Part shown: piece by piece, positions 1 through 64,000 of the stretch
How the letters are laid out: each line of letters opens with the position of its first letter
Numbering within the stretch: position 1 is the first letter of the stretch
Assembly (NCBI RefSeq): GCF_964194155.1
Contig: NC_135894.1
Span: forward strand, 57,102,001-57,166,000
Length of the DNA stretch: 64,000 nucleotides
Direction of reading: 5' to 3'
Origin: Cetorhinus maximus
Taxonomy: Eukaryota
The notes under the pieces: generated by a model
The model's input: only the letters and a program-made list of their open reading frames with translations
What the model was told of the DNA's origin: nothing
The model's database searches: none
Made by a program: the position numbers and the translations under genes

Positions 1-1611
1 GACTTTATTTGTAAAATATTGTGGCCACCAGAATGTTCATATATGTACCATACATGCACTGTCCCTATTTGCCTTTGCACAATTTTGCCTCCAGCTAAAA
101 CTTCAGACGAGATCATACATTAAACAATTATTTAAATTGTAGAGAGCAGAACCATACAAAGATAGGTGCTTCATGTGTAGAACACAAACATCCTATTCAC
201 TCACAAATTTTATTCCCATTCAGTTGTCCAGACCCAACAAATGTGTGATTTCACAAAGAACAAGTACTTTATTATAGTTATAGCAACCTGAAGCATTTGA
301 ACTAAACATCACCGTTAATAATACAGTATAACATTGTATGCAAAGAAGTACCAGCAAGTTCATAATGAACTTTGATTTGTGGGTCCAGCAAGTTTCATTC
401 TTTTGCGAATGAAAAAAAAAATCAAAGAGTTCTCTTTTACATTTGCAGTGTGCGACCATTTATTTTCAGGCTGCATTTAGCAAATTTTAGTACAGGCTGG
501 TTTCTTAGTGATGTGCAAACTCACTCTTATTAAAGAGCTATTGATTACTAAATGCACCTACATGGGGAAGGTGGTGTACAAAACATATCTTCTGTGCTGT
601 AAACAAGATGATTTCTTTACAGAGTGGAAGCTCAAGAATTGCTTAAGTAGCAGAACAAATTCTTGCAAGAATGGGTGGGTGAGAGTCTTGAGCAGTTGTG
701 GAATACTTGCCTTTGGCATAGGTTTGCTGTACAGTTACGGAGCAAGGCCTAAAGGAAGCTTTGTTAAAAAGAAATTAAAAAGCACACATGACTTTTAAAA
801 TTGAAGGAAAGGGCTCACAGCCTAAAATCATTTCCCTAATAAAGAGCATGCAGCACTGTTTTGATCTGCAAAGACTCAATTATTCACCAGTGTCAATGAT
901 GTAGTTCAAAGGACACAGTACAAGCAAAAGGGATTGTTGATTATGATTGTATTTTAGAACACACAAAAGGCAAAATACCTCATCATCTGTCCATTGTGAC
1001 AGTCTCATAAATTTAATATATAACTGATTCGTGTAAAGATTGCAATTACCCTGAAGAAAGCAGCAATTACAAGTAACTCAAGTCTTTTACCCTACTGTAG
1101 TGTCATGGCAGTCCCTTTTGCCTGCAAGACTGAGTCAATATGCTAACAGTTAACAGATGTAGCACAAGGGACAATCCACCCCAACTGAAAGCAACCAGAA
1201 TCCTTCATGATGGACATCATTTTTTTTTGCAGCTAGACTTTCATTTAGGCTACCAAATTCATCCTGTGGGTAGATACCCTACAAAGGAAGGGCATCAAAA
1301 CATCATCCCGACTTGTGATCCACAGACCTAGAAGTGGTAACTGTGGTCAGCTTCACTGAAGACCATCTTCATGGCAGCTGAATGTTTACCGAGTGCATCA
1401 CAAAGAAACATCACTGTGACAAGATGCTGTTTAAAGTTTAGCATTCCTACTGTGATGTAGACAGCCATGATTGTATTGTGAATTCAGCTGATTTTCAATG
1501 TGCAGCAGATTTTAATTTTCATCTTCACTAAGGCCTGACAGATGGTTTACAAATTTTCAGCCCCCAAAGTTGCAGGATCCTGTTTATTGGCAAGTGCAAG
1601 CCCACTCCGGT
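1..1611 (-). other. TAB3: TAB3 3' UTR (may continue past the window start)
   Basis: Directly follows the stop codon. AT-rich, with no recognisable transposon, unlike the introns. Several AATAAA hexamers on the minus strand. Confidence 0.75.
4..9 (-). promoter_or_regulatory. Candidate polyadenylation signal AATAAA
   Basis: Plus-strand tttatt at 4-9; others at 209-214, 268-273 and 1583-1588. Which are used cannot be told from sequence. Confidence 0.4.
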
Positions 1612-1760
1612 TCAGGTGTACCTCGGCATTTCACACTGTTCACACCGGTTCAGCGCTGGGTGGTTCAGAAAGGTGCAGCTGTTGCAATTCCAAGGAGCAC
1701 CTTCAAAATCCTCATCACGTTGATGAGGTCTTGGGCTATATGCCATGACAGGGCCAGCTT
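1612..1760 (-). CDS. TAB3: TAB3 last coding exon, NZF (RanBP2-type) ubiquitin-binding zinc finger
   Basis: tgtattgcag|AAGCTGGC gives [49 protein letters not shown], with TGA at 1614-1612. W-x-C-x2-C-T-F-x-N...C-x2-C NZF signature. Too short to appear in the ORF track. Confidence 0.97.
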
Positions 1761-2284
1761 CTGCAATACAAGTAAAGTTAAGTTCAGATTAACAATCATA
1801 ATTTGCACACTCTAGTCTTAAATATTAGCAAAGAAAATGTAATCACCAAGTTTTCTGATTCAGAATATAGTCAGCACAAATAACTTAAGAAAAAATCGGA
1901 AAACGTTGCTTAAATTCAAGTTTTTCACCTATAATCTCAAGCATATGCACAAGCATAGTTGCCAAAAATATGCATACAATTTATCTCAGAATAGTATGCT
2001 GGCTATTCTTTTTCATAATGAAATTCTGGCATAGTCACTCTGCCAGGTTAACAGTTAAAAAATAATCCTTTGGATAGTCTCACAAACGGCATTTCCTTAA
2101 CTTGCTCATTGAATGTGTAGAGTTTAAGAATCGAATCACTAGACGAGATGGAAAAGTTAAGAATTTCAAAAGCTTCAGTATTAGATTTTATGAAACTCAC
2201 AATCAACCAAGGCAATGTAATACAGGAACCTAGGTCAGAGTTTTCTATGTACATCAAGATATTGGTTGAAGTGCATTAACTGCA

Positions 2285-2590
2285 GCTAGTGCGTGTTAAA
2301 GAACTGATTAATACTGTCCTTTCACCTCTGATACTTGGATTTGAACCCAAATGGAACGTGACTGTCCACAGATAGCTGTGAAATTAATCTGTGCAGTCAG
2401 CACTTAGTTCGATGTAGGTGTGCCAGTACTTCAGCACTGATTCAGTCTCACTTAGAGCCACCACACAGATGGGAAATAAAAATTCTTCTAGGAGATGAAT
2501 CAGATATTTGCTTGTCAGGTGGATTCAAGACACACTGCCTGGACAGTGTTGAAGGATCTTTCATTGAGATCTAAATTGAGAATACTCAAT
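2285..2590 (+). mobile_element. Degenerate tRNA-derived SINE, LF-SINE-like
   Basis: cctttcacctctg...ggatttgaaccca head with a B-box-like motif and a gacagtgttgaaggatcttt...atctaa tail. Recognised from memory only. Confidence 0.35.
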
Positions 2591-3428
2591 CGTGCAAAAC
2601 TTGAAAGTACTTTGAACTGTGAGAAGCATAATGACATACTTCAAGAGGGCATATAGAGGCGGAAATGTGGCAGTTGAAATTTAATACAGAGAAGTGTGAA
2701 GCAATATATTTTGATAGGAAGAACAAGGAGGAACAATATAAAATAAAGGGCACAATTCTCAATGGATTGCAGAAGCAGAGACGTTTGGGGCTTGTGTGCG
2801 CAAATCACTGAAGGGCAGGGCAGGTTGAGGAAGTGGTTAAAAAGACATTCCGGATCCTGTGCTTTACAATAGAGGCATAGAGTGCAAAAGCAAAGAAGCT
2901 ACGATGAACCTTTATAAAACACTGGTTCAGCCTCAACTGGAATAGTGCCCAATTCTGGGCAATGCACCTTAGGGAAGATGTGAAGGTTTATGAGAGGGTG
3001 CACCAAAGTTTATGAGAAAGATTCCAGGATGAGAGACTTAAATTAATGAGGATTAATTGGAGAAGCTGGGGTTGTTCTCCTCAAAGCAGAGAAGGTTGAA
3101 AGGAAATTTGATAGAGATGTTAAAAATCATGAGATGCCTTGACGGAGTAGATAGGGAGAAACAGTTTCTGATGGTGGATGGGGCGAGAACCAGAGGAGTC
3201 CAATTTAAGATGACTGGCAAAAGAAGCAATACGAACATGAGTAACCTTTCAATGAGTGAGTGGTTAGGCTCTGGAATGCACTGCCTGAGAGTGTGGAGGA
3301 GGCACAGCCAACTCTGGCTTTCAAAAGTCAGGGAAAGGGCAGGGCAGTGGGACTAACAGACATGTTCTTAGAGAGCTGACATGGGCCGAATAGCCTCCTT
3401 CCATGCTGTAACCATTCTATGATTCTAT
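2590..3428 (+). mobile_element. CR1 LINE 3' fragment
   Basis: Decayed RT C-terminus (EKLGLFSSKQRRLKGNLIEMLKIMRCLDGVDREK), ending in a CR1-type attctatgattctat tail. Confidence 0.85.
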
Positions 3429-3760
3429 CTACAAGATGCACAACAATTCGCCGAAGCTCCTTCGATAGTACCTTCAAACTCCTTACTTCTACTACCTAGA
3501 ATGGCAGCAGGCACGTGCAAAGACCAGCACCTGCTAGGTCCCTTCTAAGACACACATGTTGAAAATATATTGCTGGTCCTTTACTTTTGAAGAGTCACAA
3601 TGTTGGAACTCCCTCTTTCACAGCACTGTACGTGTAGCCATAGCACAAGAACTATAGTAATTCAAGTGGCTGGTTCATCACCTGTTTCTCAAGGGTAACT
3701 GGGGATGAGCAACAAATGCTGACTTTGCCAGTGATGCCCGCATTCCATGAACAAAGAAAT
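3429..3760 (+). mobile_element. 3' fragment of RTE-X-like LINE
   Basis: Tail aagggtaactggggatgagcaacaaatgctg...gatgcccgcattccatgaac matches the 3' end of the element at 5649-8420. Confidence 0.7.
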
Positions 3761-5648
3761 GGCACTGACCATGACAAGTACAAACATTTTTTAAAAATTT
3801 TAAATGTAGAGGACAGAAGAAAATAAGCAAAAATAAAAACATTTTGAATGCCAAACATCACTGTACAGCCAGGAGAGTGGAGTTGTAAGCATACAATAAA
3901 GTTGCAATGTAAACTATTACTAGCAAGTGCTGTACAAGAGGCTGAATTTAAACAACTGGCAATTATGATGTTTTTAAACACAATAATTCCCATGTATTTA
4001 TACAATGGACACAGATAGGGGAACAGAGCTTGGCCTCTGCTCTGCACTTCCTTTGGGTACCTCAAGTACAAAATACTTATGGATATGAACTAGGTGAGTA
4101 GGCCATTGCATTAAAGAAATAAGGGAGCAAAATAGTGATTATAGTGGGTCAAAAACTAGTTTTTCTTCTCTGCGACACTACTTCACATTGATTAATTAGG
4201 TGCAACTTGTGACATCTTTTAGTTACAGTCAATGCGCTATTGTAAAGCAGTTAATGTAATGTAGATTGCATACAATATTCTTCTAAATGAAAATTTAAAC
4301 TATCCTGAATTGGCTTTTTAAGAGTCTCTGTTGTTAAACTCGATCGAGTGCTTTGTTTTTCCTGTTCCAAAAAAAATGTACTATAGGACAAATTAGCATA
4401 ATAGGTGCAAATGCTGCTGCATTTAGTAACACATACAGAAATTAAATGCAAATATTTTAAATGAAGTTTTTGACAAGAAATCAGTCTAGCAACTGAATGA
4501 CAATATTTTTAAAATTGCAACAAAGATAGCTTTTCAATTTCAAGTGGTTTTTGCCTTCGTGCAGCGCTGATGGACAAGTCTGATACAACATTTTGAGATC
4601 ACTTATTAAGTGGCAATAAACCCTCTGTGCCATAATCTAGCTTAACTACTATATTAAAATTTGTGGTGCGCATCGTTGCCAGTTAGTATTCATTCGCTGG
4701 ACAATGATGCAGTGCAACATTTTTCTTCATGGATATTCTTTCTTTGTCATCACAATTTCAACACTAACAATTTAGTCAGGCAGAAGTACTTTTGAATTGA
4801 CAAATATTTCACGGTTTTTAAAAAAACTTATTACTTGTACCAGAATCATTGCTGTTTTGCACGTGGATCTCTTGTTTCATATCATCACAAAGAGGTTTGG
4901 GAATCCTGGCACAATGCCCTATTAGTGAGATTAAGATATAAATATGAAATGGAGAAAGATGCAGGATTCTTCACTAGGAGTAAGGGAAACAGAACTGTTT
5001 GCATTTGAAACCACAAAATCAATATATTCGCAATACAATTCAGAATTCATCACAGCCAAAGAAATTGAATTTTAGGGTTGCAAATATTTTGAAATGGCAG
5101 TACACGACCAGATAACGTTCTATATGGTGAGACTGCAGAAAAGAAAAATCACAAGTGAACATATTGGGGTATTTTTGAATATTACAGATGTAATAGCCAT
5201 TTGCATGTTTAACAGCAATGATTGGGATACCTTAGGGATCGATGCATTTAGCAACACAATTTCATTTGCATTGTATAGGAAAAGATGATGATGCACGAGA
5301 AATCGTCGCTGCAGCAATTAGAGTTGTCTCCAAACACTGGTTTAAAACGGCCAGGCATTTTCTCATGACAGCAACTCTAATTCAACCTGCTCAGTGATAT
5401 GAAAGGTGTTTGTCAATTGTATACTTGAATGTCCCGCATGAATCAAAGATTGTAAATTTTACCATTACTTAGTACACCAGTGTCTCGCCCAAAGTCCAAA
5501 TTTCTAGAATTTAAGTCATTGTGTAACATGAATACAAAGAGGTTGACTTAAAAGTTTTTTTATTGCTTAAGTTCGTCTATTTAGCACGTTTGGGGAATGG
5601 GTGATGCCAGTTAATTAAAAAAAAACCCAGCATTTTCAACCAGAAAGC

Positions 5649-8420
5649 TTTTTTTAATTCATTCACGGGGTGTGGGCTTCGCTGGCTGGGCCAGCATTTA
5701 TTGCCCATCCCTAGTTGCCCTCAAGAAGGTAGTGGTGAGCTGCCTTCTCGAACTGCTGCAGTCCATGTGATGTAGGTACACCCATAGTACTGTTAGGGAG
5801 TTCCATGATTTTGACCCAGCGACAGTGAAGGAACGGCGATATATTTCCAAGTCAGGATGGTGAGTGACTTGGAGGGGAACTTCCACGTGGTGATGTTCCC
5901 ATCTATCTGCTGCCCTTGTCCTTCTAGGTGGTAGTGGTCGTGGTTTGGAAGGTGCTGTTGAAGGAGCCTTGGTGAATTCCTGCAGTGCTTTTTGTAGATG
6001 GTACACACTGCTGCTACCGTGCGTCGGTGGTGGAGGGAGTGAATGTTTGTGGATGTGGTACCAATCAAGCGAACTGCTTTATCCTGGATGGTGTCCAGCT
6101 TCGTCAGTGTTGTAGGAGCTGCATTCATCCAGGCAAGTGAGTAGTATTCCATTACATTCCTGACTTGTGCCTTGTAGATGGTGGACAGGCTTTGGGGAGT
6201 CAGGAGGTGAGTTACTCGTCACACGATTCCTAGCCTCTGACCTGCTCTTGTACCCACAGTATTTATATGGCTAGTCCAGTTCAGTTTCTGGTCATGGTAA
6301 CCCCCAGGATGTTGAAAGTGGGGAAATTCAGTGATGGTAATGCCATTGAACATCAAGGGGCGATGGTTGGATTCTCTCTTGTTGGAGATGGTCATTGTCT
6401 GACACTTGTGTGGCACGAATGTTACTTGCCACTTGTCAGCCCAGCCTGGTTATTGTCCAGGTCTTGCTGCATTTGGACATGGACTGCTTCAGTACCTGAG
6501 GAGTCGCGAATGGTGCTGAACATTGTGCAATCAACAGCAAACATCCCCACTTCTGACCTTATGATGGAAGGAAGGTCATTGATGAAGCAGCTGAAGATGG
6601 TTGGGACGACGACAATACACTGAGGAACTCCTGCAGTGATGTCCTGGAGCTGAGATGAGTGACCTCCAACAACCACAACCATCTTCCTTTGTGCTAGGTA
6701 TGACTCCAACCAGCGGAGAGTTTTCCCCTCGATTCCCATTGACTCCAGTTTTCCTAGGGTTTCTTGATGCCACACTCAGTCAAACGCTGCCTTGATGTCA
6801 AGGGCAGTCACTTTTACCGCACCTCGGGAGTTCAGCTCTTTTGTCCATGTTTGAACCAAAACTGTAATGAGGTCAGGAGCTGAGTGGCCCTGGCAGAACC
6901 CAAACTGGGCATCAGTGAGCAGGTTATTGTTAAGCAAGTGCCGCTTGATAGCACTGTTGATGACCCCTTCCATTACTTTACTGATGATAGAGAGTAGACT
7001 GATGGGGCAGTAATTGGCCAGGTTGGATTTGTCCTGCTTTGTGTGTACAGGAGATATCTGGGCAATTTTACACATAGCCGGGTAGATGCCAGTATTGTAG
7101 CTGTACTGGAACAGCTTTGCTAGGGGCGAGGCAAGTTCTGGAGCACAAGTCTTCAGTCCTATTGCCGGAATATTGTCAGGGCCCATAACCTTTGCAGTTC
7201 AGTGCCTTCGGCCGTTTCTCGATATCACATGGGGTGAATCGAATTGGCTGAAGATTGTTGCGGATGCTTCAGCCTTATCTTTTGCACTGCTATGCTGGGC
7301 TCCCCCATCATTGAATGGGGATATTTGTGGAGCCTCCTCTTTCACTGAGTTGTTTAATTGTCCACCACCATTCACGACTGGATGTGGCAAGACTGCAGAG
7401 CTTAGATCAGATCCATTGGTTGTAGGATCACTTAGCTCTGTCTATTACTCGCTGCTTATGCTGTTTGGCACAGAGGTAGTCCTGCTTTATAGCTTCACCA
7501 GGTTGACACCTCATTTTTAGGTACACCTGGTGCTGCTCCTGGCATACCCTCCTGCACTCTTCATTGAACCAGGGTTGATCCCCTGGCTTGATGGTAATGG
7601 TAGAGTGGGGGATATGCCAGGTCATGAGGTTAGAGATTGTGTTCGAGTACAATTCTGCTGCTGCTGATGGCCCACAGCACCTCATGGATGCCCAGTCTTG
7701 AGTTGATAGATCTGTTCGAAATCTATCCCATTTAGCACGGTGGTAGTGCCACACAACACAATGGAGGGTATCTTCAATGTGAAGGTGGGACTTTGTCTCC
7801 ACAATGACTGTTCGGTGGTCACTCCTACCGATACTGTCATGGACAGATGCATCTGCAGCAGGGAGGTTGGTGAGGAGGAGGTCAAGTACATTTTTCCCTC
7901 TTGTTGGTTCCCTCCCCACCTGCCGCAGACCCAGTCTAGCAGTTATGTCCTTTAGGCTTAGCCAGCCCAGTCAGTAGTGGTGCTACCGAGCCACTCTCGG
8001 TGATGGACACTGACGTTCCCCACCCAGAGTACATTCTGCGTCCTTGCCACCCTTAGTGTTTCCTCCAAGTGATGTTCAACATGGAGGAGCACTGATTCAT
8101 CAGCCAAGGGAGGGCGGTAAGTGGTAATCAGCAGGAGGTTTTCTTGCCCATGTTTGACCTGATGCCATGAGACTGCATGGGGTTTGGAGTCGATGTTGAG
8201 GACTCCCAGGGCAACTCCATCCTGACTGTATACCACTGTGCTGCCACCTCTCCTGGTTTTGTGCTGCCAGTAGGACAGGACATATCCAGGGATGTTGATG
8301 GTGGTGTCTGGGACATTATCTGTAAAACATGATTGCGTGAGTATGATTATGTCAGGCTATTGCTTGACTAGTCTTGAGACAGCTCTCCCAATTTTGGCAC
8401 TGGCCCCCAGATGTTACTAA
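5649..8420 (-). mobile_element. 5'-truncated non-LTR retrotransposon (AP endonuclease + RT), tentatively RTE-X clade; frameshifted
   Basis: Minus-strand ORF fragments: YRPP and PTRGKNVLDLLLTN...IGRSDH (endonuclease); GPDNIP, ANYCPISLLSIISKVME, QFGF, ALDIKAAFD, AGVPQ, FAVD (RT). A-rich 3' end at 5649. Confidence 0.9.
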
Positions 8421-9079
8421 GGAGCTCTCAGTTGATCTCACGGGGATGTGGGCGTTGAGGTCTTGCAACAAGTGTGGGAATCTAGTGAGCAGCACTGAGG
8501 GAGCATGGTGCTGCAGAATAGTAGGAGGCTGAGACCAGAGTGAGGGCAGGCCAGGAAGTGTGGCAGCAGGCTGAAGGTCCGCCTAGGGCGGCAAATACCA
8601 TATACCGGTGTTGGCACCAAGACATCCAATATAAAGGAACCTGGTTTTGTAACTGGGGCAATCATCACAGCCTCAAGTTATCACTCTGTCGTGAAGTGAA
8701 ATGAGGCAGCATGACAATTCCTCTGGGTTAACCTTTCAGGACAACTGACAATGAAGCATATATCAGTCGGCCTGGACAACATCCTGGTTTGACTAACAAG
8801 TGATGTTTAATATTCATGACACCCCAGTGTTGGCAATGACCACCGCTAAGAAAAGGCCTCCCCCACAATGGGCTCCTTCTGCCTTTAAGTACCAGAATTA
8901 TTGGGCACCCCCGCCATCAACATCCTGGGGAAGAAGAGGGTCAATAACGGCCAGAAGTTTAACTTTACTGCGATATCAATATTGCGGCTACAAGAGCAGG
9001 GAAGTGACTTGGTATTCTGCGATGAACGCCACATCTCTCACAGCTCTAAACCTCTCTCCCTGCTGCAAGGTTGAAGTCA

Positions 9080-9530
9080 GAAGTGCGATGGAACGCTAAT
9101 TTGCCTGGACAGTTGCAGCTCTAACAATAGCAATTCAACAACATCCAGGGTAAATTAGTCCACTGGGTTGGTGAATTTGCTACCGAACTCAAAATCCACT
9201 CGGACCACTACAGCCACTGTGGCTGCAGTTTTCATCATCTGCAGAATGCACTGCAGCAATACCCCAAGGCTGTTTCAAAAGCAACTTCGAGCTTAATGGC
9301 ATCTACCACTAAGAAGAAAAGCAACAAGACCATGGGAACAAAAATGCCACAAAAGTTGGACATGTTCGAATAGTCCTTCATTGCTGGGTCAAAATCCTGT
9401 AACTCACCAATACCATTAGCACAAGGAATGCAGCGGTTTAAGGAGAAAATACTACCATCTTTTGAGGACAACTGCAGATGGGAAATAATATGGATTTGGC
9501 AGTCATCCACATCACAAAAGCAACAAGTAT
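9080..9530 (+). mobile_element. Old 3' fragment of the same RTE-X-like family
   Basis: ccttcattgctgggtcaaaatcctgtaactc and flanks align by eye to the 3' end of the 5649-8420 element. Confidence 0.6.
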
Positions 9531-10019
9531 GCAATCATCTAAGATGCATTCATTGAAGTCAGTATAACATTGTGAAGAGGATGTTGTTTACTGGGAGGTT
9601 AACAAAGGCAAAGTGGCAACACACTATATTGGAGGGCCTGTGCACTGTACAAATAAAGTGGGGAACTAGGTCCATTTTCTGCTGAATTCTCAACCTCGCC
9701 TTTGTACCACAAAGGCACCGAAAGATATTAAAAGCTGAAGGATGAGATGTCACATGCCGCCCTGTGGATGGCTCAAGCAGCATTAGCGGTCTGATAGCAA
9801 GTCATTCACCAACTCTCCAAAACAGGAGGAAAATGAGCAGATAATTACCATCATTCCCAACTGGCCCTCATCACTCACCACAAACTAGCCTCACCCACAT
9901 AATTATCTCCAGCAGTATTCTCTTAAATTCATTTCTATACTGCTCTTTTTAGAAATACAGAGAAGCTACAAAATGCAAACAGGTCATATGGCCAAAGTTC
10001 ACAGCAAGAGAGTGAGACA

Positions 10020-13000
10020 AACTGTGTGGTCATTTACAGTGAGAGAGTGAGAGGGGAGTGGGGCCTTTAACAGTGAGAGAAGAGTGTGAGACCATTAAAG
10101 AGCGCAAGAGGGAAAACAGCGTGGACAGCAGCTGATTGGTGAATAGGACTGGTAAGTATTTCTCGTTTTTAAAGTAAAAGTAAGGTCTTCAGTTTGTGTT
10201 TAGATCTCTAGTCTTTTTTTTCACTTTTTCTTAAAGGTAGCTTGTTATGGATAAGATCGATACTGGTGTGTATAAATAAAATTATAATGAAGCGTAAAGA
10301 GTGGGGATACTAGAGTAATTAATTAATAAATTGAATAAAATATGATACCAATGGCAGGACGGGTGATGTGTTGCTGCTGCAGCATGTGGGAGCTGCTGGA
10401 CACTAAGGGGGTCCAGAGCGAACACTCTGTACCAAGTGTTGCAGTTCGAGGAACTTCGGATCTGAGTTAAGGAGCTGGAGTCTGAGCTGCAGACATTGCA
10501 CCATATCAGGGAGAGGGAAAGTTACCTGGACACTTTGTTCGAGGAGGCGGTCACACTTCTCAGATTAGGTAATTCAAATTTGGTCTGTGATCAGGTGTGT
10601 GACTGCAGGTGAAGCAGGTGTAGGGACCCAGGGGGTAGTGTTCATGGAGCCTCAGCCCCTGCAACTGTCCAACAGTTACAAGGTTCTTGCAAGCTGTGTG
10701 GATGAGAGCGGGGACTGCAGGGAGGATGGGCCAACTGACCAGCGCACCATGGTACAGGGAACCATTCAAGTGGGGGGAGGAAATGGGAGTGTAGTAGTGG
10801 TAGGGGACAGTACAATTATGGGGGTAGGTACTGCTGTCTGCAGCCGCGAGTGTGAGTCCCGAAGGCTGTGTTGCCTCCCCGGTGCCAGGGTTAAGGAATC
10901 TCCTCAGGGCTGGAGAGGAACTTGGGAGTGGGAGCGGAGGGGTCCAGTTGTCATCGTCCATGTTGGTACCAACAACATTGATAGGATTAGAAAGGAGGTC
11001 CTGCTGAAAGAATTTGAACAGTTAGGAGCTAAATTAGAAAGCAGAACCTCCAAGGTAATAACCTTGGGATTGCTACCTGAGCCACGGGCAAACTGGCATA
11101 GCATAAATAAAGTCAAGGAGTTTAAATGCGTGGCTCAGAGAATGGTGTGGGAGTAATGCGTTTCAGTTCATGAGGAACTGGCACCAGTACTAGGGTAGAA
11201 GGGAGCTGTTCTGGTGGGACGGGCTTCACTTGAATTGTGCTGGGACCAGTGTCTTTGCAAACTGAGTAACTAGGGGTGTAGAGGGGTGTAGGGCTTTAAA
11301 CTAAATAGATGGGGCCGGGGATGAGGGGAGGCGGGGTTCTGGAAAGAGGAAACGTAGGCTTACAAAGCAAAAAGATATGGCAGCATTGCAGGGCAGCTAT
11401 CTAGGTAATGATATCCAGAGTGAGAGGAAGGGACAGAGTGTACAAACATTTTTTTTAAAAAGCAGCGAATAGGGTTAAAGGGGGAAAAATGGTAAAGAAG
11501 CAAAATTAATGGCCCTTTACTTAAATGTAGCATTCAGAACAAAATAAATGAATTAGCGGCACAAATAGAGGTTATTAGGTATGATCTTATAGCCATTACG
11601 AAGACATGGTTATAAGGAAGTCAAAGCTGGGAACTAAATATTCAGGGGTATGTGACTTTTCGAAAGGACAGTCAGGAAGGAAAGGGTGGTGGAGTAGCTT
11701 TGTTAGTACAATATAAAATAAGTGCGATAACAAGAAAGGATCTTGGATCGGAAGATGTAGAATCCATATGGGTGGAGGTAAGAAATAACAAAGGGAAGAA
11801 GATGCCAGTGGGAGTAGTCTATAAGCCTCCTGACAGTAGCAATGCTATAGGACAGAGAATAATTCAGGAGATAATGAGGGAATGTAAAAAAGGCAGTACA
11901 TTAATCATGGGTGACTTTAATCTTCATGTAGATTGGGAAAATCAAATTGGCAGAACTAGACACGAGCAAGAATTCATAGAGTGTATTCGAGATAGTTTCT
12001 TAGAACAATGCGTTGTGAATCCAACCAAGGATTTTGAATCTGGTAATGTGTAATGAGTTAGGTTTAATAAATGATCTCAGAGTAAAGGATCCCCTAGGAA
12101 ACAGTGACCATTATATGGTAGAGTTTAGCATTCAGTTTGAGATTGAGAAACTTGGGTTGGAAACAACTGTGCTAAACTTCAATAAGGGTAGTTACAAAGG
12201 AATGAGGGCAGATTTGGCTGGAGTGGACTGGGAAAGCAGATTAACAGAAAATACAGTTGATGAACAATGGCAGATGTTTAAGAAAATAGTTCATGACTCT
12301 CAACAAAGATATATCACAGTGAGGAAGAAGAATTCAAGGAAAGGGATAAACTGCTCATGGTTAACCAAGTAAGTTAAAGACAGCATCAAATTGAAAGGGA
12401 AAACATACAATGTGGCAAAGATTAGTGGTAAGCCAGAGGATTGGGAAAGTTTTAAAAACCAACAAAAGATGACCAAAAAAATAATAAAGAGGGAGAAAAT
12501 AAACTTTGAGGGTAAACTAGCCAGTAATATAAAAACAGACAGTAAGAGCTTCTTTAAACATATAAAAAGGAAGAGAGAGGCCAAAGTGAACATAGGCCCC
12601 TTAGAGAATGAGGCTAGGGAAATAATAATGGGGAACCAGGAAATGGCAGAGGAGTTGAATATATACACTGCTTCAGTCTTCACGGTAGAAGATACTAATA
12701 GCATTCCAAAAATACTAAACAATCAAGGGACAAATGCGTGGGGAGGAATTAAATACAACAACTATCACTAGAGGAAAAGTACTAGGGAAACTAATGGGGC
12801 TAAAGGCTGATACGTCCCCTGGACCTGATGGGTTGCATCCTAGGATATTAAAGGAAGTAGCTACAGAGATAGTGGATGCACTGGTAGTAATCTTCAAAGA
12901 ATCCTTAGGTTCTGGAAAAGTCCCAGAGGATTGGAGAACGGCCAACGTAACACCTTTATTCAAAAAGAGAGGGAGACAAAAAAAAATAGGTAACTACAGG

Positions 13001-14374
13001 CCAGTTAGCTTAACATCTGTCACTGGGAAAATGTTGGAGTCTATTATAAAGGATGTAATAGCAGTGCATTTAGAAATACATAATATAATCAAGCAGAGTC
13101 AGCATGGATTCATGAAGGGGAAATAATGACCAACAAATTTATTAGTGTTCTTTAAGGAGGTAACAAGCAGGGTAGATAAAGGGGAACCAGTAGATGTAAT
13201 ATATTTGGATTTCCAAAAGGCATTCGATAAGGTACCACACATAAGGCTACTTAATAAGGTAAGAGCCCATGGTATATTAGCATGGATAGAGGATTGGCTA
13301 ACTAATAGAAAACAGAGAGTTGGGATAAGGGAGGCATTTTCGGGATGGCAACCTGTAACTAGTGGAGTGCCACAGGGATCAGTGCTGTGGCCATAATTAT
13401 TTACAATATATATTGACTCAGATGAGGGAAGTGAATGTACTATCACCAAGTTTGCGGATGACACAAAAATAGGCGGGAAGACAAGTGGTAAGGGTAACAC
13501 AGGAGTCTACAGAGGGATATAGACAGGTTAAGTGAGTGGGCAAAAACTTGACAGATGGAATATAATGTGGGAAAAAGTGAGGTTATGCACTTTGGCAGGA
13601 AGAACAGAGGAGCTGAATATTATTTTAATGGAGAAAGACTGCAGAAGGCTGCAGCACAGAGGGATTTGGGAGTCCTTGTGCATGAATCCCAAAAAGCTAA
13701 CATACAAGTTCAACAGGTAATAGGGAAGGCGGATGGAATGTTGGCCTTCATTTCAAAGGGAATGGAGTATAAAAACAGGGAAGACTTGCTAAATCTATAC
13801 AAGGCACCAGTTAGACCACACCTAGAATACTGTGAACAATTTTGGTCCCCTTATCTAAGGAAAGATATACTGGCATTGGCGTCCACAGAAGGTTCAATAG
13901 GTTGATCCCTGATACAGAGAGATTTTCTTAGGAGGACAGGTTGATTAGGTTGAGCCTGTATTCATTGGAGTTTAGAAGAATGAGAGGCGACATAATTGAA
14001 ACATATAAGATTCTTAAGGGGCTTGACAGGATAGATTCTGAGAGGTTGTTTCTCCTTGTGGGAGAGTCTAGGACCAGAGGGCATAATCTTAGAGTAAGGG
14101 GGTGCCCATTTAAAACAGAGATGAGGAAGAGTTTCTTCTCTCAGAGGGTAATGAATCTGTGGAATTCTTTACCGCGGAGGGTTGTAGAGGCTGGGTTGTT
14201 AAGTATATTCAAGGCTGAGATTGACAGATTTTTAATCAGTAAGGGAATCAAGGGTTATGGGGAAAAGGCAGGAAAGTGGAGTTGAGGATTATCAGGTCAG
14301 CAATGATCTCACTGAATAGCAGAGCAGACTCAATGGGCCGAATGGCCTACTACTGCTCCTATGTCTTATGGTCT
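10020..14374 (+). mobile_element. Near full-length CR1 LINE (5' UTR, ORF1, ORF2, tail), inactivated
   Basis: ORF2 fragments: GGGVALLV, VGVVYKPP, IMGDFN, LGNSDH (endonuclease); SPGPDGLHPRILKE, GNYRPVSLTS, YLDFQKAFDKVPH, SGVPQGSVL, KFADDTK (RT); VRPHLEYC. CR1 tail ...gctcctatgtcttatggtct. Confidence 0.95.
10351..11300 (+). pseudogene. CR1 ORF1 remnant (zinc finger/leucine zipper plus SGNH esterase)
   Basis: ATG at 10351 reads MAGRVMCCCCSMWELL, followed by the heptad VKELESELQTL. Esterase blocks VVVVGDS, CCLPGA, VHVGTNN and DGLHLN, broken by frameshifts and stops. Confidence 0.85.
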
Positions 14375-14456
14375 AATCCATGTTGGTATTTACGCTCAAA
14401 ATAAGCAAATCATTTCAAATCATGTCCAACCACTCTGTTCTCACTTTCTTTTAACC

Positions 14457-14551
14457 TCTTTTCCTTCATCTCTTTTCCTTCATCTCTTTTCCTTCATCTC
14501 TTTTCCTTCATCTCTTTTCCTTCATCTCTTTTCCTTCATCTCTTTGCCTTC
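14457..14551 (+). repeat. 14-bp tandem repeat (TCTTTTCCTTCATC) x6 plus a partial copy
   Basis: Six perfect units at 14457-14540, then tctttgccttc. Confidence 0.95.
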
Positions 14552-14829
14552 GATCTTATCCTGAAGGTCAACGTGGCTTCTATCTCAACCACAAACCCAG
14601 AAGTGAACTTTGTTTTTTCTTGTGATGCTCCACATCCCTTTCATTTAATCTTATACCCAAGGCGTTTTATATCGTGACCACTCAATTATTAAAAGCAGTC
14701 TGCTTTTATCTACAGATGTGCACATATACTATTTCTAGCCACCCTGTCCCATCATTTCATAATTTAAGCACTTTAATCATTATCATTCCAAACTCTGCAC
14801 TGTTTAAACAAAACGAAAATCCACTTTCA

Positions 14830-16190
14830 CAGAATTGTTACAATGCAGGAGGCCATTCAGCCCATCATGTCTGCACTGGCTCTCCAAAGGAGCATTTCAC
14901 TAAATTCCATTCTCTTGCCTTCTCCCCATAACCATGCACATTGTTTCTTTGCAAATAATCATCTAATTCCTTTGAATGGCTCAATTGAATTTGCCTCCAC
15001 TACACACTCAGGCAGCGCATTGCAGAACCTAACCACTCGCTGAGTGAAAAAGTTTCTTTTCTCATATCACTTTTGCTTCTTTTGCCAATTACTTAAAATC
15101 TGTGCCTTCTTGTTCTCAATCCGTTCATGAGTGGGAACAGTTTCCCTCTATACTCTGTCCAGGGCCCTCATGATTTTGAATATTTCTATCATATCTCCTC
15201 TCAGCCTTCTCTTCTCCAAGGAAAACAGTCCCAACTCCTCCAATCTATTTTCATAACTGAAGTTTCTCATCCCTGGAACCACTTTTGTAAACTTCTTCTG
15301 CACTGTCTCCAATGCCTTTACATCTTTCCTAAAATGCAGTGTCCAGAGTTCAACATGACCTCTTTGCTCTTGTACTCTATGCCCCCATAATAAAGTCTAG
15401 GATACTGTATGTTTTTATTAACTGCGCTCAAACTGTGCTGCCACCTTTAATGACTTATGCACATATACACCCAGGTCCCATTGCTCCTGCACCCACTGTG
15501 GAATAGTACTCTTTATTTTACACCATCTTTCTCTGTTCTTCCTACTAAAATGTATCACCTCGCATTTCTCCGCATTGAACTTCATCTGTCACCTATCCAC
15601 CCATACCACCAACTTGTCTATGTCCTTTTGAAGTTCTTCTCTATCCTCCTCAGTTTACAATGCTTCCAAGTTTCATATCAACCACAAATTTTGAAACTGC
15701 ACCCTATACACCAAGGTCTAAATCATTAATATATATCAGGAAAAGCAAGGGTCCGAATACCAACCCATAGGGAACTCCACTACAAACCCCCTACAGCCCG
15801 AGAAACATTCATTAACCACTTCTGTTTTCTGAAACTCAGCCAATTTTGTATCGATGTTGCTAATGTCCCTTTTATTCTATGAGCTATAACTTTTCTCACC
15901 AGTCTGTTGTGCGACACTGTATCAAATGCCTTTTGGAAGTCCATGTACACCACATCAACAGCATTGCCCTCATCAACCCTCTCTGTTACCCCTTCAAAAA
16001 CTCCAGCAACTTAGTTAAGCACAATTTTCCCTTAAGAAATCTATGCTGGCTTTCCTTAATGAACCCGCATATGTCCATGTGACTATTAATTCTATCCCAA
16101 ATTATTGTTTCTAGAAGTTTTCCCACCACTTACACCCTTTTTTGAACAAGGCCATAATGTTGACAATTCTCCAGTACTCTGGCACCACCC
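14830..16190 (-). mobile_element. Old CR1 3' fragment
   Basis: Begins with the reverse-complement CR1 tail (ggaggccattcagcccatc). Contains atcaaatgccttttggaagtccat (reverse of DFQKAFD) and ggaactccact (SGVP). Confidence 0.85.
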
Positions 16191-18363
16191 TGAACCTTTT
16201 TTTCCCAAGCTTTTGCTCAAATTTATATTTCTTACAACAGCAGGAACACAGTTAATCTGCACTGTGCTCTCTAAATCTTTAATATTCTTCCTATAGCATG
16301 CAGCTCAATATTGCACAATGCTCTGAGGTCTTGTGGCTTTTACATTCTCTCTCATGCTAAAAGCTAAGATTCTATTACTTTTTTTCTTTTACACAGCATC
16401 AATTTGACTTGTGCTCATTGTGTGTGCCTGCACCCAAAATGCCTTTTGCTCTTCCTATTTACATTCAGAGTATTATATTTTCTTCACAAAAATGTATCAC
16501 TTCCCATTACTGACACTGAATTCCATCTAGTCACTTTATTTTATTCCTCAATTTCAATATCCATTCTCAACTTCCTTTGATCTCCTAAATAATGAATATA
16601 ATTCTCATTTTGGTATCAGTGACAAATTTCTCTAGGCTTACAAACAGTGCACAGAAGTGGCCCCAGAACTGAACCTGCATAATAATATCCAATCCCAATT
16701 GTTCTAAAGAAAAAATTACCTTAACTCCATTCTAATCAATTTTTAAATCCAGTATGCATTCTTTCCCCAGTTCCATGTCCCTTAATCTTTCCTAGCAATC
16801 TCATGTCTTACTTCGTCAAAGGTTTTTCTGAAGTTCATGCACACTACATCCACTTCATTTCCCCTATCTACTGCCTTAAAAGAATTACAAAATTTATCAA
16901 GGACGCTTATTCCTTTTGAAATCCATGCTGGCTACTTCTAACTACTTTCCTTTTATCTAGATCATGGCAATTTAATTCTTAAAGGTACTAAAATTTTCCT
17001 ACTACAGATTTTAAACTAACTGCTTGTAAAAAATGGGTACTAATTTTTTTTTCCAGCCATCATCAATACAATTTTCCTTCATGATGGAAATACTCAATGA
17101 GCGTTTCCTGCTACCTTATCCAAGGCAATCATTGCTACTGGCCCACATAAATTGAATGTGCAAAAAAATCTTAAAAGTCAGTACTACTTAAGAAATCAAG
17201 TGTTACATTAATCATACATTGGTGTTACTACACAACTTTTTCTAGTTACAGAGCTAGAATCTGAATACAAATACATGATGCATTTCATGACTACAACAGT
17301 TAATAAAATAGGCAAAATGCTCTTGAAAGATATCAAGGAGAATAAATGGTGCAATGGGTGCCAATATATGAACCTGGGTTTGACTGCAAACCACAGCATG
17401 AAATTCCTTTGTTTGCTAGGCTACAACATAGGAATGTCATAGACATGATACAAGTCTGGCAATCTTAATCCTGTCTCTAGTGGCTACAGTTCCACAGCAC
17501 AAAGTGCTAAAATTTAAGTAAAGACTGATTTAGAAAATTAAAGAGAAATATACACACGGTTGCAGGAAAGGAGAGAAAGCAGTATATTTAGCTGTGTCGT
17601 GCTGGATTTAATCTAGAAAAACAATTTCACCTTCAATGTAAAAGGTAAATTTTAAAAATGAAAATTAAGACTCAGTGCTGAGCACTTCAGTCAGTTGGCA
17701 AGAGAAGGGGTTGAAATACTTGTTGCACAAACTTAATCTAAACTGACTTTTCTTGATATTCTGACAAGAGTACAAAACCATTGAGTAATTTCTCACTCAA
17801 ATGTTGTAGCTGCGTTCCTGAAAAGTGCAACTATAAATGAAACAATGTTAAGCGAATCAGATGTTTCCATTGCAACCAACATAAAAGCCGGAGTTAAGTT
17901 CTGTGAACCTTTCTTGTCAGGAAAAAAATTAGAACATTATATCCTGCAAAGTGAAATATCGCACGTTCCTAAATTCTTATATTCGTAAGCTAAATAGCTT
18001 CTAAAATAAAATTTAAAAATATAATATATTCTAACTCTTGCTTCTTACCTCCCTCTCGCCGCTCATCCCGCTTGCCAACCCTCCTGTTCACTGTTTCCCG
18101 CTTCCCTCTTCAGAATCCTCTTTGTGAGCGAGGGAATGAGAAGAGCTGCAAATGAGAGGATCAGGCAGAGAAGCGGCGAGTGGTAAGGAGGGTCAGTGAG
18201 CAGGAGAGAGAGTCCAAAATGGCGCTGATCGGGGTCACGCAACACTATGTCGGCCCGGCGCAAAGCGACGCTAGAAAAATGGAAAACCCTATACAAAAAG
18301 TGTGCTTACTATTATATCTGTGCGTTAAAGTGGAATGGCTTAGAACAGGGAATTTAAAACTGG

Positions 18364-18690
18364 ACTTCTTCTTAGGCAGTCCCTTGGGACTGAGGATGAC
18401 TTTCTTTCACTCCAGGGTTGTGGGTCCTGAGGTGACTAAAAAGTCCAATGCTGGATCCGCGCACACTGCCATAGGTGGGGCAGGTAGCACTTGATGAGGT
18501 GGGTGGGTGAGATGCTCAGGCTTTGGTATGCTCCTTCCACTGTTTGTGTTTGGTCTCCATCTGGGTCTGCTGAAGACACTTGAAATGGTTGGCATCTTCA
18601 CGGATGCTTCTCTAGTTTGGGCGGTCTCCAGCAAGAGATTCCCACAGATTGGTGGGGATGTTGCATTTTTTCAGGAAGGCTTTGAGGATG
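18364..18690 (-). mobile_element. RTE (BovB-like) LINE 3' fragment
   Basis: Minus-strand tail gggactgcctaagaagaag. Flanked by imperfect direct repeats agaacagggaatttaaaac (18342-18360) and aaaacagggtaatttaaacc (18692-18711). Confidence 0.65.
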
Positions 18691-19969
18691 TAAAACAGGG
18701 TAATTTAAACCTAAAACAGGGCAATTTAGAATGGGGACCTACTGTATTTGTAGTCACCTAAATTTGAACAATTGCCTAGGTTCCAAAGAAGTGTTCCACA
18801 GAAGACGTTCCATGGCAACTTTGGTCCAGTCTATTCTTAACAAAAAAGCTGGATTATATTTACTTTTCTTCCAAGTAAATGTTAAGCATGCACTTATTTT
18901 TGGCTAAACTGCCAAGCAGGGTAAACAATTTTAGCCAATCTTATGCTCTCAAATGAAATACATGACTCTACCACTAACTACAGCTATAACAGAGAATAGA
19001 TTGTTAAAAGGTCTATGATTAGGTAGAATCTCTATTTTAGAGAATTCAAACAAATCATGCTGTAATTTACATTTTGAAAAACAATGGACATCTTGCAACA
19101 TGCACCTTGAGTTAGACTTTTTCCTGCACCTTTCAGTAGGATAATTTGCACCGTAACTTGCTAGAAGCGTGAGCTGATAATGGCGCAGTGTGGGCAATTA
19201 GACATCTGGGACCAAGAAGACCAAACCAAAAAATTCAAGGATGGGAAAAGAAACAGAAGAACCATAGAGGGGGAGGACAGAATAGAATCAAAATCAGGTA
19301 CAGAAAGAGAAATGAGGAGAGGGGAAGAGTAATTAGCTTGACAGAAAGAAAAAAGATAAAAGAGAAAAATGTAAGAAAAAATAAAATTTCCACGTACAGG
19401 AATGAGACTCAACAGTTTAAATTGTTACCTTTCTGGGAACTGGCAGAGATCGATTAGCATAATTACATACTTAAAAGGGAACTTAGACTGTTAATTATAA
19501 GCTTCAATTTACTGTAGTGAGTTTGATGGGCAATTAATGTGCAAATTCAAAAAGTGCTTAAAAATTAACGGGGAGGCTAAAGTTAACATGCTGTTTGCAC
19601 AAGGCAAAAGTCGGAATGGCATGAATCGACAATCGTGCTGGAGAGTCACAACTCATGGTGCATCTTTTCCTCTGAACATGTTGGCCAATTTGCATATTAA
19701 TGATGGCATGCATCATGAACCTAGTCATTGTTTTTTTAACAGGAAGATGACTTATAAATCTGCTATGCACATCTCTGTATTTGATTAATATGCTTAACAT
19801 GTCTACTAAGTAAGAAGTGTCACCCGCTTAGGTCCTAGCCAATCTAGATAATTGCAACTTGCAATTATTCAGCACCTTTAATTAGCCCACTTCACAATGC
19901 AAGTAGAGTTAATGTTGAGTCAGTTTTGGTTTCCAATAGCTTGCGATTGTACTCCTCTTTCCATTAGTT

Positions 19970-21330
19970 AGGTCAAAGTGATTGGTTTTGAGAAGCCTTT
20001 TAAGAAGCCTTCAGGGAAGGAGAGGTGCACAGGTTTAGGAAGGGCATATTGAATAATAGAGCAAAGATGACTGAAGACATTGCTACCACAAAGGGAAAAA
20101 AAATGTGCGCTTATCTTTCACATCCACAGGATGTCCCAAAGTACTCAGCCAATTACTTTTGAAATATAATCATTGTTGTACAGACAAACAAGATGGGCAA
20201 ATTGTGCACAGTAAGATCCCAAAACAGCAAAGAAATAAATGACAAATTAATTTGGACACTGCACTGTGCTTCTTTGAATAGCACCATGAGATCCTTAATT
20301 TCCAGTTGATTAGGCATGCAGGGTTTCAGTTTAATAACTCATGTGAATGACAGCATCAATAGTGCAGAACTCCCTCAGTGCTGCAATGAAGTCAAGCCAG
20401 ATTAAGTTCTCAAGTCCAGCAGTGAGGTTTCAAAGGCAATGGTCCCACTACTGCTCAAGCTGATATTAACACTGATGTGGAAGGAAAGGAGATGCAAAAG
20501 ACAAGAAGGAAGGGATGAGACTTAAAGCTGGAAGAAGTTACATAATGTGGGTGCTGATGTAATGAGGATAAAACATTTAAATTTGATTTGTTGGGAACAG
20601 GGAATTAATGTAGATCAGCAAGGGCTGGGATAATGTAAAAATTGAATTTAGTATGAATTAGGGTGTCTGTGGCAGAGCTCTGGATGATTTGGGGTTCATG
20701 GAAAGTGAAGATCAGAAGAACCAACATGTAGGGCATTGAACTGACAAAAATACAGAAGGGTTTGGCAGCAAGGTAAGTTTGAAGCTGGAAATGTTGTAAC
20801 GGTGAAAGCAAGCAGCCTTAGATATGGAAGTAAAAAGCTCTTTGAAGCTCAACTCTTGGCCAAACAGGTAACACAGGCCTGAACGTTCAACCAGGTGCAA
20901 AGGTGAATTGGTGACCAAAGTGCAGAGTGGATGCCAAAAGCAATGGTTTTGTTCTTACTGACATTCAACTGGAGGAATACTTGGCTCAATCACAGTCTGT
21001 CTGCAAAGAAGCAAGCATGGTTTTAAGGAAGAAGGATAAGTGATGGAGATAGGCTGTGTCAGCATACATAAGAAAGTTTACCCTGTGGTTGCAGATGAAT
21101 TGAGGAATAACATCTGCACAAGGAAGGGCGCAAGAATAGATACTTGGGGAACTACTTAGATGATAATGTAGGGCAGGAGCAGCTTTGCTGAAAATGCACT
21201 GATTGTCACCATGCAAGGCTGTCCCATTGAAATGGATCCAGATGGGGAAGTAGTGGAGCAGGATGGCACTGCTGACTACATTGAAAACTCTGGAGGTCAA
21301 GGAGGTTAAAGCATCATGACCAAAGGTCAC
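19970..21330 (-). mobile_element. Old L2-like LINE fragment, interrupted by a SINE
   Basis: Decayed RT segment ...DVIPQFICNHRVNFLMYAD... on the minus strand, with L2-like composition. Confidence 0.55.
20100..20465 (-). mobile_element. DeuSINE (SacSINE1-like) SINE
   Basis: Reverse complement of the Deu domain: agtgcagaactccctcagtgctgca...gttctcaagtcc, and ttctttgaatagcaccatgagatcc. L2-type tail. Confidence 0.7.
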
Positions 21331-21530
21331 AAAGTCACTACTTGACTTATGGCCTAATGGTGGTGGATTCTGACTGGCAGGCTATTTTACTCAAAAGCAT
21401 AATTCAAAAATATGGATAGGGTCTGAGATTCATATTAGTGCACTGTACAAAACAAATGTTCTCCTATAATGTGCCAGCATGTAAAAATACATAACCTAGT
21501 TGGGAGAAAGAAATGCTGTTTAGCATCACA

Positions 21531-21696
21531 AGCAAAATTCTGTAGATGCTGGAAATCTTGAAATAAAAACAAAAAAATGCTGCAAATACTCAGCAGGTCA
21601 GGCAGCATCTGCAAAGAGAAATAGTTAATGTTAATTCTGTTTCTCTCCACAGATGCTGCCTGACCTGAGTATTTGCAGCACTTATCCTTTTTATTT
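21531..21696. mobile_element. Palindromic (inverted two-arm) Penelope 3'-repeat derivative
   Basis: Left arm tgctgcaaatactcagcaggtcaggcagcatctg and right arm cagatgctgcctgacctgagtatttgcagca are reverse complements; both match the Penelope 3' end at 30290-30365. Confidence 0.8.
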
Positions 21697-22850
21697 GTTT
21701 ACTGTCTGTTATACTATTAATGATGTAAATATTTGTGGCAGGAAAGTAGGGATATATTGACTTTGGCTAAGATCAGGATGCAAATTCAGGCATTCTTGAC
21801 TACCACCTTCCTGCATTTTAAAATCTTCAACTGTTATCCAAAAGCACTGAGATATTCAGCAGCAGTGACTCAGCTGTTTCAAAAGTCTACTCAATTTAAC
21901 TTTGCTTAATTCAAATTACCTGGCTACATTATTATTAATAAAGCACTACATTCTATTTTACCCCCATTGCTAAATTCAAGTTATTGAATAATTCAAATTT
22001 TATAGTTCAAAAATATTTGTTAGTCAGTAGACTGTAGATCCCACCTTTTTTCCGAAATCTCTCATCAATCTCACCATATGGCTTAGAAAAAAATGGTTAA
22101 TTTTGATTGTTTGGCTCTTGCTCCCAGTATAAACAAATGGCTATCAAATCCCAACTATATTTGCAATACATTTGACATTGGTAATATTAATAATATGTTA
22201 AAGAGAACTTTTGTTTTGACATTTCCTGGACAATTAGGAAAGTGAATTGAAACAGTTAGGTATCAGCTTCATATGGACCACCAGTGGACCTGGAAATATT
22301 CAGCCTCAATGCTGCAGGTAAGAAAGAAGAGATCAAAAGGAAAAGCTCTGTCCAAAGTCATTACTATACAGGGTCTGTGATGCTATGAAATCTTATGAAC
22401 AGTGCAGTATGAAAATCCTATTAGATCCTCAATTGTGTGGCTCCCTTTGAAGAAGAGTTGATAAAGGAATGCATTGTTATTAAAAACTGCGTAAACAGGA
22501 ATTCAAATTAAATCATATTACTATGTTTACTATACAATTAGCAGACAAAACATTCCACATGAAACATTAGAACTAGTACTCCAAATATAGTCAACAAAAC
22601 TGGTTTCTTCAGGGGCCAATAGGCCAAAGCATCTTAAAATATAAAATATTAAAAGCAAATGATAGTCTAAAAAATCAGACAACAACATTAAGCAAAGCTG
22701 CTAATAGAATGTTCAAAGTCTGGAAAGATAAAAAAATCAAGAAATTTAAGAAGTTTTTTTTTAAAGAACCATTTTGGACTGATCCTTTTCCTTATGAACT
22801 GAATATCTACTCCAATCTGGTAGTCAGGTGACATTCACGGAAGTACCCAC

Positions 22851-22946
22851 CCTCAGCTGGAGCAGCCTGGAAATCAGAGGAGTCCTTCTTTAACTTTGAA
22901 GTCACACTAATTTTCCTTGCTTTTCTCTCTAGAGTACCTGAAGGGT
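22851..22946 (-). CDS. TAB3: TAB3 exon (symmetric, candidate cassette exon)
   Basis: tcttgtacag|ACCCTTCA gives DPSGTLERKARKISVTSKLKKDSSDFQAAPAE, then G|GTGGGT. Resembles the ERKARRISVTSK segment of mammalian TAB3. 96 bp, phase 1 to 1. Confidence 0.9.
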
Positions 22947-24799
22947 CTGTACAAGACAAGTCATGAAGATTGAGAGGGATAAAGGGGCAAACCTCTAAAA
23001 ACCTAAAACACAACCCCAACACACATGTAAGACGCCACAACTAGATACAATACATAAAGCACATTTCTTAAGCATTTATCTAACTACTTCACACCACTAG
23101 AGTAAACTATTGAATAAAAGAAATCGGAAAAAAAAGAGCAGCTGACACCTTCATGAAACCCAAAGATTCATGCACAGACAATCCTGCACAGACATCATTG
23201 GTGGGATAGCACTAAGGCAAGAAAATAATTTACAATTTCTTCAGTTTTGCTGTGAAGTATGCCCCCTGGTTGGTCTTAGGTTTGGCTCAAGAACATTGCT
23301 CCCACCCAAAGAATAATGGATCTTAACAGGACGAATAGGTATTGAAATAAGTTGCAGTTAATGGATGGCTGTTGTACTATTACATTGTGAGGACAATTTT
23401 ATTGCACCAAGCAAGATTCCACCCCTTTTTATTCCCACAGGCTGTATTCGTAAAGTGCTGAAACTTCAGGCTACACAGGTGTTTGAATGTCAACATCAAG
23501 TTACTAAGATGCATACTTTTAAAAGAAATAAACTACAACTGTAAAGATAATGTTACTAAACAAAAATAAACCTTTCAGAACAGCTTAAAGGCTGGGTCAT
23601 GAAACATTTCGATTTTGTACAATTTAACCTACAATGTGGAGGACAGAAATCTTTTGAAGGCTTGAGCTTAATTGAAGATGCTGCTCAGCTTTAAAATTTG
23701 TCTGTTATTTTGAGACTAATGCTCAATTCTCACCCTGCAACACTTCATAGAATTGAACTATAACAACTGGAATAGGTTGGCATTATTTCACCACTAATTC
23801 AAATACACTAACAAATAATTGATACAGATAACTTATCCCAGATCAATACAGTTTTGAAATCTGACTTTAAGATTTCAATTGTGTGTGAGATCAAGAATTA
23901 AATCGGAACAGTGCAAATTTTCATTTGATCCCCCCCCAAGTTGACTTAAAAATTTTAGCAACACAATACAATGAGATTTTACATTTAAATTCCCTTCCAA
24001 GCCTTATTTCTCACTCTGCTTCTCCATTTATGTCACACCACCTGCTGAATAAGGATTGCACTTGCCATATTTGAGCCTATGTCTATATCGCCTCTGTGCC
24101 TCAACAGTTTGTTCAACTGAGGAGTGACTAGGATATCTCTATATTCTCCTTCACTTCAGCAAAATACTTCATCTGTTTTTAGTACTTAAGGATTGAAATA
24201 AAGTCATGATTTCAATTTGTGGGTAAAGTAGCTTTACAGGGATAAAACCTAGCTCTACCACTCCATTGCAGAATGTACTAAAATACCAATGTACCCAAAT
24301 AAAACAATGAGAAAGCCACATCATTTTAGAATCACTTTCTACTATGCTAAAACTACAAATAAAGGAGATAAAAGCTTTTAAATCTACTATAAAAGAGCGA
24401 CTTTTAAAATTGTAGAATGCAAACATTCTAATGGCAAAGCTAAATGAAAACTTTCTTTTAGCAAATGCTGGCTCACAATCAAACCCTCCATAGCAACTGA
24501 TTAAAGGTTTTGTTGCAAGCAAACAGTACTTTGTACAAAACAAGGCTCGGTTTCTTCTTCACACACTGTAACCTACATAGGGCTGTGTTAATATGTCACT
24601 AATTATGGTCAATATTTTTCCTATGTGTTCCAGTTATTGGTTGTTCCACTCAGTCTGAATCAAATTACAAGTTCAATAATAAATAAAACATAGTATCACA
24701 TGACATTCTAAACATTTACACCAAATTAAAACAAATTACTTTCACAACTTTCAAAATATTTGTATTCTGCAATTTCCCTGCTGCTCCCTTACAAAACAC

Positions 24800-25040
24800 T
24801 CCAGGACTTCAGCACTTAATCTAGGCTAGAACTCTATGCGTTACTGAGACATTAGAGGTGGCATCTTTTGGCAGAGAAACTGAGGTTCCTTCTGCCTGCC
24901 ACAATGGCTACAAAATATCCTGTAACAGGAGGACTCTCCTGGCCAACATTCCTCCTTTACTCACACCAGAAGAAACAGATTAACAGATCATTTCTACATT
25001 TGCTGTTTGTGGCTTCTGCACCTGCCTCCATCACAGTCAT
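24800..25040 (+). mobile_element. Degenerate DeuSINE-like SINE
   Basis: ggacttcagcacttaatctaggct...ggtggcatctttt...ctctcctggccaacattcctcc resembles the reverse complement of the 20100-20465 copy. Confidence 0.55.
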
Positions 25041-26656
25041 TGACATCAGCTGTCCCTGAATTCAAGAATGACATCTACTCAGGGTCCTGAGTTTCTGTTC
25101 TGGATCCTCACGTGACTGAACAGGCCAATACTCGGCCCACATATCTTTGGGCACATGGGGCAGGATGTCACACGCGGTTGTGGGATCTGAGTGCAGGATT
25201 TGCTTCCTTTTCTTCTCTGCCTCATCATTAAGACATTGCGACTCAAAGCATGATGCAGCTTAATGGACAAGTTACTGCCATTTTGAAAGATTAGTAGCAA
25301 GCTCTTCACAGTCATTAATCTCAATGCTACCATGCTTCAAGGAGAGCTTCAGAGTGTCTTTGCAGTGTTTTCTTTGTCCTCCCCAGGACGTTGGCCATAT
25401 GAAAGTTGATTAACAGGATCTGGTGGGGAAGATGCTGTCCAACCATCCGAGCAGTGTCTGATCCACTGAAGTTGATTTTGCAGGAGTTTTGCCCGAAAGC
25501 TTGTAGGGCTGGCTTCAAGAACGACACTAGCATTTGTTGAACTGTCCTCTCATTGAATCCAGAGGATGTGACCAAGGTATTGCTGATAGAATTTCTATAA
25601 CGCTCTTATGTGTTGCTGATGCATAATCCAGGTCTCACTGCAGTACAAGAGTGTGTTGATGACAACTGCTCTCTACAATAGGACTTTTGCTGACACGGAG
25701 ATCTTTGCTGTCAACCACTCTCTGCCACAGTTTGTAGAGGATGAGCTGGTGCAGCTGATCCAGTGTTGGATCTCTGCATCAATGGTGGCCTTTTGAGAAA
25801 GGTAGCTGCCAAGGTGTGTGAAGTGCTCAACATATTCCAGAGTCTCTCCTTCAACATGTGTGGGAGGTAGAAAATTTCACTGACTAGCTATGTGTTATTT
25901 TGGCACCATTCAAAAACAGGCCGAGTTTCTTGTATGCAGAATTGAAGAGATCGAGAGTGGTTTGTAAGTCTGGCGCAGAGTGGGCAACAACACTGCAGTC
26001 ATCTACAAACTGTAGATTATGTATGGTTATGATGGTCAGTTTAATTTTGACATGGAGGCAAGTGAGGTTAAAGAGTTTTCCATGTAGATGGTATTTAATA
26101 CTGACACCAGATAGAAGATTTTTGATGAGGTGAATAGTCACTGTCAGGTAGGTTGTAAATAGTATTGGGGCTATCACACAGCTTTGCTTGACACATGGCC
26201 AGATTTTGAAGGGAACTGTTTGAGATCTCCCACTCAAGACAGCTGCAGTTGTATCATCATGAAGCAACTGCAGGATTGTGAAGTTTTTTGGACATCCAAA
26301 TCTTTGGAGCACAATCCACAGAGCCTCACAATTACTGAGTCAAATACTTTGGTCAGGTTGATGAAGGTCATTGTTTTTCATTCATTTGATTGCTTGTTGC
26401 AGTTCTCCCATCCATGCTGGCTGACCCATGGATTCTACCACAGGGTGGAGGTTAACTTGGAGAACATCGACTACCAATGTGGGTTCAAGATTGAAGAGTT
26501 GCTGAAATTGCTATTTCTGGCGTTGACTGATGGCATTGTCATCTTGAGAAGAGAAACACCATGCTGTGAGCAAAGGGGATTTTGTCCATTTGACCTTATT
26601 CTATAGATGGCCCTGGTGTTTTCAAAATGCTTTCATGCCATGATGGCCAGCATATT

Positions 26657-27035
26657 AAATAGTCATTTGGTACCACAGAACTTGAACATTGCTGAAAAAA
26701 ATATTTTTTTTGTCTAGCTTTTTCGTCTTGCACTCATCAGGACAATTTGCAAAAAAGTGCCATTTGCGAGTTCATTCCCCAGGGCATTGTCTTGAACAGA
26801 GTCAAGCTCCTGGTTTAAATTTCAAACAATGTTTGACAGTTAACTGTCAGTCACCATCAACAGGCACATTATCCATAACAATGTCTCCACCAGAGGCCAC
26901 TTGCCAACCAATCAGCTGATCTTCTCATACAGTATAAATTTGTTGTTTCGCCTGACATTGACATTTTCTTGCAAATTGTCCTGATATGTGCAAGACAAAA
27001 AGCTTCAAAAAAAGGTCTCTTTTTCAGCAATACTC
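26657..27035. mobile_element. Non-coding inverted-arm element with hammerhead motifs (family B) and a 14-bp TSD
   Basis: TSD atggccagcatatt (26643-26656) / atggtcagcatatt (27036-27049). Arms attgctgaaaaa...agctttttcgtcttgcactcatcaggacaatttgcaa and ttgcaaattgtcctgatatgtgcaagacaaaaagctt...tttttcagcaat are inverted. Confidence 0.8.
26710..26745 (-). ncRNA. Minimal type I hammerhead ribozyme motif with intact core
   Basis: Minus strand reads TTGTC-CTGATGA-GT GCAAG AC-GAAA-AAGC-TA-GACAA: 5-bp stem I, CUGAUGA and GAAA core, 2-bp stem II, UH site. Activity untested. Confidence 0.65.
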
Positions 27036-27589
27036 ATGGTCAGCATATTGTTTGACCTCTTAGGCTCCTTCCACGACATGTTCTTCATCTTCTGGATTTG
27101 TCTTTGAGCTGTTGGAATGCTGCCTTCTTGAATTGCGATCTTGGATTGTTCTGACAGGCAATGAAGGCTGCTCATTTTTGTTCTTGGAGATCACAAATGT
27201 CAGCATAACTTTCACCAAACCAGTCCTGGCATTGACAATGCACAAACCCAATGACCTGGACACAGGAGTCTAGCAAGCTGACTTTATTTGATCCCACTGT
27301 TCTGGAATTGAGTTGGATGTGTGAAGATTTTCTAGATTGGTCATGAGGCGCTTTTGGAATTCCTCTCTTTGGTTGGGCTGCTTTAAGGCCAAGACATTGA
27401 TCTCCTTCCTCCTGTACTTTTGGGCTTTGCAATGTCTTCATGCAAGGTAATGTTCCTCATCAATCAAACAAGTTGATAATTTGTCCAGCGTGGATGCTGC
27501 ATGGATCAAATGATACAGATATCACTTAGACCTTTGACCCAAACAATGATAATCCAGGAGACTTGGTGAAGGAGGCTCGACGAAGAAAG

Positions 27590-28255
27590 ACAAACAACAA
27601 AACTCTTCATTGCCTCCAGAATGCTAACTTAGCCTTTGGTCAACTGAGGAAAAGGGTATTCGAGGACCAGGATCTCAAACCCAAGACCAAGGTCATGGTT
27701 TATCAGGTAGCAGCGATCCCCACACTGCTATATGTTTTGGAGACTTGCGCAACCTACAGCAGGCACCACAAAACAATGGACAAGTAACAAGAGTGGTGCC
27801 TTTGCAAATTCAGTGGCAAGAAAAGCAGTCCAACAGCAGCGTCCTCTCCCAAGCCAAGATGCCCATCAAGGCTCTAATCACTCTGAAGCAGCTCCACTGG
27901 GTGGGACATATTGTTCATTCAAATGCTGACACCAGACTTGCATCCTCAAAGCATCCCTGAAGTGGTCAAACACCTCTGCCAATTCATGGGAGCCCCTGCC
28001 TTGTGACCAGCCAAAATGGAGAAGGCTCATCCAGGAAGGCACCAAACAGAGCTTTGTCAGGAATATACATGGGTAAAATTGAGGTGTCGGAGGGAGCACA
28101 CAAACCTCCAAACAACCCATTCACCCAATCCTTCAACCACCACCTGCTCCAGATGTGGCAGAGTCTACAGATCGCACATTGGGCTTATCAGCCATTTCGG
28201 AACACATTGAACCAGAGTGGAAGTAAATCATTCTTGATCACGAGGGACTGTTTAA
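27590..28255 (+). mobile_element. RTE LINE 3' fragment
   Basis: ANLAFGQLRKRVFEDQDLKPKTKVMVYQVAAIPTLLY, QLHWVGHIV and CSRCGRVYRSHIGLISH; tail cacgagggactg. Confidence 0.85.
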
Positions 28256-28710
28256 AGCCAAGGCCCTTGTCCTTCTAGGTGGTAAACGTCACGGATTTCA
28301 AAGGAATTTGCTCCAGTCCATCCTGTATATGGTACACACTGCTGCCACTTTATCAATGATGGAGGGAGTGAATGATTAAGTTGGTTGATAGGGTGGAGAT
28401 CAAGCAGACTACTTAGTCCTGGATGGTGTCAAGCTTCTTGAGTGTTGTCAGAACTACTCTCATTGAGCTAAGTGGAGAGTATTCCATCACACTCCTTACT
28501 GTCTTGTTGAAGGTATTCAAACTTTGATGAGACAGGAGGCAAATTGTTCAGCACAGAATTTCCAGCCTCTGACCTGCTCTCGTAACCACAGTATCTACAT
28601 TGCTGGTCCAGTTCAGTTTCCATTCAATGGTAACCCCCAGGATGTTGATATCAAAGGGAGATGGTGAGATTCTCTGTTGTTGGAGATGGTCATTGCATAG
28701 CATTTGTGTG

Positions 28711-29864
28711 GCTACGCCTGTCTCTTTATGGGGTATGTGGAACATTCCTTGTTCCAGTCCTACTCTGGCCCCCTCCCACAACTCTTTCTCCGGTACATCG
28801 ATGATTACTTCGGTGCTGCTTCACGCTCTCGTCGGGACCTGGAAAAATTTATTAATTTTGCTTCCAATCTCCACCCCTCCGTCATTTTCACACGGTCCAT
28901 CTCTGACACTTCTCTTCCCTTCCTTGACCTCTCTGTTTCAATTTCTGATGATAGACTGTCCACCAATATCCATTACAAGCCTACCGACTCCCACAGCTAC
29001 CTCGACTACAGCTCCTCACACCCCGCTTCCTGTAAAGACTCCATCCCATTCTCTCAGTTCCTTCGCCTCCGTCGCATCTGTTCTGATGACGCTACCTTCA
29101 AAAACAGCTCCTCTGACATGTCCTCCTTCTTCCTTAACCAAGGTTTTCCATCCATGGTCGTTGACAGGGCCCTCAACCGTGTCCGGCCCATATCCCGCGC
29201 ATCCTCCCTCACGCCTTCTCCTCCTTCCCAGAAACATGATAGGGTCCCCCTTGTCCTCACTTATCACCCCACCAGCCTCCGCATTCAAAGGATCATCCTC
29301 CGCCATTTCCGCCAACTCCAGCATGATGCCACCACCAAACACATCTTCCCTTCACCCCCCCTGACGGCATTCCGTAGGGATCGTTCCCTACGGGACACCC
29401 TGGTCCACTCCTCCATCACTCCCTACTCCTCAACCCCCACCTATGGCACCTCCCCATGCCCACGCAGAAGATGCAACACCTGCCCCTTCACTTCCTCTCT
29501 CCTCACCGTCCAAGGGCCCAAACACTCCTTTCAAGTGAAGCAGCATTTCACTTGCATTTCCCCTAACTTAGTCTACTGCATTCGTTGCTCCCAATGCGGT
29601 CTCCTCTACATTGGAGAGACCAAACGCAAACTGGGCGACCGTTTTGCAGAACACCTGCGGTCTGTCCGCAAGAAAGACCCAAACCTCCCTGTCGCTTGCC
29701 ATTTTAACACTCCACCCTGTTCTCTTGCCCACATGTCTGTCCTTGGCTTGCTGCATTGTTCCAGTGAAGCCCAACGCAAACTGGAGGAACAGCACCTCAT
29801 CTTCCGATTAGGCACTTTACAGCCTTCCGGGCTGAATATTGAATTCAACAACTTTAGATCTTAA
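28711..29864 (+). pseudogene. Penelope RT (3' half) + linker + GIY-YIG endonuclease; unbroken frame, no native start
   Basis: YACLFMG, RYIDD (RT), LPFLDL, HYKPTDSHSYL (thumb), CPRRRCNTC linker, LVYCIRCSQCGLLYIGET...RFAEH...HF...GLN (GIY-YIG). About 384 codons without a stop. Confidence 0.93.
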
Positions 29865-30237
29865 ACTCCCTCCCCCATCCCCACCCCGTTTCTCCCCCCT
29901 CCCACTTTTTTTTTTTCAATAATTTATATAGATTCTTCTTTCCCCACCTATTTCCATTATTTTTAAATCTAAAACTAAAACCTTGTTAGTCTTTTCCACC
30001 CCACCCCCACTAGAGCTGTACTTTGAGTGTCCTGTCTTCCATTCTTAATTAGCACTTTTCTTAGACAAATATCACCACCTTCAACACCTCTTTGATCCTT
30101 TTGTCTGTGACATCTTTTGATTATCTGCTCCTATCACTGCTTGCTTATCTCCACAATCACCCCACCCTCAACTTCTCTCTCCCCCCGCCCCCCCCACCTT
30201 AAACCAGCTTATATTTCACCCCTCTCCTAACTATGCT

Positions 30238-30280
30238 TCAGTTCTGCCGAAGGGCCGTGAAGGCTCGAAACGTTAACTGA
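30238..30280 (+). ncRNA. Hammerhead-like motif (family A) in the Penelope 3' repeat
   Basis: TCAGTT-CTGCCGA-A-GGGCC GTGAA GGCTC-GAAA-CG-TT-AACTGA: 6-bp stem I, 5-bp stem II, palindromic AACGTT. Core position 6 is C instead of A. Confidence 0.6.
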
Positions 30281-31088
30281 TTTCTTCTCCACCGATGCTG
30301 CCAGACCTGCTGAGTTTTTCCAGGTAATTCTGTTTTTGTTTTGGATTTGGATTTCCAGCATCCGCAGTAGCTTTTAGCTTTTACTTGCCACTTCTCAGTC
30401 CATCCCGAATGTCTTGCTACATATGGACAGGGATTGCTTCATCATCTGAGGAACTGTGAATGGTGCTGAACATCGTGCAATCATCCACAAACATCTCCCA
30501 CTTCTGACTTTATGATGAGGGAAGGTCACTGATGAAGCAGCTGAAGATGGTTGGGCCTAGGACACTACCCTGAGGAAGTCCTGCAGCAATTTCATGGGAC
30601 TGAGATTGACCTCCAGCAACCACAAGCATCCTTCTTATACTCCAACCAGTGGAGGGCTCCCCACCCACCTCCACCCCCAATTCACATTGAATTCAATTTT
30701 ACTCGGGCTTCTTGACGCCACACTCAAACAAATGCTGACTGGATGTCGAGGGCAGTGAGGGAGGAGTAAAGATTGTCCAGGACAACAGAAGAACTCCATG
30801 CCATGGAATCCCTTTCACCCACTCCAAAAATCACTACATTAACATTCAACACAAAGTAAGCAATGTTAGAATTTTTAGTATTAACAACTTCCTTACATCT
30901 GGCAGAATACAATGTTAGGATTCAAGTATCCCAAAACCTCAGACCTTAACCAGTCTTCCATAACTCCAGCTCCCACTATAGGTTTATTAAGGAAGAAATC
31001 CCACGCACAAGAAACTGTGGCAAATTGGATGAAAATTTCCAGGATTCATTATGACCTGTCCACTGCCAAGTGGCCAATCTTTCACAAT

Positions 31089-31188
31089 AACAAAAACAGA
31101 AATACCTGGAAAAACTCAGCAGGTCTGGCAGCATCGGCGGAGAAGAACAAAGTTGACGTTTCGAGTCCTGATGACCCTTTTTTTGTTT
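31089..31188 (-). mobile_element. Short Penelope 3'-repeat insertion with a 14-bp TSD
   Basis: TSD caatctttcacaat at 31075-31088 and 31189-31202. The minus strand carries GGGTC ATCAG GACTC GAAA CG TC AACT, a hammerhead 3' half lacking CUGANGA. Confidence 0.85.
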
Positions 31189-31759
31189 CAATCTTTCACA
31201 ATGCTGCTTCTAGCCTGAAGCTAGATTTAGTGCTATTTATACTTTAATACTCTTGTTGATGAATCTGAGGCCAGTCCATTAGAAAATTGATTACTGGGAA
31301 CATCTTGCAGCAGTGTTGGATAGGTAGAGCAGCAGCAAAATTCAGTATTTAAGAAACATCTCCAGTGACATTGCTCAGAGTTTCCTCAAGAGGCCGGAAA
31401 GCATCTACACCAAGAGCACAGTCAGTGGCCTAGATGCCCATGTAATAAGTTCAATGTTGCTCTTATGGCTAATTGGAAATAATTTTTGCATATACCTATG
31501 AAATTGCATTTCAAAAAGGGCATAGAGAGCCAAAAGAAAAAAAAAATTGGAAGATTTTGAAACAATATTGCACAATTTGATTGGTTTGCTTTTTATCCTC
31601 CCACTAACAGATTTTCTTCTGTTGAAGCTCTGGATTGTTTGCTTCACAAGTGTCAAATTGAAGTCTCAAAAATTGAGGTCCTGAAATGTGATGCCTAAAG
31701 TATGATGTTCTGGAAGTGCTCATTCTTGTGCTATTTAGTCACCTACACTGTTTTCTCTT

Positions 31760-32590
31760 TCTGTTCTCGCACTATGGCCTCTGGAGTCCGCCAAGGATAT
31801 ATCCTTGGCCTCTTCCTATTTGGCATCTACTTGCTGCATCTCAGCAACATCTTTCAAAAACAGAAACTCTTTTTTCTGCCACTAACTGCCTCCTTCTCCC
31901 TGATAACTGTTTGAGGCTGAACCACACAGTTTTCAACCTTGATGTTGTATTTAGCCCAGAAACGAGCTTCCAAGTACATATCTGCTCCCTCACCAAGAAT
32001 GCCTACTTCCACCTAAGGACCATCACCTGACTCCACCCCACCTCAGCTCATTTGCTGCTGAAACTCTCACCTGTACCCGATCTCTAAATTTGACTATTCC
32101 AATGTTCTCATCTTCCACTCTACATAAATTTGAACTCATCCAAACCTTTGATGCCTCTGTCTCGTTCAAGTCTCATTCATCCATTATCCTATGCCCCCTG
32201 GTCAACATTAGATTTTAAAATTTGCATCCTTGATTTCAAGTCCGAGTGTGGTCTCTCTCCATCTCTAACCTCTTCCAGGACTACCACACTCCCAGGTCTC
32301 TGCGTTCTCCCAATTGTAACCACAATTACATTTTAATTGCTCCATTATTGGTAGCTGTACCTTCAGCTGCCCAGGTCAAAACTCTGGAATTTTCTCCATA
32401 AACATCTCCACCTGTCTTACCTCCCTTAAGGCACACATCAAAACCTACCTTTTTATCCAAGCTTTTTGTCATCTGTCCTAACATCCACTTATGTGGCTTA
32501 GTCTCAAATTTTATTTGAAATCACTTCTGTTAAGCATCTGGAGATATTTTACTATGTTAAAGATGTTACATAAACACAAGTTCTTGTTAA
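31760..32590 (+). mobile_element. L2 LINE 3' fragment
   Basis: SGVRQGYILGLFLFGIYLLHL (L2 RT motif), KNAYFHLRTI, and an L2 tail ...ataaacacaagttcttgtt. Confidence 0.8.
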
Positions 32591-33589
32591 GGTATAACTA
32601 GCAGATCTCCTGTGGTATTGCTCAAGATGTTATCTTACAATGATGGACGCATTATACTATATGTTGCAAGATGTACAAGAGTGGCTTAATTATGATGATT
32701 ACACAGTATTTTGGCAATTTTATGCTGTGAAGCATTTGGAAATACCCCAAGTAAATAATAGTTGCTATAGAAATAAAAGTTCTTTCTTTATATGGATAGC
32801 TTCTCAATGGTAGTTTTATAATTGTTTTGCTAATTTTTGATTCATATGTCTACTCCCATTGTAGTTCATGATATCTTGCTGTTTCAAGTATATGTGCTTT
32901 GTGAATCGGTCCAAATTTTGAATGTCGGGGCACAGCACCCAACATTTGAGGCAGGAAGCACAAGCGGGTGTACTAGTTCTAATATATTATACCAATAAAC
33001 CTCCCATGGTATTGCTTTAGATAAATTATGTACTATGTTTTCCAAGAGAAGAGGAGCTAGGCCAAGCAATGGACTCCCTGATAATGTGAAATTGTGTCCC
33101 TTTACCAAAGAAACTAGCTGAGCTCATTCAGCACTTTACAGCTGCAGGCCATCTTTCTGCTTTTATCTCTTATTTAAGCATAATTAGCTACAAATATTTA
33201 AATTTTTCAGACATCCTACCAATAGTTTGCTGGGCTGTGATGGTTTTTTAGTGCATTTTGCCTGAAATCAATGTAGCCAACACAACCTAAAAGAATTTTA
33301 AGTGAAAATTGCATTCAGGGGAAATCGAGTTTCCATGAAGCTTTGTGCTAATCGTAAAACATTGCATCATAAACAAAACTGACCATGCCCCCAGGACAAA
33401 TTAATCGCCATTGGGAGTTTGTGCTAAGTGTATCGTTTGCACGCCTTCAAAAGGGCCCTAAAAATTGAGCTGGTGATTTTGGGCACAAGGACATTTAGAA
33501 ATGTTTTAAAAGCTTTTGTTTTTTTTTATTTACTACAAAACTGACTAATGAACAACAATACAACTAGCAAATGGTTTTGTATGTTTTTT

Positions 33590-34895
33590 TCAAAGTTATT
33601 TTCAGTAATTTAAAATCAAGTTACTCAGGTGTGGATTGACACTAATCACAAATGCTTTAAACAGCACTTTCAGCTGTTTAATCAAACTGTACCTACTCAC
33701 CACTTTTAAATATATTAAGGAATATTTTTCAAAGCAAAACTTTAAAAAGTTACGGTTTAAAACAAGGCATGATTGCCCTAGTTCATGAGAGATTGTGCAT
33801 TTGGTAAACGAATTTGAACAGAAACCAGAGAAAAGAACACTCAAGATGGGAACAATGTGCACCAGAATTGCCAAATGTGCCTAAAACAGAAATGTTACAT
33901 GCCAGGCTTTGGTATTTTATGCAGTCATTTTCTGCAAACCTTGATAAGAAGTGTGAAGAAGCCAAGGTAGTTAAGTGAAATTTGAACGCCTGGGTTTTGG
34001 GTATGTTGAAGTTTACAGGTAAAAACTTTAAGGAAGGCTTTAAGAGGCAATGGACAATTCAATTTATATAGTTAATGTTATTGTGAAGTAGATTTTGTTT
34101 CTACCTTGTTTAAAACTGAATTTGTCCCATCAGAAAGTTTGGCTAGAGTGAAAAATGGAAAACAAAAACTTTGCATAAAACATTTGAGTGATTTATAGAG
34201 GAAAGATAATACCATATATGATTAAATGACAGGCAGTTGTAAGTCAACAAACTGTACAAGTGTAAATACAATTATAATTAGTCATTTTTGTTTGAATTTT
34301 AGTTACCACTTCAGGTATGCTACTAGAAACCCATTTCCTTCACAGGTGGTGGCATTTGGCACATTGTGTCTGTATCAACTATTCGAAAGAGCAATTCGTC
34401 CCATTCCCCTGTTCTTTCCCTATACCCCCACAAATGTATCCAATTCCCTTTTGAAAGTTTTCTTGAAGCTGTTTCCATTACTCCTTCAGGTAATGCATTC
34501 CAGATCGTAACAACTTGCTGCGTAAAACAATATTTTCCCTCATGTCGCCTCTATTCTTTTGTTAATTCTCTTAAATCTGCGTCGTCTAATTACCGGCCCT
34601 CCTTCCACTGGAATTTTTTTTTTTTTAAAAGTCATTTTTAGTATTTTAAAATCAGGTTACTTAGGTAGTGGATTGACACTGACTAAAATGCTTTATGATA
34701 ACCCACTTTCAGTTTAATCAAACTGTACTTAATTGTCACTGAAATTTATAAAGGAATATTTTTAAAGCATTTTGTTTCTTAAAAAATTACATTTTAAAAT
34801 GATGTGCAATTGCAAGAATTCATGACAGATTTTGCATTTAGCACAAGTCTGGGCAGAAGCTAGAAAAAATACATTCAGACGGGTACAATTTGCAT
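33590..34895 (+). repeat. Diverged direct repeat of about 280 bp (33590-33875 and 34625-34895)
   Basis: Shared blocks ttaaaatca(a/g)gttact, gtggattgacact, tttaatcaaactgtac, aaggaatatttt and ttcatga(g/c)agatt occur in the same order in both copies. Confidence 0.75.
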
Positions 34896-34899
34896 TAAG

Positions 34900-36390
34900 T
34901 CCCTTCATGATTTTGAACACCTTTTCTTTAACCTTCTCTGCTCAAATATAACTGAGGTCTTTGTTCCTTGATAATATTCTAGTAAATCTCCTCTGAACCC
35001 TCCCCAAGGCCTTCCTTGACCTCCTTCATAAAATGTGGTGTGCAGGATTGAACACAATTCTCCAGCAGGGTCCAAACCAGCATTTTGTACAAGCTCACTA
35101 CCACAGTTTGCTTTCTGCCCCTTAGCCAATTTCATATCCATGTGGCCACTGTCCCTTTAATTCCATGGACTTTAATTTTGCTAACAAGTCTATTATGAGG
35201 TACTTTATCAAATGCTTTTTGAAAGTCCCTAAGCAAAATGTCCTTTTCTTTAGTAAAGATGGATGCAGAGGACTCATTTAGCAACTCAGCCATGCCCTCT
35301 GCCTCCACATCTTGATATTTTTGGAGCCTAATTCACTTTTCTTTGTCTATCTTTTTAAAGTTGTGTGATCTTAAAAGACTTTTGGGATCCCTCCTATGTT
35401 ACCTGTTTGTCTATTTTCACACACTCTCTCTTGGCCTTAATTTCTTTTTCAGTTTTCCCAATCTTTTGCATTTAGCTTGGTTCACTACTGAATTAAGAAC
35501 CCATCATCTATCATAAGCCTCCTCTTTCTGTTGTAAAAATTAAAATCTATCTTTAGTCATCCAAGGAGCTCTAGCTATGGATGTCCTTCTTTCCGCCACG
35601 CCCATGTAGGAACATGTCTAGTCTGTAACCAAACTATCTCTGAATGCTTCCCATTGTTGATTTAGTGTTTTAACTGTCAATCTTTGATTCCAATCCACAT
35701 GGGCGAGAACCCTTTACAACTCAGTGAAATTACCGCTCCTCTAGTTGAATACTTTCACATTTGATTTTTCCTCATCATATTCCATAACTACTCTAAGCCT
35801 AATGATACTGTTTCCCAAATGCCCTCCCACTGAAACATGTTCTACCTCATTCCCAAAAACTAGATCCAGCAGTGCTGCCTTTCTCACTGGGCTAGAAACA
35901 TGAAGAAAGTTCACTTGTACAAATTTCAGAATTCCTCCCTTTGTTTACCCTTTGTACTGTTATTTAATTGTCTTGCTATAGACTAATAAAAGTCCCCTAT
36001 TATCACTACTCTAAAGCATTTTTTGAAATTCACCTAAATTTGCTCGTCTATCTCCTTCCCACTGGTTGGTGGCCTAGAGTATACATCCAGCAGTGTAATA
36101 GCTCCTCAAATTGTTCCTCAATTCAAACCAAATAGATTCAGTCTTCAAACCTTGAAGTACGTTATCCGTTTCCAAATCTGTAACAACATTTTTAATCAAT
36201 ACTGCCCTCCCTGCCCTTCTTTTCATCCTTCCATCTTTCCAGAATACAATGTATGCAGGAATATTAAGTGCTAATTCCTCCCTTTGATTGAGCCAAGTCT
36301 TTGTTATTCTTATTATACCACATAACTACTAGTATCTGCAGCTACCAACTTTATTTAACACACGGTGCACTTACACTCATGCACTCGGGA
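34900..36390 (-). mobile_element. Old, internally deleted CR1 fragments
   Basis: actttatcaaatgctttttgaaagtc (reverse of DFQKAFDK) and aagtcccctattatcac (reverse of IIGDF). A further CR1 tail piece lies at about 34350-34610. Confidence 0.7.
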
Positions 36391-36931
36391 CATGACCCGA
36401 TCTTCCTGTCACTTGCCATTTTAATTCACCATCTTGCTCACATTCTGCTGCAATGTTCCAGTGAAGCCCAACATAAACTGGAGGGACAGCACCTTATCTT
36501 CCGATTAAGCACTTTATAGCCTTCTGCACTTAACATCAAGTTCAACAACTTCAGACCATGAAGTCTTTCCTCCATTTTGATTCTTTTTTGCTCCCCGCCC
36601 TAGGGCAGTCTGTAACTTGGTTCTCATGTTTTGCTTTCAGAAAGTGCTGACCCTTGTTTTGCTATTCACACATTCTGCTATCTGATCTTTATGCCACTAT
36701 TAACACCTGCCTTAGTCTTTAACACTATCATTACCACTCCCTTGGTCGTGCATCCATGACTTCTTTGTCATTTAATCTCTCCTGAGCTCCAATCCGCCCT
36801 GACCTTGTATTTTGCTCCAACCCCTCTCTAACAGCATAAAACCCATCATATTGCTACCTTTCTTCAGCTCTAAAGTGGAATCATTTGGACTCAAAACATT
36901 AACTGTGTTTCTCTCTTCCACAGATGCTGCC
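36391..36931 (+). mobile_element. Old Penelope 3' remnant
   Basis: QCSSEAQHKLEGQHLIFRLSTL matches the GIY-YIG C-terminus. Ends with a decayed hammerhead/3' repeat ggactcaaaacattaactgtgtttctc...cagatgctgcc. Confidence 0.8.
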
Positions 36932-37189
36932 AAATTAGTTTAAACTGAAGATCAATTAATATTTGGTAATATACAGTAGCTATCATATTGTGGTAATTAC
37001 AAGGCTCCAAGAGCAGACTTCTAAACAGGGCAGGTTTTACACCATGTGAGACTGGATAAGGGTACAACTATTTTAACCAAAAAAAGGGTTACATCATTGT
37101 GACAGGAGAGTCTATCAATATAGGTATTATTGGTAGCAGGGTAGTATATGATCATCAATTGTTTAAAGCCATTGCGCTTCTGTAACTGA

Positions 37190-38020
37190 TCTGAAATAGG
37201 GATGCACAATATCAACTTTTCAGATGATACAAAAATAGGGACAAAGGTTATTTGTCAAAAATACATAAGCACCTTTAGGAGGATAAAGACAAGTTAGAAG
37301 AAATACAGGCATCAGATGAAATTTAATGAGGATAAATATAATGAATTATTTGGAAAGAATAACCAAGAGGGCATACTCACTAAATGATAAAACTTTAAAA
37401 GGAGTAGAGGAACAGAGACACTCAGGGATTCGAAATCACAAATTTTCAAAATTGAGAGGCTAAGTTAATACAACCGAAAAAAAGTTTGAGGTTCTAGATT
37501 TTAGAATAAGGATATCAAGTACAAAAACAAAAAGTTAATGGAAATTATACAAATCACTGGTTAGGCTGCAGTGGAAATATGGTGTCTGGTTTTAGGTATT
37601 TGACCTTAGGAAAGGTGTCATTGAGGATGTGGATGATTCTTATAAATTAAATTAGATTAGCTTAAATTAGGGCCTCTTATAGATCACAATAAAAGCTTAA
37701 AAAGCAAACAGATGGTGAATTCTAAAATGGAGGTATATTTGCTAAGGTAACCATGAAAAAAAATCACTGATCAATGAATCAGTAGCACAAAGGGATGAAT
37801 TTACCACCAGAACATCAAAAGGACCTGACAGTCATTAGCACATAGAATATCCAACCAAAAGAACAATAGAGCAGAATCCATAAGCTTTTACAAAGAAAGC
37901 ACATACATTTTTGCTTTAAAAGGTTGAGATGGAACTAGGTTGATAGTTCTTTCCTGTGTCTGGAACAGAAGTGAGGGGGCCAAACTGTCTCCTTAAAATG
38001 TTGCAAAAATTATACAATTC
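37190..38020 (+). mobile_element. Highly decayed CR1 3' fragment
   Basis: ttttcagatgatacaaaaatagg (FxDDTK), tacaaatcactggttaggctgcagtggaaatat, and a CR1-like tail. Confidence 0.65.
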
Positions 38021-38293
38021 ATGATTTTACTTATATCTATGTCATACATTCAAAAATGTAGTTACATATCTAATCAAAGACCTAACTGGACTAATAAAAA
38101 GCTTTATTTTACTTTCTTACTAGAATGAACGCTATTCATAAATTAGAGTTGCGTTTTGTATCTTATTCAAACACACTCCACCTCCTCTTTTGCAATGAAA
38201 CAGCCTACCGTTTCATGCATCTTGTGTCGTTCAAATGCAGGCATAAGAATAGTGAAGTTTATCCCATCAATTCTGTTACAAGAATGTTCTCTG

Positions 38294-38378
38294 TGAATGG
38301 AGGCTACCTCCACTATATTGCCATCCTAGAGTTATTTCTGAATGGAAGCTACCTCCACTATAATGCCATCCTAGAGTT
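38294..38378 (+). repeat. Two-copy tandem duplication, 45-bp period
   Basis: tgaatggaggctacctccactatattgccatcctagagtt (38294-38333) versus tgaatggaagctacctccactataatgccatcctagagtt (38339-38378). Confidence 0.9.
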
Positions 38379-38585
38379 GCTTCCCTAATGTTATCTGGGT
38401 ATAGATGGACAATCAGGCAGATGAACAGACAGAGGTTTTTCCCATTTTCTGCAATAATTAAAATAAGCATTTTCTAATCCATAGTGCTATCCCTGGTACA
38501 GATTAAAAACCAAATAGTCTGACACATTTGCAAGAAAAAAACACTAAGAACAATACTGAACATGGACTATCAGTTAACAACTTAC

Positions 38586-38678
38586 CTTTTTTGCTATGCT
38601 TTGGGGGAACAGCTCCTACAGGGCCAGTTAGTCCAATGTTGTCATAAAAATTATTAATGGCTTTTGGGTCAAAATTCC
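38586..38678 (-). CDS. TAB3: TAB3 exon
   Basis: catttcag|GGAATTTTGAC gives GNFDPKAINNFYDNIGLTGPVGAVPPKHSKK, then |GTAAG. 93 bp, phase 1 to 1. Confidence 0.95.
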
Positions 38679-40061
38679 CTGAAATGAACACAAATGGAAA
38701 GAATTAAGGAACACGATTGCAAGCTAATTTTTAAAATAGCTTTCAAGCAAGCACAAATAACTAAAAACCAGCAAGCAACAGTTTAATTATGGAGCTCAAG
38801 TTTTGGAGCGGTCAGGGGAGGTGCAAGCTGTAGTAGGGGAGGCCAGAAGGGGCTCGGATGTGACAAAGGCAGGAGGAAGTGCAAGTGGGAGGAGGGAGGA
38901 GAGGCAAACAGGTGGAGGGAGAGGGAAAGACAGAAATAAATCTCAATGGCATACTCATGAAATATATTACCATTTATTTTGTGCTTCCCAAGAACCCACT
39001 GGATTTGTAGAAAGATTTATATTTTCCCACTTCTAGAGATTAGACACTTCATAAATTAATAATACATTTTTACTATGTAGTGCATGTGTCCTTTTGCTTT
39101 TCTTCCCAAAGTGAATAAACTTACATTTCTCCACAATAAATTTCATCTGACATCTATCTTCCCAATCTGTCTTCCTGCACTAGTCCTTTTCATAATTAAT
39201 TTATAAGTAAAATTCCTACATTCCTTCCTATGTCCCCATCTGTGTTGTTCGAAATGTCAATACCCAAAATCCAGCCTATTTGAAGAGTTGTCTTAACAAT
39301 CGATAATTATCTAGCACCCTATTGCCTACCAGGCTAATATCGCTGGGCTTGCCCATCATATAATAATGAGCTTGTCTTTAAGTGGGAGAAATTACAGGGG
39401 CTTCCAAAGCCGTAACAAAACGTTGGTGTTTGCAAGAATGAAGCACAGCTGGTTCAATATCATTCCAACTGTGACATCTTATTAACTAATTTATTGCATT
39501 CTCATTCCAAACCACGCACTAACCTATTTTCTTTAGTAATTATTTAAGAACAACTCAAAGTTTGTTCTACCATATCAATAATGCTTTCTATTAGCCCAGC
39601 CGGGATTTGGTATGCACAGGATAAATAAAGCAGTGCCAAAAAAAGGGGTAAGTGAACTATGACTTGGGGCTCAAGTTTAGCTTAACGACAGATGCATCCA
39701 AAAAGCAACATCAGAAGGCTTTCAGGCAACCATGTTTAGAAAAGAGTTTACAATTATTTCAAATAACTAGAGATAAAGAGAGACTGATAACATTGACCAA
39801 GAAGCTTAAATTAGCTCAAAGGAAATAAGCAGTCAGTTCACCTGACAGTTGTCAATCTGTCATTTCTGCAACTCTTTCAACAGTACATTGGTCAGTGATA
39901 CTTTAGATTGCTGTACGTGCTTATTGGAAGATTTGAACTTAATTGCTTGGTATCAGAAGTTCACTACAGACATCTACCGCATATACTCATGTAAAAATCA
40001 AATTTTTCAGACCAACTTTTTGACCGAAAATTATGGAGTTCACTTACTTTAGTATATACAG

Positions 40062-40381
40062 CAGAGTGACCAACCATTCTGGATTTTAAGGGATGGTCCC
40101 ATAATTGTGGCAATGGTCCCTTGTTTTATGTTCATGGGATGCTGTTTTTCCTATATTTCAGATCTTTAAACTTCACGCCTGCACAATACACATTTTCAAT
40201 GTTCCCGGCTGCCTGACCTGATAGGTCGGATAGCAAACCACCCCACCCCCCAGCCACCCACCTCATTCTCACAGGTTCCCATGCCACCCCAACCCTTGCC
40301 GTTATAAGTTTGTCAGTGCCCCCACCTCCCCCCAGCCCCACAACATCCCTCAATTCTTTTCGTTGAGAGTTGGTGATCCTG
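40062..40381. mobile_element. Possible old non-autonomous DNA transposon (hAT-like ends), adjacent to a Tc/mariner-like remnant at about 39975-40061
   Basis: Imperfect TIRs cagagtgaccaac / gttggtgatcctg; the neighbour reads taccgcatatact...agtatatacagca. No clear TSD. Confidence 0.35.
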
Positions 40382-43300
40382 AAAAATGGTGCTGCACTCA
40401 TACAATATAGACTCTTGGATTTATGGAGTACAAATTTGAAATTGACATTTTACTTTTAACATAAAATGAGAGGTCCAATGACCTTTCCCGTCAATATACG
40501 TGGAATCACACAAGGCCCTGGAGCTAATCTTCATGTCTGGACAAAACATTTAAAATGCAAACTTCTCATCGAGAAGTCATTAAAATGCAACAGATCTTTC
40601 CTGTGGTTAATGTCTGCACTTATCCAAATAATTAAAGAAACTGGTTCACAATACTGCTTGCAGACTTTTTGGCTTCGAAGTGGAATTCCAAAGAATGGGT
40701 GTGAAAAATGATATGTGAATAGGTGAAATTCAGGCCCTGTTGTCTGTCAATGGCTTAGAAGCCATTTGTGAGGGTAATGAACAGAAACCCTCAGGTCATA
40801 TGACAGAAGCAAGGTTTTCAGATAAAGACATTTAATAAGAGACATTTTTGGAGCAGCAGGGGAAGAAAGATCCAGACCAATGAAGGAACAGGACCCTGTA
40901 TATGGACCATCATCAGGCAAAGGATTCAGATTGGCCTTTATCTCTCTATTTGAGGAATTAAACCAGGTTTTCAGTGCCATTTTTTATACCATCTTGATCG
41001 GAGTGGAACAAGAGAAACCTGCCACTAGAAGCAGTAAATCACAGTAAATTCATCTTCTTAATCCTCCAGACTCTACTCTCTCAGTGGACCACAAAATGAA
41101 CTACAGGCCTGCAACATTTCAAGATTTTATCTCAGAATCTTCATGGAAAGTTAAGTAGGAAAGAGTGATAATATCTCAAGATGGAGGTCTGAAGTTCAGG
41201 TGGTACAAAAAAAAATCAGTTGATACTGAACAGCCCAATTTGTCTGGCAAGTAATTATGCGTGTTAAGTAATGTCATGCAGGCCTGTCAGGGCTGCATGA
41301 AGCATAGGCCTCAAGTGATTAAAAACAAGAGATAGAGCATGACCAAATTTTTAAAAATATATAAATGACTGAACCAAAAGGACCACATACAAATGACTGA
41401 AAATGAGGATAGCCCTTCGCAAAAGCATACTGGTTTCCTGTCGGTTACAAGATATTACCCAGTGAGCAGCTAAGATTTACAACAGTAAAATCTTAGATTT
41501 GAGACCAAGCCTGTGTGAGGTTAGCTGATGTTAGCCAGGGTATTATTGGGGCACTCAATTGTCTAGGATTCCTGCTTAATCATTTCAGCATCCATATGAG
41601 AAATATGGTTTTGAATTTCAGGTGAGGGCAGAATTTGTTCTGCTTTGATGCTCCTGCAGCTGCCTAGTTTGTCAGGATTCATGTGTGCATAATGGTTAAT
41701 TAAGCAAGATCCAGGAGGCATACTAGCCACTTTGTCAATCTCTTGGAGAGAATGGAAGGGGAGAAATATATGGGGGAAAAAAGCTGGTGAAGCAGTTCAT
41801 ACTAAAAATGTGAAACCTTCACCAACAGAGTGTACATGATTGGTGACAATAACTTGGGGGATTTGGTAGTGGGGGCACGGGTAGGTGAAGCAATGACGCA
41901 GAACAGAACTGAGCTGCAACATAATATAGCTGGGACAAAGCAAAGCTCCATATTAACACAATGGGCCATTCAGCAAATATTCCACTACATAATCTGAACA
42001 CCATTCCCAGGTGTTTTCAGTTTGAAATGATGGTGAATAAGGTATTTTCTTTCACAGAACATTGAGATGTCCAATTTGGCACATATTGTTGCTGTTAGCA
42101 TAGCATGCAAGGTTGCACTGCTGGCAGAGCATCACCAATCTGGAACAGAAATGTACCAGACTATGGAGGTCATTTACCCCACAACCAGAGGCTCACTTGA
42201 ATTTTACACCCTTGAACATTCAAACTTTTGATAAGTGAACCTGTCAAACTAAGTACTGCAATTTGAGGAAATTCCTGTCCGATTAAGTTCACCAGCTTTG
42301 TCTTTTTCCTATTTATACAATGTGACAATAAGATAAAAAATTTAACTAGACTAGTCCAGGAGCAGTTTTATGACAGTATTACACTACAATGTTATAATCT
42401 CCAGTGCACTTCTTTGAAAAATGTAATAAACATGAACAATTTTGCTTATTTAGATCTAAGTTTTATCCTATGCTTTCTTACTTTGTCTTTTAATTTTCTC
42501 TACCTATTTTAATTAATTGCATCATGCCTAATCTTTACCATCCTACAAAGAATACATTCAAATTCTTTTTATCTCATTTCTCATTTTCTTGAGTCCAGCT
42601 ATCCACTTTGGAAAACAAAACAAGTCTTTAAAAACTGTCAATCCAGAAAGCACGTTCATAGACCATACAACATAGTGGTGCGAGAGTTAGGAAATTACAA
42701 AAAACAGATGCAGCACTGGGCAGAACGGAATAAATTTTACTCAATTAAGGACTACTTGGTTACGAATATTTGTGCTACAAATGGAAAACTGTTCCATTCA
42801 CCCACATTAATATTTTTCATCTGGGTGAACTCAATCGAAGTGTCATGGTGGTATTTTAATGCTGGAAGAAATAATACTTTGCAAGAGATGCTGTCTACAT
42901 TCTGATCATCCTGTAGGAATGGCCAAAACGTGCACAGTATCTCAGGACTTACTCGTGAACTATAAAGTTTCCCAGCTTGTGGCCAGATTTATTACAAGTA
43001 ATTACAAAAATTATCAACTTTTGCTGGAAAGGTTAACTGTCTTTGGTATCCTCTCATTTTCTGAACAACCACATACAAGTTAATAACCTGAGAGGCAAGA
43101 ACAATTGGTTACTGTGCTTTCAGGCTCAGGCATTTCACAGAAACCATTTATGCATGTAATTTCCTTTGGCTAGCCCACTACATACTTTCTAGCATCAACC
43201 CCTTCTTCTGAAGGATGCTGCAGCAGGACAAGTTAACATCACAAAAGTTTACACCCACGAAAAGTATTAAGTAATTATCAGAAACAATTATGGCAGTCCA

Positions 43301-43479
43301 AGCCTCAGGAGCATTGACATTAAGGAATAGAAATGAGATTGGGAAAGGCTTGTATTGTGATAGACAACAAAATGTGGGTTGATTAAAAGAATGAACATAA
43401 AAATGCATTCGGAAACCAGAACCAATGGCAATAACTGCAGTAAATGCAAAATAAATATGGTATAGAGTAATCACAAATG

Positions 43480-44000
43480 GATTTCAATGTAGGCAAATGT
43501 TAAGTCATCTGCTTTGGGCCTAAAAAAGCTAGAACAGGGTACTTTCTAAATTATGAAAAAACCGAAACAGTGGCGGTCCAGAGAAACTTGGGGGTACATC
43601 ATGTACATTGATCATGGAAAGGTACAAAAAATATCAAAAAGGTTAACAAAATGTTGGCCATTATATCTAGAAGACTAAAGTACAAGGGGGTGGGGGTGGA
43701 ATCATGCTTCACCTATACAAAGCTCTGGTTTGACCATACCTTGAATACTGTGAGCAGTTCAGAAGTGAAATTAGGAAACACCCGCACATGCTAGAAATTT
43801 GGAACAACCTTTTGCAACAGCAATGGATGTCATATCAATTGCTAATTTTAAATTGGAGATTAACAGATTTTTGTTAAACCCCAAAAAAGTACTAAGGGCT
43901 GTGGGACAAAAGTGGATATGGAATTAGGTCGTAGATCAGCCACTGAATGGCAAAACAGACTCAAGAGGCTAAATCGTCTACTCCTGTTCCTATGTTCGTG
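43480..44000 (+). mobile_element. CR1 3' fragment
   Basis: tatacaaagctctggtttgaccataccttgaatactgtgagcag (YKALVxPxLEYCEQ) and tail ctcctgttcctatgttc. Confidence 0.8.
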
Positions 44001-44224
44001 CAAAAACTTTTGCATATGTAATAGATATAAACAGAACTCAGGTCAAACAACTGAGGTTTCATGCATTCAGGGGAAGGGGCAGAAAACATGAGTGTTCTAT
44101 GCTCAGATGGCTCCTGTTTAACAAACTCTAAATGCTCTTTGGGTCATGATTTTAACCCTCCTCTGTTTGGATGATGATGTTCAATTCTACATACAAACTT
44201 AAACACATATCCAAACTACCAGCA

Positions 44225-44876
44225 AATCCGTCTACTCCCACCTCCTTAACATCGCCCAGCTCCACCCTGGCCTCAGCTCATCTGTTGCAGAAACCCTCAT
44301 CCATGCCTTTGTTACTTTAAACTTAATTTTCCAATGCACTCCTGGCTGGCTTCACATTTTCGACCTCCATAAATTTAAGCTCATTCAAAGCTCTGTTGCC
44401 TGTATGCTAACTTGCATGAAGTACTGTTCAGCCCTGTGCTCAATGACCTACACTGGTTCCCAGTAAAGCAATTCCTCAATTTTAAAATTCTCATCCTTGT
44501 TTTCAGATTGCTCCATGGCCTTATTGCTCCCTACTTCTGTAATCTTCAGCCCTATTCCTGCGCTTCTCCAATTTTGTCCTCATGTGCATCTCTTATTTTA
44601 ATTGTTCCACCGCCTGCGATTGTGCCTTCTGCTGCCAAGGCCCCAAATGCTGGAATTCCCTCCGCCCCCAACTCCCCCACCCCAAATCTCTCTACTTCTT
44701 TCTTCCTTTAATGCACTCCTTAAAATCCAGCTCTTTGACCAAGCTTTTGGTCATCTGCAATAACAACTTGTACATTGGCTGAGTGTCAAATTGTATTAGA
44801 TAACATCCCAGTGAAGCACCTACAGGATGTTTTACTACGTTAATAAGCACTGTACAAATGCAAGCAGTTGTTGTTA
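44225..44876 (+). mobile_element. L2 LINE 3' fragment
   Basis: SPVLNDLHWFPVKQFLNFKILILVFRLLHGLIAPYF (L2 LHWLP motif) and tail aaatgcaagcagttgttgtt. Confidence 0.85.
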
Positions 44877-45273
44877 ACAAATGGGAAACTTAAAATAGAA
44901 ATAGGCAATATGGTAAGTGCACTGGTCAGTCATAGCTCAAAGAGCAAAATTTGCATTTTAGTTATTCGTTATCAGAAAAGAAAGATTATATACCTGAACA
45001 GGTTAAATGTTTCCTTTACAATTCTGACTAAGCAGAAATTTCAGTCTTTTTTAAAAGCAGAAATGTATTTCCCCAAGTAAACAGGTGTTACATATTCATG
45101 TATTACATTGAACATGACCAGCATAAACAATCACACAAGTTAATGTTCAAGAACGGTTTCATTAAGCTTGCTTATCTTGTCAAGCACCAACTGTTACAAG
45201 CAATGAAGAGTAGGCATTAAAACCCAAGTTAACACATCCCTTACCCTCATTAAATGTAGTAAAGACCACAAAC

Positions 45274-45367
45274 CTCTGGACTGTAAAAGGTCAATTTCTT
45301 TCAAAGTACAGTCAATGTCTATTTGAAGTTGTCTGTTTAGACTTCGCAATCTAGTCATCTCCTCTGG
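45274..45367 (-). CDS. TAB3: TAB3 exon, coiled-coil continuation
   Basis: tttgtcttcacag|CCAGAG gives [31 protein letters not shown](G), then |GTTTG. 94 bp, phase 0 to 1. Confidence 0.96.
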
Positions 45368-45526
45368 CTGTGAAGACAAAATAAGTAAACACAGATTGCC
45401 CAAACTATTAAACTTAAAACAGTTCAATGCACTAATGTACTCAGATTGGTGACAGACAACACATGACCAAGATGCCCTTGGTAATATTGGCTGATGTCAT
45501 AATTATCAGACATATCAAATTACCAC

Positions 45527-47772
45527 TAATTGTTGTCTGGCGCACTGACCTCTACCTCGCAGAGGCTGAGCGCCAACTCGCAGACACTTCTCTTCCTCCT
45601 ACCTCCCCCTGGACCATGACCCCACCACTGAACATCAAGCCATTGTTTCCAGGACTGTCACTGACCTCATCTCCTCTGGAGATCTTCCTTCCACAGCTTC
45701 CAACTTCACAGTCTCCCAACCTTGGACGGCCCGCTTCTACCTCCTACCCAAAATCCACAAACAAGACTGTCCCGGCAGACCGATTGTGTCAGCCTGTTCC
45801 TGCCCCACGGAACTCATTTCTTGCTATCTTGACTCCATTCTCTCTCCCCTTGTCCAGTCCCTACCCACGTATATCAGTGATTCCTCTGACACCCTACATC
45901 ATATCAACAATTTCCAGTTCCCTGGCCCCAACCGCCTCCTCTTCACCATGAACGTCCAATCCCTCTACACCTCCATCCCTCACCGGGATGATCTGCTTCT
46001 TCCTCGAACAGAGGCCCGAACAATCCCCATCCACCACTACTCTCCTCCGTCTGGCTGAACTTGTTCGCTCACTGAACAATTTCTCCTTAAACTCCTCTCA
46101 CTTCCTTCAAATAAAAGGTGTGGCTATGGGTACCCGCATGGGCCCCAGTTATGCCTGTCTCTTTATGGGTTATGCGGAACATTCCTTGTTCCAGTCCTAC
46201 TCCGGCGCCCTCCCACAGCTCTTTCTCCGGTACATCGATGATTCCTTCGGTGCTGCTTCATGCTCTCGTCTGGACCTGGAAAAATTTATTAATTTTGCTT
46301 TCAATTTCCACCCCTCCATCACTTTCACATGGTCCTGACACTTCCCTTCCCTTCCTTGACCTCTCTGTCTCTATTTCTGGTGATAGACTGTCCACCAATA
46401 TTCATTACAAGCCTACCAACTCCCACAGCTACCTCGACTACAGCTCCTCACACCCCGCTTCCTGTAAGGACTCCATCCCATGCTCTCAATTCCTTCGCCT
46501 CTGTTGCATCTGTTCTGATGATGCCACTTTCAAAAACAGTTCCTCTGACATGTCTTCCTTCTTCCTTAACCGAGGTTTTTCACCCGCGGTGGTTGACAGG
46601 GCCCTCAACCGTGTCCAGCCCATCTCCCGCGCATCCGCCCTCACACCTTCCTCTCCCTCCCAGAACCATGATAGGGTCCTCCTTGTCCTCACTTATCACC
46701 CCATTAGCTTCTGCATTCAAAGGATCATCCTCCGCCATTTCCGCCAACTCCAGCATGATGCCACCACCAAACACATCTTCCCTTCACCCCCCACCGGGCG
46801 GCATTCCGCAGGGATCGTTCTCTCCGGGACACACTGGTCCACTCCTCCATCACCCCCTACACCTCAACCCCCTCCCATGGCACCTTCCCATGCAACCGCA
46901 GAAGGTGCAACACCTGCCCCTTTACTTCCCCTCTCCTCACCATCCAAGGACCCAAACACTCCTTTCAAGTGAAGCAGCATTTCACTTGCACTTCCCTCAA
47001 TTTAGTCTACTGCATTCGCTACTCCCAATGCAGTTTCCTCTACATTGGAGAGACCAAACGCAGACTGGGTGACCGCTTTGCGGAACACCTTCGGTCTGTC
47101 CGCAAGCATGACCCAGACCTCCCTGTCGCTTGCCATTTCAACACTCCACCCTGCCCACATGTCCGTCCTTGGCCTGATGCAATGTTCCAATGAAGCTCAA
47201 AGCAAACTGGAGGAACAGCAACTCATCTTCCGACTAGGCACTTTACAGCCTTCCGGACTGAATATTGAGTTCAACAATTTTAGATCATGAACTCTCTCCT
47301 CCATCCCCACCGCCTTTCCAATCCCCCCCTTTTTCCAATAATTTATATAGATTTTTCTTTTCCCACCTTTTTCCATTATTTTTAAATGTATTTCTATCCA
47401 TTGTTTTATCTCTACCTTTTAGTCTATTTTGATCCCTTCCCCCCACCCCACCCCCACTCGGGCTATCTGTACCTTGCTCATCCCGCTTTCTACCCTTAAT
47501 GTCACCTATTAGCACATTCCTTAGGTAATATCACCACCTTCAACACCTCTTTGTCCTTTTGTCTATGACACCTTTTGGTTATCTCCACCTATCACTGGCC
47601 CTCTACCCAGCTCTACCTGTCCCTCCTTCCCTTAAACCAGCTTATATTTCACCTCTTTTCATTTTTTTCTTAGTTCTGTTGAAGAGTCATACAGACTCGA
47701 ATCGATAACTGTGTTCCTCTCCGCAAATGCTCTCAGACCTGCTGAGTTTTTCCAGGTATTTTTATTTTTGTT
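45527..47772 (+). mobile_element. Penelope-like element (Neptune type), 5'-truncated, frameshifted, with a 12-bp TSD
   Basis: TSD tcaaattaccac at 45515-45526 and 47773-47784. RT motifs FYLLPKIHK, SLYTSIP, QIKGVAMG, RYIDD; GIY-YIG motif LVYCIR...LYIGET. Confidence 0.95.
47672..47710 (+). ncRNA. Hammerhead-like motif (family A), variant
   Basis: AGTT-CTGTTGA-A-GAGTC ATACA GACTC-GAAT-CG-AT-AACT. Perfect stem II; core altered. Confidence 0.5.
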
Positions 47773-48034
47773 TCAAATTACCACAACTTGCTTTGAATTA
47801 GCAGTTGTTGTAAAAGATTATGCATCTGAAGTGTAGCAGTCAGGTCATCAGATAGCACAGGTGAAGTAACCACTTCAGCAAGAGCTAAAATTGCTGATGC
47901 TCACCCATTTGCTAACTTTTCCAGGACTTCATATGTAATGGAAAGGAAATCCTCTGTTGCTTTCAATGGAGAAAAAAATCTAGCACAAGATTCAATGTTA
48001 GCTATTTGAAAGAACAATTTCCCAATAATGCAAG

Positions 48035-48941
48035 ATAAAAGCAAAATACTGCGGATGCTAGAAATCTGAAACAAGAACAGAAAATGCTGGAAAAACTCAG
48101 CAAGTCTAGCAGCATCTGTGGAGAGAGAAACAGAGGGGAAAATTTTCGGGTCGGCGAGTGGGGGCGGGGCCCACTCACCGACGCGTAAAATGACGCTTGA
48201 TGACGTCAGGCGGGTGTCCCGATGTCACCGCGCGTAATTTAGATTTTCAGTTTGGCAGGCGCGCAACCGACTCTGCTGTGCACCCGCCGAACAGTCAAAG
48301 GCCTATTAAAGCCATTTAAATATCAATTAAAACAATAACCTGAGCTGCCCATCGAACCTTAAGGCTAGCGAGTAGGCGAAGAGCCCAGGCGGCCTTCACA
48401 TTTTTCATGAAACCCCATCCATGGGCGGGATGAGGTTTCATGAAGGGTTTATTAATTAAATTTTAAAATTTCAAACATTTGGTGAACAAGTCCTAGCTCA
48501 TGTGGCGCTGTCACATGAGGGGACATGTCTAAATAATTTTTTCTGACTTTAATGAAATCTTACATCCCAAACTTAATCTCCCTGAGGCAGCTCTGTGCCT
48601 CAGGGAAATGTCTGTGCTCTTTTGCACGCAGGCCCTGGCTCATGGAATCCCCCCTGCCCAGGAAGCGCTCAGCGCTTCCGGGCGCACATCATGCTGAGCG
48701 GGCCTTAATTAGCCCGCCCACGTAAAATGCCAATCGGGTTCGCGCCCAACCCCACACAACCCCGACGGGAGGAAATCTCTGCCCAGAGTTAATGTTTCGA
48801 GTCCGTATGACCCTTCTTTGGAGCTGAAGAGAAGTGGCCAGCTCTGAAGAAGGGTCATACAGACTCAAAATATTAACCCTGTTTCTCTTTCCACTGATGC
48901 TGCTAGACCTGCTGAATTTTTTCCAGCATTTTCTGTTTTTG
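48035..48941. mobile_element. Inverted two-arm Penelope 3'-repeat element (family A) with a 15-bp TSD, interrupted by a MITE
   Basis: TSD tcccaataatgcaag at 48020-48034 and 48942-48956. Minus arm 48035-48134 plus 48785-48830; plus arm 48841-48941 with CTGAAGA-A-GGGTC ATACA GACTC. Confidence 0.88.
48135..48784. mobile_element. 650-bp CpG-rich MITE, PIF/Harbinger-like
   Basis: Imperfect TIRs ggggaaaattttc / gaaatctctgccc and 3-bp TSD AGA (48132-48134, 48785-48787). Removing it restores gaaacagagttaatgtttcgag of the host. Confidence 0.8.
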
Positions 48942-49984
48942 TCCCAATAATGCAAGTAGGAATAAGGGCCTACATTATTTTTCCAACATAAATATGATAG
49001 AGGAACAGGCGATGCATTTTCAAAGTTTCAAGAGATAATAAACAAATGAGACCATGGGCGAGAGGAAAAACACTGCATGTGGAGTATATCTTTACTTCAA
49101 AAATAACCATGACTACAAAGAATTCTATTACAGCACTAGCTTGAGCAAGCAGAAAAACAGTATAGACCATTAAGACTTGGGGGTAACCTATTCGGGATTA
49201 CCAATATCATTCAGTAGCCAATCAAAAAAAAATTGTCTAAGGCACTTATAAAATCACTGGTTCCTGGACTTAGCACTAAGACTTCTTTTAAAAATACAGT
49301 TATGCTTTACTCCAATCCACTCTAAGGTGCAAGAAGGGCAGAGAATAGCTTTACCACAGCCATATTTTTGTTAGGCAAAAATTAAGGGTTACAGAACCAA
49401 ATAGGTAGATGCAGTTAAGGTACTGCCATAATCTAACTGAATGGCAGAACAGGCTCATAGGGCCAAATTGCCTATTCCCATTCCAAGAGAGATTAGGTAA
49501 AAGGATTTAAAGCAATTTAGGTGAAATTGACTGCAATCAATTCCATTCTTATTAGCTTTTTTGCCTGTCTACTACCCCTTAAAATATGGTCAGGTTCATC
49601 ATCTCCTTGGAGAGACAAAAAGCTATTGCTTCCATATAGCAACTTTTCACAAAGGAAAATGTCATGGGAGCAATGTTGAAAGAGACAGCTATGTTTCAGG
49701 ATGTAAACACTAATGTAATAAATTCATAGGAATATCCAATGTGTGGAACTATAAACTAGATGTTTAGTGCTTAACCTAATTATATAACCTTCCTGGCAGA
49801 ATGTCGAAAATATAATGGAATTGTACAATCTACTAACATTATAGTGGCACCCTGACTAAAAAAGCTGGATAGCAGCAATCAATAAGTTGAGCAAAAAAGT
49901 TGTGGTATTAAGTCCAGGTATTTGGATGCCCCTCATAAGGTACAGCTAACTTAAAAAAAAAGATAAGAATTTACATTCATAGGA

Positions 49985-50830
49985 TTACATTGGTGGTATG
50001 GCACAGAAAGAAACCATTCAGCCCAACCAACCTATGTCGGTGTTTATGCTCCACTCAAGCCTGCTCCTATCTTTTCTCATTTGAATCTATCATAAAGTAA
50101 ATGCGTTGGAAGCAGTTCAGAGAAGATTTACTAGATTAATACCTGGAATGCGCGGGTTGTCTTGAGGAAAGGCTGGACGGGCTAGGCTTGTATCCACTGG
50201 AGCTTAGAAGAGTAAGAGCCGATTTGATTGAAACATATAAGATCCTGAAGGGAATTGACATGGTGGATGTGGAAAGGATGTTTCCTGTTGTGGGAGAATC
50301 TAGAAATAGGGGTCACTGTTTTAAAAATAAGGGGTCACCCATGTAAGACAGAGATGAGGAAAATTTCTCTCAGGCAGTTGAAAGACTTCAGAATTCTCTT
50401 CCTCAAAGGGTGGTTGAGGCAGAGTCTTTGAACACCTTTAAGGCAGAGATAGATTGGTTCTTGATAAGTAAGGGGGTGAAAGGTTATCGGGGTAGGCAGG
50501 AATGTGGAGTTGAGGTTAAAATTAGATCAGCCATGATATTATTGAATGGTGGAGCAGGCTCGAGGGACCGAGTGCCCTACTCCTGCTCCTAATTTGAGTG
50601 TTTGTATGATCAGTTATTCTCTTCTCCCTCAAACGCTTGCTGAGCCTCCTGTTAAATCTATTAATATCATTCATTTTAACCACTCCCTGTAGTAGCGAGT
50701 TCCACATTCTTACCGCTCTTTGGGTAATGAAGTTTCTTCTGAATTCCCTATCAGATTTCTTGGTGACTATTTTGTACAAATGGTCTCTACTTCTGCTCTT
50801 CCCCGAAAGAAGAAGCATTCTTTCTATATC
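49985..50830 (-). mobile_element. Old CR1 3' fragment (-) containing a younger CR1 3' fragment (+) at about 50095-50610
   Basis: Reverse tail ccattcagcccaacc at about 50013. The minus-strand RT end (FITQRAVRMWNSL) resumes after 50610. The plus insert reads EAVQRRFTRLIPG through to a CR1 tail. Confidence 0.8.
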
Positions 50831-51449
50831 AAAAATCACTGATTTAATGAGCAGTTATTCTCAAACAAATGTAGAGTTTAGAAAATACTCAGTTATTTTG
50901 ACAAGAAAAGGTTTAGCATGTGATTTGCCAGTAATTTACCAGAAAAATATTATAAACGTTATTTTGACTTTATTGAGATAAAAGTGAACAGAATCTCATG
51001 ATTTGCACCCACATGCAAATTCAAAATTTAATTATTGGTGTTCCATTAAATTAACTTGAATCTGGGAATAGAAGCTTTGCTTTCCTCCCCCTTTGTGTAA
51101 TTGATGATTCTTTAACCATTTATCCCACATCACGCCCCCATTTATATCATAGTTACAGAACGGTAGCAGTATAAATAAGCTTCCAGTACCAATGATATGA
51201 AAAGATGTTGCAGCATCTTACATCAGAAAAAACGCAAATATTGAGACATGGATCAAGACATTAAATTTTGTGATAAGACTACAAGGGGCCAGCACTGATG
51301 ACCTGATGTAAATAAGACTGGAGTTTACCCGTGTGCATAATTTATGACATTTGTTCAAGCTAATAATGATTCTAATTTGTATGCTTGCATCATTTTCCAG
51401 AGATGCAAGGGTCCTGAAATATTGTGCTGAAAATATTAAATTCCTTCTC

Positions 51450-51700
51450 AGTATATGGGCATCACTGGCAAAATATTTATTGATCATCTCTCATTACCCT
51501 CAGGAAGCTTGTGGTGGGTCTTCTGTTTAAGCTGCTGTACCTCATGTGAAAATATTCTCAGCATTGCTGAAGTGGGAGTTCCAGGATTTTGACCCATTGA
51601 TGACAAAGGAAAGGTAATATATGTCCAAGTTGAAATGGAACAAACATTGGAGATAATGATATTCCCATGCATCTGATGCCTTTTCCCTCTCATTTGTAGC
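51450..51700 (-). mobile_element. RTE-X-like 3' fragment
   Basis: gggagttccaggattttgaccca...aaggaaaggtaatatatgtccaagt matches 5797-5852. Confidence 0.7.
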
Positions 51701-52865
51701 CAAATTCATAAGACTACTACATACCAATGCAGTACTGTGCTTTAAATGGAACTAAGAAAGCTATACTATTTAACACTTTTTTCCAGGAGATAAGATGTAT
51801 TGACTAAACAGCATCTCGGCCCATCACTGGTGGCTTTGCATCTCAATGATTAATTTATAATTTATTTATATACAAATAATAACTCCACATCTGCACACAA
51901 GGACTTATTTTGAAACTGTTTCTCTGCTTACCTTTGTCGTTGTGCATAATCAATTTCTATTTTAACCACAATTTCACCTGTTACATTTTTATGAGGTAGT
52001 AACATGGTTTCATTTGATAATAGCCTGCCTATCACTGTAATCCAGTAACTTTACTGAAAGTGATCATACAGGTATGGTATTTCCAATATTTGCAAAACTT
52101 AAGTAACTTTTAAGTAGAGTCTAATTAACTGTTTATTTCCAAAACCTCAATGCAGTGCTGCACAAAAGGAGGATTTTCCTCAATATCAGGTTTCTAATTC
52201 CAGCTCCTAAATTTGGTCATTTACCATCATCCAAGCTTGAATGACTAGCTGGCTAAATGATATTTCAGCTCAACAAAAAGGCACCTTAAACCTTCCTTCA
52301 GCAACAACGCCATTCAGAAAGGTTAACAACCTCAACTAAAAGGATTAGCGTAAACGTTTTATCCTTGATTCTTTTATTCATACCCCTACCCTTTTTCAAA
52401 TGTATAAATCATCAGAAATTTGGTAATTCTATCTACAACGTGAATTATTTGAAAAAAAAGGTTGCTGAAGGCCTGTCACATTGGGTCTCAGTCTGAAAAC
52501 GACAGCACCAATTGGGTATCGGCCGATCAGGAGGGCGCTCTAATTAGGCCAAGGGGGAATACACATCTTCATGATTCTGGGTGTTAATTCAATGATACTA
52601 AAATTAGTGAGTTTAGTAGCAGTTTAGCTTTGAATCACATAGCAAGGGTGGGCGGTAACTATGCTACTGTGAAACTGTCCTGCAATATAAATAGAATAGC
52701 TTCACAAGCAGGAGTTGATGACCTCTAAAATGCACTGTACAAGACACATCCACTTAGATGACTTAGCTTAAGATATAAATGCCCACAGAAACTTAAAGCC
52801 CATTCTATCTAAACGTCCAAATTATTTACTTCCCAAATAAACAGCATTTTAAGGAGTGGCCTTAC

Positions 52866-53026
52866 TGTAGGTATTGATGTGTTGGAGTTCACTCTCCTCA
52901 GCCGTCGTTGCATTAAATCATATTCCATTTCATTGACCTCAGCCTTCAGTTTCTCCAGCTTTTGCTTTTCCAGGTTTAGCTCTTTTAGTAATCGCTCCAT
53001 TCGAGCCCTCTGATGGAGCAATAACG
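52866..53026 (-). CDS. TAB3: TAB3 exon, coiled-coil (TAK1-binding) region
   Basis: cttag|CG TTA TTG CTC CAT CAG gives (A)LLLHQRARMERL...RRLRRVNSNTSIPT, then |GTAAG. 161 bp, phase 1 to 0, consistent with the neighbouring exons. Confidence 0.96.
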
Positions 53027-53909
53027 CTAAGGACACATTGTAAAAAATCAGTCACAGAGCAGAAAAACTAATATCTAGTTCAGACGGACAAGCACTATAA
53101 CTGCCACGAGGTAGAGAAACGGCCTTGGTTAAACCAAGCTATTTTCCATAAGTATTCTCTTCTCCCCACAATCAAACTGCAGAAAACAAAATGATCCTTC
53201 TGTCAGTGACTCAGAAACATCCAGAATAACAAGTATATCCAAGATACAAATGTCCTTTGTACATTCAAGGGTTGCTATAAAAATAAATGTCAAAGGTTCA
53301 CTATGCGTAGAGAAAATAATTTACTTTCAGCAGATTATTCATAACCCTCTTTACTGACAGCACAGATAAGCATCAGTGTCACAAAGGTGCAAAGACAGCA
53401 ATTCTTGCCAATGAAGTCTACAGTGGGTTTATAAAATGATTAAGACTTATCCATTCCCATAGGAATATATTGTAAACCATCACATATATACTACAATAAT
53501 AATTTTAACTCTATAATCTCGGAGGCATTGCATTCTGTTAAACTCTTTACAATAATATTCCTGAAACTAGGCCATATGTTTAACTGTTCACTACAATTAA
53601 CTTTGCAAAGCCATCAAATCTGTTCAAATTATAATTTGTGATTTACAAAATAAAGTGATATACTTTAATATGAAAACCCCATTTTAACACTAATCATCTA
53701 ATTTGTGTCTGAATTTCTGATCCCATATTTCAGATATTGAAGTAATATTGATTCCTTCAAAAAATTCATGAATGGCATATATATACAGCTTACTGTAACT
53801 TACTTTAGAAATCATCAGAAAATTAGCGTTATGATCAGGAAACAAAGCACAGAATTTGATGCATTATAACCTAGCCAAGTAGTTAAACAATGTGTAGTCA
53901 ATGAAGTAT

Positions 53910-54140
53910 AGAATCATAGAAGGATGTAGCACAGAAAGAGGCCATTCAGCCTATCATGCCTGCACTGTCTGTTCAATAGAACTTTCCTATTAGTCTCATT
54001 CCCCTGCTCTTTCCCCATAGCCCTGTAAATATTCTCCCTCTACAAATTACCCAATTTTGAATGTTGCTATTGAATATGCTTTTCCCACCCTTTCAGGCAG
54101 TACACAATGACAACAACTTGCTATGTTAAAAAAAATGTTT
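53910..54140 (-). mobile_element. CR1 3' tail fragment
   Basis: atagaatcatagaagg...gaggccattcagcc is a reverse-complement CR1 tail. Confidence 0.75.
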
Positions 54141-55235
54141 CCGCACGTCCGCAAATGGAGTGCAGCTGAGCTAACTTGAGTGAAGACTTGGAGTTTGGGG
54201 TTGGAGAGGAACTTGCAGTGGAGGGACAGGGTCCAGAGATTTTGGTCCATGTAGGTACCAATGCCATAGGCAGGATGAGGAAGGAAGCTCTGCATTGTCA
54301 ATTTGAGATGCTCGGCACCAAATTAAGAAGCAGAACCTCAAAGGTAATAATTTCTGGATAATTACCTGAGCCACATGCAAATTGGCATAGGACAAATAAG
54401 ATTAGAGAAATGAATGCATGGCTCAAAGACTGGTGTGGGAGAAGTGGGTTCCGGTTTGTGGAGCATTGGTACCAGTATAGTAATGGCAAAGTGGGATCTG
54501 TACTGTTGGGACGGTCTATACCTGAACTGTGCTGGGGCTGGTGTCCTTGCGAGCCGCATAACTATGGAAGTAGAGAGGATTTTGAACTGAATAGTGGTGG
54601 CAAGTGATCAAATTTGGGAAGATGTGGTAAACCAAAGAGTAAGAGAGACAGGTATTAATATGGGAAATGATAAAACAGACTGCGACAGGAAGGGACAGAA
54701 AGTACAAATCTAAGAGTAAATCAGCAGATAGACTAGATGCTACAAAAATAATAACAAGACAAACTAAAGGCTCTGTATCTAAATGCACATAGCATTCAAA
54801 ACAAAACAGATGAGCTGATAGTACTTATTTATTTCTATTTGCGCTATCTGATAGCCATTACAGGGATACGGCTATAGTATCACAGATTGGGACCAGAATA
54901 TTGAAGGTTACATGACATTTAGGAAGGACAGGAAGTTAGGAAAAAGGTGGAAGGGTGGCTCTGTTCATGAATGATGGTATTAGCACATTAGAGAGGGATG
55001 ACTTAAGTTCAGGAAACCAGGATGTAGAAGCAGTTTGGGTTGAGATGAGAAATTATAAAGGCATGAAGTCACTTGTGGGAGTGGTGTACAGGCCCCATAA
55101 CTGTAACTACACAGTAGGGCAGAGTATAGAAGATAATGGGAGCTTGCCAGAAAGGTACAGCAATAATCATGTGGATTTTAATCTACATATAGACTGGAAA
55201 AATCAGATGGGCAAAGGTAGCGTAGATGAGAAGTT

Positions 55236-56348
55236 CATACGAACATACAACCAAGGAGCAAGAGTAGGCCATTCAGCCCCTCACACCTGCTCCGTCGTTT
55301 AATAAGGTCACGGCTGACCTGATATTAACTTGAAGTCAGCATCCCACCTAGTCCCGATAACCTATCCCTTGCTTACCAAGAATCTATCCACCTCTGCCTT
55401 AAAAATATTCAAAGGCTCTACTTCCACCACCTTTTCAGGGAGAGAATTATAAGACTCACGACCCTCTGGGTGAAATAAATTCGCCCCATCTGTGTTTTAA
55501 ATGGGTAACCCCTTATTTTTAAACAGTGACCCCCTAGTTCTAGATTTTTCCACAAGAGGAAACATCCTCTTCACATCCACCCTGTCAAGACCTCTCAGGA
55601 TCTGACATGTTTCAATCAAGTCGCCTCTTACTGTTCTAAACTCTAGTGATACCAACATAGTCTGTCCAACTTTTCCTCATAAGACAACCCAGCCATTCCA
55701 GGTATTAGTATTCTCTGGTAAACCTTCTCTGAACTGCTTCCAATGCATTTACATCCTTCCTTAAATATGGTGACCAATACTGTGCACAGTACTCCAAATG
55801 TGGTCTCACTAGTGCCCTGTGCAACTGAAGCATAGCTTCCCTACTTTAGTATTCAATCCCCCACGCAATAAATTATAACATTCTACTAGCTTTCCAACCA
55901 CCTGCTATACTTGCACACTAGCCTTTTGTGATTCATGCACTAGGGCACCCATATCTCTCTGCACCTCAGAGTTCTGCAATCTCTCGCCATTTAGATAATA
56001 TGCTTCTCTTTAATTCTTCCTGCAACAATGGACAATTTCACATTTTCCAACAATATACTCCATTTGCCAGATCTTTGCCCACTCACTTAACCTCTTTTAA
56101 AGCCTTCTTGTGTCTTCTTCACAACTTACTTTCTCACTTATCTTTGTGTCATCAGCAAATTTAGCAATCATCCCTTCATCCAAGTCATTTATATAAATTG
56201 GAAACATTTGAGGTCCCAGTACTGACCCCTGTGGCACACCACTCATTACATCTTGCCAACCTGAAAAAGACCCATTTGTGCCTACTCTCTGATTTCTGTT
56301 AGCCAGCCAATCTTCTATCCATGCCAATATGTTACCCCCTATACTATG
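55236..56348 (-). mobile_element. CR1 3' fragment inserted antisense into the 54150-59672 CR1
   Basis: Starts with the reverse tail catacgaacatac. Minus strand encodes SGVPQGSVLGPQMF...AKFADDTK. The host resumes at gggatagtttcttagaacag. Confidence 0.9.
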
Positions 56349-58298
56349 GGATAGTTTCTTAGAACAGCATGTTCTGGAACAAACCAGACAGCAGGCTATA
56401 CTAGACCTGGTACTGAGCAATGAGATTACTTGATAACCTCATAGTGAAGGCACCCCTAGGGAGCAGCAATCATAATATGATTGAATTTTACATTTGTTTT
56501 GAGGGGGAAACAAGTGCGTCCAAGACTAGCATTTTAAACTTAAATAAGGTCAATAATGAGGGCATGAAAGCAGAGCTAGCTAAAGTGAACTGACAAATCA
56601 GGTTGAGGGATAGGTCAATAGAGGTTTGGTGTCAGACAGTTAAAGGGATATTTTAGAAAACACAGAATAGATCCGTCCCAATAAGAAAGGAAAATTCCAA
56701 GGGGAGGGCTTACCATCCGGGGTTAACTAAAAAAGTTAAAGACAGTATCAAACTTAAAGAAAAAACATATAATTATGCAAAGACAGGTGGCAGGTCAAAA
56801 GATTAGAATATATAAAGAACAGCAAAGAATGACAAAAGTGTTAATGAGGAGGGAGAAATGAGTGTGTCCAAGACTAGTATTTTAAACTTAAATAAGAGCA
56901 ATTATGAGGGCATGAGAGCAGAGCTAGCTAAAGTGAGCTGGCAAAAGAGGGTAAGGGATAGATCAGTAGAGGTTCAGTGGCAGACATTTAAAAGGATATT
57001 TCAGAATACACAGAACATGTACATTCCAATGAGAAAGAAAAATTCCAAAAGGAGGGCCCACTATCTGTGGTTAACTAAAAAAGTTAAAGACAGTATCAAA
57101 CTTAAAGAAAAAACATATAATTATGCAAAGACAGGTGGCAGTCAGAAGATTAGAAAGAATATAAAGAACAGCAACAAATGGCAAAGGGATTAATAAGGAG
57201 GGAAAAGTTAGAGTACGAGAGAAAGCTAGCTAGTAATATAAAGACGGATAGTAAGAGTTTCTGTAGATATTTAAGTAAGAAAAGTTAACAAAATGAGCAT
57301 TGGTCCTATAGAGAGTGCATCTGGGGAATTGATAATGGAAAGTAGGGAGATGTCGGATGAATTAAACAGCGATTTTGCTTCAATCTTCACTATGGAGGAC
57401 ACAAGTAACATCCTGAAATAGCAGTAAATCAGGAAATGGAAGGAGGGAGGAACTCAGGAAAATTACAATCACCAAGGAGGTGGTATTGAGCAATTTATTG
57501 GGGCTGCGGGCTGACAAATCCTCAGGTTGGGATGAACTTCACCCTAAGGTCTTGAAAGAAGTGTCCAGTGAGATAGTTGATGCATTGGCTTTAATTTTCC
57601 AAAATTCCCTAAATTTGGGGGTGATTCCATTAGATTGGAATATAGCAAATGTAATTCCTTTATTCAAAAAGGGAGGGAGACAGAAAGCAGGAAACTACAG
57701 GCCAGTTAGCCTAACATCTGTCATAGGTAAAATGTTAGAAGCTATTAGTAAAGATGTTATAGCAGGGCACTTAGAAACATTCAAGGCGATCAGGCAGGGT
57801 CAACATGGTTTTGTAAAAGGGAAATCATGCTTAACAATTTATTGGAGTTCTTTGAAAGAGTCACATATGCTGTGGATAAAGAGGAACCGGTGGATATATT
57901 GAACCTGGATTTCCAAAAGGCATTTGATAAAGAGCCACATCAAAGGCTGTTGCGGAAAGAAAAGCTCATGGTATGGGGGTAACATATTGGCATGGATAGA
58001 AGATTGGCTAGCTAAAAGGAAGCAGAGAGTTGGCATAAATGGGTCTTTTTCTGGTTGAGAGGATGTGACGAGTGGTGTGCCACAGGGGCCTCAACTTTTC
58101 ACAATTTTTATAAATGACTTGAAGGGGCCGAAGCAATGTTGCTAAATTTGCTGACGACACAAAGATAGGAAGGAAAGTAAATTGTGGAGAGGACATACGG
58201 AGGCTACAAAGGGACATAGATAGGTTAAGTGAGTGGGCAAAGATCTGGCAAATGGAGTATAATGTGGGCAAATGTGAAATTGTTCATTTTGGTAGGAA

Positions 58299-59080
58299 GA
58301 AGGTGTTCCACAAAGCGGTCACCCAGTCTGCGTTTGGTCTCTCCAATGTAGACTGGGTGACCGCCTTGCGGAACACCTTCGGTCTGTCCGCAAGCATGAC
58401 CCAGACCTCCCTGTCGCTTGCCATTTCAACACTCCACCCTGCTCTCATGCCCACATGTCCGTCCTTGGCCTGCTGCATTGTTCCAGTGAGGCTCAAAGCA
58501 AACTGGAGGAACAGCACCTCATCTTCCGACTAGGCACTTTACAGCCTTCCGGACTGAATATTGAGTTCAACAATTTTAGATCATGAACTCTCTCCTCCAT
58601 CCCTACCCCCTTTCTGATCCCCCTTTTTCCCAATAATTTATATAGATTTTTCTTTTCCCACCTATTTCCATTATTTTTAAATGTATTTCCATCCATTGTT
58701 TTATCTCTACCTTTTCGCCTATTTCGATCCCTTCCCCCCACCCAACCCCCACTCAGGCTATCTGTACCTTGCTCGTCCTGCTTTCTACCCTTAATGTCAC
58801 CTAATATCACCACCTTCAACACCTCTTTGTCCTTTTGTCTATGACACCTTTTGGTTATCTCCACCTATCACTGGCCCTCTACCCAGCTCTACCTGTCCCA
58901 CCCCCCCTTAAACCAGCTTATATTTCACCTCTTTTCTATTTTTCCTTAGTTCTGTTGAAGAGTCATACAGACTCGAAATGTTAACTGTATTCCTCTCCGC
59001 AGATGCTGTCAGACCTGCTGAGTTTTTCCAGGTGTTTTTGTTTTGGATTTCCAGCATCTGCAGTTTTTTGCTTTTATCTT
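58299..59080 (+). mobile_element. Penelope 3' fragment with an inverted 5' segment, inserted in CR1
   Basis: 58350-59040 is very similar to 47062-47770. 58299-58349 is the reverse complement of the YIGETKRRLGDRFAEHL coding segment. Confidence 0.9.
58948..58986 (+). ncRNA. Hammerhead-like motif (family A)
   Basis: AGTT-CTGTTGA-A-GAGTC ATACA GACTC-GAAA-TG-TT-AACT. Confidence 0.5.
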
Positions 59081-60959
59081 AGATGTTATGCTTCAGTTGT
59101 ACAGGACATTGGTGAGACCACATCTAGAGTACTGTGCACAGCACTCGTCTCCTTATTTAAGGAAAGATGCAAGTGCGTTAGAAGCAGTGCAGAGAAGGCT
59201 TACTAGGCTAATACCAGGAATGGGCAGGTCGGCTTATAAGGAGAGGTTGGATAGGTTAGGCTTGTATCCACTGGAACTTAGAAGAGTAAGAGGTGACTTC
59301 ACTGAAACCTTTTAAGATCCTGAGGGGTCTTGACAGGGTGGGTGTGGAGAGGATGTTTCCTCTCGTAGGACAATCTCAGCCTAGGGGTCATTGTTTAAAA
59401 ATAAGGGGTCGCTCATTTAAGACAGGGATGAGAAGAATTTTTTTCTCTCAGAAGGTCTTTGGGACTCTTCCTGAAAAGGCAGTGTTAGCAGGGCCCTTGA
59501 ATATTTTTAAGGCAAAGCAAGATAGATTCTTGATTAACAAGGGGGTGAACGGTTATCAGGAGTAGGCAGGAATGTGGGGTTGAGGTTACAATCGGATCAG
59601 CCATGGTTTTATTGAATGACAGGGCAGGCTTGAGGAGCCGAGTCGCCTAATCCTGTTCTTAATTCGTATGTTCATGTCACCTCTATTATACAACAAAAGT
59701 TATGTCTTCCTAAAATACAGTCATGGTATTTTAATCCACAGGGTTTATTTTTCCTTCGTTTTCAAGCAATTTCTTTTTAAATCAAACTACAAATTTAGGA
59801 CCTCTCAAATTTCAGAAATTTTACCCATTGAACAGCTATGCAAGCCAATGCAATTTGCTAAAGGAGCTGTATGCTTCAATTCTGGTTAAACTAAAAGAGG
59901 TTCTAAGCACTTTCTAAAAAAAATAACCTTGGGTTGTTAATGGATCCCGGGGTATTTCAGCTGAATCCGTATTCAAAATCTACAGTATTGGCATGACATA
60001 AGCAATTTTAAAAGAAAATAGTACAATTATATAGCCAAGATCTGGGTTAATAAATGGAGTTTTAATGATTCACACTGGCATAAAGTTAGATACAATTGCT
60101 TCTTTTTGGTGATGTAGGGTGCATGACTGTCAAGTGAAACATTTTGTTCTATAACAAGAGTAGCGATCCCAACTTCCACATCTGTAATCTTAAACAAAGC
60201 GCAATGCAGTACAGACAAATTGTATAAAAATCAAATTTATTCTACAAAAAAAAATCTATTTACTTATAATTTTGACACTCAAAGAGTTGGCTTTTTCCTC
60301 AACAAATGGAACAAATTCTGTGTCACCCATGAACAATTGAAAGCACACAGAATGGTTTAAAAGGCGGGGGTGAGGTGAAGTGAGGTGCCTAAAGTTCAGA
60401 ATTATATAGCTACAACCTTAACTTTTGCTTCAGTAGAATAAAAAGTTGAAATTCAAAAGCCAGGGACTTTCAGGGGGTGGGGGTCAGCCTAAAACAGAAC
60501 ATAAGACAGGGAATAGGAAGGGACTCTATGATCAAGCAAACTCATTCTTCCAAACAATACACATTTCCTCCAATTTTGTGCTTTTGTGATTTCTTATTCT
60601 GCAATCACAGCCAAATAATCTTTGTTCAAAATTATTCACATTCATTTTAAATAAATAAATTAGATCTCCTGTTCAATCTTTTCTTCAGCAATAACAAGCT
60701 CAACTCTGCCATCTTATATAAAGCTCCAGAATAGCCCTTGTTTACTTTCTCTGATCTCTGTCCAATGTATTAATTTTCTTTTGAAGGTGAAGGCCGGGTG
60801 CCAAACTTGCTGTGCCAGATGTTAAAATTATTCACTTCAACATAAAACAAATGGGATCCCAACGGCCAAGTTGAAGGAAGTTATACTAAAATTTGTTGAC
60901 AAGGTTAGATTGCAAATATTGCAGGCAATCTTCAGCAACCTCTCTTCAAAAAACCACCT

Positions 60960-61095
60960 GATGGCTTTTAGGTAAGGATATCAAAGGATATGGGACGATG
61001 GAAAATAAATGGAGTTGAGGTACAGATCAGCCACGACCTGATTCAATAGCAGAGCTGGCTCAAGGAGTTGAAATGGCCTACTGTTCATATTCTAT
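60960..61095 (+). mobile_element. CR1 tail fragment
   Basis: atggagttgaggtacagatcagccacgacctgattcaatagcagagc...aatggcctact matches the tails at 14277-14355 and 59575-59660. Confidence 0.7.
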
Positions 61096-61489
61096 ATATA
61101 ATTTTCTCAAGACAAAATCAGGTAACCACATAACAGCAGTTTAGTCAATGCTTGAACACAAACTGTGAATTAAATTTGGACCCAAACTCATTTTTAAAGA
61201 ACAATCTAACATTTTGCCCTTACATTGAACTAAGTTACATAATGCAATTGAGTAACAAAGTGGAGAAAAAAATCTTTTAGTCCACAACAAGCTTATGAAT
61301 TTTATTTCCAATTTAAAGTAAGAGGAACTATAAAAACTGATAGTGGCAGCACGTATCCAAAGAATCTTAAATTGCATTGCCTCATCTTTCATACATGGTG
61401 AAAACTGTATGAGACATAATGCCAAATTTAACCTGTGCTCTTGCAATACAATGTATAAAAATAACAAACTTTGAGACAATGTACTATAC

Positions 61490-63005
61490 CTTGAGTGTAA
61501 GCATAGTCATCTGACCCTGAACTCGACTTTCGCCGCTGCTCCTCATTTCGTTTGTTGACACTAGATCCTGTTACTGCTGATATTGGTTGTATAGGTTCAG
61601 GGGCTCCAGGATGCTCTCCATGGCAATCAACTAAATTCAAGATGCTCCCAGGGTCAAAAGTAGGCGATGCCACACCTCGTGAAATTGAAGGCGGTCTGTT
61701 TGGGGAAACTGTAATTTTGAAGGTGTATTTAGTATTTGGCTGAGTTACAACCACACGAGGAGAGTTCACTTGGTTACTGCCAGCAGTTGTGGACCTAGGT
61801 CGTGATGGTTGATGGTGAATATACGTGGGTGGTACACTATACACTGGCTGCGGTTGAACCACACTCATTTGTCCCGACATTCCTCTTGACGGTGAGCTAG
61901 ATGGTGAATTGGTGGCAATATAAAGCGTAGGCTGACTCCGTAAAGCAGGTTGACTGCTTACAGGGGATGAACTTCGTGTAATGCTGGCACCAGATCTTTG
62001 GGGCGTTTCCAATTTGATTTCTATCTGGTTTTTCATAGGACCTTTAGACAATCCAGACACAGAATAAGGGATGTAGGATAATGATTGACTGCCCTGTTGT
62101 GGATAATTCTGTGGAGGCTGGTACGGGAGATGCGTCATTGTAGGAGAACTAATAGGCATGAAGACATGGGAAGTCTGATGACCTTGTTGGTTGGCTTGTA
62201 CCTGATGTTGTGGAGAGCTGTAGGGCGAGCTGAACTGTGATGGAGGTGGTGATCGAAATGCTTGCTGAGGAAGCTGAGGCTGCTTGGGAGAATACTGAGA
62301 AGGCTGATAAGTCTGCTGTGGTTGATAAACAGGTGGAGGATGATGATTATACTGTGGAAGAGGGCACTGGCTCGAAGTCCAAGCTGTGTTCTGAGGAGTC
62401 TGTCGCCCAGATGCTGGCCTAATGTAAATAGAATTACCAATCCCATAGGGAGTACTCTGCATCTGTGATGGACCACCATGTATGTGCAAAGCAGTAGGAG
62501 CAGTCTGACCAGATGGCACATTCTGTGACAAGGTTACGGTGATAGGGTTCATGGTGTACCGAGGTATGGGCTGATATGTTGGAGAAAGACCTTGCATAGG
62601 CGATGCATTCATGCTTGGTTGAAGGGAAGTTGGCTGTTGAGATGGTGGGGGAGGCGTACCTGTATTTCGTCCCTGGTCACTTACAAAGAAAGGGTTGTAG
62701 CCAGATGGATTAGCTACAATTGCAGGGGCAGAATGTGGCTCCTGTATTAGTCGCACAAGTTGTTTACCACCTCCACGTTGAGGGTCAATGTGGCCATCAC
62801 TTGTGCTATGGACCAGCGTTCGACCCCCATTGATTTGACCACCATCCCCTGCCTGGTATGTTGCTGGAGGCTGGATACCCAGATTAATCTGCAGCATGTG
62901 GTTCCTGCTCATTCTGGCGTCATCGGGGCTGTGGAACTCCCCATAAAGGTATTTGTTGCTCTCTTGGGCAAGAGCCAAACAACAGGCTTCCAGATTATTG
63001 TTATT
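61490..63005 (-). CDS. TAB3: TAB3 large coding exon (end of CUE domain plus Pro/Ser/Gln-rich region)
   Basis: Acceptor ...tttttaaattaag|AATAACAATAATCTGGAAGCCTGTTGT gives NNNNLEACCLALAQESNKYLY. Contains GGRTLVHSTSDGHIDPQ, QEPHSAPA, APEPIQPIS and SSSGSDDYAYTQ. Donor CAAG|GTATAG (phase 1). Lies in the frame of the 516-aa ORF. Confidence 0.96.
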
Positions 63006-64000
63006 CTTAATTTAAAAAGAGAAATTTTAAAAATTAATGTTAAGTTATGATGGCATTATTGAAGCTTACATAGTAACATGTGGACAGTTTCAAACATGCA
63101 CAATTTTAATACGAATCCAATGTACAAGAGGAAAATATTTATCAAACAATGTAATAAGTTTAAAATCACGTGGGGTTTAAAAGTACTATACAATGCCATG
63201 ATGGGGAAGAATTATTCTTTTTGACTAAGAAAAAGCAAAGAAAAGTTGAGTATTGTGAAATGAGGAGTGGGCTTGTGGTGAAGTATTTTCAATAGCCTAG
63301 TCATTTAAAGACAGTACAGATGAGGCATGAAGAAACAAAAAAGCCATTTGTCCTTGCACACAAGAGTGACATACGCAAATACCAGTTAGAGAAGTCAAAG
63401 AAAGTGGGCTGGTGGAGGAGGGCAGATTGCCTGCTATTGGAAGTTATATGTCAAATATAACTGAAGGGCTCACACTACTTGTTGCTGGGGATTGTCTTAA
63501 ATCCAAGTTTACCAATACCCAAAGAATACAGGAATATACCAAAGTACACTCTTAATAGGCATCAACATTGTAATTCATGTGTCTTATGCACTTCTCAAAC
63601 TTTTCTTTTCTAAAGGCTGTGCCTAAGGAAAACAAATGACAGCTAACCTTGATGCCTTATTCTAAAAACCATTCCTCACATTTAATACAAGCAGTACTAG
63701 TAGACTGTTCAACCTCAGAGACCATCACAGTCAAGTCCTATCTCAGTATACACTTTACAAAATGGGTTCACTAGAAAGTAATGAGTAGTAAGAACCCTGC
63801 ACATTTTTCTCCTCTTGCCCAGTAGGAATCAAACCTGGAACCTTAATCTATATTGTTCAAGTATCTTCCCATGAGGTGCATTTCTTCATTGCACCATTGG
63901 GAAGCACCACCTCTGCAAAGGAATCGGAATGGAGCACTAGGTCATATCCTCTCTTATAGCATGTTCAACTTACAATAACTCAGGTTAGAAGAAAATCTAA

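Follow-up and report, generated by a model that had tools for sequence, protein, structure and literature searches.

A 379-bp hammerhead-bearing insert in Cetorhinus maximus is very probably a truncated Penelope-like element with head-to-head 3' ends

The 379-bp insert at positions 26657-27035 of the window, the 64,000-nt stretch of Cetorhinus maximus DNA that was analyzed (GCF_964194155.1, contig NC_135894.1), is with a probability of about 0.93 a single decayed, 5'-truncated copy of an abundant Penelope-like element (PLE), in which a forward 3' end and an inverted, tailed 3' end stand head-to-head within a target-site duplication (TSD). It likely arose in one insertion event driven by the element's own reverse transcriptase (RT) with a GIY-YIG endonuclease (EN). 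A preliminary description had interpreted the insert as a self-transcribing, self-cleaving, non-autonomous element. Its relation to Penelope and its minimal hammerhead stand, but a separate family of that kind is contradicted by an inversion junction that is unique and by sister inverted junctions that differ in 32/32 cases. As to what had been observed, the insert, TSD, arms, promoter boxes and motif held, while the noncoding character, the double hammerhead, the palindrome as a family trait, the 379-bp family and the missing partner did not. The features of the locus are as follows.

25884-26642, minus strand: host LINE, older RT region, interrupted by the insert and resuming past 27049
26643-26656, plus strand: left TSD copy, host LINE sequence ending in ATT; present as a single copy in 8/14 empty sites
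26657-26762, minus strand: inverted arm, a 5'-truncated 3' end that begins about 24-25 nt past the TATA position, takes in the hammerhead and finishes with the tail
26657-26683, minus strand: tail of about 27 nt, on the inverted arm only; in full-length copies it runs from the pseudo-LTR (pLTR) into the first ORF codons
26710-26745, minus strand: minimal type I hammerhead with intact CUGAUGA and GAAA core; stem III palindrome disrupted
26759-26762, no strand: inversion junction, a 4-nt microhomology common to both arms; unique in the genome
26759-27035, plus strand: forward arm, a tail-less 5'-truncated PLE 3' end, which reaches the first of the two favoured 3' end points
26759-26818, plus strand: degenerate end of the RT/GIY-YIG ORF, comprising its last ~19 codons with the TAA stop
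26834-26849, no strand: 16-bp palindrome, perfect only by a private G-to-A change; the family core is a 10-bp palindrome
26908-26938, plus strand: CCAAT (26908-26912) and TATAAA (26933-26938), the family's predicted pLTR promoter
26976-27011, plus strand: degenerate hammerhead that keeps AAGCTT, with altered G8, A9 and G12 and two further changes in the 3' strand of stem I
27012-27035, plus strand: pLTR end matching the first ORF codons; start codon not preserved in the window copy
27036-27049, plus strand: right TSD copy, from the comparison of the 14-bp repeat and from empty sites

The inverted arms seen earlier were recovered at 26697-26762 and 26959-27024, and the first 106 bases of the insert match the 3' ends of the same PLE copies as the forward arm does, on the opposite strand. 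The insert had been called noncoding, which does not agree with the PLE codons and stop at 26759-26818 or with the match of 27012-27035 to the first codons. The CCAAT and TATAAA boxes lie where they had been placed. Both are kept in 43/70 full pLTR copies and form a predicted promoter. A perfect 16-bp palindrome is indeed present in the window, but the perfect 16-mer occurs in only 2/70 copies; the variable site is G in 64/70 copies where the window has A, and the window's perfect palindrome is thus due to one private change. The pLTR also carries an internally duplicated unit containing CCAAT, found in the window at 26783-26805 and 26884-26912, and one copy of this unit overlaps the last ORF codons.

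The parent of the insert was found by searching the 4.0-Gb assembly, where the insert as query gave 3,401 candidates, of which 40 were scored. Thirty-eight of these 40 cover only the part of the insert from about 26759 onward, with 82-85% identity, and the other scored matches were the insert itself and one other short inverted composite. Among the 29 best non-self loci, 26 extend colinearly upstream of the start of the forward arm for 50 to over 1,000 nt, and this continuation translates to a PLE RT (YVDD) and an EN. Pfam matched RVT_1 in 3/3 RT stretches (E 5e-5 to 8e-4) and GIY-YIG in 1/3 EN stretches (E 7e-4), significant by E-value and all below the curated cut-offs in these decayed copies; another EN stretch gave only an unrelated weak UL141 match. 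A PDB search with a 477-aa RT stretch returned zero matches, and Atlas look-alikes at 0.94 included GIY-YIG clusters (11-22% of members). One locus carries the whole PLE unit, of about 2.8 kb. The parent ORF appears to start just after the hammerhead, and the tail therefore corresponds to the first ORF codons. A direct pLTR piece runs into the ORF in 21/30 loci that hold an ORF start, and 19 of these reach into or past the hammerhead.

The parent family has the anatomy of EN+ PLEs throughout: a single ORF with a PLE-type RT and, at its C-terminus, a GIY-YIG endonuclease, a pLTR that stands ahead of the ORF as a direct partial tandem and again at the 3' end, an adjoining inverted 5'-truncated copy with an optional tail at one end (32/70 loci), and a minimal hammerhead in the pLTR, for which the column majority gives the full core. 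The insert is thus a stub of an ORF-bearing PLE of the same genome, in line with the Penelope relation first proposed, and the partner that had been left without a name is the PLE ORF with RT and GIY-YIG found upstream in other copies. No intact ORF was detected among 115 scored RT matches, where the longest open frame is 544 aa of about 850, so we infer the enzyme's action. Identity to the family majority has a median of 90% over copies and is 87% for the window copy. The family looks extinct, given this median and the lack of an intact ORF among those matches. A subfamily (L111, L116, L119, L130 and L136) has A at the cleavage-site position and a shorter 3' side of stem I; it is commoner among long copies.

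Whether the 379-bp unit is repeated was examined with a 28-nt degenerate pattern spanning the window's inversion junction, searched over the whole genome with at most two mismatches. This junction gave one match, the window itself (control 0), whereas the same right half of the forward arm joined to the ORF gave 5,141 matches (control 0). Copies joined to an RT/GIY-YIG ORF, for which a search had been suggested, are therefore abundant, and the proposed 379-bp family fails, since its defining junction occurs once against 5,141 ORF-joined places.

All 70 loci with an exact intact hammerhead were also fetched and their junctions surveyed. An inverted piece adjoins 32 of them, with break points that differ in 32/32. 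More than 30 ORF codons are present at 24/70 loci and 30 or fewer at 46/70. A hammerhead unit on the opposite strand lies within 1.5 kb at 41/70 loci; a second unit on the same strand lies within that distance at 1/70, about 1 kb off and not in tandem. The 5' ends of the copies are scattered along the element. At 9/29 loci a TSD of 9-17 bp was detected, compared to 2/145 shifted controls, in a sample made up of the first 30 loci less one dropped at a locus edge. The 3' ends are bimodal, with peaks about 26 nt apart, and the window's two arms end one at each; the mapping over-extends some ends (11/70 past the tail, 2 unmapped), and only the two peaks are used here. The 46 ORF-poor loci make short stubs the majority, a point against the preferred explanation; steep 5' truncation accounts for them, although short pLTR transcripts could give some. 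Two copies, L088 (the start of a unit) and L124, have their 5' end near the cleavage site of the hammerhead and extend into the ORF, like ribozyme-cut RNA. Such 5' ends were considered as a family feature and dropped, as 2/30 ORF-start loci are too few for that claim.

The 36-nt hammerhead that had been assembled by combining the two arms has 70 exact copies in the genome (control 0), and its class was also correctly recognized: it belongs to the minimal hammerheads of PLE type, its stem III is palindromic, and promoter-like boxes lie ahead of it. In a different set of 70 full pLTR copies, chosen independently of the motif, the column majority retains the whole core, as a check on the family consensus had called for, and the motif is fully intact in 3/70. 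Copies of a single dead family drift neutrally, and the changes in the hammerhead columns are scattered and concentrated at CpG. Hammerhead variants with a very short stem II were reportedly described by Lunse et al. in 2016. An Rfam scan of the whole window gave 6 chance-level matches and none at the insert; its hammerhead models missed the minimal motif.

In the window itself, the double hammerhead is not borne out, because the two motifs occupy opposite strands and both are damaged. A single RNA would therefore contain one of the motifs along with the other's antisense. In the plus copy (26976-27011), G8, A9 and G12 are gone together with two stem I pairs, and G8 and G12 are given as the catalytic acid and base of the hammerhead in the part of PMC6155905 that is cited here. 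The minus copy (26745-26710) keeps its core, and its stem III is no longer a 6-nt palindrome. For each strand the predicted fold is a long hairpin (z-scores -7.9 and -9.8), in which the motif is 86-89% paired to the opposite arm and stem I has probability 0. The intact C3-G8, A9 and G12 core with formable stems I-III that marks an active hammerhead is thus absent from the window copy, and both motifs are likely dead. No RNA data set was listed as containing the stretch, and one public run guessed to be RNA contained short family-like pieces only; neither result has a bearing on expression.

The insert interrupts an older LINE, for which Pfam found RVT_1 in 25884-26339 (E 3.9e-8) and which has many paralogues in the genome; we take it to be of RTE type. 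The flanking 14-bp direct repeat, 26643-26656 and 27036-27049, has one mismatch, as first noted. In eight of 14 host-LINE paralogues, both flanks align with an exact 14-nt overlap and without the insert, and for this reason the repeat is a real TSD. The remaining 6 comprise three inexact projections, one copy interrupted by about 800 nt and two without a match to the right flank. Contigs of one public run, which may be from the source sample, bridge both insert junctions with zero differences. Runs labelled as two other organisms bridge one junction each, the left one with 2 differences in 131 nt and the right one with 8 differences and 4 gaps in 202 nt. On this evidence, the insertion is no assembly artefact and is older than the split of the organisms that label the runs.

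A mechanism for the insertion is suggested by Poseidon PAc of Anolis carolinensis. According to the parts of that report used here, the PAc protein nicks AT-rich DNA on both strands with a preference for ATT, its reverse transcription starts at two internal sites early in the ORF that delimit the tail, and insertion did not need hammerhead cleavage (Frangieh et al. 2024, PMC11167929). In the window, the element protein would have cut each strand at an ATT site, with the two nicks 14 bp apart, and copying of the RNA would have begun at two internal points within the first ORF codons. The nearer point would have given the forward arm and the farther, tail-giving point the inverted arm. Both cDNAs would then have stopped early and joined through the 4-nt microhomology; in an alternative form, one cDNA would have joined its own template-switched copy through the same 4 nt. 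Both forms are proposed because ATT closes the TSD and each arm finishes at one of the family's two end points. The promoter and hammerhead would belong to the parent pseudo-LTR and, in tandem copies, would serve the downstream ORF. In the window stub they are probably idle, as no ORF follows, the catalytic guanines are missing from the plus-strand ribozyme, and in read-through RNA of either strand the motif is predicted to be buried in the hairpin.

One alternative is that the 379-bp unit belongs to a retrozyme-like, non-autonomous family with its own promoter, self-cleavage as a dimer and mobilization by a Penelope enzyme. Promoter boxes and an intact family hammerhead do exist, the TSD is real, and animal retrozymes are proposed to derive from pLTRs in the portion of 10.64898/2026.07.22.740005 cited here. 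Nevertheless, this is very improbable, since the window junction is unique and the inverted junctions of sister loci all differ, the single second same-strand hammerhead is distant and non-tandem, the opposite-strand motifs are predicted to be paired to the other arm, and the plus copy is without G8 and G12. A DNA MITE, with the arms as terminal inverted repeats, is the least credible of the alternatives. It would account for inverted arms, a stable predicted hairpin and a TSD, but the arms are unequal, with a 27-nt tail on one, and constitute the terminus of an element that carries an RT, TSDs range in length from 9 to 17 bp, and the unit has no second copy. The insert therefore shows none of the equal terminal inverted repeats, fixed short TSD and many same-size copies of a MITE, a reading that the link to the ORF and the uniqueness of the junction refute.

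Another possible explanation is that a short transcript of the pLTR only, begun about 25 nt after TATA, was the template of the stub, so that the inverted arm would be a complete RNA front. The window's inverted arm starts at such a distance, and one arm starts 17-31 nt after TATA in 8/28 head-to-head pairs of a mixed sample. Overall, however, 6/52 anchored 5' ends fall in this interval (p 0.10), with profile-alignment edges that are imprecise by several bases, and 2/29 do so among 40 later-fetched loci (p 0.55). A fixed 5' start near the predicted transcription start was accordingly rejected, as it was seen in the mixed sample and not replicated in the 40 further loci. Also, the start of the forward arm falls within the ORF, 180 nt upstream of TATA, and the arm thus needs a read-through template. 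We regard this origin as unlikely, although less so than the others weighed here. Retention by the host, with the core-intact minus-strand hammerhead or the hairpin acting in an intron of a minus-strand gene, is scarcely more plausible than the MITE. The insertion is common to runs labelled as three organisms, and its site may be intronic because a RanBP-type zinc-finger exon (1618-1716, minus strand; Pfam E 5e-7) and a 527-codon Pro/Gln/Ser-rich frame (61428-63011) lie on the same minus strand; the site would be in an intron if frame and exon, which are presumably TAB2/TAB3-like, form one gene. The window copy shows no sign of constraint in its 87% identity to the family majority against a median of 90%, its stem III is disrupted and its motif is predicted to be buried. 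A truncated PLE insertion with two head-to-head 3' ends remains our preferred explanation.

The family also provides data on how inverted ends form. The arms stop within 11 nt of each other in 9/32 head-to-head pairs, where 2.3 are expected (permutation p 0.00015; the 11-nt limit was chosen after data inspection, and profile edges are imprecise). The near-equal pairs are L077, L081, L139, L145, L150, L161, L163, L168 and L171. Near-equal arms fit fold-back self-priming, which was already suggested in the relevant part of PMC3846280; this concerns the family, as the window's arms are unequal. Where the arms are unequal, as in the window, both start points and a microhomology are used, and such pairs resemble the product of two priming events. 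We tentatively propose that one family may use both routes to an inverted pLTR, self-copying of a folded-back cDNA and two priming events, although the odds are somewhat against it. If this is true, both routes could be counted genome-wide across thousands of sister copies. The locus itself matters little, being a fossil stub of a known class that shows how such stubs can pass for retrozymes. Thousands of natural insertion junctions are available in the family, and their two 3' end points fit the PAc internal-initiation result in a second vertebrate lineage. It could be used to test the formation of the inverted pLTR, a step still unexplained in the sections of PMC11167929 and PMC8557442 drawn on here.

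As for its clade, the parent family has a C-terminal EN without a zinc-finger linker. The CX2-5CxxC zinc-finger linker ahead of GIY-YIG is the marker of the Neptune clade in the part of PMC8557442 consulted, and it was found in 0/16 linker reads (loci L032-L055, some frameshifted). A Neptune label was dropped on this result, and the family appears to be of Penelope/Poseidon type because its linker lacks the Neptune zinc finger. The other Penelope copies in the window had been said to differ from the insert, and they do form a separate family with a zinc-finger linker. This second PLE family has two copies, 84% alike, at 28713-30341 and 46150-47773 (plus strand), with a CX4CxxC linker and GIY-YIG of Neptune type. 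A different hammerhead-like end of this family lies near 30240-30290.

The anatomy of the insert has already been published for PLEs, as far as the cited portions of PMC8557442, PMC3846280, PMC4209133 and PMC11167929 extend. A literature search for shark Penelope hammerhead ribozymes gave nothing relevant, and supplements of the cited papers may list related families. Like the EN+ PLE insertions described in the sections cited of Arkhipova et al. (2013, PMC3846280) and Craig et al. (2021, PMC8557442), the insert is 5'-truncated, has a head-to-head inverted 5'-truncated copy, a tail at one end and a TSD, and its pLTR carries the first ORF codons and TATA. It differs in that both arms are stubs, which leaves almost no ORF, and in its sizes: the TSD is 14 bp (9-17 bp in the family) compared to 8-10 bp in the rotifer examples given there, and the tail is about 27 nt compared to 30-40. 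With PAc, as presented in the cited part of PMC11167929, the family shares the absence of a zinc-finger linker, a hammerhead where pLTR and ORF meet, a tail bounded by two 3' end points and a target ending in ATT. The shark-family ORF appears to start after the hammerhead, whereas the PAc ORF starts at stem II; the Cetorhinus maximus family looks extinct, and the likeness to PAc is one of anatomy.

Among metazoan PLE hammerheads, those covered in the cited parts of Cervera and De la Pena (2014, PMC4209133) and a review (PMC6765202) are likewise type I, with a 5-bp stem I and a palindromic stem III suited to dimers. Stem II is 2 bp in the window family compared to 7-8 bp in the Schistosoma families of PMC4209133, a paper whose cited part also describes pairs of PLE hammerheads 100-700 bp apart on opposite strands and ascribes most motifs, which are single, to probably truncated PLEs. 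Non-LTR retrozymes, as described in the cited portions of Cervera and De la Pena (2020, PMC7229834) and Li et al. (2026, 10.64898/2026.07.22.740005), resemble the insert in their 300-400 bp size, type I hammerhead, low GC, long TSD and link to pLTRs. They are, however, head-to-tail tandems with same-strand hammerheads that are expressed as circles, in contrast to a unique head-to-head composite with damaged motifs on opposite strands. At least two consecutive, complete, same-strand hammerheads in head-to-tail units are absent from the insert, as is a repeated unit of defined structure, its junction occurring once. The insert is a dead PLE insertion of known anatomy, not a retrozyme.
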